Origin: an uncultured Candidatus Saccharibacteria bacterium | GTDB taxonomy: Bacteria > Patescibacteriota > Saccharimonadia > Saccharimonadales > Saccharimonadaceae | Direction: 5' to 3' | DNA length: 34,903 bases | Assembly: GCA_964629705.1 (NCBI GenBank) | Contig: CAZVTE010000001.1 | Location: 1 to 34,903, forward strand | Shown: piece by piece, positions 1 through 34,903 of the stretch | How the letters are laid out: every line of letters begins with the position of its first letter | Position numbering within the stretch: position 1 is the first letter of the stretch | Program-made: the position numbers and the translations under genes | Notes under the pieces: model-generated | The model's database searches: none | The model's input: the letters and a program-made list of their open reading frames with translations, nothing else | Told to the model about the DNA's origin: nothing

Positions 1-19
1 CACCACACGGGTGTCTTAA
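1..19. repeat. Left terminal direct repeat CACCACACGGGTGTCTTAA (putative att core or circularisation overlap)
   Basis: Identical to 34885-34903, which lies just downstream of the tyrosine recombinase. Confidence 0.9.
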
Positions 20-29
20 AAGATTAAGT

Positions 30-510
30 GCACACCGCTCGTTAAGGAGTGTTTTTGTTCCATCGGGGCTTCAATATTCGCTTGATTGAAGTTCCGTAGA
101 GTAAAAACGACTGCGGGAATCCCTAAGTTTAGTATTATTAAAAATTCGGTAGGTAAAGCATAATGATTCGCATTCAACATTTTTTAGAAAAACTAGAATG
201 CAGCTGCAGTCCTATGAAGTCGGCCTATTATTTGAGTTTTGGAGGTCATGACAGACGGGGTTGCAGCTGCAGGATAGATTACTACTCGGACAGTGGCACT
301 GTGTTTCTTAAGTCATATTTTTGCATCATAACGTCATTGGACTTCCTTAATCCATGCACTTTTAACCCACGTCAATTTTAGATACATAGCACTATTTCGC
401 AGTGCCACTATCCGAGTGGTAATAACTCAAGTAGACCATGCTGTTAGCGACATCTAGTTCATACTCTGCAACGGTTTTAGAAATCTTTTTGGTGTCGCTA
501 GTTGTATGGT
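30..510 (+). ncRNA. Structured non-coding leader of the early operon
   Basis: Hairpins 64-96, 199-271, 278-423 (26-bp stem) and 435-510, most with G-U pairs that work on the + strand; no convincing ORF. Confidence 0.6.
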
Positions 511-539
511 TTACGAAATAAGAAACGAAAGGAGAATAT

Positions 540-710
540 ATGAAAAAAGTAATTATTGGGATAGCGGTTGCGATCGCAAGCGTTGCAACTTATATTGGAG
601 TGCAAATGAATCGGGCAAATAATCTTCATGAGTATGCGCTCGCAAATAATTGCATTTGGCAATATCAAGGTACGATGTACGGCGATAACCGAGATTATAT
701 TTGCAAATAA
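540..710 (+). CDS. Small membrane-anchored or secreted protein (56 aa, MKKVIIGIAVAIASVA...)
   Basis: AAGGAG RBS, ATG at 540, hydrophobic N-terminus; below the ORF-track cut-off. Confidence 0.8.
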   Translation: MKKVIIGIAVAIASVATYIGVQMNRANNLHEYALANNCIWQYQGTMYGDNRDYICK

Positions 711-743
711 AACAATTAAAGAAACTGTAAGGAGAATATTAGA

Positions 744-815
744 ATGACGATTAAAGTAATTTATTATCAAAGCGACAACGGCGAAATCAAAGTTTGCCGA
801 AGGAGTCAAAAATAA
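744..815 (+). CDS. Possible 23-aa peptide (MTIKVIYYQSDNGEIKVCRRSQK)
   Basis: AAGGAG upstream; TAATG overlap with the next gene. Confidence 0.45.
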   Translation: MTIKVIYYQSDNGEIKVCRRSQK

Positions 816-1201
816 TGAGCATCAGAAATTATTTTAGGACGGACTGTCCAGTTTGCGGGTGTAAAGATGCTCGCAGAAATTGGAATGACGAATATGGCTA
901 CGATTATCACGAATGTGACATCTGTGTAGGCTGTGACGACCTTAATGACTTAGCGAACAAGCTGAAGGCTTTTGATTTTCTCAAGGAAGCTTATCTTGAT
1001 GGTATCACCAAAGAGTCAGAGCTCAAAGAGATTTTTGCAGACGAATTATTTGGCACTGTGCCTTGGGTTGATGCTGAAAGATTGGCAAACCAAATTGTTG
1101 AGCTCTTGTATGACGAAGTTGCAATGGAAGCTGAAGCCGAAAACGAAAATGCGGCGGAATTTTCCAGTGAGTATTTAGACGCTTTAGGTGGGAGGTATTA
1201 A
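815..1201 (+). CDS. Hypothetical protein with N-terminal Zn-finger-like CxxC pairs
   Basis: ATG 815 with AAGGAG; CPVCGC...CDIC; acidic C-terminus. Confidence 0.8.
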   Translation: MSIRNYFRTDCPVCGCKDARRNWNDEYGYDYHECDICVGCDDLNDLANKLKAFDFLKEAYLDGITKESELKEIFADELFGTVPWVDAERLANQIVELLYDEVAMEAEAENENAAEFSSEYLDALGGRY

Positions 1202-1987
1202 ATGTGTAACCCCGATTATTACGCTCGACCCGAATGGTCGCAGTCGCAAATGAAGAATATCCTCGACCATGGAATCGATTATGCAATCGCAATGAAACGC
1301 GGACTATTGCCAGAACCGCAAAGCAGGTCAATTGACCTTGGGCAACTAGCGCATATGTTCGTGTTGGGAGGCGACCCAGAAATCTTTGCACTTAGCCCAT
1401 ACAATGATTTTAGAACAAAAGAGGCAAGAAACTGGAAGGCGGAACAGCTAGAGGCTGGCAAGCATATTGTCGATAAGAATCAATATGAAGATATTCACAA
1501 AATTGTTGACAATATTGAAGCACATCCAATGAGCAAGGAATTACTCAGAGGAGAAAATGTTAAGCATGAACAAGAAATGTTTGGCCAGGTTGGCGGAGTT
1601 AAAGTCAGAGGAAAAGCGGATGCGGTTCTGAAAGATGGCAATAGTCTGATTATCACCGACATCAAAACCACCGCAAAGTTTGACAGATTTGACCCAGCAA
1701 AAGACAAGTATTATCCAATGAACCTCCACTACGATTTGCAGGCAGCAATGTACTGTTTGCTCGGTGCGGGAGCGTTTCAAGTGAATCCAGCGTATGTGAA
1801 CTCTTACTTTTGCGTAGCAGAAACGGTAGTGCCATTTAGAGTGCAATATTACCATTGCTCACTGGAATTTCTAGAGCATGGCGAGAAAAAATTGAGTGAT
1901 TGTATCGACAGAATTAAAGAGTTTGGTGACAAAGAACCGAACTTCTTAATCGAGGAAGTCGGAGAGTTGGGAGACTGGAGCTTATGA
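1202..1987 (+). CDS. RecE/ExoVIII-like PD-(D/E)XK exonuclease (DUF3799-like)
   Basis: YY..PEWSQSQMK start, LGQLAH, RGKAD...DIKTT and YDLQAAMY motifs. Confidence 0.85.
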   Translation: MCNPDYYARPEWSQSQMKNILDHGIDYAIAMKRGLLPEPQSRSIDLGQLAHMFVLGGDPEIFALSPYNDFRTKEARNWKAEQLEAGKHIVDKNQYEDIHKIVDNIEAHPMSKELLRGENVKHEQEMFGQVGGVKVRGKADAVLKDGNSLIITDIKTTAKFDRFDPAKDKYYPMNLHYDLQAAMYCLLGAGAFQVNPAYVNSYFCVAETVVPFRVQYYHCSLEFLEHGEKKLSDCIDRIKEFGDKEPNFLIEEVGELGDWSL

Positions 1988-2370
1988 GTAGATTTATCGA
2001 AATCAAAAATATATCTGGCAAAAAAATTTTAATAAGAATTGATAGCCTAAAATGCGTCAAAGAAAACGACGAAAATGAGGCTACACTTCTTTTAGAGGAT
2101 GGCAGAATGGATACAACCACTCCATATCTGACAATAAAGCAAGCGCTATCTGGCGAAATCCTACAAATTCCCCGCGAACTAGGAACTCTTCCGTTTCTTC
2201 GTAAGAAAAGAGTTCGTTGTATTAACACTAATGTTATTTACGCTTCAATAGGAGAAGCCGCCAGAGCTTTTGAGGTTACTCCCTCAGCACTAAGTCGTCA
2301 CCTTTCTGGAAAATCTGAAACCTGCTGTGGGTGTCGTTTTGAGATAGTGGAGGGTAGTGCTAATGAGTAG
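1984..2370 (+). CDS. Protein with C-terminal NUMOD1-like DNA-binding domain
   Basis: KKRVRCINTNVIYASIGEAARAF...ALSRHLSGK pattern. Confidence 0.65.
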   Translation: MSRFIEIKNISGKKILIRIDSLKCVKENDENEATLLLEDGRMDTTTPYLTIKQALSGEILQIPRELGTLPFLRKKRVRCINTNVIYASIGEAARAFEVTPSALSRHLSGKSETCCGCRFEIVEGSANE

Positions 2371-2920
2371 CAGTAAAGATTTAGTGAAAGTGATTGACGA
2401 ATCCAGAATAGTTGAGGTTGCAAATAAAGAGACTCTGCGTGGAGTACTGAATCAAAAACCACCAGAAAAGTGGATTCAGAAACATCCAATGAACAAGACA
2501 GTGAACTACTTGCCTATCGACAAAGTTGAAGTGTTGCTTGATTCTTTGTTCCAAGACTGGAAGACGGAAATTAAATCCGTGAATCAACTAGCACAGTCAA
2601 TCTGTGCGGTGGTAAGGCTGCATTACAGAAATCCGGTGACTGGAGAATGGACATATCATGATGGAGTTGGTGCAGTGCCACTGAGAACCGACAAAGGTAA
2701 GCTCGCTTCTGACTTATCCGCTATTAAGTCTGACGCCGTGGCAACTGGTGCGCCTGCCGCCGTATCATTCGCCATTAAGGATGCGGCTGACCATATCGGC
2801 AAGATTTTCGGACGAGACTTAAACCGTAAAGATACGGTGACTTTGCCGAGTATCTACGGGAGTTTAGAAGTGAAGGATGCAACTGCGGGGATAAGCGAGG
2901 AGGATAAGCATCAGAATTAG
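2363..2920 (+). CDS. Single-strand annealing protein, Sak/Rad52-like
   Basis: YLPIDKVEVLLDSLF...W, A.SFAIKDAADHIGKIFGRDL; near the RecE-like nuclease. Confidence 0.65.
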   Translation: MSSSKDLVKVIDESRIVEVANKETLRGVLNQKPPEKWIQKHPMNKTVNYLPIDKVEVLLDSLFQDWKTEIKSVNQLAQSICAVVRLHYRNPVTGEWTYHDGVGAVPLRTDKGKLASDLSAIKSDAVATGAPAAVSFAIKDAADHIGKIFGRDLNRKDTVTLPSIYGSLEVKDATAGISEEDKHQN

Positions 2921-3238
2921 TCAAGTATCACGCAAAAAAGAAGAACTAACCGTAGGCCTAAGGTTTAACCTTTTTGTAGCCAAGGGATAGTCCTTCAGTC
3001 TTTATTTTAATACGCAATATTAAAAAGTCAAGACAATTTTGACATTCCTCTAGCACTCTTCAGTCTCATGCTATTTGGAGGGGTATGATTGGATTTGGTG
3101 GCGCTAATACGGGGATCTGTTGCCCTTCCCAAAGTATTAGCCGTTTAGACCGTGCCACCATTCTAGCATTGCTGGGGGGGTAGTCGTCAATTGGAAAAAC
3201 TCTGCTACTCCCCAACACCCCAAAACCGAAACATAGAT

Positions 3239-3328
3239 GCTGGTTTAATTCGTTAAAGTAGACGAACAAGTTTGTAAAACTTGTATCCTTTGAGATTCGA
3301 GTGGGTGCGATTCCCTCAACCAGCACCA
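3239..3328 (+). tRNA. tRNA-Tyr(GTA), atypical D and T loops
   Basis: Acceptor GCTGGTT/AACCAGC, A73, CCA; anticodon stem CAAGT/ACTTG with loop TTGTAAA; long variable arm. Confidence 0.75.
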
Positions 3329-3333
3329 ATATG

Positions 3334-3408
3334 GGGCGTCTAGTTTAGCTGGAAAGAACAGCTGTTAGCGCGACAGCAGATGCCGGTTCAAAGCCGGCGG
3401 CGCCCCCC
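3334..3408 (+). tRNA. tRNA-like gene, anticodon GCG (nominally Arg), non-canonical
   Basis: Acceptor GGGCGTC/GGCGCCC; stem GCTGT/ACAGC with loop TAGCGCG; T arm GCCGG-TTCAAAG-CCGGC. Confidence 0.7.
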
Positions 3409-3480
3409 TAAAAAAGTCCTCATACCGAGGTCGCGATAAGTATGAGTCCATATCTAGTCCTAGGCTAGACATGTCCATGT

Positions 3481-3557
3481 GGTGGGTATAGTCCAATGGT
3501 TAAGACACTAGTTTGTGGCACTAGAGATGCCAGTTCAATTCTGGCTACCCTACCCCA
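3481..3557 (+). tRNA. tRNA-His(GTG)
   Basis: G-1/C73, anticodon stem CTAGT/ACTAG with loop TTGTGGC, T arm, CCA; one bulged T in the acceptor stem. Confidence 0.85.
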
Positions 3558-3560
3558 TGA

Positions 3561-3637
3561 TCAAGAGTAGGCAAATTGGTAAAGCCACTAACCTTTGAAG
3601 TTAGAGTTTGTTGGCTCGAATCCAACTCCCGAAGCCA
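3561..3637 (+). tRNA. tRNA-Gln(TTG) with poorly paired acceptor stem (possible pseudo-tRNA)
   Basis: D arm, stem CTAAC/GTTAG with loop CTTTGAA, T arm and G-CCA intact; TCAAGAG/TCCCGAA mismatched. Confidence 0.7.
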
Positions 3638-3887
3638 AAATATGTGCAAAACTAGGCTAAACCTATTTTTGCGCATACATGACCTAAATAAATTGTTACG
3701 GAGTTCAGAATACTACCTCTTCTGAACTCTCCTAGTGGACAGCTTGGCTTTTTGACTAGTCATTCTCACGCAGTTTCTCCAGGCTGTCCACTAGGGTATT
3801 CGTCCACCTTGAAAAACTGCGAGGAGGTGGAGGAATGCTCTCAAAACATTTTAAGCATCAATATAAGTATAAGAATAGGAGAAGAAA

Positions 3888-4097
3888 ATGGTTCTGATTA
3901 TTGCCTCGATAGTACTACTGATACTGGTAGGCATTTTTGTAAACATAATTGGCATATTGATTATGTCTTTGGGCGTAGGGGTTATTGAATTAGGCTCAAT
4001 GCTAATGGTATTAAACTGCGTCATTGCCGCCGTTGTTACTTGGGCAATTAAAGACATGATTAACAGTGATTATGACGGAATTGAGGACGAGGAGTGA
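3888..4097 (+). CDS. Small membrane protein
   Basis: AGGAG RBS; long hydrophobic segments. Confidence 0.75.
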   Translation: MVLIIASIVLLILVGIFVNIIGILIMSLGVGVIELGSMLMVLNCVIAAVVTWAIKDMINSDYDGIEDEE

Positions 4098-4684
4098 AAA
4101 TGAAGAAATATAGATTAAAGAAAGATTTACCAACATTTAAGGCGGGAGAGGTATTTACTATCGGAAGTGATAGAGGTTTATGGAAAGACAAGGGGGAGCA
4201 AGTTCCAATATTAGTTTACTCAAGACAGACTCTGGCTAGATTCCCCGACATCCTCACCGACTGGTTTGAGGAGATTCCCGAAGAACCGAAGACGGTATTT
4301 GATTTGGGGGATGGTGACGAATGTTGGATAAGAGATATTGACCTTAAGCCAAGAAAAGTAGAGTGGAGGGGTACTCCATATGATAATCAGCTTAGAGAGC
4401 TAGGATTAGTATTTCTAAGTAGAGAGGCGTTAGAAAAGGATGATGCTCGCCGCAAAGCTGAAGTAATACTGGAGCGTGATACTAAGGGATTTAAGCCTAA
4501 CTGGGAAGATGTAAGCAATAAGTACGAAGTCTATTACGACTACGAGTCTCGTGAGCTGGATACAGAGTGTTACAACACCTGTTGCAGTCATTCTAACTTG
4601 TGGTTTGAATCGTCTAAAGATGCCAAAGCCTCCATTAAGAATCATGAAAAAGAATGGAAGATTTATTTGGGGGTGGAGGAATAA
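4094..4684 (+). CDS. Phage early-region hypothetical protein
   Basis: 196 aa ORF, coupled start; KYRLKKDLPTFKAGEVF N-terminus. Confidence 0.8.
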   Translation: MKMKKYRLKKDLPTFKAGEVFTIGSDRGLWKDKGEQVPILVYSRQTLARFPDILTDWFEEIPEEPKTVFDLGDGDECWIRDIDLKPRKVEWRGTPYDNQLRELGLVFLSREALEKDDARRKAEVILERDTKGFKPNWEDVSNKYEVYYDYESRELDTECYNTCCSHSNLWFESSKDAKASIKNHEKEWKIYLGVEE

Positions 4685-4693
4685 AGGAGGATT

Positions 4694-4951
4694 ATGAAAA
4701 TAACAATTACAAGATCAATACGTGAAGTATATGGAGAGCCAGAACTTCAAGGGATTTCATATCAATTGGAAACAGATTCAAATGAAAAAGCTGGTGCAGA
4801 ATTTCATGAATTAACAGAATGTCCAGAAGATGCAACATTTGGTAGAGACCTTAGTAGTGCATTAGACCTTGATAACCTAATTAAACTTGCTTATACAGCT
4901 GGTAAATTAGGCGAGGAATTTGAAATTATTGAACACGAGGAGCAATGGTAA
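4694..4951 (+). CDS. Hypothetical acidic protein
   Basis: AAGGAGG RBS, 85 aa. Confidence 0.8.
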   Translation: MKITITRSIREVYGEPELQGISYQLETDSNEKAGAEFHELTECPEDATFGRDLSSALDLDNLIKLAYTAGKLGEEFEIIEHEEQW

Positions 4952-5392
4952 ATGAGTATCCAAAACGATATCACAATTAACTTCCAGCCTATGCCTAAGC
5001 GGTTTATGGTGTGGGATAAGGGGTTAGGCAAATTTCTAGAGCATGCTGGAGAAAAGGTGTATGATTTACCGCTACTAACGGATCTTTTGGACACCTATAA
5101 TGTAGTGGAAATTCATGAAGATTTGCTTATCATTCAATCCACCAACCTCTTCGACAAAGATGGTAAGGAGATATTTGAGGGGAGTATTGTAAGACGTGCG
5201 TGGGAGTGCGCAAGGGATGATGAGGATGCACCACTATTCTTGGTAATATGGTCGCCAGATCGTGCCGAATTTGCCTTTAAATATGGCATTTTCCACAATG
5301 GGGTCGAGCAGATTATAGACAAGAAGGCTTTAAGAGATGTAGAAGTAGTTGATCATATTCTCTCAAGCCCAGAGTTGTTGGAGGAAGTATGA
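4952..5392 (+). CDS. YopX-family phage protein
   Basis: RFMVWDK, QSTNLFDKDGKEIFEGSIV and EVVDHI..SPELLE motifs. Confidence 0.85.
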   Translation: MSIQNDITINFQPMPKRFMVWDKGLGKFLEHAGEKVYDLPLLTDLLDTYNVVEIHEDLLIIQSTNLFDKDGKEIFEGSIVRRAWECARDDEDAPLFLVIWSPDRAEFAFKYGIFHNGVEQIIDKKALRDVEVVDHILSSPELLEEV

Positions 5393-5589
5393 CAGGCGAA
5401 GAGATATTGGCAGTAATTAAATATTATGCCAGCCTATTACCAGGAGCATTGAGAAGCTTCGAGAATGCGGTCGAATGTGAATATAAAGCTAAAATAGTCG
5501 AATCAAGCTGGAGTGAAGTCCGGCGTATCTATGATAGCTGGTGCAAATGGAAGGAGTTGTTGGAGGAAATAAATGACAATCCTATGTGA
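5389..5589 (+). CDS. Hypothetical protein
   Basis: ATGA-coupled, GGAGG RBS. Confidence 0.7.
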   Translation: MTGEEILAVIKYYASLLPGALRSFENAVECEYKAKIVESSWSEVRRIYDSWCKWKELLEEINDNPM

Positions 5590-6031
5590 CATTGATGGCG
5601 TACTAGCAGGCCTTACGCACCGACTGCACTTTCTTGAGAATAAGAATTATGAAGCGTTCTATGATACGAGTAACCTAATGAATGACCGGAGTATTCCCGA
5701 AGGAAAAATACTGCTTGGAGTATTAGGCAAAGGAGAATACATTCGGAATATCGTGCTTCTAACCAGTCGTCCAGAGCATACGCGAACGGTAACAAAAAGA
5801 TGGCTTTGGAGGGCAGGTGTCGTTTACGGTGAGTTGCTAATGCGCAAAGATGGTGACCATCGTCCATCACCGGAAGTGAAGCTAGAGATGGCTAAACTAC
5901 TGGAGAAAAAGGGTTACGATATGAAGCATGGATATTTTATTGACGACGACCCAGAAAACGTTAAAGCTATTTGCGAAGCCTATCCCGGACTAGCTGGGAT
6001 TACTTTTGGGGTAGGGAGGTTGGAAAAATGA
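5573..6031 (+). CDS. HAD-superfamily phosphatase (polynucleotide 3'-phosphatase-like)
   Basis: DIDGVLA, LTSRPE, LLMR..GDHRPS..VK and FIDDD motifs. Confidence 0.85.
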   Translation: MTILCDIDGVLAGLTHRLHFLENKNYEAFYDTSNLMNDRSIPEGKILLGVLGKGEYIRNIVLLTSRPEHTRTVTKRWLWRAGVVYGELLMRKDGDHRPSPEVKLEMAKLLEKKGYDMKHGYFIDDDPENVKAICEAYPGLAGITFGVGRLEK

Positions 6032-6174
6032 ATGGAGAGCGAGTTGTTAAGATTCTAGGAATATTGAGCATGGGGACGATAGCACTACTTGCACCATTCC
6101 CTGCTAACCTAATCTTATTCTTTGGAGCATTAACAATCTCGTACATTATCAAAATAAAGTGGAGGCAAAAATGA
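6028..6174 (+). CDS. Small membrane protein (48 aa)
   Basis: ATGA-coupled start at 6028; hydrophobic. Confidence 0.6.
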   Translation: MNGERVVKILGILSMGTIALLAPFPANLILFFGALTISYIIKIKWRQK

Positions 6175-6455
6175 AAAGTATTGATGGAATTATTAGACCT
6201 ACCGAACATGACATAAGAGAATTGATGCCACTTGCAGACGACAAGCATGACAGGCAGCTGAGAAAAGAGTCGGCTAGAGACCAGAAAATTATTGACGATG
6301 CCTTGCATGACCGACATTTAATCCAGATTATTGACTTGGCATACAATCACCTAAGTGGCAGAGGAAGAGCTTATCTCGCAAACAGGTTAATTGAAGTTAA
6401 GAGGAATAGGAGTAAAAAACATGAGCGAAGCAGAACTACAAATAGCCGTGGCTGA
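6171..6455 (+). CDS. Hypothetical protein
   Basis: GGAGG RBS, coupled start. Confidence 0.7.
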   Translation: MKSIDGIIRPTEHDIRELMPLADDKHDRQLRKESARDQKIIDDALHDRHLIQIIDLAYNHLSGRGRAYLANRLIEVKRNRSKKHERSRTTNSRG

Positions 6456-6900
6456 CTATTTAAGGCTACAATATCCAAATGTACTGTTTCATTCAGACTA
6501 TGGGAGTGGGGTCAAACTCACTCCTCGGCAAGCCTCAATCCAGAAGCGACAGAATGGTGGCAGAAGGGCATGGCCAGATATGTTCATTGCAAAGCCTATA
6601 TACTGGGGAGGAAATTTAGATAGGCAGAGACCAAAATTCTTAATAAATTTGGATGATACATATTACTATTTGGACACGACTAGAGATGATGATACTTACT
6701 ATTCTTCTAGTGGTCTCTTTCTCGAACTCAAAAAAGATGGCACTCGCCTCAAGAAAAAGAATGGCGAGTGGGCAACTGAGCATATTGCCGAGCAGGCAAA
6801 AATTCTGGAAGAATTGCGTCAACGTGGCTATTGTGCCGAATTTGCTGTCGGACTTAATGAAGCGAAGGAAATAATTGATAGTTATTTAGGAGGTCATTAA
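6421..6900 (+). CDS. VRR-NUC family nuclease (putative Holliday-junction resolvase)
   Basis: MSEAELQ, WPDMFI, GLFLELK, EQ..ILEELRQRGY.A.FAVG. Confidence 0.85.
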   Translation: MSEAELQIAVADYLRLQYPNVLFHSDYGSGVKLTPRQASIQKRQNGGRRAWPDMFIAKPIYWGGNLDRQRPKFLINLDDTYYYLDTTRDDDTYYSSSGLFLELKKDGTRLKKKNGEWATEHIAEQAKILEELRQRGYCAEFAVGLNEAKEIIDSYLGGH

Positions 6901-6903
6901 CCG

Positions 6904-6933
6904 TTGACTGCTGTCCTTAACAATAGTTAAGGT
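6904..6933 (+). promoter_or_regulatory. Late-type promoter copy 1: TTGACT-GCTGTCCTTA(N8)-TAAGGT
   Basis: Shared motif, 18-bp spacer. Confidence 0.7.
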
Positions 6934-6954
6934 AAAGAAGAATAGGGAGAAAAA

Positions 6955-7302
6955 ATGAAAATGAATTTGCGCAATTCTTTCGAGCCAGCATTTAGAAAAG
7001 TTCATGGGATTTTAATTTATTTCAAGGATAAGCATACGGTTGTTGTCTCCCAAGGGAACACGTGTATCTTGTTTCACCGTTGGCACGACCGTGAACGTTC
7101 TTCCTATGAGCACAGTTGGAAACCGTTTTGCCGGGCTATGCAGAAATATAATACACTATTTTCTATTTACGACATCACTAAGCTAGCAGAAAAGTACGAA
7201 GTCGAGCATCAGACAGTGACACGTACCATGAAGACGCTTGAGCCTCGAGGAGTTAAAGAGTTGCCTTCCGTTCACGTTTGGAGACCAAAGAAAAATGGCT
7301 AA
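6955..7302 (+). CDS. Hypothetical basic protein
   Basis: GGGAG RBS; first gene after promoter copy 1. Confidence 0.75.
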   Translation: MKMNLRNSFEPAFRKVHGILIYFKDKHTVVVSQGNTCILFHRWHDRERSSYEHSWKPFCRAMQKYNTLFSIYDITKLAEKYEVEHQTVTRTMKTLEPRGVKELPSVHVWRPKKNG

Positions 7303-7660
7303 GGCTGTTATTTACACGAAATGGTGCTTAGAATGCGTATGGCCAGAAGAAGTTAAAATTCTGAGGATATGGGTTGACGACAAAAATATCAAGGTCAAGC
7401 GCACAGCTTATCGCCCGGACTGGCATCGGAAGGCAACAAAACTGTATGGAAGCGAAGGCTACGATGCGTTCGTGGTCTATAAGGGAAAAGTGGAGGATTT
7501 TGTGAGTTTTGTTAATGATTGTAAGAACAAATTGGTTAAAGAAGGAAAATTAAAGGATGACATGCCTAACCTGCAACGAACCGAAGACGCTAATCGAGAA
7601 GATGGTGCGAAGGATAAGAGTGCTCAGACTACAAATAAAAATGAAGAGCGGGAGGGCTAA
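7295..7660 (+). CDS. Hypothetical protein
   Basis: ATG 7295 overlapping the previous gene; WCLEC motif. Confidence 0.7.
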   Translation: MAKAVIYTKWCLECVWPEEVKILRIWVDDKNIKVKRTAYRPDWHRKATKLYGSEGYDAFVVYKGKVEDFVSFVNDCKNKLVKEGKLKDDMPNLQRTEDANREDGAKDKSAQTTNKNEEREG

Positions 7661-7663
7661 AAG

Positions 7664-8065
7664 ATGGTTAAAGCAGGTCAGAAAAAGACTGGAGAAACAG
7701 AACGAGGAGTAAGCCCTATTTCCGGTGTAGCTCCGCCGAAGAAAAATCAGTTTGGTCAGCCAGAGGGTAATCCAAGGCACAATGGCGCATGGAAGAAAGA
7801 AGATACTTTGCGCTTTAAACTGCAACAGGTCGCCAAAATGACCTACGCTGAACTGCTAGACTTAACAGCTGACCCGCAAGCTGGCGAGTTTGAAAAGAAC
7901 GCCGCCCGTACAATTCTAGAAATGGCTAAAATGGACGCAGAGAAGCGCTGGCGGGTGCTTGAGGGCTTAACCAATCAAGATTCCGGCTTTCCTAAACAAC
8001 AAGTGGAGCAGAAGAATATTGAGATTAAGCCAATCGCGCCAAAGCTTCAAAAGAAGGAGGACTAA
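7664..8065 (+). CDS. terS: Putative terminase small subunit
   Basis: PPKKNQFGQPEGNPR motif, C-terminal PKQQVEQ..IEIKPI; upstream of terL. Confidence 0.6.
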   Translation: MVKAGQKKTGETERGVSPISGVAPPKKNQFGQPEGNPRHNGAWKKEDTLRFKLQQVAKMTYAELLDLTADPQAGEFEKNAARTILEMAKMDAEKRWRVLEGLTNQDSGFPKQQVEQKNIEIKPIAPKLQKKED

Positions 8066-8262
8066 TGAAGTATGACGGCTTTGTCGTGTTTCGTCTTAGC
8101 GATGGCGTGGAAGGCTTTATTATCTACACGGAAGGTGAAACTGGTTTCCGGCGCGCGCTAGATGAGATTCGAGATTTAGCTACGAAAAGAATGGCCTATA
8201 TCGAGGGTGTGCGCTTAGTATATGAAGAAAAAAATAAGGAGAAAAGCAAGGAGAAAAAATGA
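8065..8262 (+). CDS. Hypothetical protein
   Basis: AAGGAGG RBS, TAATG coupling. Confidence 0.7.
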   Translation: MKYDGFVVFRLSDGVEGFIIYTEGETGFRRALDEIRDLATKRMAYIEGVRLVYEEKNKEKSKEKK

Positions 8263-8444
8263 AAGAAAATAAACGACTAACAATATATGAGTCGGAAATC
8301 AATGCTATACTATTTAATCTCTATACCCTGGAGACCAAAATGAGCGGATGGAACAGTGATAGGAGAGAGCTGAGGGTGTCGAATCGAACGGATGCCTATG
8401 ATTTGCTAAGTGAAGCAATCTGCATGCTCCAGAGCAAACTATGA
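8259..8444 (+). CDS. Hypothetical protein
   Basis: AAGGAG RBS, ATGA coupling at both ends. Confidence 0.7.
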   Translation: MKENKRLTIYESEINAILFNLYTLETKMSGWNSDRRELRVSNRTDAYDLLSEAICMLQSKL

Positions 8445-9628
8445 AGTATTCAATAACAACCACCTTCGAGAAGATTGCCGCCCTCACTCGCCGTATTCGG
8501 GTAGTGCAGGGTGGTACTTCTGCTGGCAAAACAATTGCCATCCTCATTTACATTCTGAACTGGGCAATTGAGCATAGTGGCAAAGTTGTCACTGTCGCAA
8601 CCGATACCTTCCCTAATCTCCGGACTGGCGCCATGCGGGATTTCCTAGATATTTGCAGAGAAACAAATGTCTTGGAAGCTGCCACATGGAACAAAACTAA
8701 TTCTACGCTCTATTTACCAAATGGAAGCATCATTGAGTTCTACTCAGTAGACACAATGGGAGCACACGGTGCTAGACGAGATTTGCTGTACGTGAATGAG
8801 GCGAACCGTATTTCGTGGGATACGTTCTCGCAACTGGAAGTACGTACTCGTGGGCTAGCTATTCTAGATTTTAACCCAGTGAATGAATTCTGGGCGCATA
8901 AAGAGCTTGTCAATAATGTTGACCGTACGGATGTAGATTTTCTCAAGGTAACCTACAAAGATAATGAGGCGCTAGATTTAGCCACAAAGGAGGCTATAGA
9001 AATGCGGCGCGGAGACGGTACGAGCAACTGGTGGCGGGTGTATGGGCTGGGTGAGATTGGTTCACTTGAAGGTAATGTCTATGAAGGCTGGGTGAGCATT
9101 CCGGAAATTCCGGATAGTTGCAAATTGGTACGCTATGGCGTAGACTTTGGCTTCTCGCATGACCCAACTGCCGTTGTTGCTGTCTATGAAGACGACAACG
9201 GAGGAATCTGGCTAAAGCAAGAAATCTACAAAATGCAAATGCTGACCCCTGAACTTTCGGCTCATTTGCAAGGCCTCGTGCAAATGGAGGGCGATGCTTT
9301 ATTCGTCTGCGATAACGCCAGACCAGAAATAATCGCCGAACTTCAAGCTAACGGTATCCGCGCAATTGGCTGCGATAAAACTCCGGGCGAGAAAATGAAT
9401 GGCAAGCGTTACAACATTGAACTCGTGCAAAGGAGAAAAGTGCATTATATGAGTTCCAATAAAGACCTCGAGCGTGAGTACCTAGCTTATGCTTGGCGTA
9501 AGAAAAAGTCAACTGGAGAAATTCTAGACGAACCAGAAGATGGCAACGACCACTGCATGGATGCGATTGCTTATGCCATTCGTGATTTAGAACGCAAGCA
9601 AATTGAATATGGCGGCGTAAGGTTCTGA
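8441..9628 (+). CDS. terL: Terminase large subunit (PBSX/SPP1-like)
   Basis: Walker A QGGTSAGKT, Walker B LYVNEA, DFNP, GVDFGFSHDPTA, NDHCMDAIAY. Confidence 0.96.
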   Translation: MKYSITTTFEKIAALTRRIRVVQGGTSAGKTIAILIYILNWAIEHSGKVVTVATDTFPNLRTGAMRDFLDICRETNVLEAATWNKTNSTLYLPNGSIIEFYSVDTMGAHGARRDLLYVNEANRISWDTFSQLEVRTRGLAILDFNPVNEFWAHKELVNNVDRTDVDFLKVTYKDNEALDLATKEAIEMRRGDGTSNWWRVYGLGEIGSLEGNVYEGWVSIPEIPDSCKLVRYGVDFGFSHDPTAVVAVYEDDNGGIWLKQEIYKMQMLTPELSAHLQGLVQMEGDALFVCDNARPEIIAELQANGIRAIGCDKTPGEKMNGKRYNIELVQRRKVHYMSSNKDLEREYLAYAWRKKKSTGEILDEPEDGNDHCMDAIAYAIRDLERKQIEYGGVRF

Positions 9629-9706
9629 GCGTTGTCGTGATTTTTGTCCGGATAATGTCCGGACATCTTTTGTTTTCCGACATTAGAAAAAAGTCTAGAA
9701 AAGGTA

Positions 9707-9736
9707 TAGACTGCTGTCCTTATTAGTTTTCATAAT
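9707..9736 (+). promoter_or_regulatory. Late-type promoter copy 2: TAGACT-GCTGTCCTTA(N8)-CATAAT
   Basis: Shared motif, 18-bp spacer, upstream of the capsid gene. Confidence 0.8.
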
Positions 9737-9781
9737 CAGTTTTAGTCAATGCCTTATTGGGCGACTAGAAAGGATTATTAA

Positions 9782-11599
9782 ATGACAGAGAAAATTAAAA
9801 CACTTTCTCTATCGAAACTTAAAACTGCAGAAACTGAAGGCGAACACCGAATCACTTTTGTGGCGTCAACCGCGAATGAAGACCGTGACTACGAAGTAAT
9901 GCAAATTGATACCTTTAGACTGCCGCTCAAAGGTGGTGGACACATTAAGGTGGCAGAACTTGGCGAAAGTGGCTCAGACAAGGTGGATATTCCCCTTCTC
10001 ACTAACCACAACCTTTGGGACGTGGAAAGCACGATTGGCTCGGTTCGCAAAGCCTCGTATGTTGATGGCAAGTTGATTTTCGAAGCTGGAATTTCCTCGA
10101 GAGCCTATGCGCAAGATATGTTCAAGCTGGTCGAGGAAGGACATCTTGACAACGCTTTCTCAATCCAGTTTAGAGACTTCGATTACGACAACGAAACCAA
10201 AACTTGCTCTAATGGAGAAATCGTGGAGGTTTCTCTTGTGACACGAGGCTCTAACAAAGATGCGCAGGTTCTAGCAGTCAAAGGATTAAAAGGAGAAAAC
10301 ATGAATCCAGAAGAAACTAAAGCTAAGGATGCTGCTCCTGTTGAAGAGAACGCTGATACAACGGAGACGGGTGAGGTGAAAACTGAAGACCAGTCTAGTG
10401 ACGAGAACAGTACCACCGAAAACGATTCTTTAAAAGAAGTGCCAGCAGAATCAGCAGAAGACAGCACGGAAGAGGCTGAAGTTAATAATGACAATAAGGA
10501 GAAAAGCATGAGTGAAACAACTCACACTGAAGCGGCAATGAAGCAGGTTAAGACCAAAGCTCCATCTCAGACCGTGACATCGATTAACAACAATGATTAT
10601 TTAAAATCCAAGCAGGCGGAAAAAGATTTTGCTAGGGTTATTGCTGAAAACTACGGCAAAAAAGGGTTTGCCGTTAAGAAGGCTTGGGAAGCACTCGTCC
10701 GCTCTAAGGGCGTGACTGGTGACGAGATTCTCCCAACCAGATTCGCACAGATTTTCTTCAAGGCTTGGGAAGACCGCTACGAAGCACTTGGCACATTCCG
10801 AAGATCCGAACTTCTGACTGGCCACATGTATGCTTGGAACACAACCGACAGAGCAAAAGCCCACACCAAGAAGCAAGAAAAGACTGAGCAGGAAGTGACT
10901 GACATTCGCCGTGATTATGATTCACGTATGGTATACAAAATGCTTGGCCTCGAGCAAGAGGATTTGATTCGCGATGGCGGTGCAGAGTTACTGCGCATGC
11001 GCTCGGAAGACCTATCTGGGCGTATTGGCGACGAAATTGTTCGTGCTATTATCTTCGGCGATGGCAGAACAGCTCCAGCTACTGGCCAGCCAGATAACCG
11101 TATCTTTGATGGCGTTAGAGGCCCATGGAATATGGTGAACGATATTAACAATTCTACCAGTAAAGACCCAGAAAATGCCTATGCAGCGGCTGTCGCCACT
11201 AAGCTTACCTACAGCGCCGATGACACCTTGTACATGAAAATTGTACGCACTCTCTCGAAGGTTAAGGGTGGATCTGGCCGGAAGATCGTCTTCTTGAACG
11301 AAGGGGCGCAAGTCGAACTCGCGCTAGAGACTGATTCCACGGGACGCCTGTTGTTTGCTCCGGGCACTAACTTCCAGAGTATCTTTGGCGACATCTACAT
11401 CTTTGAGAGCCCATACATGGAGGATTCTGGCTATGATGTGATTGCCTACCGCGAAGGTTCGTACTGGATGGCTCTCGGAGAAATGATTGTGCGTGGTGCA
11501 TTCGACCTTAAGTATAACCGCGACATGCTCTTGATGGAGCGCATGGTGGGCGGTACGCTCTATGGGAACAAGGTGGCAGCCGGCTACCCGTCAAAATAG
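9782..11599 (+). CDS. HK97-type prohead protease fused to major capsid protein
   Basis: AST..EDRD.E, PLLTNHN, AFSIQF and EVSLV protease motifs; acidic linker; C-terminal capsid-like region (LETDSTGRLLF, ERMVGG). Confidence 0.88.
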   Translation: MTEKIKTLSLSKLKTAETEGEHRITFVASTANEDRDYEVMQIDTFRLPLKGGGHIKVAELGESGSDKVDIPLLTNHNLWDVESTIGSVRKASYVDGKLIFEAGISSRAYAQDMFKLVEEGHLDNAFSIQFRDFDYDNETKTCSNGEIVEVSLVTRGSNKDAQVLAVKGLKGENMNPEETKAKDAAPVEENADTTETGEVKTEDQSSDENSTTENDSLKEVPAESAEDSTEEAEVNNDNKEKSMSETTHTEAAMKQVKTKAPSQTVTSINNNDYLKSKQAEKDFARVIAENYGKKGFAVKKAWEALVRSKGVTGDEILPTRFAQIFFKAWEDRYEALGTFRRSELLTGHMYAWNTTDRAKAHTKKQEKTEQEVTDIRRDYDSRMVYKMLGLEQEDLIRDGGAELLRMRSEDLSGRIGDEIVRAIIFGDGRTAPATGQPDNRIFDGVRGPWNMVNDINNSTSKDPENAYAAAVATKLTYSADDTLYMKIVRTLSKVKGGSGRKIVFLNEGAQVELALETDSTGRLLFAPGTNFQSIFGDIYIFESPYMEDSGYDVIAYREGSYWMALGEMIVRGAFDLKYNRDMLLMERMVGGTLYGNKVAAGYPSK

Positions 11600-11703
11600 A
11601 CGAGCCCTCCGACAGTTACTTTGTGACTACGGAAACGGGGGAGGGCTTAACTACCGAAAACGAAAAGTTACTAATGACTTAAAAAAGAAAGGACGACTAA
11701 GCA

Positions 11704-12111
11704 ATGGACAAACCGCTAATTTCCAAAGAATTGATGGAGAGTTTGCTTGGTCGTCCTCTCAAGCCTCAAGAAGTTAACAACTACGTCCTGTACCTTAACA
11801 TCGCAATCGTACGGTTGAATGACCTGCTGTGTACAAATATTGAGAGTTTGGAAGAGATTCCAGTGGACTTGCAACTGTTAATTGCTAGGGCTTTTGGTGT
11901 TGTTTTTGCAGAGCAAGAAGCGACTAGCAGCCATGGTATCAACAAGAAACAAGTGGAAGATTTCTCAATCTCTTATGAATCAAACGTTGATTCCCCGATG
12001 GTAGCTTTTGTAAAACAAAACGAGGCAACAATCAACAAGTACAGCAAATGTGTAGGGGCAATTCGAAGCGGAAAGGTAAATAATGAGTGTCAGATGTTTC
12101 GATGTATTTAA
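11704..12111 (+). CDS. Putative head-tail adaptor
   Basis: Follows capsid; LLGRPL and KKQVEDFSISY typical of SPP1 gp15-like proteins. Confidence 0.65.
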   Translation: MDKPLISKELMESLLGRPLKPQEVNNYVLYLNIAIVRLNDLLCTNIESLEEIPVDLQLLIARAFGVVFAEQEATSSHGINKKQVEDFSISYESNVDSPMVAFVKQNEATINKYSKCVGAIRSGKVNNECQMFRCI

Positions 12112-12448
12112 GTGTCAGACCTACGATTTCCTTGAGATTACTAGGGGAAGCGTAAGGGGTAACGTTATTAAATCGCGCCGTTCACTCACTGGTATCTTTA
12201 AAGACCGAGATGGCATGGAGAAGTCTGGCAATGTCGAAACCTATAAGGCAGACGCACGTATCCATGTCAAGCCAGAGGACTTCCCCGGTCTCAGCCCTAA
12301 GCAGTTAATCGGCAACGGAATTGAAGTTAATGGACAAACTTACTCAATCGACAACGCTTCAAGCGGAACTAACTTTGAGAACGGAGAGATTGAACATTTT
12401 CGCCTAGACCTCAATCTAGCGCAGTTCGTGGAGGCGAGTAATGATTAG
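12083..12448 (+). CDS. Putative head-closure protein
   Basis: Synteny, size, IEVNGQTYSI. Confidence 0.55.
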   Translation: MSVRCFDVFKCQTYDFLEITRGSVRGNVIKSRRSLTGIFKDRDGMEKSGNVETYKADARIHVKPEDFPGLSPKQLIGNGIEVNGQTYSIDNASSGTNFENGEIEHFRLDLNLAQFVEASND

Positions 12449-12794
12449 CTATAACGTAAAGATAAAAGATAACTCTGCGGGCTGGATTCACAAAAAAGAG
12501 CGTGAGCTAGAGAAGGGGCTCAACACAATGGCAAAGGCGATTCTTGCCCGAGCGCAAGTGAAAGTACCTCTAAAAGGCGGTGCGCTAAAAGCATCTGGCA
12601 AGGTAACTGGCAAAAGCTTGGAACGCACGGTTAGCTTTGGTTCTGGCTTGAAGTACGGTGCATATCAAGAGAGGGGCGAAAGACTAGATGGCTCGCACAA
12701 AGTCCGGCGGTATACAACGCCCGGAACTTCTAAACATTACCTTAAAGATTCTGGCGATGCAGTAGTAAAGGAAGGGATTAAGAAATATCTATGA
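12441..12794 (+). CDS. Neck/minor capsid protein (HK97 gp10-like)
   Basis: VPLKGGALKAS, YGAYQE, YTTPGTSKHYL. Confidence 0.75.
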   Translation: MISYNVKIKDNSAGWIHKKERELEKGLNTMAKAILARAQVKVPLKGGALKASGKVTGKSLERTVSFGSGLKYGAYQERGERLDGSHKVRRYTTPGTSKHYLKDSGDAVVKEGIKKYL

Positions 12795-13186
12795 TTACTT
12801 TATCTCTGCTGCAATACCTCGCTGACAACAACCTCGGCGTGATAGACGAGTCACTGTTCTGGCAAAAGCTTACAGCTAATCACGATGGAGTTTATGTCGT
12901 GGAGCTAGGAGAAACACGGGCTAGAGGAACGAGAATGGCAACTACGTACGAGCTGTACAGTCGGTTTAGGGATGACGTCTTGGCTTACCAAACTCTAGAA
13001 AAGATAGCTCAGCTACTAAATAGCTCGTACAGTGTTTGCGCATTACCAGCCGTGGCGGGCTATACCGAGAAAGGGTTCGAGAATGTTACCATCATGCCGG
13101 TATCAACCATCTCGAACTCGGGGCTCGATAGCGAGGGTAGAGTTGTGTTTAGCATTACCGGAAAAATTTATTATGACAATACGTAA
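12791..13186 (+). CDS. Putative tail terminator
   Basis: LLQYLADNNLG, GLDSEGRVVFSI; synteny. Confidence 0.6.
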   Translation: MITLSLLQYLADNNLGVIDESLFWQKLTANHDGVYVVELGETRARGTRMATTYELYSRFRDDVLAYQTLEKIAQLLNSSYSVCALPAVAGYTEKGFENVTIMPVSTISNSGLDSEGRVVFSITGKIYYDNT

Positions 13187-13207
13187 ATTAAAGAGAAAGG
13201 AGCATAA

Positions 13208-13408
13208 GTGAATGCCGAATTAGAAACCGTCAAAATTTCCGAGCTTCCAAACCTAGGTGGCACTCAGCTTGAACCAACTGATGTGGTTGCAGGTGTGGTC
13301 AGCGGAAAAACCGTCAAAGTGCCGGTGGAGCGAATTGCAAAGCTAGTGCCGCCAACCGACACAATTGACGCAAATGAGTTTAACAACCTCTGGGATGCCG
13401 CCCCATGA
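13208..13408 (+). CDS. Small virion appendage/adaptor protein
   Basis: AAGGAG RBS, GTG start; VKISELP N-terminal motif. Confidence 0.65.
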   Translation: MNAELETVKISELPNLGGTQLEPTDVVAGVVSGKTVKVPVERIAKLVPPTDTIDANEFNNLWDAAP

Positions 13409-13451
13409 AGCGGAACAAAGAATAATTAACTAATACTAAAGGAGAAATATC

Positions 13452-14498
13452 ATGGCAGAAAAAGCCTTAGGACAGAGCGTGATTCCAGCAATCAAGAAAA
13501 AGGTTGAGGACGCTGTTGCCGTCAAACAAGATTTGCTTGTATCTGGAACTAATATTAAAACCATCAATAATACCAGCTTACTTGGTGCTGGCGATATCGC
13601 CATTGAGCAAAAGCTCTACAGCACTTACGGCGAGAACACTGATGGCTCTTTAACGCAAAAGTTTGCCAGCGAGAAGATGCAAGCTGTTGAAGGCGATGTC
13701 ACTACCCTTAAAGCTGACGCTGGCAAAACCGTCCAGTTTGATACCACTGTATCGACTGACGCCTCTACGGTTACTATCACCAAGAGTACTGGCGCTTTGA
13801 ATGGCGAAACTCCAACCGAAGAGAGCTTGCCTATTCCAGTCGCTAGCGCTACCCAAGCTGGTGTGCTTAATGCAGCAACCTACCAGACGATTCAAGACAC
13901 CTCTGAAAAGCTCGAAACCATACTCGGTGCTTCTGTCGCCGTAGCCGACCTTCCAGCTGAGCCGACTCAAGAGGAATTGACCAGTGCCTGGAAGACCGCC
14001 ACTGGTAAGACTGAACTAGTTAACGGTGCGAAAATTTTGGATACCACCAACGGCAAAACTTGGACATACTACTCCAACAATACTACTTGGGTATCTCAAG
14101 ACAATAACAATCCAACCATTGAGTTGAAGAACTTCACTAACGAAGCAGCGGGTGTGATTAAAGGCTCAACTGAAGCTGGCAAAATTGCCGCGGAAACCGA
14201 TGGTACTGGTTCGGTCAATGGCTGGGACGCTTTGAGCGGCAAAGTTACTGCTAATGAATCCGCTATTACCTCCAATACTTCTGCAATCTCTGCCAACACT
14301 AGCAATATTGCTGGTTTACAAACTAGTAAGCAGGACAAGCTAATCGGTACTGGTGAAGGCCAGAATATCAAGACAATCAACGGTACTGATATCACCGGCA
14401 CTGGTAACATCCAAATCGATGTGCCGGAGGTAGAGTACATGACCACTGCCGAGTTTGAAGCAGCGTGGGCTAGCGCAGGAACTGATACTGGAGCTTAG
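13452..14498 (+). CDS. Fibre-like structural protein
   Basis: Thr/Ala rich; two KQD.L..G.NIKTIN repeats; coiled-coil segments. Confidence 0.75.
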   Translation: MAEKALGQSVIPAIKKKVEDAVAVKQDLLVSGTNIKTINNTSLLGAGDIAIEQKLYSTYGENTDGSLTQKFASEKMQAVEGDVTTLKADAGKTVQFDTTVSTDASTVTITKSTGALNGETPTEESLPIPVASATQAGVLNAATYQTIQDTSEKLETILGASVAVADLPAEPTQEELTSAWKTATGKTELVNGAKILDTTNGKTWTYYSNNTTWVSQDNNNPTIELKNFTNEAAGVIKGSTEAGKIAAETDGTGSVNGWDALSGKVTANESAITSNTSAISANTSNIAGLQTSKQDKLIGTGEGQNIKTINGTDITGTGNIQIDVPEVEYMTTAEFEAAWASAGTDTGA

Positions 14499-14565
14499 TT
14501 AGCTGAATAGTGGGATAGGAGGAGCTAGAACAATCTGGTTACCTCCTATTTCCAGAAAGGAGAAG

Positions 14566-15528
14566 ATGGAAAGCAAGAAAATTCTGACAGAGGAGATTAT
14601 TCCTGCGTTGAAAGCGAAGTTAGATGAAGCTGGCAGTACTAAGCTTTACTCTGATTACGGGACGAATACCGATGGTGCGATGACGCAGAAGTTTATTAGC
14701 GATACACTAAATAGCAGACATGTAATTATCGGTCAAAACGCTTCAACAAACCAGAGCAGTAGTGACAAAGTTATAGCGATTGGTCAAAATGCTAAAGCTA
14801 ACGGAATGTTTTCGGTTGCGCTGTTTGGAACAGTTACGGAAAGTGCAAGCGGCGGTATTGCTATCGGAAGTGGAAGCATAGCAAGACATTCCAGCAGCCT
14901 TGCAATCGGCGAGATGGCTGAAACCACAAGAGAACATGAGATTAGTTTCGGGAATATTTATGATGCTGCTAGTGGCAGCCATTATCTCGCGAATGTAAGA
15001 CCTGGTGAATTAGACAATGATGCGGTCAACCTTAAACAACTGAATGATGCAACATACTCATTGAAACCGGTCACATTGTACGAAATGCCACTAGAAGAGA
15101 TGGGTAATGATAGACCATCAACGTTTGAGCTCACTGAAAGTGTATTCAATTTTGAGTATATTGAGATTTTCACTATTTTGTCACCAACTATCGGCAACAA
15201 GAATACTCTAGACGGACAAGTTAAGGTCACTAGGTATTATCCAGAAATAGGTAAAAAACAATATGAGTTGCAAGCCCCTGCCGATAGCAGCGACCCCGTA
15301 AAATATCCGTCTCCGGGTGGATTTTCTATCACAGAGCAATATTTCACTGTTGGAGATGACGTCACTACGAATGTAACAGAAAAGTTCATGATTGGGCCTT
15401 TTTCAAGTGATCCGTCTGCAACCAGTGAGGGCACGGAAATTTATGACCGAGGAAGTCTTGATGGCGCCAGAAGACGAGAGCTTGTTGTTCTAAAGATATT
15501 AGGCTACAACCGAATCGTAACAACCTAG
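14566..15528 (+). CDS. Fibre/adhesin with YadA-like head repeats and neck
   Basis: AIGQNAKA/AIGSGS/AIGEMA repeats, EISFG, LANVRPGELDNDAVNLKQL. Confidence 0.8.
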   Translation: MESKKILTEEIIPALKAKLDEAGSTKLYSDYGTNTDGAMTQKFISDTLNSRHVIIGQNASTNQSSSDKVIAIGQNAKANGMFSVALFGTVTESASGGIAIGSGSIARHSSSLAIGEMAETTREHEISFGNIYDAASGSHYLANVRPGELDNDAVNLKQLNDATYSLKPVTLYEMPLEEMGNDRPSTFELTESVFNFEYIEIFTILSPTIGNKNTLDGQVKVTRYYPEIGKKQYELQAPADSSDPVKYPSPGGFSITEQYFTVGDDVTTNVTEKFMIGPFSSDPSATSEGTEIYDRGSLDGARRRELVVLKILGYNRIVTT

Positions 15529-15558
15529 TTGCCTGCTGTCCTTATTGACGAATACAAT
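15529..15558 (+). promoter_or_regulatory. Late-type promoter copy 3: TTGCCT-GCTGTCCTTA(N8)-TACAAT
   Basis: Shared motif, 18-bp spacer. Confidence 0.8.
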
Positions 15559-15582
15559 AGTAAAAATAATGAATGGAGAAAA

Positions 15583-16182
15583 ATGGATAACGAATTAACT
15601 GATGTAACATCCCTTGGTGGCAAAGCTGAGATTGCAATTGGCAAAGCGGTAATTGAGCCTCAATTTCTGTCAGAGCTTCATGTGGAAATAACAGAAGGTG
15701 AGCGAACTACTGAGTCGCTAGCTGGAAATATCACTAAACCATCTGGAATGATTGAAAGCGCTCAAGTCACGGGCAACTTCATTTTGCCAAGCATGGATGC
15801 ACTAAAGATTTTATTCCAAGAAGCTTATGAGGCGCCAACCGCAGAAAGTTTAGCTGGTAAGGTAACTTTTGGTTCAAATAGTTGCAAGACTAAAGTGCCT
15901 TTGCCAGTTAATATTCACTATACATGCGAACAGAACAGTAATAACGATGTCCATATCTATGCTGGTATCGTAAAGGCTGATCTAGACTTAACGTACAACC
16001 AAAGCGATGCACTCACTGTTCCCTTCACGATTTATGCTCAGCCTACATCAGAAGGCTATGCTTATGCTGGAGCTCACGACCAAAGCAAAGAGACGATTTA
16101 TGACCCGACCACGCAAACTTGGATAACACCACCGACTACCTCTACCGCCTCGAAGGTCACTAAAGTAGTGAATGAGAAATAG
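15583..16182 (+). CDS. Putative major tail (tube) protein
   Basis: ATG 15583 with GGAG RBS; ~200 aa, beta-rich; upstream of chaperone and tape measure. Confidence 0.7.
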   Translation: MDNELTDVTSLGGKAEIAIGKAVIEPQFLSELHVEITEGERTTESLAGNITKPSGMIESAQVTGNFILPSMDALKILFQEAYEAPTAESLAGKVTFGSNSCKTKVPLPVNIHYTCEQNSNNDVHIYAGIVKADLDLTYNQSDALTVPFTIYAQPTSEGYAYAGAHDQSKETIYDPTTQTWITPPTTSTASKVTKVVNEK

Positions 16183-16206
16183 ATTAACCCCCTTCCGGGG
16201 GTTAAT
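16183..16206. terminator. Probable bidirectional terminator
   Basis: ATTAACCCCC-TTCC-GGGGGTTAAT between convergent genes. Confidence 0.75.
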
Positions 16207-16537
16207 TATTCTTATTATCTTTGTAATAATAACCTATAACAAAGCTGAGGGGCGAGCTAATGAGAGTGCCTACGGTGGTCAGCAAATCTTTAGCATTTGT
16301 TTTCGCACCCCATAGTTGATCCGACAGTACAATAAAGCCCACAATGAGTAGAAAACCGACAAGAAGAATAAAGGCAAAAATTGAACGCCACTCATTTTTA
16401 GTACGTTTAGTCTTAGCTAATTTCTTAGTTTGGTTTTTCTCGGCACTAAGTTCTTTATAAGTTGTATTGTCTAAGATTCTAATCAACGGTTCATTGGATT
16501 GTTTATTTTGCCCACCACTATCATGGTCATCAGGCAT
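16202..16537 (-). CDS. Two-TM membrane protein (lysogenic cargo)
   Basis: Two hydrophobic helices ending FVIGYYY. Confidence 0.8.
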   Translation of the reverse strand: MPDDHDSGGQNKQSNEPLIRILDNTTYKELSAEKNQTKKLAKTKRTKNEWRSIFAFILLVGFLLIVGFIVLSDQLWGAKTNAKDLLTTVGTLISSPLSFVIGYYYKDNKNN

Positions 16538-16779
16538 TATTCCTCCATAACATCGTTAAGCAAATCAAATAAGCGCTTGGTAGTAGATAACAACCCATTT
16601 ATGGAATCGACAACATCATTAAAATTTTGAATCATCATCGTTTTAACGGATTCGTCTTGTAACTCTATGATAGAATTTTGCATCTTTTGAGCACTTTCCA
16701 TAAGATGTGAAATGTTGTCTATATTATTATTGATAGCCTGTCGGATCTCTTCGGCATTGTTATATTCCACCTTTTCCAT
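16537..16779 (-). CDS. Coiled-coil hypothetical protein
   Basis: AAGG RBS; TAATG-coupled to the membrane gene. Confidence 0.75.
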   Translation of the reverse strand: MEKVEYNNAEEIRQAINNNIDNISHLMESAQKMQNSIIELQDESVKTMMIQNFNDVVDSINGLLSTTKRLFDLLNDVMEE

Positions 16780-16893
16780 CCTTTCGCTTATTTTGTATTC
16801 TGTATAAATTGTACCAAACTTGACCTCAAAACAAAACCTTCATTTTATCACAGTCTACTTTTGGGGTCAATACATTTTTGGATTTATGCAATT

Positions 16894-17445
16894 TTACCTC
16901 TTCGGCGCTCGAAATCCTGTAGCAACAGCTTCTTCCACGGAGCAGAACCACTGATCGCCCTTAGATGGGTCAACAATTGTACTGTCATAATATCTGCTAC
17001 CGGGTACGTGGTAGATTTTTGTGTGGTTCTTTGAGTTTACGTTACCCTTGATATTGCAATCAGCGACTGATTCTTGATAAGTAGTGGCGGTTGGTTGCGG
17101 CTCTGGCGCAGTATAGGTTTGAGCTGGCGCAACGTAGGCTGGTTCTGGCTGGATTTGAGTCTCAGCTTGTGGTTCGGAAGGGGCGGCTTCGTAAGATTCC
17201 GTTGAATCTGTAGCAGCGCCAGTAGATGCATCTTCTGAAGGCTCTGTATCCGGGACAGTATCCTCTGCGTCTAGAGAGGTGCTACCAGCATTGCTAGATT
17301 CTATGTTCTCCACTTGCTGAGGTCTGGTAATTGCTTTGGTATCAGAGCTATCGTCTCCCGTATGCGAAAGCAGTCCAATTCCTCCTAATATTGTAATGCA
17401 TCCCGCAATTCCTGCTAAGATTGTTTTAGATATTAATTTACTCAT
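16894..17445 (-). CDS. Membrane-anchored protein with low-complexity stalk and C-terminal Ada/ExoI-like small domain
   Basis: N-terminal TM; CNIKGN...KIYHVPG..YY...WFCS.EEA...GFRA. Confidence 0.85.
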
Positions 17446-17475
17446 ATTGCTGCTCCTATTTTCATTTAATATTTA

Positions 17476-18264
17476 TTATTCTGCGCTGATGTCCAATATT
17501 TTATATTGTACTCCTTCTGGCCATGATAAGCATACGACATCATAAGGAACTATACTTGCACGTTCAGTTTCACCCGTTATTGTACCAGAGCAATTATCGA
17601 CTTTTTCACCGTTAATATATAAACCGAACTGCAATTTTATATTGCGGAGCACAGTGCCATGGTTATTAGCTAACACGCCCTTAATATGATAGACACCCTC
17701 CGCCGCTTGATCCGGTTCCCCTACTTGATCCTCTAATACAGCAATATATGTTTCTGCATCTGGTAACTCCGTAAGATCCTCCATATTCCACTTAATCCAT
17801 TTACGTCTCCCAGTATTGGCTAATACGTCTGCTTTGGTCGATGATAAAGACGTGTTGGTATCATTTAGTCCTCCGGATACTATAACTCCAAGCAGAAGTC
17901 CGAGCACTATAAAAGCCGTGATGATTATGCGCTCATTCCATTTTTTCTTCGAAGCATCAGTATCAGACATTTTATTTCCACCAGTTTCACACCCAGAGAT
18001 AAAGAAATTAGCATAATGGCTATTTATAACAACGATTGATTTTTCACCATCTTCCCAAACAATAGAATAAGTCTTATCATCCTTTTTGTTTTGGCCGTTC
18101 AACAGTTTATAACTTTTCACATTATCGTCATCTATCAGTATTTTATTTCTATCATCCTTAATAAAAAGAACCATCCTCTGAGAATCAAGACTAATCTTCT
18201 TGCCTTTGTACTTGCCACTCAAAACAAAATCGTACACCTTATTTTCTACCTCTCCTGCCCACAA
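17476..18264 (-). CDS. Single-pass membrane protein with FxLYD-like C-terminal domain (start may be GTG 18237)
   Basis: Central TM; IKGVLAN...NIKLQFGLY..GEKVD. Confidence 0.75.
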   Translation of the reverse strand: MWAGEVENKVYDFVLSGKYKGKKISLDSQRMVLFIKDDRNKILIDDDNVKSYKLLNGQNKKDDKTYSIVWEDGEKSIVVINSHYANFFISGCETGGNKMSDTDASKKKWNERIIITAFIVLGLLLGVIVSGGLNDTNTSLSSTKADVLANTGRRKWIKWNMEDLTELPDAETYIAVLEDQVGEPDQAAEGVYHIKGVLANNHGTVLRNIKLQFGLYINGEKVDNCSGTITGETERASIVPYDVVCLSWPEGVQYKILDISAE

Positions 18265-18269
18265 AAGAT

Positions 18270-18392
18270 GGGCTAATGTTACTAATGTTTGTCGAGAACA
18301 TATTTAAGGACTCAATACCTTAGTGTAACATTAACCCAATCTCAGTATTGAGATTCTCCAAAAATATATTCTCGACACTTCTATTATAGCAC
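18270..18392 (-). promoter_or_regulatory. Extended -10 promoter (TGCTATAAT) and structured 5' leader of the antisense cassette
   Basis: TGnTATAAT at 18391-18383; nested stems plus a 13-bp loop pairing. Confidence 0.65.
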
Positions 18393-18399
18393 GAAATTC

Positions 18400-18429
18400 T
18401 TGCGTGCTGTCCTTATTTAGATTCATAAT
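18400..18429 (+). promoter_or_regulatory. Late-type promoter copy 4: TTGCGT-GCTGTCCTTA(N8)-CATAAT
   Basis: Shared motif, 18-bp spacer. Confidence 0.8.
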
Positions 18430-18462
18430 ACAGACTAATAACTGCTAATGGAGATAAATTTC

Positions 18463-18903
18463 ATGATTACAATACAAGCAAAACCACTTACTGCTGAAGT
18501 AAAAATCGGTGACTATGGCGTTTTCACCGTCAGACTGATGGGCGCAGCAGCAGAAGCAGAAATTCACAAACGTTTTCGAGAAGCTACGGCTTACAGTAAT
18601 GACGTTATGAGAAAGTACAGTGACGTACTTGACGAAGAAAAGAAGTTTATTGCAGATAGCAATGAGGCAGCCTTGGAAGAGCTCAGAGCATCAGCGAAGT
18701 TCAAAGAAGCTAGCAAAGCAATTAGTGAAGCCTATGATAAGTTGGAGGACGTAAAGAGATATGCTTGTTCTGAGCGTCAAAAGCTATTCGCATCAGAGGA
18801 CTACGGAAAACTCGAGAGGCTCTTTACCGAGTTAAACTCAGAACAGATTAACGTCATCTACGGCGAGATAGTTAGCAAACTAAGCACAGGTTCAATCGAA
18901 TAA
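18463..18903 (+). CDS. Putative tail assembly chaperone
   Basis: Helical protein two genes before the tape measure; GGAG RBS favours ATG 18463. Confidence 0.55.
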   Translation: MITIQAKPLTAEVKIGDYGVFTVRLMGAAAEAEIHKRFREATAYSNDVMRKYSDVLDEEKKFIADSNEAALEELRASAKFKEASKAISEAYDKLEDVKRYACSERQKLFASEDYGKLERLFTELNSEQINVIYGEIVSKLSTGSIE

Positions 18904-19205
18904 TGGGTAGCTTATATAATGCACTAAGCGCTGAAGACCGAGATAAGGTTGATAAGTGGGTTCACTTGCGAAAAAATCCACAGTATGAACAAGATATTCC
19001 TGCGGAATACTATCTTGCCGCCGAACTAGGCTACTTCTACGGCTGGGGCGCTGTAGAAGCGTATTTAAGAGGATATATCGCTAATCGAAACGCAAAAGGT
19101 AAAAGAGATGATTTTGCCTTCACATTCGATGATGCTATTGGTCTTGTCGAAGCGGCCAAGAAAGTCCACTATTTATATGAAGGAAAAACCATAAAGAGAA
19201 TCTAA
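18903..19205 (+). CDS. Putative second tail assembly chaperone
   Basis: Immediately before the tape measure; LAAELGYFYGW. Confidence 0.55.
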   Translation: MGSLYNALSAEDRDKVDKWVHLRKNPQYEQDIPAEYYLAAELGYFYGWGAVEAYLRGYIANRNAKGKRDDFAFTFDDAIGLVEAAKKVHYLYEGKTIKRI

Positions 19206-19206
19206 A

Positions 19207-21810
19207 ATGGATAATGACACTATCTACAATGCATCCATATCGATTACCGTAGACGACTCTACCTTGAAGCCGTCGCTTAATAAGATTAAAACGGAAATCG
19301 AATCAAGTCTGGAGGATAGCAAGAAATCTACTGCTAGCCTATCCAAAGAGTTTGCTAATCTTGGGAAGAAGATTAGCGCAATTATGGGCGGTGCAGGCGA
19401 AGGATTTGATAGTGTATCTAGCAGTGCCACCGAGATGGAGAAATCCATTAAAGCGGCGATGGATAATAGCAATAGAAGCACAAAGCAGCTATCAGATAAT
19501 ATTGTTAAGTTGGAAAATAATATTAAGGCAGTAAATCAAAACGCTTCAACCGTGTCTCTTTCTACGAATACCCCAAAGCAAAGCGCTCCAGTCTCACCAA
19601 CTAGCGTTAGCACGAACAGTAAAATCAGTTCGGAACTATCTAGCGCCGAAAAAGAAACAGATGTGCTCACTCGAAAAATGTCAGAGTGTAAAACCGCAAT
19701 CGATAGTACAATGTCTAGTGGCTCTAAAGGTTCGAGACAACTGTCAGATAGCCTCGCCGACATAGCTACTAAGGCGGGGTTAGCATACGCAGCCTTCAAG
19801 GGACTTGGGGCTGTAGGCGATGTATTTGGTGGGCTCGTAGACTCCTACAACAGCTATGAAGCTGCAATGAATGGCGTCAAGGCAGTCGCTTCAGCCACAG
19901 GAGAATCAGTTGCTGGTTCAATGCAGGTAATCAAGGATTCGACTGCCAACGGACTATTGAATCAAGCTGATGCAGCTGCTGCTGTCAAGAATCTTGAACT
20001 GTATGGCTATAGCGCTGAACAAGCGGGAGAAATGATTAGAGTTCTTACAGATGCCGCTGCTTATAATCGTCAATCGAATTACGACCTCTCAGAGGCTGTT
20101 AGAGTTACCACTGAAGGCATCAGAATGGAGAACTCAGTACTCTCAGATGCTGCTGGCGTTCAGAAGAACATTGCTAAAATGCAAGAGGATTATGCTAGGT
20201 CTATTGGGAAAACTACCGATAAACTCACGCAAGCCGAAAAAGCTCAAGCCGTATATAACGGCGTAATGGCTGAGGCGGGTATCTTTGAAGGAAACGCAGC
20301 ACAGTATGCGGACAGTTTAGCCGGAGCGCAAAGCAAACTCAACGGTCAAATTGAGACGCTTAAACAAAATCTTGGCGGCGTGGTTGCTCAAGCGATTAGT
20401 CCACTTGTGAACGGACTCGCGGATTGGCTAACCAAGAACCAAGCGTTAGCTGGTGGAATTGCTGCCTTTGTAGGAGTCATTGCCGGTGGGACTGGCTTGC
20501 TAGTAGCTTTGAGCGCTGCCAAAAAAGCAATTTCGTCTATTAGAAGTACTATTATGGCAATGAGTTTAGTTACCAGAGCTGCCACTGGAGGTTTTCTTGC
20601 GCTTGCCGCTGGAGCCGCAGCAATCGGCACAGCTATGGTTATATCAGACCAGCTCAACAAAACGGCTATTGCAACCGAAGAAGTTGCCGACAGCTCAAGT
20701 GATGCAAGTATTCAACTTGATAATATGAGCACCTCTGCGCAGAGCTCAGCAAAACAACTTGCTAAACTCGAGAAGCAACTAGAAGACTTGAAGCGAGATT
20801 ACGACCGAGACCTAAAGCAAATTGCAGTCAAACATCAAGAGAATTTAGATAGTCTAACTCAACAAATTGAAGAAGCTAATATTGATTACAGGCGTGCAAT
20901 CGATGAACGCATGGCCGACTTTAATGTGACACTTGCGAAGCAGGAACGAAGTCATCAAGAGACAGTGGACGAGTTAATGACTCAACTTAACTTCCTGCAA
21001 AGGTATAATAATGATTATAACAAGCAAAAGCTCACGGATGTACAATTTGCTTTAGCCAAAGAGGAGGAATTGTATAAGAGGAAGACTGAAGCTCAAAAGA
21101 CAGAAATAGCCTTGCAGAATCAAGCTGATAAAGCAAAGTTGGACGCTAAATTGGAGTCATTGCAAAATGAGCTCAATGACGAAGTTGAGTTTATGAATAA
21201 ACATCGTGATATTCTTCAAAGTGTACGCGATGTCATTCTAGAGGATGAAGTCGAGTCGCTTACTAGAAGATATAACGAAAATGTTGCATCAATGGAGGAG
21301 CAAAAACAAGAAATAATAAGAATTGCAGCAGAGACTGCTAATGCGGTTCAAGAAAAGATGGATAAAGCGCAGCAGTCAACTGAAAAAGTTATCCAAACGC
21401 TTAATGCGGTTTATAATAAGACGCGGGATACTCTAGAAGTTGATCTTACTAAAAATAATGGAATTACAACTATTGTACGAGACGGAGAAATTATACAGAC
21501 AGATTCCAGAGGTAAAATGCTTTCGAAACAAAAAGCATATGGCAGTTTCAAGTCCGGTTTCTCTTCTGGTGGCTACACTGGTCCAGGTCCAAAGGACGAA
21601 GTTGCCGGCGTAGTGCATAGAGGTGAGTATGTCGTTCCTAAAGAGGATGTCGACCAATCTACTGGCTTACCGAAGAATAGTGGCACAATCACTCAAACCT
21701 TTGTCTTTAATTTATCGGGTGTACTTGCAACTTCTCAGCAAGCTAAACGAGAGTTGGCAGAGGAGCTCAAGCGTGCATTCGACCAGACAAATCAAGCGAG
21801 GTTAGCATGA
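19207..21810 (+). CDS. Tape measure protein
   Basis: 867 aa, Ala-rich helical, hydrophobic centre, coiled coil, FSSGGYTG...AGVVHRGEYV. Confidence 0.93.
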   Translation: MDNDTIYNASISITVDDSTLKPSLNKIKTEIESSLEDSKKSTASLSKEFANLGKKISAIMGGAGEGFDSVSSSATEMEKSIKAAMDNSNRSTKQLSDNIVKLENNIKAVNQNASTVSLSTNTPKQSAPVSPTSVSTNSKISSELSSAEKETDVLTRKMSECKTAIDSTMSSGSKGSRQLSDSLADIATKAGLAYAAFKGLGAVGDVFGGLVDSYNSYEAAMNGVKAVASATGESVAGSMQVIKDSTANGLLNQADAAAAVKNLELYGYSAEQAGEMIRVLTDAAAYNRQSNYDLSEAVRVTTEGIRMENSVLSDAAGVQKNIAKMQEDYARSIGKTTDKLTQAEKAQAVYNGVMAEAGIFEGNAAQYADSLAGAQSKLNGQIETLKQNLGGVVAQAISPLVNGLADWLTKNQALAGGIAAFVGVIAGGTGLLVALSAAKKAISSIRSTIMAMSLVTRAATGGFLALAAGAAAIGTAMVISDQLNKTAIATEEVADSSSDASIQLDNMSTSAQSSAKQLAKLEKQLEDLKRDYDRDLKQIAVKHQENLDSLTQQIEEANIDYRRAIDERMADFNVTLAKQERSHQETVDELMTQLNFLQRYNNDYNKQKLTDVQFALAKEEELYKRKTEAQKTEIALQNQADKAKLDAKLESLQNELNDEVEFMNKHRDILQSVRDVILEDEVESLTRRYNENVASMEEQKQEIIRIAAETANAVQEKMDKAQQSTEKVIQTLNAVYNKTRDTLEVDLTKNNGITTIVRDGEIIQTDSRGKMLSKQKAYGSFKSGFSSGGYTGPGPKDEVAGVVHRGEYVVPKEDVDQSTGLPKNSGTITQTFVFNLSGVLATSQQAKRELAEELKRAFDQTNQARLA

Positions 21811-22190
21811 TTAAACTACAGATACAAGATAGCGAAAACGTGATGGAACTTAGCGTCATCGAGGTGCCATTGACACTAACTGCGATTATTAACGAAGCTG
21901 ACGTTGAAACAATAGATGGCAATATTTCTACATACTACGGCTCAACAAAACGACAATATGCCTTTAAGCTTGGGTATGTCGATTCAGAAACATACGCTAA
22001 GATTATTGCTTTTAGAGACAGACAATATAAAAATTATAAATACCCAATTATCAGTGTTACTGGAGCATCAAATGTCAACGTTACCAATATGACGGCTAAG
22101 ATGTCCGTAAATGACCAACAAGTAATTGACAATTGCGGCTGGGTGGAGAATGTAGTATTAACGTTTAGGGAAAGTAGACAAATGCCATGA
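21807..22190 (+). CDS. Putative distal tail protein
   Basis: Follows tape measure; ETIDG motif, ends LTFRE. Confidence 0.6.
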   Translation: MIKLQIQDSENVMELSVIEVPLTLTAIINEADVETIDGNISTYYGSTKRQYAFKLGYVDSETYAKIIAFRDRQYKNYKYPIISVTGASNVNVTNMTAKMSVNDQQVIDNCGWVENVVLTFRESRQMP

Positions 22191-23767
22191 TAGACGTAAC
22201 GCCAGAATTTCACAAAAGAGCTTTTGGACAAGTAATTAGCCCGCTCATTGAGCTATATGTTTCATTTAACAAAGAACTGAATGAAGGTGAGTTTTTCACT
22301 CTCGACAAGTCTATGCTAAATGGTTCGGATGTGTTACGAGCAGGTTCTTCGGACGTTCCCGCTCAGGATTGGGACTTCTATAATTATAATGACTACTCGG
22401 ATAGACTAGTTTCGATCAACTGGTCACGTTCGCTCGAGTTTCCCTATCAAATCCAGTCTGGTATGGCAGATTTTAGCTTAAGCAACACTGATAATTTTTT
22501 CACACCCCTAAATCAAAACTCAACAATTGGCGAAGTGAATCTTCCGGCACGCCCTATACGTATTAGTGCTGGATTCCGTGGCACTAGTGATATAATTCCT
22601 CAATTTGCGGGATTAACGCAAGGTTTGCCCGATATTAAGAACGGCTCGCGTGTAGCGGATTATCATGCCATTGACTTCTTGTATGATATTTGTCAAACAC
22701 CACTTACTAAGGTGGTTAATATGCATGATGTAACTACCGACCAAGTCATTGCTAAAATTTTGGAAGCTTACGGACTAGCACCAAGCCAATACAATTTAGC
22801 TCAAGGAAAATATACTGTGCCATTCGTATTCTTTGATATTGGTGAGGATGCAGGCACAGCACTCAAGCAATTGGTACAGTCAGAGAATGGCTATATGTGG
22901 CTAGACGAGAAAGGGACGGTAAGGTTCGATACATACTCGAGGATTGCGAACGATACAAATATTGTAGCCACTTTATCGGATTACGATATTGTAGAAATCA
23001 GTAGCGGAGAGTTATCTGACATCGTTAATCATGTTAAGATTAGTGCTGAAGTGAGAGAATTGCAGGAATGGCAAGAGGTGTACACCAAATCAGACTCTTC
23101 TACTACCGTAAGTGATTCCCTTTGGACTGTTCCAGCGAACGGTACGAGAGAGGTTAAGTGTGGTTTATCTGACCCCTGTTATGACATTGTTGCGCCAACC
23201 TTAGGTAAGGCTTCTTCGGTTTCATGGTTTCAAGCAATTGACGAGCACTTAGAGCCCGTCACCTACGGTATCACAGCAACCGGAGAAATCACATCTAATT
23301 CCTACATTATCACATTCAAAAATAATCGAGCCTTTCCCGTAGAGATTTCAGAAATGAAATTATGGGGCGAACCTGCAAAAGTTATTGATGTCTTAGATTA
23401 TGACGCATATGACGATGAATCCGTTGAAATGTTTGGTGACCAACTACTAGAAATTAGTGACAACCAATTCTTCCAGACGTACAATCAAGCTGTTGATTTT
23501 GCAAAGTCAATAATTGGCGTCAGAAAAAACTACAAACGGACACTCAAAGTGTCCATCAAAGGCGATTTCTCTCTCCAGTTGATGGATATGGTTAAGATAG
23601 AGACGGAAAGCAAAGAATACGATGGAGTGTACCGAATACTAGGAATAAGCTACAAATATGAAAATAACAGATTAACCACAGATTTAGTCTTAAATGGCAC
23701 AAGCATCAAAGATGGTGTATTTACGCTGAATATTTCGAAGCTTAATGGAGAGGACTTAATACAATGA
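22187..23767 (+). CDS. Putative tail tip/baseplate hub protein
   Basis: LSNTDNFFTP, GYMWLDEKGTVRF, GDFSLQLMDMV; synteny. Confidence 0.7.
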   Translation: MIDVTPEFHKRAFGQVISPLIELYVSFNKELNEGEFFTLDKSMLNGSDVLRAGSSDVPAQDWDFYNYNDYSDRLVSINWSRSLEFPYQIQSGMADFSLSNTDNFFTPLNQNSTIGEVNLPARPIRISAGFRGTSDIIPQFAGLTQGLPDIKNGSRVADYHAIDFLYDICQTPLTKVVNMHDVTTDQVIAKILEAYGLAPSQYNLAQGKYTVPFVFFDIGEDAGTALKQLVQSENGYMWLDEKGTVRFDTYSRIANDTNIVATLSDYDIVEISSGELSDIVNHVKISAEVRELQEWQEVYTKSDSSTTVSDSLWTVPANGTREVKCGLSDPCYDIVAPTLGKASSVSWFQAIDEHLEPVTYGITATGEITSNSYIITFKNNRAFPVEISEMKLWGEPAKVIDVLDYDAYDDESVEMFGDQLLEISDNQFFQTYNQAVDFAKSIIGVRKNYKRTLKVSIKGDFSLQLMDMVKIETESKEYDGVYRILGISYKYENNRLTTDLVLNGTSIKDGVFTLNISKLNGEDLIQ

Positions 23768-24090
23768 CAATTATTGATAATACCACCCTTAGGGGCGCTT
23801 CAGTCACCAGCTCACTCGCTGGGAATCTTTCAATCAATGAGGACAGTGGCGAAATCGTAATTCGTAACGGTCAAACCGAAGTTCTAAGGCTTAACCGTGA
23901 TGGTTTCGCCTACTTCGACCCGAACGGCACTCGGCGCATTTCCATGGGGCAGAACGAAAATGGTATGCAACAAATTATCGTTGATGATGCCGGTGGTAGA
24001 GCTTCAATTTTGATTGGGCAAGACCCGGTCGATGGCTCACCAGTGCTGCTTGTAGGTAAGGAAGGAGTAGACGTAATCGATGCCAGCTAA
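23764..24090 (+). CDS. Tail tip/spike-like beta-repeat protein
   Basis: FDPNGTRRISMGQ / DDAGGRASILIGQ repeats. Confidence 0.6.
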   Translation: MTIIDNTTLRGASVTSSLAGNLSINEDSGEIVIRNGQTEVLRLNRDGFAYFDPNGTRRISMGQNENGMQQIIVDDAGGRASILIGQDPVDGSPVLLVGKEGVDVIDAS

Positions 24091-24757
24091 CAGCTTCCAA
24101 ATTAGTTCAAAATATCCGATGGATAAGGTAGTTTTTCTCAGAGAAATCACAGTAAGTCTTGATTCGACTGGTATGAGTAAGCAAGTAATTGCTCATGGCC
24201 TTGGCGATACCGTATTCTGCAACGCCGTTATTTCGTTCGACAATTGGCAAACTACTTATCAAGCTGGTACGAGTAGGATGGCGAGACAATATTATTCAGA
24301 ACAATTTAACGTTTATTCCGATGCGCAAAACGTCACGCTAGACGTCTATTTCTACGAGAAAGCAAACCAGACGGCTAAGATTCGGATTTGGGGAGTATTT
24401 AACTCCACAAGTACGGCTACTGCTCCAGCTACCAGAAATCAGAGTGCGAATAAGTTTGTTCTCAACAGTAAATACAACTACTTTAAGTTACTAAAAGACG
24501 GTATTGCAGATGTTTCTGGAGGAGATGTAGCTGTGCCACACAATCTTGGCTACAAACCAATCGTGGAATTGTGGGCGGATTTTGAGTATGACGACAATGG
24601 CTGGACTTATTATAATCGCCCAGATTGCTTTGACGCAAATGATAGCTACGGACAGGCAGTAAAGGTAACTGCTAGCCAGCTAATACTAAGAAATGGCGGT
24701 TACATTTTTAAGGTTAAAAGATTTTACTATAGGATTTATGTTGATGCATCCGAATGA
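24080..24757 (+). CDS. Minor tail protein
   Basis: IAHGLG and VPHNLGYKP repeats. Confidence 0.7.
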   Translation: MPANSFQISSKYPMDKVVFLREITVSLDSTGMSKQVIAHGLGDTVFCNAVISFDNWQTTYQAGTSRMARQYYSEQFNVYSDAQNVTLDVYFYEKANQTAKIRIWGVFNSTSTATAPATRNQSANKFVLNSKYNYFKLLKDGIADVSGGDVAVPHNLGYKPIVELWADFEYDDNGWTYYNRPDCFDANDSYGQAVKVTASQLILRNGGYIFKVKRFYYRIYVDASE

Positions 24758-25178
24758 TTTTATGATTAACACCGAATATGCCACCCTAAAAAACGATGCA
24801 CAGGGTAAACTTGTGATTACGATTCCGAATAGTTTTGTAGTTAATGTTAATTCGGCAAACCTTGTTGCAACAGCAAATATTGGTGAACGCTCGGCGGGAA
24901 TGCATTTCGTATTTACGTCAAGCAAATATCCGGATACTGGGCTCGTGTCCAGCCAAATCTTAATTCCCTGCAAATCTACTTATCAATCAACTAGCGGACA
25001 AATAACGTTAAGCAATTATCTCAACTGCTATGTTTTTCGCTCTAGCGCGAATACCGTGCGCATGGAAATATCCCCCAATATTCCGGGAGATATTGTAGGT
25101 AGTTCAATGACAATAACTGAAGCAGGTCAGACAATAACTTGTTCCATCTCAACGCTGATTTCTCCCTTTGAGGCTTAG
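24738..25178 (+). CDS. Minor tail protein (start 24738 or 24744)
   Basis: AGGA before ATG; N-terminal F.INTEY resembles the preceding gene's domain starts. Confidence 0.6.
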   Translation: MLMHPNDFMINTEYATLKNDAQGKLVITIPNSFVVNVNSANLVATANIGERSAGMHFVFTSSKYPDTGLVSSQILIPCKSTYQSTSGQITLSNYLNCYVFRSSANTVRMEISPNIPGDIVGSSMTITEAGQTITCSISTLISPFEA

Positions 25179-25184
25179 GAATAA

Positions 25185-25403
25185 CTAAACTCGAGAGAAG
25201 AGATAATCTTCACGCCAGCACTCCTTCCTCTCTTCATTCGCTTTCTTTTCCGTATCTTCTTCGTAGCGCTCAAAAATATTAGCAACTTCTTTCGCTAGTT
25301 TGCGGCGCTCTTCCAGCGAAAGTTGTTTTTGTTTCTTTTGATTCTCCTTAAGCCTAGCTCTTGCTTCGGATAAATCGTTGATAAAATAATCTTGCCTGCA
25401 CAT
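25185..25403 (-). CDS. Charged helical hypothetical protein with its own promoter
   Basis: AAAGGA RBS; TGCTATAAT at 25428-25420 on the minus strand. Confidence 0.65.
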   Translation of the reverse strand: MCRQDYFINDLSEARARLKENQKKQKQLSLEERRKLAKEVANIFERYEEDTEKKANEERKECWREDYLFSRV

Positions 25404-25478
25404 AGTTTTCCTTTTTACTATTATAGCACAGTTATCCGACCACGTCCGAAGATTAAGAATATATAATAGCTTAGAAGC

Positions 25479-25871
25479 TTAGCCGATGGCAATCCAGTTG
25501 ATAGGCAAATCTTGTGTTGTACCTTGGTTGTGACGTGCCACAAGAGTGAAACCAGTCTTAGTAACATTAGTGGTCATGACACTTGGAAGTCCAATCCAAT
25601 TATTAACCGTGGCAGTAATGACTGGAACGCTAGTGAAAGAGGATGGAAAATTAACTGTAGCAGTTACGTCTGTACCAGAGGCTGCATTACGAATCGTGGT
25701 TGAGCCCCACATTATCTTTCTAGTGCCAAAGTTAATAATATTAGGAGTTGTTGTATCTGGCGTGTTTGAAGCAACCGTGCTAACATTAGATACGATTTGA
25801 TTCAATTGCTCCGCCGTCAAAACATCGAGCGGCACAAAAACTAGTGATGGGTATGGTAAGTTAATTGCCAT
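25479..25871 (-). CDS. Short tail fibre/receptor-binding protein (gp53-like / H-type lectin C-terminus)
   Basis: FVPLDVLTAEQLNQ anchor; WG...VNFPSSFTSVP...TKTGFT...NWIAIG. Confidence 0.8.
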   Translation of the reverse strand: MAINLPYPSLVFVPLDVLTAEQLNQIVSNVSTVASNTPDTTTPNIINFGTRKIMWGSTTIRNAASGTDVTATVNFPSSFTSVPVITATVNNWIGLPSVMTTNVTKTGFTLVARHNQGTTQDLPINWIAIG

Positions 25872-26209
25872 TATTTAATCTCCAAGCTAAAAGGTGTATA
25901 TTCAAAGTTGAGAACATCGGCGCTAACAGTAGCTTTGAGTGCGTATTCTTCAGTAATCTTCTTCGCCACTGCGTCCAGTTGTGTTTCGACAAAGTCTGAT
26001 TCAAGTTCCGGTAAAGTGCGTACAAAGAGCGAAAACTTAACTTCACCCATATTATAATCTTTAGCGTAGCGTTTTAGGCCATTTTCTGCCGTAAGATAAA
26101 CTGGCGAACCATTCTCTAGGTAGCGTTGCCCTTTTGGTGAAGGCAATATGCTGATACCATTGATTCCAAGAGCCCTCCAAATTGCAATTTTGTTCAATAT
26201 AATATCCAT
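25871..26209 (-). CDS. Hypothetical protein (true start probably ATG 26209)
   Basis: TAATG-coupled to the fibre gene; the upstream TTG in the ORF track is the promoter -35. Confidence 0.7.
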   Translation of the reverse strand: MDIILNKIAIWRALGINGISILPSPKGQRYLENGSPVYLTAENGLKRYAKDYNMGEVKFSLFVRTLPELESDFVETQLDAVAKKITEEYALKATVSADVLNFEYTPFSLEIK

Positions 26210-26215
26210 ATCCCT

Positions 26216-26245
26216 ACAATAATCGTCTATAAGGACAGCACGCAA
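26216..26245 (-). promoter_or_regulatory. Late-type promoter copy 5: TTGCGT-GCTGTCCTTA(N8)-TATTGT
   Basis: Shared motif on the minus strand, 18-bp spacer. Confidence 0.75.
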
Positions 26246-26253
26246 GTTTTTTG

Positions 26254-26283
26254 TTGACTGCTGTCCTTATTAGTTCTCATACT
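26254..26283 (+). promoter_or_regulatory. Late-type promoter copy 6: TTGACT-GCTGTCCTTA(N8)-CATACT
   Basis: Shared motif, 18-bp spacer, upstream of portal. Confidence 0.8.
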
Positions 26284-26292
26284 TAAAGCAAC

Positions 26293-28509
26293 ATGTTCAA
26301 CAAATTTGCTAGCAAAATTAAGAGTTGGCTGAATGCTGACGACCTCAAAACGCATGACAACAGCATCATGCAATCTTATGGGTATAATCCAATCAACACA
26401 CTATTTCCGGGTTGCTGTGAAGAAAATGGTAGCTATGATAATAATTATGCCAATATCTCCCGAATCGCTGAAGCTTTCGCCGAAGTATTACCCTACGCAA
26501 TTGACGAAAAGGGTAAGCGCTTAAAGCATGACCCAAACGTGATTAATGTACTGTACAACCCGAATGAAGAGATGTCGGTTACGGATTTCTTAGAGACACT
26601 CATGACGATGCTACTGGTGCATCCGATTGTCTACATTTTGTGCTGGCATTACGAAGGAAATGACGTTGTTCCTGGTGGTCCGATCACGGAGGGTAATCTA
26701 GCTGGGCTCACTTTCATGGAAGGAGTGTCGCAAGCTGTTACTGGAAACGAAACCACTTATTATTGCGGCAGCAATGTCTGGACGAAACGAGATGTGATTG
26801 CACTGAGCCTTAGCGTTAATCCATACAATCTGTTTGCTGGCTATTCTCCAAGCATTGCCGCCAAGAAATGGGCGAACGTTGACGATTATGTGGCAGATTA
26901 CCAAGCGGGCTTCTTCAAGAACGGCGCTATTCCAGCTGGAGAATTCATTGTTACCGCACCGAGCGAAAAGGAGTTTAATGATATTGTCGATGGCCTAGAA
27001 AAACATCACAAGGGCGCAGGCAAAAATAACAACGTTATTTACGCTCATCGCCCAGTAAATACGGTCAATGGTATGCCGCTTGTATCACAAATTGAATGGG
27101 TGCCGTTCGCACAAACCACTGACAAGGGTACACTACAATCAATTTTTGACCAAGCGAATAAGAAAATTGATATGACTTTTGGCGTACCAGAAGAAGTGAA
27201 GGGGCACGTGCAAAACTCCACTTATGCGAGCGCAGAAGTGGCAGACTACATCTTTTCCCGGCGCGTACTCTACCCGAAATTGAAGAAGATCTACAGCAAA
27301 CTCACGCACGAGTTCAATCGCATCACCGGCGGAATGGGATATGCTTTAGACTTTGATTACGAGCCGCCAGTTTTGACCGATACGCGCCAAATCCAAACCG
27401 ATACGCTAACTACCCTGCTGAATGCCGGCTACACCGTAGAGAGTGCCGTTGAGGCCTTGCAGCTTCCTAAATCTTTCTTGGCACTAAAAGAAAAACCTAA
27501 AGAAGAGCCAGTAGTACCAGAAACGGCAGAAATTACAGAAAACGATAAGCAAGACGTTTCCCAAAATGAGGACAAGGAAAAGTCACTTAGCCAGTGCGGT
27601 TGCGGACATAGCCACAACCGCAAGGACGTGATTGACGAATTGACCGCTAGAGAACCAGATGAAGAGGTTAATCCAGAAGTTCTGAAGGTACTGATGGGGT
27701 TAATCACAAGTATTCTTGCCCACGCCACCACCGAAATTGAGACCAACAATGGAATATTAGATATTGACAGCTTAGAAAAATGGGTCAAAACCTCCGGTCT
27801 GGAATCACGCACTGCTAAGATGTTTAGCGCCGCTCTGCTTTTCCTTATGATGGCGAAGGGCGAAGATGCGGCAGTTGATTTTGCCGACAGATTAGGGATT
27901 GACACTTTTAGTCCGGAAATTACTGAGGGTGATATGGAAGCGATAGAGCAAAGATCCAGAGAGCTTACGGTTAGCTTAGCCGACCAAATCATCGAAAGCG
28001 TTAAGAAAGTGATGACAGACGCCAAAACCAACGGGCTCACAACTACGGAAACCATTATCCTAATCCAGAATTTAAGTAATTCTGAGGCGTGGCGCGCCAA
28101 ACGAACCGCAGTGACCGAGCAGCACCATGCCGAAGAAAATGCAGTCATGTATGCTGCAATTACTGGCGCGAAATTAGCAAATAAGGTTCTTTACAAAACT
28201 TGGAATATCCACGCTGGGGCTTGCGCTGAGTGCATCCCGCTCAGCGGTGAACGCAGACTAATCACAGAACCATTTTCCAACGGAGAATTAGTGCCACAAG
28301 TTCACCCAAATTGTCGGTGTTATTTAACTTATGATTTCGCAGAGCCTGCTAAATCAATCAAGCTGACCTGTCCAGAGTGCGGTCGCTACTTGCTCGAAAG
28401 CGCCGACGCCAAACTGAAAAATGTGATTTGCGCCAATAGCAAATGCAAACATCGCTATGATATTGAAGTTGCAAATGGTAAAGCTAAGTTTATAGAAAGG
28501 AGGAGGTAA
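26293..28509 (+). CDS. Portal protein fused to Mu gpF-like head-morphogenesis domain and Zn ribbon
   Basis: LYNPNEEMS..DF, GYSP, FFKNGAIPAG, FGVP; then KTW...CAEC..L.G...HPNCRC; then CPEC...CANSKC. Confidence 0.9.
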   Translation: MFNKFASKIKSWLNADDLKTHDNSIMQSYGYNPINTLFPGCCEENGSYDNNYANISRIAEAFAEVLPYAIDEKGKRLKHDPNVINVLYNPNEEMSVTDFLETLMTMLLVHPIVYILCWHYEGNDVVPGGPITEGNLAGLTFMEGVSQAVTGNETTYYCGSNVWTKRDVIALSLSVNPYNLFAGYSPSIAAKKWANVDDYVADYQAGFFKNGAIPAGEFIVTAPSEKEFNDIVDGLEKHHKGAGKNNNVIYAHRPVNTVNGMPLVSQIEWVPFAQTTDKGTLQSIFDQANKKIDMTFGVPEEVKGHVQNSTYASAEVADYIFSRRVLYPKLKKIYSKLTHEFNRITGGMGYALDFDYEPPVLTDTRQIQTDTLTTLLNAGYTVESAVEALQLPKSFLALKEKPKEEPVVPETAEITENDKQDVSQNEDKEKSLSQCGCGHSHNRKDVIDELTAREPDEEVNPEVLKVLMGLITSILAHATTEIETNNGILDIDSLEKWVKTSGLESRTAKMFSAALLFLMMAKGEDAAVDFADRLGIDTFSPEITEGDMEAIEQRSRELTVSLADQIIESVKKVMTDAKTNGLTTTETIILIQNLSNSEAWRAKRTAVTEQHHAEENAVMYAAITGAKLANKVLYKTWNIHAGACAECIPLSGERRLITEPFSNGELVPQVHPNCRCYLTYDFAEPAKSIKLTCPECGRYLLESADAKLKNVICANSKCKHRYDIEVANGKAKFIERRR

Positions 28510-28847
28510 TGGATTGGAGCGCAATACTAGTCGCAATAATATCGGCAATTAGCGTTATTATCGTAGCGGTCGTAAATCGTAATGCTAATAACGAAAATAG
28601 AGAAAAGACAGATTCTCAATACAAAATAATAGTAAATAAGCTAGACGATCTTACCCTAAGAATTGTGCGCCTCGATTTGCTAAATGCAATCCAACATGAT
28701 CCGGAGAACGTCGCGGTAATTATGAGCATGGCGAAATTATATTTTGTAGAACTACACGGTAATTGTTATATGGGTAAAGTATTTCAAGAGTGGGCTAATA
28801 AGCACGATATAAATGTTGGTAATTTACTTGGAAAGGAGGAAAAATGA
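28509..28847 (+). CDS. Holin-like membrane protein
   Basis: N-terminal TM, coiled coil, YFVELHGNCY. Confidence 0.55.
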   Translation: MDWSAILVAIISAISVIIVAVVNRNANNENREKTDSQYKIIVNKLDDLTLRIVRLDLLNAIQHDPENVAVIMSMAKLYFVELHGNCYMGKVFQEWANKHDINVGNLLGKEEK

Positions 28848-28975
28848 GTAAAGTTCTAACCGAAGATATTATCCCCTCCCTCAAGGCTCAGGTTGTAACC
28901 AAAGCTGAGTTTGAGGCGGAGATTGGCAATATCAATAGCAGTCTAACCGAACTCGATACAGGAGCAGGAGTGTAA
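28844..28975 (+). CDS. 43-aa adaptor-like peptide (MSKVLTEDIIPSLKAQV...)
   Basis: AAAGGAGG RBS, ATGA/TAATG coupling; N-terminus similar to the fibre genes. Confidence 0.75.
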   Translation: MSKVLTEDIIPSLKAQVVTKAEFEAEIGNINSSLTELDTGAGV

Positions 28976-29118
28976 TGAGTGTTACAGAAACAATTACCTC
29001 AATGCAGAAACACACCGCTGATGTCTGGGCGAAGATTGAGAAAAAAGGCGGAACTATTCCGGCGCAAAAGAACATTGATAATCTAGCAGAAGCGATTCGG
29101 TCAATTGGAGGAAACTAA
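28975..29118 (+). CDS. 47-aa protein homologous to the N-terminus of the next gene
   Basis: GGTIPAQKNIDNLAEAIRSI vs GGEIPAQKNLANLALAVEGI; coupled at both ends. Confidence 0.8.
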   Translation: MSVTETITSMQKHTADVWAKIEKKGGTIPAQKNIDNLAEAIRSIGGN

Positions 29119-29939
29119 TGAGTGTTGCAGACAAAATCATAAGCATTAAATCCCATATCCAAGCCGCTTATGATGCGGTAGAAGAGATGGGTGGAGAAAT
29201 TCCGGCACAGAAAAATCTAGCGAATTTGGCATTGGCAGTAGAGGGTATTGTCACTGGTCCAGACCCAGACAACCCAACTCTAGAGAATCTCAAAATCGCT
29301 CTTAAGACTGGACACCCCGAGAAATATTATCCTGTAGGCACAAAAATTTTGGATAAACAATCCGCTTGGACTATTGCAAGTTTTGAGACTGCGATCGCCG
29401 AGGATGACCGCAGCGTATTCGGAGCATATCTAATGCAAAGCGTGACTAGCGCGCTAGTCATGAACTATTCTGGGCTGTACAATCCCTACTCAGACTCCAA
29501 ACTTCAGACCTATTTAGAAGGCAGTGATTTTCTGGATACTCTCTCAGATACGCTTAAATCCTTAGCCACGACAATCAAAATTGCTTCCTATCAGATGCGC
29601 ACGCAGGAACTCCTCTCTATCCCAGCTAAGTTTTTCGCACCTTCAAGAGCGGAGCTTAACATGACTGAGCTTGCCATCTATGCCCCGCCAGTTGAAGAGG
29701 GTTCAGCATGGCAATTCTTTAGCAATGCTAACTATTCCGATGCGGAAATTAGGGAAAATCGCATCGTTAGAAATACTTCTAACGCGCCAATCATTTACTG
29801 GACTAGAACTGGTTCTAGTCGCAACAGAGGCAATACCTATTCATTTTTTGTCAACAGAGACGGGAGTCCTGGAGATACAACATGCGCAAATTCAACACAA
29901 ATCACTCCAGTTGCTGCCTGCTTCATTGCCAAAGATTAA
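29118..29939 (+). CDS. Virion-associated protein with DUF6273/C-type-lectin-like C-terminal domain
   Basis: YPVGTKI, YSDSKL..YL, KFFAPSRAEL, YWTRT, FVNRDG, PVAACFI. Confidence 0.7.
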   Translation: MSVADKIISIKSHIQAAYDAVEEMGGEIPAQKNLANLALAVEGIVTGPDPDNPTLENLKIALKTGHPEKYYPVGTKILDKQSAWTIASFETAIAEDDRSVFGAYLMQSVTSALVMNYSGLYNPYSDSKLQTYLEGSDFLDTLSDTLKSLATTIKIASYQMRTQELLSIPAKFFAPSRAELNMTELAIYAPPVEEGSAWQFFSNANYSDAEIRENRIVRNTSNAPIIYWTRTGSSRNRGNTYSFFVNRDGSPGDTTCANSTQITPVAACFIAKD

Positions 29940-29960
29940 CTAATTAAGAAAGGACAAACC

Positions 29961-30977
29961 ATGACAAAAATATCAAGTAAACTAAGCCTTACGTCACCAA
30001 CCGTTAAAGGTATTGTCGCAGTGATTGCAACGTTACTGCTTGGCATCTTTCTCGGCAAGGTGACAACCGTTACCGTAACGCCAGAGCCGGAAACTGGAGA
30101 CGTCACCATTGAATCCGGTTTCACGATGGAACTAGCAGACGAACAAGTGCCGACCGTCATAGAGACGGCAGATGGTGAAGTAGAGGTTATTGAGGCACCA
30201 ACGGTGGAGGAAGTTGACGGTGGTAATCTGAATGATACGGAATGCGATTTAGCGACTGAGGATTGCGGTAGAGGCGCATATTATTATGTGGACGTCACTA
30301 GTCCAAATACCATTAAAGATTCCATTTTAGGCAATTGTATCGATGTCGATGGTTGGTATGGTAGCCAGTGCGTTGACGCCGCCGCTGCAGTGTCAGAAAA
30401 TATGACCGGTAGACGCATGACAACCTGTGGTACTGGCGCTGCTAAAGGTATGATGGATTGCTGGGAACAGAACGCTGGTAGTGATTATGAAGTAATCTGG
30501 GATAAAACTCAGCTTCAACCGGGCGACATCGTGGTGCTTGACGGCGGCAGGTGGGGTCATGTTGGTATTGCAATGGGTGGATACAACGAGGGTTATTTAG
30601 CACTGCTTGGCACTAATCAAGGTGGCGCAGCATGCGCTGGTGGTGGTTCTAGTGCTAATATCATTAACATCAACCTTAAGAACTTCCTTGGCGCTTACAG
30701 GTGGAAGAATTACGTCAAGACAGAGCCGGAAACAGAAGCTACTACTACACTGCCTGTAACTGGCTGCAAAACTTGGGATGTAATCAAGGGCGATACCATG
30801 TCTAAAATCATGCTTGAATGCGAAAACACCGTACGCTACGGCGAAGCAATGGATGCTTATGCTAAGACTTGGTTTAGTCTCTTTGTAATGCCAGGTCAAA
30901 GTGTGTATGACGGTTGGAAAAGCGAGAGTGGAGTCGGGCTCTATGCTGGTGACGAGATCGAACACAGGACGGAGTAA
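29961..30977 (+). CDS. Endolysin: N-terminal TM, CHAP domain, LysM-like C-terminus
   Basis: DVDGWYGSQCVD, LQPGDIVV...WGHVGI...LGTNQG; WDVIKGDTMSKI. Confidence 0.88.
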   Translation: MTKISSKLSLTSPTVKGIVAVIATLLLGIFLGKVTTVTVTPEPETGDVTIESGFTMELADEQVPTVIETADGEVEVIEAPTVEEVDGGNLNDTECDLATEDCGRGAYYYVDVTSPNTIKDSILGNCIDVDGWYGSQCVDAAAAVSENMTGRRMTTCGTGAAKGMMDCWEQNAGSDYEVIWDKTQLQPGDIVVLDGGRWGHVGIAMGGYNEGYLALLGTNQGGAACAGGGSSANIININLKNFLGAYRWKNYVKTEPETEATTTLPVTGCKTWDVIKGDTMSKIMLECENTVRYGEAMDAYAKTWFSLFVMPGQSVYDGWKSESGVGLYAGDEIEHRTE

Positions 30978-31333
30978 TGGACGGAATTACTTTAGCGAGT
31001 ATTGTTGATTTTGTGAAGGTGGTTGCTGCTTTCATTACTGGCGCTACAGTTATTTATAAGCTCGTTAGCACCGCCTTCAAGAAAGCGTTGGCGAGCGAGC
31101 TTAACCCCGTAGTCGAGAAACTCGAAGCCTTGGAGCGCAAACACGACCTATCTGACCGTGAACAAGCCAAGAACTTTATTGTGAGATTCCTGGCTGATGT
31201 CGAGCAAGGTCAAGAAATTGACAAAGATGAACTCCATTGTTTTTGGGATAATTACGAGTTATACAAGAGTATGGGTGGCAACTCGTATATTCATGATAAG
31301 GTGGAGAAGCTGCAAAAAGAAGGCAAGCTATAA
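30977..31333 (+). CDS. Holin-like membrane protein
   Basis: N-terminal TM, coiled coil, YKSMGGNSYI; coupled to the endolysin. Confidence 0.6.
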   Translation: MDGITLASIVDFVKVVAAFITGATVIYKLVSTAFKKALASELNPVVEKLEALERKHDLSDREQAKNFIVRFLADVEQGQEIDKDELHCFWDNYELYKSMGGNSYIHDKVEKLQKEGKL

Positions 31334-31395
31334 AGCCTTCACACCGACATTATAGAGATACTATAAAGTTACTCTAAAGTTTTATGGTAAACAGA

Positions 31396-31427
31396 CTCTC
31401 CTCTCAAATTATTTTTGAGGGGAGAGA
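31396..31427. terminator. Hairpin/terminator between convergent units
   Basis: CTCTCCTCTCAAA...TTTGAGGGGAGAG. Confidence 0.6.
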
Positions 31428-31445
31428 TCTGGGTATTTATGTACT

Positions 31446-31880
31446 CTAGCTACTTTTGTGTCTAGCGCTAGATGATCTAATTTTTTCTATAATAGGTGCG
31501 TTCAATATGTCTTTTTCGCTCCATAAAGCTTTAGATATACTATGTACTACTGCAATGATTTCTACAAACATAGCTGTGCCAATTATATCTAAAGTACCAT
31601 CACTGAGAACATCTATATTCATAGTAACCTTAAATGCTATTTTAAAAAACACCAAAACGATAAATAAAACCACTACATCTTCAGTTAATCTCAGCACAAA
31701 CTTAAGAACTTTATCTCTTTGGCTACTCCTTTGTTTCAATATCTTCATCACCTCGTCGCTTACGGACGGATCAGGCGCTTGAATCTCTGCCTGCGGTGAT
31801 TCTTCAGTATTATATTCTGATTCAGTAAAAAGAGTACGGTAAAATGCGCTCAAATCCTCTTCTAGTTCTGTTTCATCCAT
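31446..31880 (-). CDS. Two-TM membrane protein
   Basis: Acidic N-terminus, two hydrophobic helices; overlaps the ImmA-like gene. Confidence 0.8.
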   Translation of the reverse strand: MDETELEEDLSAFYRTLFTESEYNTEESPQAEIQAPDPSVSDEVMKILKQRSSQRDKVLKFVLRLTEDVVVLFIVLVFFKIAFKVTMNIDVLSDGTLDIIGTAMFVEIIAVVHSISKALWSEKDILNAPIIEKIRSSSARHKSS

Positions 31881-32368
31881 CTTACTCTATTCCTGACCGC
31901 TATAGTTGACACACCAAAGTACTTGGCTACTAAAGATTCATTATCTAAGAGTCTATATATCCTCCTAAATAATTCTTTGGGCATTAAAAGAGATGCAGCA
32001 AAATAGTTAGCTTCAGTTTCTTCTATCGACCCCTTGGAGTCATTATATGTAAAAAAGTCCAACCTAAACTTATCCTGGTTTGGGTGTAAAACAAAATGTC
32101 CGAATTCATGAGCTAGCGTAAAAGTTTTTCTCGCTGGAGATAAATCTTCGTTAATGAATATTCTTGCCTGGCCATCTTCATAAGAAATAGCTCCATTGAT
32201 TTTATGACGATTTTCCTGGAAGTCGAAATCATACAGCCCAATATTATCATAAGCAGTAATAATATCTTTGAGTCCATTTTCCGGATAAGTCATATCAACG
32301 TAATCTAAGATGTTACTAATTGTATCATCTATCTCATGCTGCCTATCAATAGTAAGCTTTCCTCTCAT
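31862..32368 (-). CDS. ImmA/IrrE-family metallopeptidase (DUF955)
   Basis: RKTFTLAHEFGHFVLH, EETEANYFAASLLMP, AKYFGVS..AVRNR. Confidence 0.93.
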   Translation of the reverse strand: MRGKLTIDRQHEIDDTISNILDYVDMTYPENGLKDIITAYDNIGLYDFDFQENRHKINGAISYEDGQARIFINEDLSPARKTFTLAHEFGHFVLHPNQDKFRLDFFTYNDSKGSIEETEANYFAASLLMPKELFRRIYRLLDNESLVAKYFGVSTIAVRNRVRWMKQN

Positions 32369-32460
32369 ACTGTTATTATACCAAACTGACTACTATTCTC
32401 CAACCATAGCCAATTTGTGGAAAATGCCAAAAAATCTTTAGAAAAAGTCCTGGAAAAGTC

Positions 32461-32489
32461 TTGATTTTATACGTCCATGGACGTATAAT
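32461..32489 (+). promoter_or_regulatory. Promoter TTGATT-17-TATAAT overlapped by a perfect 22-bp palindrome
   Basis: TTATACGTCCATGGACGTATAA at 32467-32488. Confidence 0.85.
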
Positions 32490-32544
32490 GATAATAAGAA
32501 CACGGAACATTTACAAATAAAACAAGCCAGGAGAAAGGAAGCGT

Positions 32545-32607
32545 ATGAAACAGTTAAAAACAATTTTCATACCAAAAAGAAGAGCCTCCAAACGGAAGCG
32601 CTTCTAA
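32545..32607 (+). CDS. Possible leader peptide MKQLKTIFIPKRRASKRKRF
   Basis: AAAGGA RBS in a structured leader. Confidence 0.4.
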   Translation: MKQLKTIFIPKRRASKRKRF

Positions 32608-32795
32608 TAATTATCTAAAACAATAATACCAAATCCTAAAGGAAAGGTCAATAGGTCGACCGTGTTCTTTTCCCCGGCTTTTTTAAAAAAGAGGATTATA
32701 AAATGAACGTAACGCTAAAATCTAACGAAGAATCTGGAAGATACAGCTGGGCGGAGCAAATGCTAATATAAAAGCTCATTAGAGGAGAACAACAA

Positions 32796-33188
32796 ATGTT
32801 AAGTGATGAACAAATTAGAATTATCGTCAATCAATTCGTGAAAATGGGTATGAAATTAGATTTCACCGGTCAAGGTCTGGAAATTGCCCTGTTCAGAAAT
32901 GACGACAGTTGGGACTTGCAAACGATTGAGCCGAGGTCTCCGAAACTCAAAGATGCGGAGTTACATTTTAGATTTCCGGATGATTTGCCAGAAGATAACC
33001 TAGATGCCGCGATTGAATTGGCTGGAATCTTGTCAATCAGACTGCACAAATACGCAAACAATAAGAAAGCCAATGCCGGAAAGACGCCAGAACAGCGTAA
33101 AGCTGCCGCCAAGAAAGCCATTGAAGCACGTTGGACAAAATACCGTGCAGAAAAAGCAAAAGCGGCGGAAAATGGTCTTGACAAATAG
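32796..33188 (+). CDS. Hypothetical protein with basic C-terminal TPEQRKAAAKKAIEARW motif (possible nucleic-acid binding)
   Basis: GAGGAG RBS; 130 aa. Confidence 0.8.
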   Translation: MLSDEQIRIIVNQFVKMGMKLDFTGQGLEIALFRNDDSWDLQTIEPRSPKLKDAELHFRFPDDLPEDNLDAAIELAGILSIRLHKYANNKKANAGKTPEQRKAAAKKAIEARWTKYRAEKAKAAENGLDK

Positions 33189-33206
33189 CTTCTGGTTTGA
33201 TACAAT
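33178..33206 (+). promoter_or_regulatory. Strong sigma70-type promoter TTGACA-17-(TG)TACAAT
   Basis: Near-consensus; predicted +1 about 33213. Confidence 0.85.
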
Positions 33207-33212
33207 AAAAAT

Positions 33213-33263
33213 AATCAAGCGAATATTGAAGCCCCGTCCCCTCTTTGAGGGTTGGGGCTTTTT
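33213..33263 (+). ncRNA. Putative ~50-nt terminated small RNA / attenuator leader
   Basis: Promoter, single-stranded 5' end, terminator AAGCCCC...GGGGCTT-TTT; 24-nt complement to 64-87. Confidence 0.65.
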
Positions 33264-33401
33264 CATAGTCTCAAAACAGGTACAAATACTCATAGGTTAG
33301 CAAAACGCTCGTTTGCTAGCTTATGAGTCACAAAATATTAACCGCTAGATTCTGCAACGAGCGGGCAGGATTTTGGTGCTAAAATTTACAACGGAGGTAA
33401 T

Positions 33402-33740
33402 ATGGGAAAAGTACAGGGATTCAATGAACTCATTGACAATGAAAGATTCCTTAAGGAATCTCCTTCAATGACAATGTCAATGAAGAGGGTTTACGGAGCG
33501 CGAGAAATTCCACTGGCGGAAGACGAAGTGGATGAACAGGCTGATTTACTCGTTGAGATGTTCGGAGCTAGAGACAGCAAAGGATTGTACTGTGACGCAG
33601 TGCGCTATTTAACTAAGGCGTTTCTTAACGAAAAGGCTAATTACGCCCTACAAAAGGGGCGCAATCCCGCTGCTTGTTTCGGTGCTATCGTTTACCGTCA
33701 ACTCCGCAAAGCTGGAGTGTACCCGAAACACGCCGTCTAG
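33402..33740 (+). CDS. Putative replication initiation/helicase-loader-like protein
   Basis: GGAGG RBS; ANYALQKGRNPAACFGAIV resembles DnaD/DnaB_C-type helices; internal iteron-like repeats. Confidence 0.45.
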   Translation: MGKVQGFNELIDNERFLKESPSMTMSMKRVYGAREIPLAEDEVDEQADLLVEMFGARDSKGLYCDAVRYLTKAFLNEKANYALQKGRNPAACFGAIVYRQLRKAGVYPKHAV

Positions 33741-33817
33741 CGTATTATCTCACGGATACGTTATACTATTACTCTTCCCTATCTATTATTAACTTAATGG
33801 GTGGGAGGAGTTTTTGT

Positions 33818-34723
33818 ATGCCATACAGAATTGAAAAATATATCAAAAACAACGATTTGCCAATCTGCTCACAGCTAATTAGATACTTTGATTATTGTCA
33901 ATTTGATTGCAACTTCACGAAAGACACAATGCGAGGAAAAACCTTATCTATTAACCATTTCGTTAAATGGTCAGAAATCGAAGATATTAACAATTTAACG
34001 ACTCGAATGGTACTGGACTATATAACCAATCAAGTTAAAGATGGTTTGATGCCTAGAACCATTAATAACCGCACTAAGCATCTTAAGGCGATGGTTAACT
34101 ATTTCAGAGATTATGAAGATATGGATATTCCTAACTTTCAAGAACGAAAGATTAAAAGACAGCATGAAGAAACGCCTTACAAGCGTGCGTTTTCAAGGGA
34201 AGCGGTATGCAAGGCGCTGCATTTTGCCGACCGTGAACCTTGGCTAATGATTAAGCTTTGCTTTGATTGTGGGCTAAGAATTCAAGAGCTTCAAAAGCTG
34301 AGATTAAGAGATATTCATGGGGACAAAGTCTCAATCCTCGGAAAGGGCAGAAAAAGGCGTCAAATCAATTTGTCCCACGAAGTCATTGTGAGATTAAATG
34401 ATTTCATTAAAAGGGAAAATGTAACCGATTACGTCTGGAAAAGCAAAACTAAACCAAACGTTCCAAAAACCACCGAGACAATCAGAAACATGATGCGCGC
34501 CCCATTCCAGTCCGCGGGCGTAGCAAATTTCTGTCCACATGAATTAAGATACTCATTCGCAACGGATTTGAAAAGACTCGGCGCATCAACTAGAAGTATT
34601 CAGCAAGGCTTAGGGCATTCATCAGAAAAGATCACAGAACACTACCTAAAAGACCTCGATGACGAAACCCTCAACGAATTGTACAAGCTCAAATATTCTG
34701 CTGACGAGCCAGAACTGTACTAA
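33818..34723 (+). CDS. int: Tyrosine recombinase/integrase
   Basis: CGLRIQE, GKGRKRR, HELRYSF, LGHSS, TEHY catalytic set; GGAGGAG RBS before ATG 33818. Confidence 0.95.
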   Translation: MPYRIEKYIKNNDLPICSQLIRYFDYCQFDCNFTKDTMRGKTLSINHFVKWSEIEDINNLTTRMVLDYITNQVKDGLMPRTINNRTKHLKAMVNYFRDYEDMDIPNFQERKIKRQHEETPYKRAFSREAVCKALHFADREPWLMIKLCFDCGLRIQELQKLRLRDIHGDKVSILGKGRKRRQINLSHEVIVRLNDFIKRENVTDYVWKSKTKPNVPKTTETIRNMMRAPFQSAGVANFCPHELRYSFATDLKRLGASTRSIQQGLGHSSEKITEHYLKDLDDETLNELYKLKYSADEPELY

Positions 34724-34728
34724 AAAGC

Positions 34729-34758
34729 TTGCCCCAGATTTAGCTCTGGGGCAAAAAA
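34729..34758. terminator. Terminator-like hairpin after the integrase
   Basis: TTGCCCCAGA...TCTGGGGCAA followed by an A tract. Confidence 0.7.
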
Positions 34759-34773
34759 TAAACAAAAATGTTA

Positions 34774-34802
34774 TTGACAGCGGGAAGAAAATTTGCTAAA
34801 AT
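34774..34802 (+). promoter_or_regulatory. Strong promoter TTGACA-17-(TG)TAAAAT firing across the terminal repeat
   Basis: Near-consensus with an A-rich UP region. Confidence 0.85.
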
Positions 34803-34884
34803 AGAAATATCAGCGAAACCACGGTTTGCAGAGATGGTTATTTAAGATAGTTGCATTATATGGTGCGCATCTGATTCTTACAGA

Positions 34885-34903
34885 CACCACACGGGTGTCT
34901 TAA
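34885..34903. repeat. Right terminal direct repeat (putative att core)
   Basis: Identical to 1-19; lies in the dyad AGACAC-CACACGG-GTGTCT. Confidence 0.9.

Follow-up and report, generated by a model that had tools for sequence, protein, structure and literature searches.

Why should a temperate phage carry two distant stretches of perfectly complementary sequence, one at the start of a predicted short terminated RNA and the other in a hairpin of its early leader? The question arises from a window of 34,903 nt (the whole stretch of DNA analyzed), which is the entire contig C1 of a 1.11-Mb genome assembly and has a 19-nt direct repeat at its ends. The window encodes terminase, portal, capsid/protease, tape measure, endolysin, and tyrosine integrase, and is an integrating (temperate) Saccharibacteria phage. 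The answer favored here, with a probability of roughly 60%, is a two-RNA switch: according to structural modeling, the early-leader hairpin would pair in trans with the RNA beginning at 33213, open its terminator, and switch on the downstream gene. The sequences, their covariation, their geometry, and the gene order are direct observations.

The complementary pair and its setting

Sequence comparison bore out an earlier note on this DNA, in which positions 33213–33236 had been described as the exact reverse complement of 64–87. The 24-nt match has no extension at either end and exceeds every other exact long-range inverted repeat in the window, the runner-up being 18 nt; the longest inverted match in 60 genomes simulated with an order-3 Markov model was 13–17 nt. 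The elements of the two loci are listed below, with the 33213 unit termed the sensor and the leader hairpin the trigger.

33178–33206 (+): near-consensus sigma-70 promoter with an extended −10 (TTGACA-17-TACAAT with TG, 11/12), driving the sensor unit
33213–33236 (+): specificity segment, comprising the unpaired 5′ tail (33213–33227) and the terminator 5′ arm (33228–33236)
33228–33263 (+): intrinsic-terminator-like hairpin and U5 tract, the predicted end of an RNA of ~50 nt
33267–33274 (+): lock segment, predicted to pair with the freed terminator 3′ arm (33252–33259) and loop out the U tract
33280–33395 (+): conserved two-hairpin 5′ UTR with complementary loop hexamers (33306–33311 and 33358–33363)
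33402–33740 (+): ORF P0002 (112 aa), the predicted target of the switch
33818–34723 (+): tyrosine integrase, with its SD in the 3′ arm of a hairpin (33778–33805) conserved in the window's clade
34774–34802 (+): early promoter, pointing across att to the leader and located at attR once integrated
34885–34903 (no strand): att core, the 19-nt terminal repeat identical to 1–19
36–59 (+): terminator t1, directly upstream of the trigger hairpin
64–96 (+): trigger hairpin A, with a 12-bp stem containing G-U pairs and a 9-nt loop, within an outer stem (51–110)
94–116 (+): alternative hairpin B (94–99 with 111–116), predicted to form when hairpin A is opened

The anatomy described previously was also confirmed. 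The 24-mer begins 6 nt past the −10 box, at the predicted +1 of a promoter whose position and form are the same in all 16 phages analyzed. It leads into an intrinsic terminator hairpin (33228–33261; −22.7 kcal/mol, z −3.4, with 3/200 shuffles equally good) and five U residues (33259–33263); a consensus terminator scan did not call the 33228–33263 hairpin. The proposed toehold geometry is reproduced by folding, where the leader loop (76–84) is unpaired with probabilities of 0.66–1.0 and the first 15 nt of the RNA with 0.75–1.0, and the duplex would consume the whole 5′ arm of the terminator, since 33228–33236 lies inside the 24-mer. Hairpin A is present in both the MFE and centroid structures, and its stem is paired in 44 of 45 cells across five aligned leaders, with covariation not above that of shuffles. 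In the 5′ UTR beyond the terminator, the loop hexamers possibly form a kissing pair; both are altered together in the relative G1026.

The absence of a CI-like repressor, another element of the earlier description, also held: searches for HTH_3 and S24 found no match on the window contig. The same families gave no match on the five prophage contigs tested, a search that divergent folds could escape, and antirepressor families had no match among the 55 window ORFs. Rfam matches in the window were tRNAs alone at E values up to 1, as were those in 11 related loci at the gathering score.

Several other features of the phage were recorded. Four tRNA genes (Tyr, Arg, His, and Gln) lie in the early region at 3239–3637. 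An IrrE/ImmA-like M78 peptidase and a 144-aa membrane-like partner occupy 31446–32368 (−) without an adjacent HTH protein, and this slot is filled by unrelated genes in the relatives L170 and L115. A 19-nt motif (core TGCTGTCCTTA) occurs in five plus-strand copies (6903, 9706, 15528, 18399, and 26253) upstream of middle and late genes and in one inverted copy (26229–26246, −) ahead of leftward genes; these are probably late promoters or activator sites. A second small-RNA unit is situated upstream of P0001 at 32461–32651 and has a promoter overlapped by a perfect 22-bp palindrome (32467–32488), a 20-aa leader ORF (32545–32607), and an antisense promoter (32651–32623) with a terminator (32599–32584). 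L115 and L170 carry a similar module in inverted orientation, and host contig C157 has a fragment.

Conservation and co-variation among relatives

Related loci were fetched with an integrase profile, and the regions upstream of int were scanned up to 40 kb. Both partners were found in 27 phages or prophages of the family, with about 15 unrelated pairing sequences, and at least 10 further copies of two sequence types occur among the matches listed. L170 (50% integrase identity) shows the same anatomy with a different, perfect 22-nt pair, and prophage G459 has yet another perfect pair, of 24 nt, immediately within its left end. In 7 of 15 regions containing the unit, the best antisense match lies ~30–36 kb upstream, on the same strand and just behind a small terminator. 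Of the remaining eight, seven have ≤22 kb of upstream sequence, and the partner in the eighth (G1060) came from a pattern search. Another set of loci contributed five further pairs. Pattern searches located partners on other contigs for G1072, G978, G999, G016, G847, G410, and G380, and on the same contig for G1057. The partners are ~1.75 kb apart on the circle and 26–36 kb apart in prophages.

Not every locus yielded a pair. G1114 and G031 gave no partner, and the region needed for G1100, L171, G872, and G888 was outside the sequence searched. The unit was not seen in G370 or in 15 of the 20 weaker integrase loci, which were chosen by integrase only and passed through a promoter filter. When 30–200 was used in a DNA similarity search against 401 family genomes, its own genome was the sole meaningful match. 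Pattern scans of viral contigs gave 0 matches with an over-strict pattern and L170's contig alone with two others.

Three types of candidate were rejected. One further order-wide pattern match (401 genomes) was a promoter running into an ORF with no terminator. Triple inverted repeats located 1.6–4.2 kb upstream of int were considered as a two-target RNA; in L179, the one locus on which their rejection rests, they are at the coding ends of an apparent invertible tail-gene segment. Such repeats (15–37 nt) surround tail-region genes at L179:6317–8117 and in many loci among L039–L201, consistent with a shufflon-like invertible segment. Several of the top integrase matches have long flanking inverted repeats and no unit. 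The repeats flanking the integrases of L116, L117, L118, L120, L125, and L215–L224 (60–210 nt) duplicate a gene start, which suggests invertible promoter or gene cassettes in the host genus.

The sequences of relatives, proposed in the earlier note as a check for compensatory change, support pairing. Among four close phages (the window, L170, G459, and G1072), all 49 pairwise differences in an ungapped comparison preserve Watson–Crick pairing, a count in which events are not independent; because the phages are related, this and the other counts overstate independence. Across 16 phages, cognate duplexes have a mean of −33.3 kcal/mol versus −15.0 (SD 4.7) for non-cognate combinations, and the cognate partner is the best in 14 of 16 rows; both exceptions are twins of the same specificity. 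Watson–Crick matches number 115/128 at positions +1 to +8 and 27/96, near chance, at −6 to −1. Pairing starts at +1 in 12 phages, at +2 in two, and at +3 in one, and in G1026 it runs from +1 across a bulge; the locator tried +1 to +4 only, with upstream positions scored separately and the G1026 target set by hand. Because differences are compensated and pairing stops at the predicted +1, the conserved element likely acts as RNA. Collectively, it is very probable that the two loci form a real, family-wide, co-evolving RNA pair.

Direction of control and the controlled gene

The earlier note had interpreted the ~50-nt RNA as a repressor of the early leader comparable to P4 CI or P1 C4. Cofolding points to the reverse direction, with the early-leader hairpin as the likely trigger and the 33213 RNA as the likely sensor. 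In the window, the modeled probability of the terminator stem falls from 1.00 for the sensor alone to 0.00 with the cognate leader, and the same behavior is predicted in 5/5 phages of the terminator type (0.60–1.00 to 0.00–0.07). A side remark in the same note, that pairing could anti-terminate the initiator/integrase unit, is supported at the level of cofolding. Complementarity covering a linear 5′ region as well as the terminator's 5′ half, as in small transcription activating RNAs (STARs), was found in the window, L170, G459, G1026, G1072, G016, G978, and G999. In the anti-SD type, the probability that the SD is held by an upstream strand decreases from 0.66–1.00 to 0.00–0.25 with the cognate hairpin in 10 of 11 phages. 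The controlling helix is therefore flipped by the cognate leader in 15 of 16 models, with G924 the exception (0.98 to 0.92), and with non-cognate hairpins the median probability stays near its unbound value. The models also contain less orderly cases: non-cognate leaders switched L188, G1033, G939, and G940 in 4–6 of 15 combinations, the anti-SD helix of G847 stays closed in the MFE, and freed SDs frequently re-pair downstream. The readout for the anti-SD type was the probability of SD pairing upstream, which replaced plain SD accessibility, a noisy measure with artefactual pairing. The folding is equilibrium modeling, and antitermination needs pairing within a short co-transcriptional window.

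The direction is also indicated by sequences beyond the terminator. The 5′ strand of the leader matches 8–11 bp downstream of the first hairpin of the unit in 10 of 12 phages outside the window's clade, nine identified by script and G1039 by its 11-bp match, which the script had put in the wrong segment. These matches co-vary, with 14 of 5,040 permutations reaching the observed score when one phage per lineage was used. By default, the matched segment covers the SD of the next gene, and in L179 it is the 5′ arm of a second terminator. Since the short terminated RNA lacks this segment, which in most relatives is exclusive to the read-through transcript, pairing there argues for the leader as activator and against the repressor interpretation. 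The lock segment leads to a similar view: it is present solely in the read-through transcript, so its helix (33267–33274) matters only for read-through, and L170, G459, G1026, and G1072 have equivalents in which the sequence differs and pairing is kept.

One-way repression is the strongest of the competing explanations and is considered unlikely. In that scheme, the ~50-nt RNA would open hairpin A and shut down or destabilize the early transcript, with RNase III cutting the 22–24-bp duplex as one possible route. The host genome encodes RNase III, the terminated RNA is still predicted to bind the leader favorably (about −21 kcal/mol), an immunity factor would be well served by a strong constitutive promoter, and the pairing sequences have diversified in the manner of immunity groups. 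Masking the target in leaders gives hairpin B in some phages, and this hairpin is kept in 5/5 aligned leaders of the window's clade (30/30 cells paired, with one two-sided change). However, hairpin B is not conserved in the G1026 group, its covariation does not surpass that of shuffles (97/500 score as high), and masking in models of 16 leaders revealed no visible new terminator or SD block. A search of 61 genomes of the host genus found Rho in none of them, and repression leaves the lock segment and the pairing past the first hairpin without explanation. Repression by the terminated RNA is compatible with trans-activation as the sink arm of that model; on the modeled binding, it is plausible that the terminated RNA is a sink or immunity factor. 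The mutual antagonism suggested in the earlier note is possible in this form, with structural support in the models for the activating direction alone.

The identity of the controlled gene bears on what the switch would do. P0002 has no Pfam, PHROG, family, or PDB-sequence match. It is a predicted four-helix domain whose best fold matches (Z 5.8) are unrelated helical domains; a weak fold match was obtained with DnaD-like 2zc2 (Z 3.9, rmsd 3.7, 62 residues aligned). In the 11 anti-SD phages, the controlled ORF is 91–99 aa, with TGTGGAAAA boxes and direct repeats behind it, as judged by eye. Six of these ORFs were aligned and folded and form a winged-helix family. Their top fold matches are 4pta, a plasmid "MDR initiator" (Z 8.0, rmsd 3.6, 89 aligned), and the DnaB N terminus (Z 7.9), scores close to those of unrelated winged helices and generic regulators (LexA, CRP), and they have weak PHROG initiator matches (E 0.0025). 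The controlled ORF is accordingly a likely replication gene, on fold modeling, in the winged-helix (anti-SD) clade, and P0002 is possibly a replication-related gene in the window's clade.

The same trans-activation could instead serve lysogeny, with the trigger turning on P0002 as a regulator together with integrase, in the manner of lambda CII. Int follows P0002 on the same strand, P0002 is without a supported function, the winged-helix folds are nearly tied with LexA, CRP, and other regulators, and a unit that is on after infection and off after integration would have the timing of an integrase. Against this, a terminator-like hairpin and an origin-like repeat region separate the controlled ORF from int in the winged-helix clade (by eye), and the two best folds are replication proteins; a lysogeny unit is regarded as improbable. 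A DNA-level role, with the inverted 24-mers serving as inversion or gene-conversion sites or as two operators of one protein, is very improbable despite the perfect inverted identity in the window's clade, the integrase between the sites, and the invertible segments elsewhere in related phages: the G-U pairs, bulges, and matches divided into blocks that many relatives show speak against DNA sites, complementarity ceases where transcription is predicted to begin, one phage's sequence bears no relation to another's, and contigs from 4/4 runs of one study, possibly the source of this DNA, contained no inversion joint (contigs drop rare forms).

Integration state, the proposed switch, and known systems

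On the circular genome, the order is sensor promoter (33178), sensor unit, P0002, int, early promoter (34774), att, t1, hairpin A, and early genes, and the early promoter arrangement (34774–34802) is the same in relatives. Because the early promoter and the leader lie on opposite sides of att, integration moves hairpin A and its promoter apart. The attP junction and alternative flanks both turn up in the contigs of four runs from a single study, so the phage exists in circular as well as integrated form; identity with host contig C123 reaches back from att to 34849. Terminator t1 is present in 16/16 phages (−5.7 to −16.6 kcal/mol, the window's being the weakest), 13–21 nt upstream of the trigger arm. 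None of the 16 leaders has a consensus promoter in the 400 nt after t1, and with the trigger downstream of t1 in all of them an extra antitermination step is needed; an upstream segment that anti-terminates t1 was not seen in five nascent-transcript folds. The position of t1 makes sense as an insulator at attL, which the circular phage must nonetheless pass.

Further observations concern the leader and att. Motifs TTAACAATT and CTTTAACA, candidate boxA-like antitermination sites, recur past hairpin A or just after the early promoter (~125–148 in the window, and in the L036 and L188 leaders). Long-range stems in the early leader (278–423 and ~430–515 in the window, and L170:11285–11445) retain structure and not sequence, as judged by eye, and are possible RNase III sites. 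The att core belongs to a host repeat family, ACACC-N5-GGTGT (34884–34903 and 1–19 in the window), present on 11 host contigs (C2, C10, C42, C45, C74, C102, C107, C111, C117, C123, and C155). Several of these regions are close to short variable ORFs, which suggests an integron-like or shuffling system. In G1026:C1, L188, and G902:C7, the att core appears by eye to resemble a −10 box (TGnTATAAT), so that integration would bring a host promoter to a position ahead of t1. The same assembly (G000) also has the trigger hairpin intact, complete with the exact 24-mer and preceded in each case by a separate hairpin, at C113:3135–3252 and C151:2074–2161, and there is a weaker copy at C93:1094–1184. Flanks of the extra copies were found in contigs of runs X1, X2, and X4 and not X3, the C113 flank in X1 and X2 only. 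Such copies may be left over from related elements, or may be triggers or decoys carried by the host.

For the switch itself, we infer transcription, pairing in vivo, the direction of control, the function of P0002, and the sink role as follows. By default, the strong promoter at 33178 would produce the ~50-nt terminated RNA, and P0002, perhaps together with int, would stay off. Once the phage has infected or excised, transcription from the early promoter at 34774 would read through attP, and transcripts passing t1 would carry hairpin A, making the circular phage genome the predicted main source of trigger. The loop of hairpin A would dock on the free 5′ tail of the 33213 RNA, and strand exchange would then capture the 5′ arm of the terminator, with the freed 3′ arm locked by 33267–33274. 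In other clades, the trigger would bridge over the first hairpin and strip away the anti-SD strand or a second terminator's 5′ arm. Stray trigger would likely be absorbed by the abundant terminated RNA, which would set a threshold and possibly confer sequence-specific superinfection immunity. The prophage would stay quiet without a CI protein because integration cuts the leader from its promoter and t1 insulates it from host read-through. Extension of this scheme to the whole family, as lysis/lysogeny control without a protein repressor by a natural, evolvable STAR/toehold switch active only with an intact attP, in which the terminated RNA acts as a sink setting the threshold and the immunity groups, is a tentative proposal whose odds fall somewhat short of even.

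Comparisons with known systems draw on excerpts of the cited articles. Synthetic STARs act in trans by binding an unstructured linear region together with a terminator's 5′ half to permit elongation, and their specificity is provided by a variable linear region on a constant terminator scaffold (PMC5648800). The window's clade shows the same recognition of a linear region and terminator 5′ half, and an orthogonal variable region on a constant scaffold is evident from the cognate/non-cognate matrix and the fully compensated differences. STARs are engineered, whereas here the activator is a hairpin within a natural phage mRNA leader; the phage system also differs in having lock helices in both RNAs, an anti-SD version in sister clades, and production tied to integration state. 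In the Salmonella prophage Gifsy-1, transcription from the IsrK promoter yields a short terminated RNA as well as a read-through mRNA that is translationally silent and is activated in trans by pairing with the short isoform of the same transcript (PMC4825925). The combination of a short terminated RNA and a read-through mRNA activated in trans is shared, but here the activator is a separate locus across att and the effect in the window's clade is predicted to be on termination. Release of an occluded SD by trans pairing, as in IsrK and anti-antisense regulation, is predicted by cofolding in 10 of the 11 anti-SD relatives and is not the window's own form. RNAIII and Rli27 are anti-antisense activator sRNAs that free an occluded ribosome-binding site by pairing in trans (PMC8383071). 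They are stand-alone host sRNAs, in contrast to an activator embedded in an early mRNA leader, and the phage pairs are distinguished by near-perfect, one-to-one complementarity that is diversified between phages.

Phage P4 maintains lysogeny without a CI protein, and its immunity is Rho-dependent. P4 CI RNA arises by processing of the transcript under its own control; it pairs with two targets, one on either side, and brings about termination (PMC4825925). The likeness consists of a small RNA that pairs with a phage leader and controls genes for lytic growth. Here, separate promoters lie on either side of int and att, the window has a single target, activation is predicted, and Rho was not found in the host genus; the pair is not a member of the P4 CI family. 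In C4 RNA, pairing specificity covaries between P1 and P7. The antisense RNA C4 represses an antirepressor, atop the C1 protein repressor (PMC8201110). A phage RNA with a pairing sequence inside an immunity region is common to both systems, but the present loci gave no C4-type Rfam match and no repressor–antirepressor pair was found. The excerpted parts of a 2025 review of phage sRNAs (PMC12197685) describe no such system. Literature searches of titles and the beginnings of abstracts, with subscription journals and supplements outside their scope, found no report of such a system, no natural phage case of a STAR, and nothing on antisense RNA in Saccharibacteria prophages.

The switch can be examined in E. 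coli or cell-free systems with no need to culture the host. If the model is correct, it would represent a natural counterpart of STARs and toehold switches, with about 15 evolved, largely orthogonal trigger–sensor pairs in transcriptional and translational versions, and the temperate phages of these reduced-genome bacteria, in which Rho was not found, would remain dormant without a CI repressor.

What the first reader, a model, noticed from the sequence alone, without database searches (positions are those of the whole stretch)
33288..33377. Kissing-loop pair in the initiator/integrase leader with a trans competitor at 35-43
Seen: hairpin 33288-33328 (17-bp stem) presents CGCTCGTT (33306-33313). 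The next hairpin, 33344-33377 (G-U rich), has loop AACGAGCGG (33356-33364), and the two are complementary. CCGCTCGTT at 35-43 is a longer, perfect 9-nt complement of the same loop, about 20 nt upstream of the 24-nt target. Two independent contacts link the same two RNAs. Known analogues: two-site pairing of P1 C4 and pseudoknot control of IncI/IncB rep translation. Inference: the loop switches between a cis and a trans partner.
Basis: partly seen in the sequence, partly recalled or inferred. Interest (0 to 1): 0.82.

Follow-up and report, generated by a model that had tools for sequence, protein, structure and literature searches.

The report
Conserved kissing-loop RNA in Saccharibacteria prophages
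Two hairpins in front of a phage's integrase operon keep matching loops across many related phages and are predicted to lock together in an uncatalogued RNA fold that likely helps control that operon, while the proposed competing site at the other end of the genome is missing from the relatives checked.

Summary
The window is a complete temperate phage of a Saccharibacteria host.

The loop-loop pair is real. In 23 homologous leaders aligned by sequence alone, 92% of cells pair, five of six pairs change on both sides, and RNAalifold picks this helix unprompted. Rfam has no match.

The trans competitor is not supported. In 13 other prophages the best match to the second loop near the same target is 4-6 nt. 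Here 35-43 sits in a terminator-like hairpin whose sequence varies freely, and the kiss does not change predicted ribosome-site access.

The conserved contact between the two RNAs is the 24-nt one: a ~50-nt small RNA whose 5' part changes together with a target beside the attachment site.

Best reading: a fixed kissing-hairpin fold on the read-through mRNA of an unannotated 112-aa gene and the integrase, downstream of an RNA-RNA switch. Main rival: the loops pair between two molecules; a sister clade has a self-complementary loop instead. No function was tested, and 'initiator' is unproven.

The parts
33178..33206 (+). Promoter P1 (TTGACA-17-TACAAT), predicted start about 33213
   Evidence: 11 of 12 consensus match; a similar promoter precedes most homologous leaders
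33213..33263 (+). Predicted ~50-nt small RNA: free 5' tail plus terminator-like hairpin 33228-33261 and U run
   Evidence: Fold; 5' part complementary to 64-87; same layout with other sequences in relatives
33288..33328 (+). Hairpin HP1, 17 bp, 7-nt loop
   Evidence: stem 9-17 bp in 23 homologues
33306..33311 (+). Loop core L2 (CGCTCG), pairs with L3
   Evidence: Covariation
33329..33343 (+). A-rich linker; 2-24 nt in relatives, or carrying inserted hairpins
   Evidence: long inserts in L020, L070, G383:C21
33344..33377 (+). Hairpin HP2, G-U rich, U run on its 3' side
33358..33363 (+). Loop core L3 (CGAGCG), pairs with L2
   Evidence: Covariation
33393..33398 (+). Shine-Dalgarno GGAGGT
   Evidence: Sequence; conserved columns
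33402..33740 (+). ORF112: unannotated family, four-helix domain at residues 40-104, disordered N-terminus; role in replication unproven
   Evidence: 286 representatives; no family or fold match
33420..33480 (.). Palindromic repeat array in the 5' part of ORF112 (iteron-like; label from general knowledge)
   Evidence: Inverted repeat 33431-33476; arrays with different repeat units in relatives
33778..33805 (+). Hairpin running into the integrase ribosome-binding site
   Evidence: similar hairpin in most relatives
33818..34723 (+). Tyrosine integrase
   Evidence: PF00589 E 4.5e-25; phrog_1
34774..34802 (+). Promoter P2, pointing across the attachment site into the early leader in the circular form
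   Evidence: junction 34903-to-20 present in contigs
34885..34903 (.). 19-nt attachment core, repeated at 1-19
   Evidence: host contig C123 continues from it
35..43 (+). CCGCTCGTT: 5' arm and loop of a weak terminator-like hairpin (about 32-56); complement of L3 in this phage only
64..87 (+). 24-nt target of the small RNA, inside a long hairpin (about 51-111) of the early leader
137..146 (+). Conserved AT-rich motif (ATTAACAAT in relatives), resembling rRNA boxA (recalled)
   Evidence: Pattern found in 7 of 13; host has NusB

Best explanation
The two hairpins carry loops that stay complementary through compensatory changes, so they are predicted to form a six-base-pair kissing contact, likely a fixed fold within one transcript that likely supports expression of ORF112 and the integrase, and likely not a switch to the site at 35-43. 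Steps. (1) Shown in sequence: promoter P1 is followed by a ~50-nt unit with a terminator-like hairpin, then HP1, HP2, a strong ribosome-binding site, ORF112 and the integrase. (2) Shown by comparison: the 5' part of the short unit is complementary to a site beside the attachment site in each phage, and the two change together. (3) Inferred: in the lysogen the short RNA is released and silences the early leader of an excised or incoming circle. When early RNA is abundant it pairs with the nascent short RNA, opens the terminator, and transcription runs on. (4) Inferred: only these read-through transcripts contain HP1 and HP2. The kiss packs about 90 nt into a compact knot 1-26 nt before the ribosome-binding site, serving as a stable platform or protein-binding site for translating ORF112. 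The regulated step is (3), not the kiss.
For: Detector for two hairpins with complementary loops: 20 of 30 leaders, against 2 of 150 shuffles and 2 of 200 other gene-upstream regions. On alignment A4 (23 leaders, plain MAFFT): 92% of 137 cells pair, 5 of 6 pairs and 14 cells change on both sides, 0 of 500 shuffles reach this, slid registers give 26-49%. RNAalifold returns only this helix. Swaps fall on separate branches: L016, L031, L066, L065/L067 and the seven-member CGCTT group. The + strand folds better in 19 of 23. Loop-to-loop distance is 34-52 nt in 21 of 23. The covariance model hits 10 places in 9 of 151 genomes, nine of them ORF112 leaders. In G075:C1 a gene lies between the short RNA and the element, which stays with ORF112. 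A target of 11-25 nt lies within 160 nt of the attachment core or attachment tRNA in 10 of 14 prophages. Cofolding gives the duplex in 11 of 13 and, by my reading of the structures, opens the terminator stem in 8 of 13.
Against: Nothing here shows transcription, folding or function. Covariation cannot tell cis from intermolecular pairing. 11 of 23 linkers are 10 nt or less, and a rough estimate limits the inter-stem angle to 81 degrees or less in 3 of 18. Forcing the kiss barely changes predicted access to the ribosome site (at most 0.16 in 23 leaders), so no direct translational effect is visible. A sister clade (14 of 14 leaders) has both hairpins but no L2-L3 match over 4 nt, so ORF112 expression does not always need the pair. 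Six of these leaders were left out of A4. Detector thresholds were relaxed after a stricter run found 13 of 37; the controls used the relaxed ones. RNase J, which would make a 5' shield useful, was not found with PF17770 in the 87.6% complete host genome.
Confidence: 0.5

Rival explanations
1. The loops pair between two transcripts (L2 of one with L3 of the other, and back), forming a closed RNA dimer whose formation depends on transcript concentration and could report phage copy number.
For: The pairing core sits at the 3' side of 6-12-nt loops in both hairpins, and linkers can be 2-10 nt. A sister clade has a self-complementary hexamer at the HP1 apex (TCCGGA in 10, CCCGGG in 4 of 14) and no partner in HP2. 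In ROOL and GOLLD RNAs, kissing loops first seen by covariation proved intermolecular, and palindrome switching was used as evidence (bioRxiv 10.1101/2024.12.08.627333, passages).
Against: A straight kiss can close within one molecule in 10 of 18 leaders, this window included (rough constants of my own). The base pair that switches in the palindromic clade could simply close a CCGG tetraloop. A cis partner has a far higher effective concentration (general knowledge).
Confidence: 0.25
2. The fold acts on transcription or replication: it would modify RNA polymerase so that it passes the later hairpins (as HK022 put RNA does, recalled), or prepare the transcript to open or prime an origin in the repeat array of ORF112.
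For: HP2 ends in a U run and a further hairpin precedes the integrase. An iteron-like array lies 20-80 nt into ORF112, with phage-specific repeat units. Ribosome-site access is unaffected.
Against: No origin or initiator function is shown; the DnaD-like match is Z 4.0 at rank 38. No sequence match to a known antiterminator RNA.
Confidence: 0.13
3. One reading: after the 24-nt contact, 35-43 of the early RNA displaces L2 from L3 and changes ORF112 translation, at least in this phage lineage.
For: The 9-bp trans duplex (-14.5 kcal/mol) is stronger than the 6-bp cis core (-8.6). The order of the two sites suits antiparallel pairing. None of up to 300 background windows matched as well. In the circular form the site lies downstream of P2.
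Against: 0 of 13 other prophages (best 4-6 nt, within background). Positions 35-40 are mostly predicted paired (unpaired 0.19 or less for two transcript lengths, up to 0.53 for a third). C113 and C151 keep the 24-nt target with other hairpins at this place. No change in ribosome-site access. The left ends of the closest relatives could not be obtained, so a lineage-limited contact is not excluded.
Confidence: 0.07
4. The fold forms on single-stranded DNA of the + strand next to a replication origin rather than on RNA.
For: Strand asymmetry fits + strand DNA as well as RNA; the repeat array is close.
Against: It lies between a promoter and a ribosome-binding site in every leader that has it. 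Loop-loop helices with wobble pairs are weaker in DNA (general knowledge).
Confidence: 0.05

Closest known systems
ColIb-P9 (IncI) rep pseudoknot with Inc RNA; IncB and IncL/M relatives (PMC4705826, passages read)
   Same: A hairpin loop pairs with a sequence just before the ribosome-binding site of a gene in a mobile element; short GC-rich pairing core.
   Different: There the partner is freed from a stem that hides a weak SD and GUG, a leader peptide triggers it, and an antisense RNA competes for the loop. Here both partners are loops, the SD is strong with AUG, access is unchanged, and no conserved competitor was found.
P1/P7 C4 antisense RNA (PMC12197685, passages); P4 CI RNA (recalled)
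   Same: A small phage RNA encoded apart from its target whose sequence would set immunity specificity: this fits the 24-nt contact.
   Different: No Rfam match. The target is beside the attachment site and joins promoter P2 only in the circular form. The kissing hairpins are not part of the short RNA.
Gifsy-1 IsrK (PMC4825925, abstract)
   Same: One prophage promoter gives a short terminated RNA and a long read-through mRNA.
   Different: Short IsrK activates its own long form; here the short RNA pairs with another operon's leader.
Intermolecular kissing loops of ROOL, GOLLD, OLE (bioRxiv 10.1101/2024.12.08.627333, passages); retroviral dimer signals (recalled)
   Same: Six-base loop pairing with covariation; a palindromic variant.
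   Different: This is a ~90-nt mRNA leader element, and dimerisation is untested.

Membership tests
Any Rfam 15 family (incl. C4, c4-2, lysM-TM7, int-alpA) | Match at gathering score | tested here: not met
   Window: tRNAs only; leader at E<=10: three chance hits; nine related loci: tRNAs only
IncI/IncB rep pseudoknot | SD and start codon hidden in a stem that the pseudoknot opens | tested here: not met
   SD unpaired probability changes by at most 0.16 in 23 leaders when both cores are held open (thermodynamic model only)
IncI/IncB rep pseudoknot | Weak SD with GUG start | tested here: not met
   GGAGG-type SD with ATG here and in the aligned leaders
IncI/IncB rep pseudoknot | Antisense RNA that binds the upstream loop | tested here: not met
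   No - strand promoter with 10 or more of 12 matches facing the leader; best complement of L2 near the early leader 5-6 nt in six prophages
IncI/IncB rep pseudoknot | Translated leader peptide ending near the SD | tested here: inconclusive
   A 19-codon frame 33323-33382 exists, without SD and starting inside HP1; no ATG at the aligned place in L015 (read); not surveyed across all leaders
P1 C4-type two-site antisense | Two conserved target sites for one RNA | tested here: not met
   Second site in 0 of 13 other prophages
P1 C4-type antisense | Trans-encoded small RNA with phage-specific complementarity to a lytic transcript | tested here: met
   Own target scores best in 13 of 13 (targets were chosen as longest complement, so partly by construction); beside att in 10 of 14
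P1 C4-type antisense | RNA is expressed and confers immunity | not testable with these tools
   Needs RNA data or a lysogen
Phage replication initiator (DnaD/DnaB_2-like) | Sequence or fold match for ORF112 | tested here: inconclusive
   No Pfam or PHROG family across 139 members; 2zc2 Z 4.0, rmsd 3.7, 62 aligned; no Foldseek hit at E<=0.001
Dimer-forming kissing-loop RNAs | Intermolecular pairing | not testable with these tools
   Only indirect signs

The most novel reading that the evidence does not exclude
Temperate phages of Saccharibacteria run lysis-lysogeny on RNA alone. A small RNA and the early leader shut each other off across the attachment site, and the read-through mRNA for ORF112 and the integrase dimerises through cross-kissing loops (self-kissing in one clade), so that RNA-RNA assembly senses phage copy number.
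Probability: 0.2. Interest if true: 0.87.

Novelty: new variant of a known kind. Interest (0 to 1): 0.64.

Why it matters
It defines a structured RNA family absent from Rfam, with clear covariation, in prophages of a bacterial group whose phage regulation is barely studied. It sits in a conserved cassette in which a small RNA and its target change together across phages, a likely RNA-based immunity code; no CI-like repressor was found in this phage by Pfam or PHROG. Natural loop variants give ready swap experiments. If the pairing is intermolecular, it would be an mRNA leader that dimerises to control integration or replication.

Tried and rejected
Second trans contact at 35-43: rejected as a conserved feature. 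For G312:C1 the loop window was shifted by about 3 nt but held the core; G319:C6 and G321:C13 are near-identical, so the 13 are not all independent.

IncI-type opening of the SD: no predicted effect. A closing stem GTAC/GTGC (three-way junction): not kept in relatives by eye and not picked by RNAalifold. L2 pairing with the SD region: no matching change in relatives (by eye).

ORF112 function: Pfam, PHROG, PDB sequence, Foldseek and VIA-align gave nothing clear; ESM Atlas gave no answer; no match among 50,697 phage records.

Collection scans mostly returned noise: L006 was spurious, the integrase and metagenome protein scans found nothing, and 239 pattern loci held no early-leader relative and one ORF112 homologue identical in score to L015. 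Two marginal model hits (29 bits; G000:C2, G080:C9) are not this element.

No RNA holder listed. Rho not found with PF07497 and RNase J not with PF17770 in an 87.6% complete genome; RNase III found. Earlier scan findings: none.

Literature: ten searches showed no description of this element or cassette. Term look-ups in PMC12911398, PMC11659515, PMC5737381 and PMC4615214 found none either. The library lacks most subscription papers, and I did not read supplements of motif surveys (for example PMC5737381), which could list it.

Full report
CONTEXT. The window is contig C1 of a 1.11-Mb, 87.6% complete genome. It encodes terminase, portal, capsid protease, tape measure, endolysin and a tyrosine integrase. 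Two relatives found by the 33402 protein carry record titles naming Saccharibacteria, so I infer that host group. A 19-nt terminal repeat is the attachment core: host contig C123 continues from it, and assembled contigs from four runs of one study show the circular junction, two of them also a second continuation (these runs may be the source of the window).

OBSERVATION. Everything described is present. One correction: the HP1 loop is 7 nt, so six bases are free to pair. The two-hairpin stretch folds at z -4.7.

HOMOLOGUES. The 33402 protein has 10 close relatives and 286 representatives at 50% identity. A profile finds it in 41 of 369 genomes of the genus and weakly in 7 of 401 of the order, own genome included in both counts. 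I extracted 37 distinct leaders and kept 30 with a ribosome-binding site and plausible start, dropping L029, L069, L081-L085. A strict detector for two hairpins with complementary loops found 13 of 37. Relaxed, it found 20 of 30 (for L072 and L073 in a shifted register), against 2 of 150 shuffles and 2 of 200 other upstream regions.

COVARIATION. I aligned 23 of the 30 by sequence alone, leaving out one near-duplicate (L021) and six leaders of a clade without the pair. The loop cores fell in register. Of 137 cells 92% pair; 5 of 6 pairs and 14 cells change on both sides; 0 of 500 shuffles reach that; slid registers pair at 26-49%. L067 is misaligned there, which lowers the count. RNAalifold returns five of these pairs and nothing else. 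Variants include CGTTCG/CGAACG, CGCTCT/AGAGCG, CGCTTG/CAAGCG, CAATCG/CGATTG and CGTACG/CGTGCG, and they fall on separate branches of the protein tree, though 8 of 19 inner forks are weak. Seven of 23 cores have one or two mismatches. The stems also covary (73.6% paired, 23 of 26 pairs, on an alignment fitted to my structure). A covariance model hits 10 places in 9 of 151 genomes; nine are ORF112 leaders and one is a marginal unrelated hit. Rfam has no match.

THE TRANS SITE. For 14 prophages I could place both the leader and the target of the 24-nt-type contact. Within 100 nt of the target, the best perfect complement of the L3 loop is 9 nt in this window and 4-6 nt in the 13 others, within background. 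At the place of 35-43, several relatives have a hairpin followed by a U run. Two host contigs that carry the identical 24-nt target have unrelated hairpins there. In the P2 transcript, 35-40 is mostly predicted paired. I could not obtain the left ends of the closest relatives, so a recent lineage-specific contact remains possible (7%).

WHAT IS CONSERVED BETWEEN THE TWO RNAs. Promoter P1 is followed by a free 5' tail and a terminator-like hairpin. The tail and the hairpin's 5' arm have an 11-25-nt perfect complement elsewhere in each prophage, within 160 nt of the attachment core or attachment tRNA in 10 of 14. The sequence differs between phages and each short RNA pairs best with its own target in 13 of 13 (partly by construction). 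Cofolding forms the duplex in 11 of 13 and, in this window, refolds the early leader into another hairpin. Promoter P2 after the integrase reaches the target only in the circular form. I infer mutual control: the short RNA silences the early leader, and abundant early RNA opens the terminator so that ORF112 and the integrase are transcribed. This is untested.

WHAT THE KISS DOES. It exists only on read-through transcripts, stays with ORF112 when a gene is inserted upstream (G075:C1), tolerates inserted hairpins in its linker, and keeps structure more than sequence. It does not change predicted access to the ribosome site, so it is not an IncI-type switch (PMC4705826, passages). I favour a fixed cis fold serving expression of ORF112: pairing real about 0.95, cis about 0.65, role inferred. 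The main rival is a cross-kissing dimer. Cores sit at the 3' side of small loops, 11 of 23 linkers are 10 nt or less, and 14 of 14 leaders of a sister clade have a self-complementary hexamer in HP1 and no partner in HP2. Covarying kisses in ROOL and GOLLD proved intermolecular (bioRxiv 10.1101/2024.12.08.627333, passages). Against this, a rough estimate lets 10 of 18 leaders, this one included, close a straight kiss in cis, and the palindrome change could be an ordinary closing pair.

ORF112. A four-helix domain with a disordered N-terminus, no family or fold assignment. Its first 90 nt carry palindromic repeat arrays with phage-specific units, which suggests an origin or operator, but 'initiator' is a guess.

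COMPARISON AND NOVELTY. The cassette works like C4-type RNA immunity (PMC12197685, passages) with the short/long isoform layout of IsrK (PMC4825925, abstract), but belongs to neither family. Ten literature searches found no description; the library is incomplete and motif-survey supplements were not read.

VERDICT. Observation confirmed; cis/trans switch not supported; a new, covarying kissing-hairpin RNA in a conserved RNA-controlled cassette of Saccharibacteria prophages. Interest 0.64.

Noticed in passing
window 33213-33263 with 64-87; 13 other prophages: A small RNA whose 5' part changes together with a target beside the attachment site: a likely RNA-based immunity code and mutual switch. 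Arguably the larger finding.
   Followed up: partly
window 34774-34802 to 1-170: Promoter P2 after the integrase points across the attachment site, so the early leader would gain it only after excision; a similar promoter follows the integrase in many relatives.
   Followed up: partly
window 93-146: Downstream of the target, an alternative hairpin forms when the small RNA binds (perfect 8-bp version in G319:C2), followed by a motif resembling rRNA boxA (recalled; pattern in 7 of 13). The host has NusB.
   Followed up: partly
window 33420-33480; relatives: Palindromic repeat array in the 5' part of ORF112, with at least five different repeat units among relatives; the protein has no recognisable DNA-binding N-terminus.
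   Followed up: partly
window 33771-33812; relatives: A hairpin covers the integrase ribosome-binding site in most relatives, suggesting translational coupling to ORF112.
   Followed up: no
G000:C113 3135-3252, C151 2074-2161, C93 1094-1184: Host contigs carry the early-leader element (two with the exact 24-nt target, one decayed beside a tRNA-Gly): probable remnants of related elements that the small RNA could also bind.
   Followed up: partly
L028, L032, L074-L077, G013:C49, G025:C8, G089:C8, G176:C4, G200:C1, G233:C4, G256:C22, G310:C4: Clade with a palindromic hexamer at the HP1 apex and no loop partner in HP2.
   Followed up: partly
G105:C17 about 12250-12550 (L016/L019): 150-bp tandem duplication of promoter P1 and the small RNA.
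   Followed up: no
G075:C1 (L033) and G319:C52 (L035): In one a 128-codon gene lies between the small RNA and the kissing hairpins; in the other the 3' half of the terminator hairpin appears deleted.
   Followed up: no
window 31862-32368 (-) and 31446-31880 (-): ImmA/IrrE-like M78 peptidase with an unannotated neighbour; no CI-like repressor found among the ORFs scanned.
   Followed up: no
window 3239-3637; 278-423: Four tRNA genes (Tyr, Arg, His, Gln) and a 24-nt inverted repeat pair at 278-301 / 400-423 in the long early leader.
   Followed up: no
L362 (G000:C2 about 23040-23215): Marginal model hit with several DnaA-box-like 9-mers (motif recalled): possibly the host replication origin.
   Followed up: no

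Follow-up and report, generated by a model that had tools for sequence, protein, structure and literature searches.

Temperate phages usually decide between lysis and lysogeny with a repressor protein, and the phages of Saccharibacteria have barely been described. The locus studied here raises the question of how such a decision might otherwise be made; its parts point to DNA geometry and RNA alone. The window (the whole 34,903-nt stretch that was analysed) is the entire contig C1 of a 1.11-Mb, 166-contig genome. These 34.9 kb encode a terminase, a portal protein, a head protease, a lysin, an exonuclease, an annealing protein, four tRNAs, and a tyrosine integrase. The gene content is that of a complete temperate phage of the tailed kind. 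Its host is taken to be a member of the Saccharibacteria: the only two named homologues among the 118 of a conserved phage ORF bear that name, a named Saccharibacteria locus matches the genome, and kin genomes measure 0.3-1.2 Mb. Three genes matter most for what follows:

540 to 710, + strand: first gene of the early operon, followed by the exonuclease, the single-strand annealing protein, and others
33402 to 33740, + strand: conserved 112-amino-acid ORF between an antisense RNA gene (described below) and the integrase, with a predicted four-helix domain
33818 to 34723, + strand: tyrosine integrase of about 300 amino acids with a SAM-like N-terminus (PHROG 1, Pfam PF00589)

A search of C1 for HTH_3 proteins gave no match, and none of the 34 ORFs scored over the cut-off for the repressor families, although a divergent repressor could escape such a search. 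The ORF at 32796-33188 has a basic stretch near its C-terminus and received no assignment in the family scans. For ORF 33402 we found 118 homologues, without Pfam domains. When its structural model was used in a fold search, the best matches were helical bundles (Z of 6.1 at best), and DnaD-domain chains were weak matches (Z of about 4).

Some features of the genome's organization are less directly tied to the switch. The four tRNA genes (Tyr, Arg, His, and Gln) lie at 3239-3637 in the early region, with a promoter scoring 10/12 at 3031 on the opposite strand. Blocks of minus-strand genes (16202-18264, 25185-26245, and 31446-32368) are inserted among the structural genes, some of them with their own consensus promoters; these blocks include an IrrE/ImmA-type metallopeptidase without an adjoining HTH repressor. 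The portal gene (26293-28509) follows the tail genes and carries a head-morphogenesis domain as a fusion. The order of the gene blocks is shuffled among relatives.

The window begins and ends with the same 19 nucleotides, a terminal direct repeat:

1 to 19, + strand: left copy of the att core, which would be attL in the lysogen
34885 to 34903, + strand: right copy of the att core (attR in the lysogen), within a dyad with a 7-bp spacer

A preliminary description of this DNA had taken the repeat for a possible att core set in such a dyad. The dyad is present by direct reading of the sequence, and the assemblies bear out the rest. The commonest overlap between contigs in this assembly is 55 nt (14 of the 38 end overlaps listed), so the 19-mer is not a k-mer overlap. 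The right end of C1 overlaps a host contig, C123 (whose genes, read by eye, include gap, rpiB, and rpe), by 55 nt, which gives attR. Contigs with this host-phage right junction are also found in sequencing runs X1 and X2, and the junction contigs break exactly at the 19-mer. In run X3, a contig of 34,881 nt puts positions 1 and 34885 of the window at one letter, so the circle has a single core. One contig of run X4 crosses the join as well, and run X2 has a 41-nt edge that consists of 11 + 19 + 11 nt. In X2 and X4, two different contigs converge on position 1, from which we infer the host side of attL. Runs X1 to X4 come from one study, possibly the source of this DNA, and they confirm the structure but not independently. 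Integrated and circular forms both exist. A tyrosine integrase adjoins a short repeat that bounds the element, the break falls exactly at the repeat, and the circle has one copy. The 19-mer is almost certainly the true att core of a temperate phage. That it might be an assembly artefact, with integration occurring elsewhere, is a reading that can appeal to the window being an assembled contig and to the inferred host side of attL, yet it is largely refuted by the 55-nt k-mer overlaps, by the assembly of both attR and attP junctions, and by the att repeats at the same place in relatives, and we give it next to no chance.

An empty attB, which the preliminary description had suggested looking for in hosts, was not found among 300 genomes of the genus; the matches were an unrelated short repeat. 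Exact searches for the core and for the RNA target described below, together with integrase searches, gave no matches in viral contigs, and a metagenome scan for the integrase returned five distant integrases and nothing else. A 22- to 25-base repeat near the host att site (L004:1285-1310) is common to 64 of the 300 genus genomes. A dif-like reading of 34839-34866 was considered and dropped, as it is one base short.

The strongest part of the locus is one that the preliminary description missed, namely a predicted antisense RNA at 33213-33266 and its target in the early leader. The longest perfect inverted repeat of the window joins 64-87 with 33213-33236, and both halves fall within predicted elements:

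33178 to 33206, + strand: promoter from which both the antisense RNA and the ORF-integrase operon would be transcribed (11/12, extended -10; conserved)
33213 to 33266, + strand: predicted trans-acting antisense RNA of about 54 nt with its own terminator, its 5' 16 nt predicted to be mostly unpaired
51 to 107, + strand: conserved leader hairpin A, 7 of whose 20 pairs have changed on both sides (RNAalifold, four sequences)
64 to 87, + strand: antisense RNA target, made up of the 5' strand of hairpin A and its loop, complementary to 33213-33236 at 24 of 24 positions
94 to 116, + strand: alternative hairpin B, drawn by eye from the alignment, which overlaps the 3' strand of hairpin A and could form upon RNA binding

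The predicted duplex between the RNA and its target in the window has an energy of -43.8 kcal/mol. To ask how specific the pairing is, we compared relatives, which had been gathered within the genus by terminase, integrase, and ORF searches (they are named here by genome and, where needed, contig). In a matrix of 11 RNAs by 12 leaders, all eight RNAs whose own leader is known had, among the phage leaders, their best partner in the leader of their own phage. The cognate duplexes range from -24 to -46 kcal/mol (G068 is the weakest), and the best mismatched pair among those eight reaches -27. The sequences of RNA and target are unrelated between phages. The elements carry a predicted small RNA complementary to the lytic leader, with pairing that is element-specific, and the cognate complementarity is shown as far as sequences can show it. 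In a second set, a target was found for 7 of 23 elements, and most of the misses are elements with one end or a 2- to 3-kb locus only. G105 has two copies of the RNA gene. Searches of Rfam, first with the window and later including two intact junction loci, gave no family match besides tRNAs, and a sequence model of the RNA cassette found nothing in 150 other genomes drawn from the family. The stretch between the RNA's terminator and ORF 33402 (33270-33400) holds a conserved motif and a paired region, which may control read-through into the integrase operon.

The 24-nt match could also act on DNA, either as a guide for a protein such as the product of ORF 33402 or as a duplicated binding site. 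It is perfect in the window, G326, G280, and G118, and the conserved ORF next to it fits no assigned family. On the other hand, deviations from a perfect match are mostly G-U wobbles (six of the eight cognate duplexes contain G-U pairs), the copy at 33213 starts where an 11/12 promoter is predicted to initiate and has a terminator at its end, the target lies within a covarying hairpin, and the ORFs scanned include no member of a nuclease or guide-binding family. We consider action on DNA to be quite improbable. Antisense control of the joined transcript, in place of a repressor protein, is likely on this evidence from sequence.

We scanned the window as a circle for sigma-70 consensus promoters, with a score out of 12 and a threshold of 10/12. 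The elements near the right end are:

34728 to 34755, no strand assigned: hairpin resembling a terminator, located past the integrase and before the outward promoter; it was scored on the - strand and has T or A runs on both sides
34774 to 34802, + strand: outward sigma-70 promoter in the right att arm (11/12, extended -10), the predicted main early or lytic promoter of the circle

The circle has five plus-strand sites of at least 10/12 (23457, 24588, 32461, 33178, and 34774). As the preliminary description held, the promoter at 34774 has no gene before the right end (no ORF of at least 50 amino acids follows it there), and the early operon has no other consensus promoter: the plus strand of 1-23456 contains no site of at least 10/12. 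Its further claim, that integration parts the sole consensus promoter from the early operon, agrees with the sequence, in which the promoter of the integrated form is about 35 kb from the leader and faces host DNA; integrated relatives share this layout.

Five integrated prophages with both att copies (G326, G280, G159, G068, and G373:C2) have an outward promoter of 10-12/12 before attR; a sixth, G032:C22, has none of at least 10/12 there. Between attL and the first gene, no site of at least 10/12 was found in the four prophages with a scanned left end, and G326 has one site of 9/12. The promoter arm spans 46-99 nt in the six phages in which it was measured. Junction contigs that are intact, from G248 (a circular contig), G113:C37, G355, G311, and G348, all have the order outward promoter, tRNA-derived core, terminator, hairpin, boxA-like word, first gene. 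G118 has its integrase operon in the opposite orientation and still an outward promoter at the right end (by eye). The cores of the relatives are 15-67 bp long and lie mostly in tRNA genes, and their integrases range from 52% down to about 25% identity to that of the window. Because most of these integrases are only about 25% identical and the cores are mostly in tRNA genes, the layout has survived exchange of the integration module. Such a promoter has weak specificity, since many integrases are followed by one: of 29 integrase loci, 21 have a promoter just downstream, and in 7 cases a host-like gene comes next. Profile searches found ORF 33402 in 40 of 369 genomes of the genus and in none of 400 genomes drawn from the order. 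It was not found outside the genus with the queries used, and so far the module appears confined to this one genus.

An 11-base motif occurs in six copies upstream of late operons (at 6906, 9709, 15531, 18402, and 26256 on the plus strand and at 26240 on the minus strand). These operons include the interrupted structural blocks, and the copies are candidate activator-dependent late promoters; G326 and G159 carry repeated motifs of their own. The motif hints at activator-dependent promoters, and a non-consensus early promoter could exist.

This bears on another account of the right end, in which the outward promoter serves some other role (antisense to a host locus, or a small RNA that stops at the terminator) and transcription of the early genes starts from an activator-dependent promoter within the leader, so that excision is not the switch. 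Besides the motif, which is unlike sigma-70 promoters and precedes late operons, this account draws on the terminator that directly follows the core in most members, on host promoters that face the core in C123, G280, and G159, and on a 10/12 site that overlaps the boxA-like word in G105. However, the leader of the window lacks the repeated motif, the other leaders, read by eye, show no -10 element after the boxA-like word, and the RNA target lies about 10 nt past the T run, which leaves no space for a promoter between them. We therefore think this account unlikely, if less so than action of the 24-nt match on DNA. The promoter at 34774 probably drives the early operon, and does so only once the ends are joined.

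A transcript from this promoter would cross the att core, and here the evidence is more divided. The elements involved are:

34809 to 34884, + strand: predicted 5' segment of the junction transcript (the P arm), its start placed from the promoter, including the left arm of the junction stem at 34862-34884
20 to 36, + strand: right arm of the junction stem, from folds and arm pairing
36 to 59, + strand: terminator-like hairpin and T run just inside attL, a predicted insulator, weak at -5.4 kcal/mol

The long hairpin across the join that was proposed in the preliminary description is real as a predicted fold. The stem that pairs 34862-34884 with 20-36 around the core dyad is present in both the minimum-energy and the centroid folds, and the 75-nt junction fold has an energy of -25.5 kcal/mol versus a mean of -13.3 for shuffles (z of -4.4). 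Single ends alone give z of -1.0 or -2.0. The outer pair of GATGG at 34833-34837 with CCATC at 60-64, part of the same proposal, forms only when the transcript is cut at nt 70-100 and gives way to the local hairpin at 51-107 in longer folds; we judged it to be unstable.

Pairing across the core exceeded that of shuffled arms in four of six phages. In the window, the true arms beat 147 of 150 shuffles (3 were as high), and none was as high in G326, G280, or G248 (where the arm was tested against the core plus the far arm). Pairing was not above shuffles in G159 or G068, and some mismatched pairs of arms were as strong as true ones (28.7 and 26.1 vs 22.9).

As to regulation, an insulator hairpin with a T run is predicted in most members, though it is weak in the window and not evident in G159, and relatives have stronger hairpins at the position that matches 36-59. 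We compared the predicted terminator with and without the promoter arm at eight junctions; those of G311, G113:C37, G355, G348, G032:C22, G373:C2, and G105 were read by eye. The arm was predicted to disable the terminator in G374, G373:C6, G118, and G248 (values fell from 0.84-0.98 to 0.00-0.05), and only 0-1 of 60 shuffles were as low, although in G118 shuffled arms broke the terminator too (mean 0.17). G374 and G373:C6 are nearly identical and count as one lineage. The starts, the terminators, and three crossovers were picked by eye, and the junctions of G374, G373:C6, and G118 assume a crossover. In the window, the terminator (predicted at 36-51) had a value of 0.71 without the promoter arm vs 0.77 with it. 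No switch was predicted in the window, G326, or G068, and G280 was marginal, which makes four of the eight junctions negative. A general base-paired attenuator in every member was rejected, as the terminator persists in the window, G326, G280, and G068. So the junction hairpin as a regulatory RNA, as first proposed, is not what the window's own terminator indicates and is predicted at half of the junctions tested. A split antiterminator is well predicted by folding in three lineages, and we are inclined to doubt it in this window, where the stem may partly be, or double as, a DNA dyad for the integrase.

A broader form of that idea accepts the split promoter and the antisense pair as real and takes the junction hairpin for DNA symmetry only, the imperfect inverted repeats that the integrase binds to either side of the crossover, with the terminator being read through by leakiness or with the help of a protein. 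The cores of tyrosine recombinases use 7-bp-spaced dyads, and the core of the window lies in one. Furthermore, the inner palindrome of the dyad is also present in C74, at a host site, and in two records named as Saccharibacteria (L009 and L012), the P arm of G326 finds almost as good a partner in the host arm (21.6 vs 25.8), and the window itself has a weak terminator and no predicted switch. What DNA symmetry does not fit is that the paired arms of G280 are outside its 67-bp core, that the arm of G248 reaches over about 150 nt to pair with the 5' strand of the terminator itself, and that the distances in both phages far exceed those of core-type binding sites. We regard DNA symmetry as a serious contender that falls somewhat short of being probable.

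Beyond the terminator, hairpin A is followed by one more element:

138 to 146, + strand: boxA-like word, a putative site for NusB/S10

This nine-base word, which we take to be boxA, is found in its strict form in 9 of 12 leaders versus an expectation of 0.006 per 250 nt, and the leaders are from kin that are not independent of each other. A word equal or close to it is present in the rRNA leader of one genome of the same genus (one of three rRNA leaders compared), and the rRNA leaders of two genomes from other families differ from it. Profile searches of five genomes found NusB and RNase III in all five and Rho over the cut-off in none; in the Rho search, 8 of 14 controls were positive. The rest of the leader (163-520) folds into three long hairpins (at about 199-271, 278-423, and 431-503), and relatives also have long structured leaders of unrelated sequence.

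Putting these parts together, we propose a switch in five steps. Except for the DNA forms of the first step, the model's expression, start sites, termination, and silencing are all predicted from sequence. First, the phage alternates between the two observed DNA forms, and integration leaves the promoter about 35 kb from the leader; the promoter at 34774 would fire the early operon when excision or infection joins the ends. Second, the terminator just inside attL would shield the prophage from host read-through. Third, and in some relatives only, RNA of the promoter arm is predicted to pair across the core with, or next to, the 5' strand of the terminator, so that polymerase passes. Fourth, the transcript would form hairpin A and offer the boxA-like site to Nus factors for read-through of the long operon. 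Fifth, the lysogen would make antisense RNA from the promoter of the integrase operon, and this RNA would pair over 24 nt with hairpin A. The leader would then refold and become a substrate for RNase III, so that a genome with the same target, whether incoming or spontaneously excised, is silenced. Because Rho is missing, leader refolding plus RNase III is the most likely mode of action of the RNA. The lysogen would thus be locked twice, by geometry and by RNA; immunity groups would be set by the variable 24-mer; and induction would begin with excision, once the integrase operon is transcribed past the RNA's terminator. Overall, we judge a model that combines an excision-coupled promoter with phage-specific antisense immunity to be somewhat probable, given the sequences. 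A more ambitious version, which we put forward tentatively and do not hold to be the likelier outcome, is that this phage family may run its entire lysis-lysogeny decision without a repressor protein, by means of a recombination-wired promoter, an antiterminator split across attP, boxA-loaded Nus factors, and a programmable 24-nt antisense RNA, with leader copies and remnant RNA-integrase cassettes in hosts as decoys or kept immunity.

Parts of this model resemble known systems. In IS110- and IS3-type elements and in ICEclc, circularization creates a transcription unit, as it would here; but in those elements the promoter is built at the join or drives the recombinase, whereas the promoter of the window is whole in one arm and precedes a lytic operon. 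The CI RNA of P4 and the C4 antisense RNA of P1/P7 are processed from the regulated region and act via Rho or a small ORF. Like these, the RNA of the window is a small phage RNA that would pair with a leader and limit the lytic transcript, with its specificity set by sequence. Unlike them, it has its own promoter, lies 1.7 kb away on the circle, and pairs in one 24-nt run; its host has no Rho over the cut-off, and there is no Rfam match. The window would work like the RNA-immune phages but is not a member of that group.

The closest parallel for the promoter is Tn916. In the sections of the Tn916 study that we drew on, Porf7 is parted from its operon until excision, the terminator T1 insulates, and canT RNA gives read-through (PMC11658703). 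In the portion of that account used here, the promoter is at one end and the operon at the other until the circle joins them, with an insulator terminator at the far end and read-through due to promoter-side RNA, as proposed for the window (PMC11658703). However, Tn916 is a conjugative element and the window is a tailed phage with terminase, portal, head protease, and lysin, and canT, as those sections present it, is a processive antiterminator of about 340-450 nt that lies entirely on the promoter side (PMC11658703). In contrast, the phage arm is 46-99 nt, its pairing spans the att core, and the phages have a specific antisense RNA and a boxA-like word. The window would work like Tn916 but is not a member of its group.

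The preliminary description had likened the locus to mycobacteriophage BPs, in which, according to the part of the report consulted, attP is within the repressor gene and integration takes off a degradation tag (PMC3694055). The likeness holds insofar as site-specific recombination sets the lysis-lysogeny state through a compact switch near the integrase (PMC3694055, same part). It fails at attP, which in the window lies in a non-coding leader: no repressor gene is there, the core lies within no gene-like ORF, the search for an HTH repressor was negative, and the int-rep-cro cassette of the BPs type has no counterpart. Tn916 is closer.

For the leader, the comparison is with Nus-based antitermination at lambda nut and rrn boxA, as treated in the portion of the source used (PMC12360218). 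As in lambda nut, rrn boxA, and HK022 put, going by the sections consulted, a hairpin and then a boxA-like word stand in the early leader, and the host has NusB (PMC12360218, PMC11658703). The function of the window's word as boxA is putative, given the word itself and NusB in all five genomes. Unlike in nut and rrn, Rho is absent in the host of the window, and control would come from the antisense RNA; among the ORFs scanned, none was identified as an N-like protein. For an H. pylori prophage, protein repressors have been proposed, at least in the part of the report that we used (PMC11321410), and it is not a precedent for the window. In a full-text literature search, mostly without subscription journals, we found no paper that describes this combination in a phage, and none that deals with att sites of Saccharibacteria prophages; a phage of TM7x is the subject of PMC13578794. 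Each part has a precedent: promoter separation and the insulator in Tn916, RNA immunity in P4/P1, and boxA in nut/rrn.

The module is short, and at least 15 cognate RNA-target pairs are available as natural variants. It could be tested with reporters and could yield orthogonal RNA switches. It could also allow the immunity groups of phages to be called from sequence in uncultured hosts.

Several related loci show other arrangements. Downstream of chromosomal integrase homologues at L017-L020 and L023-L025 there is a conserved promoter and then, in each case, the same gene for a secreted-like protein; these loci are possibly domesticated right ends. At L033-L036, L038, and L039, the integrase is followed by two convergent promoters around an inverted repeat, possibly another att arrangement. 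G032:C22 has two tandem elements at a tRNA-Gly (at about 27881-29700); the right end of one is directly before the attL of the next, and its promoter reads towards that attL. The ends of G374:C13, G373:C6, and G118:C2 have a very short core and inverted ends of about 17 bp, and these prophages seem to insert within a multicopy family of host surface-protein genes.

Finally, host contigs of G000 contain copies of the leader hairpin at C113:3135-3252 (95% identity), C151:2074-2161 (85%), and C93:1094-1184 (70%). The copies in C113 and C151 retain the full RNA target, and the copy in C93 follows a tRNA-Gly, like the attL of G105. These copies are probably scars of earlier prophages and possibly decoys.
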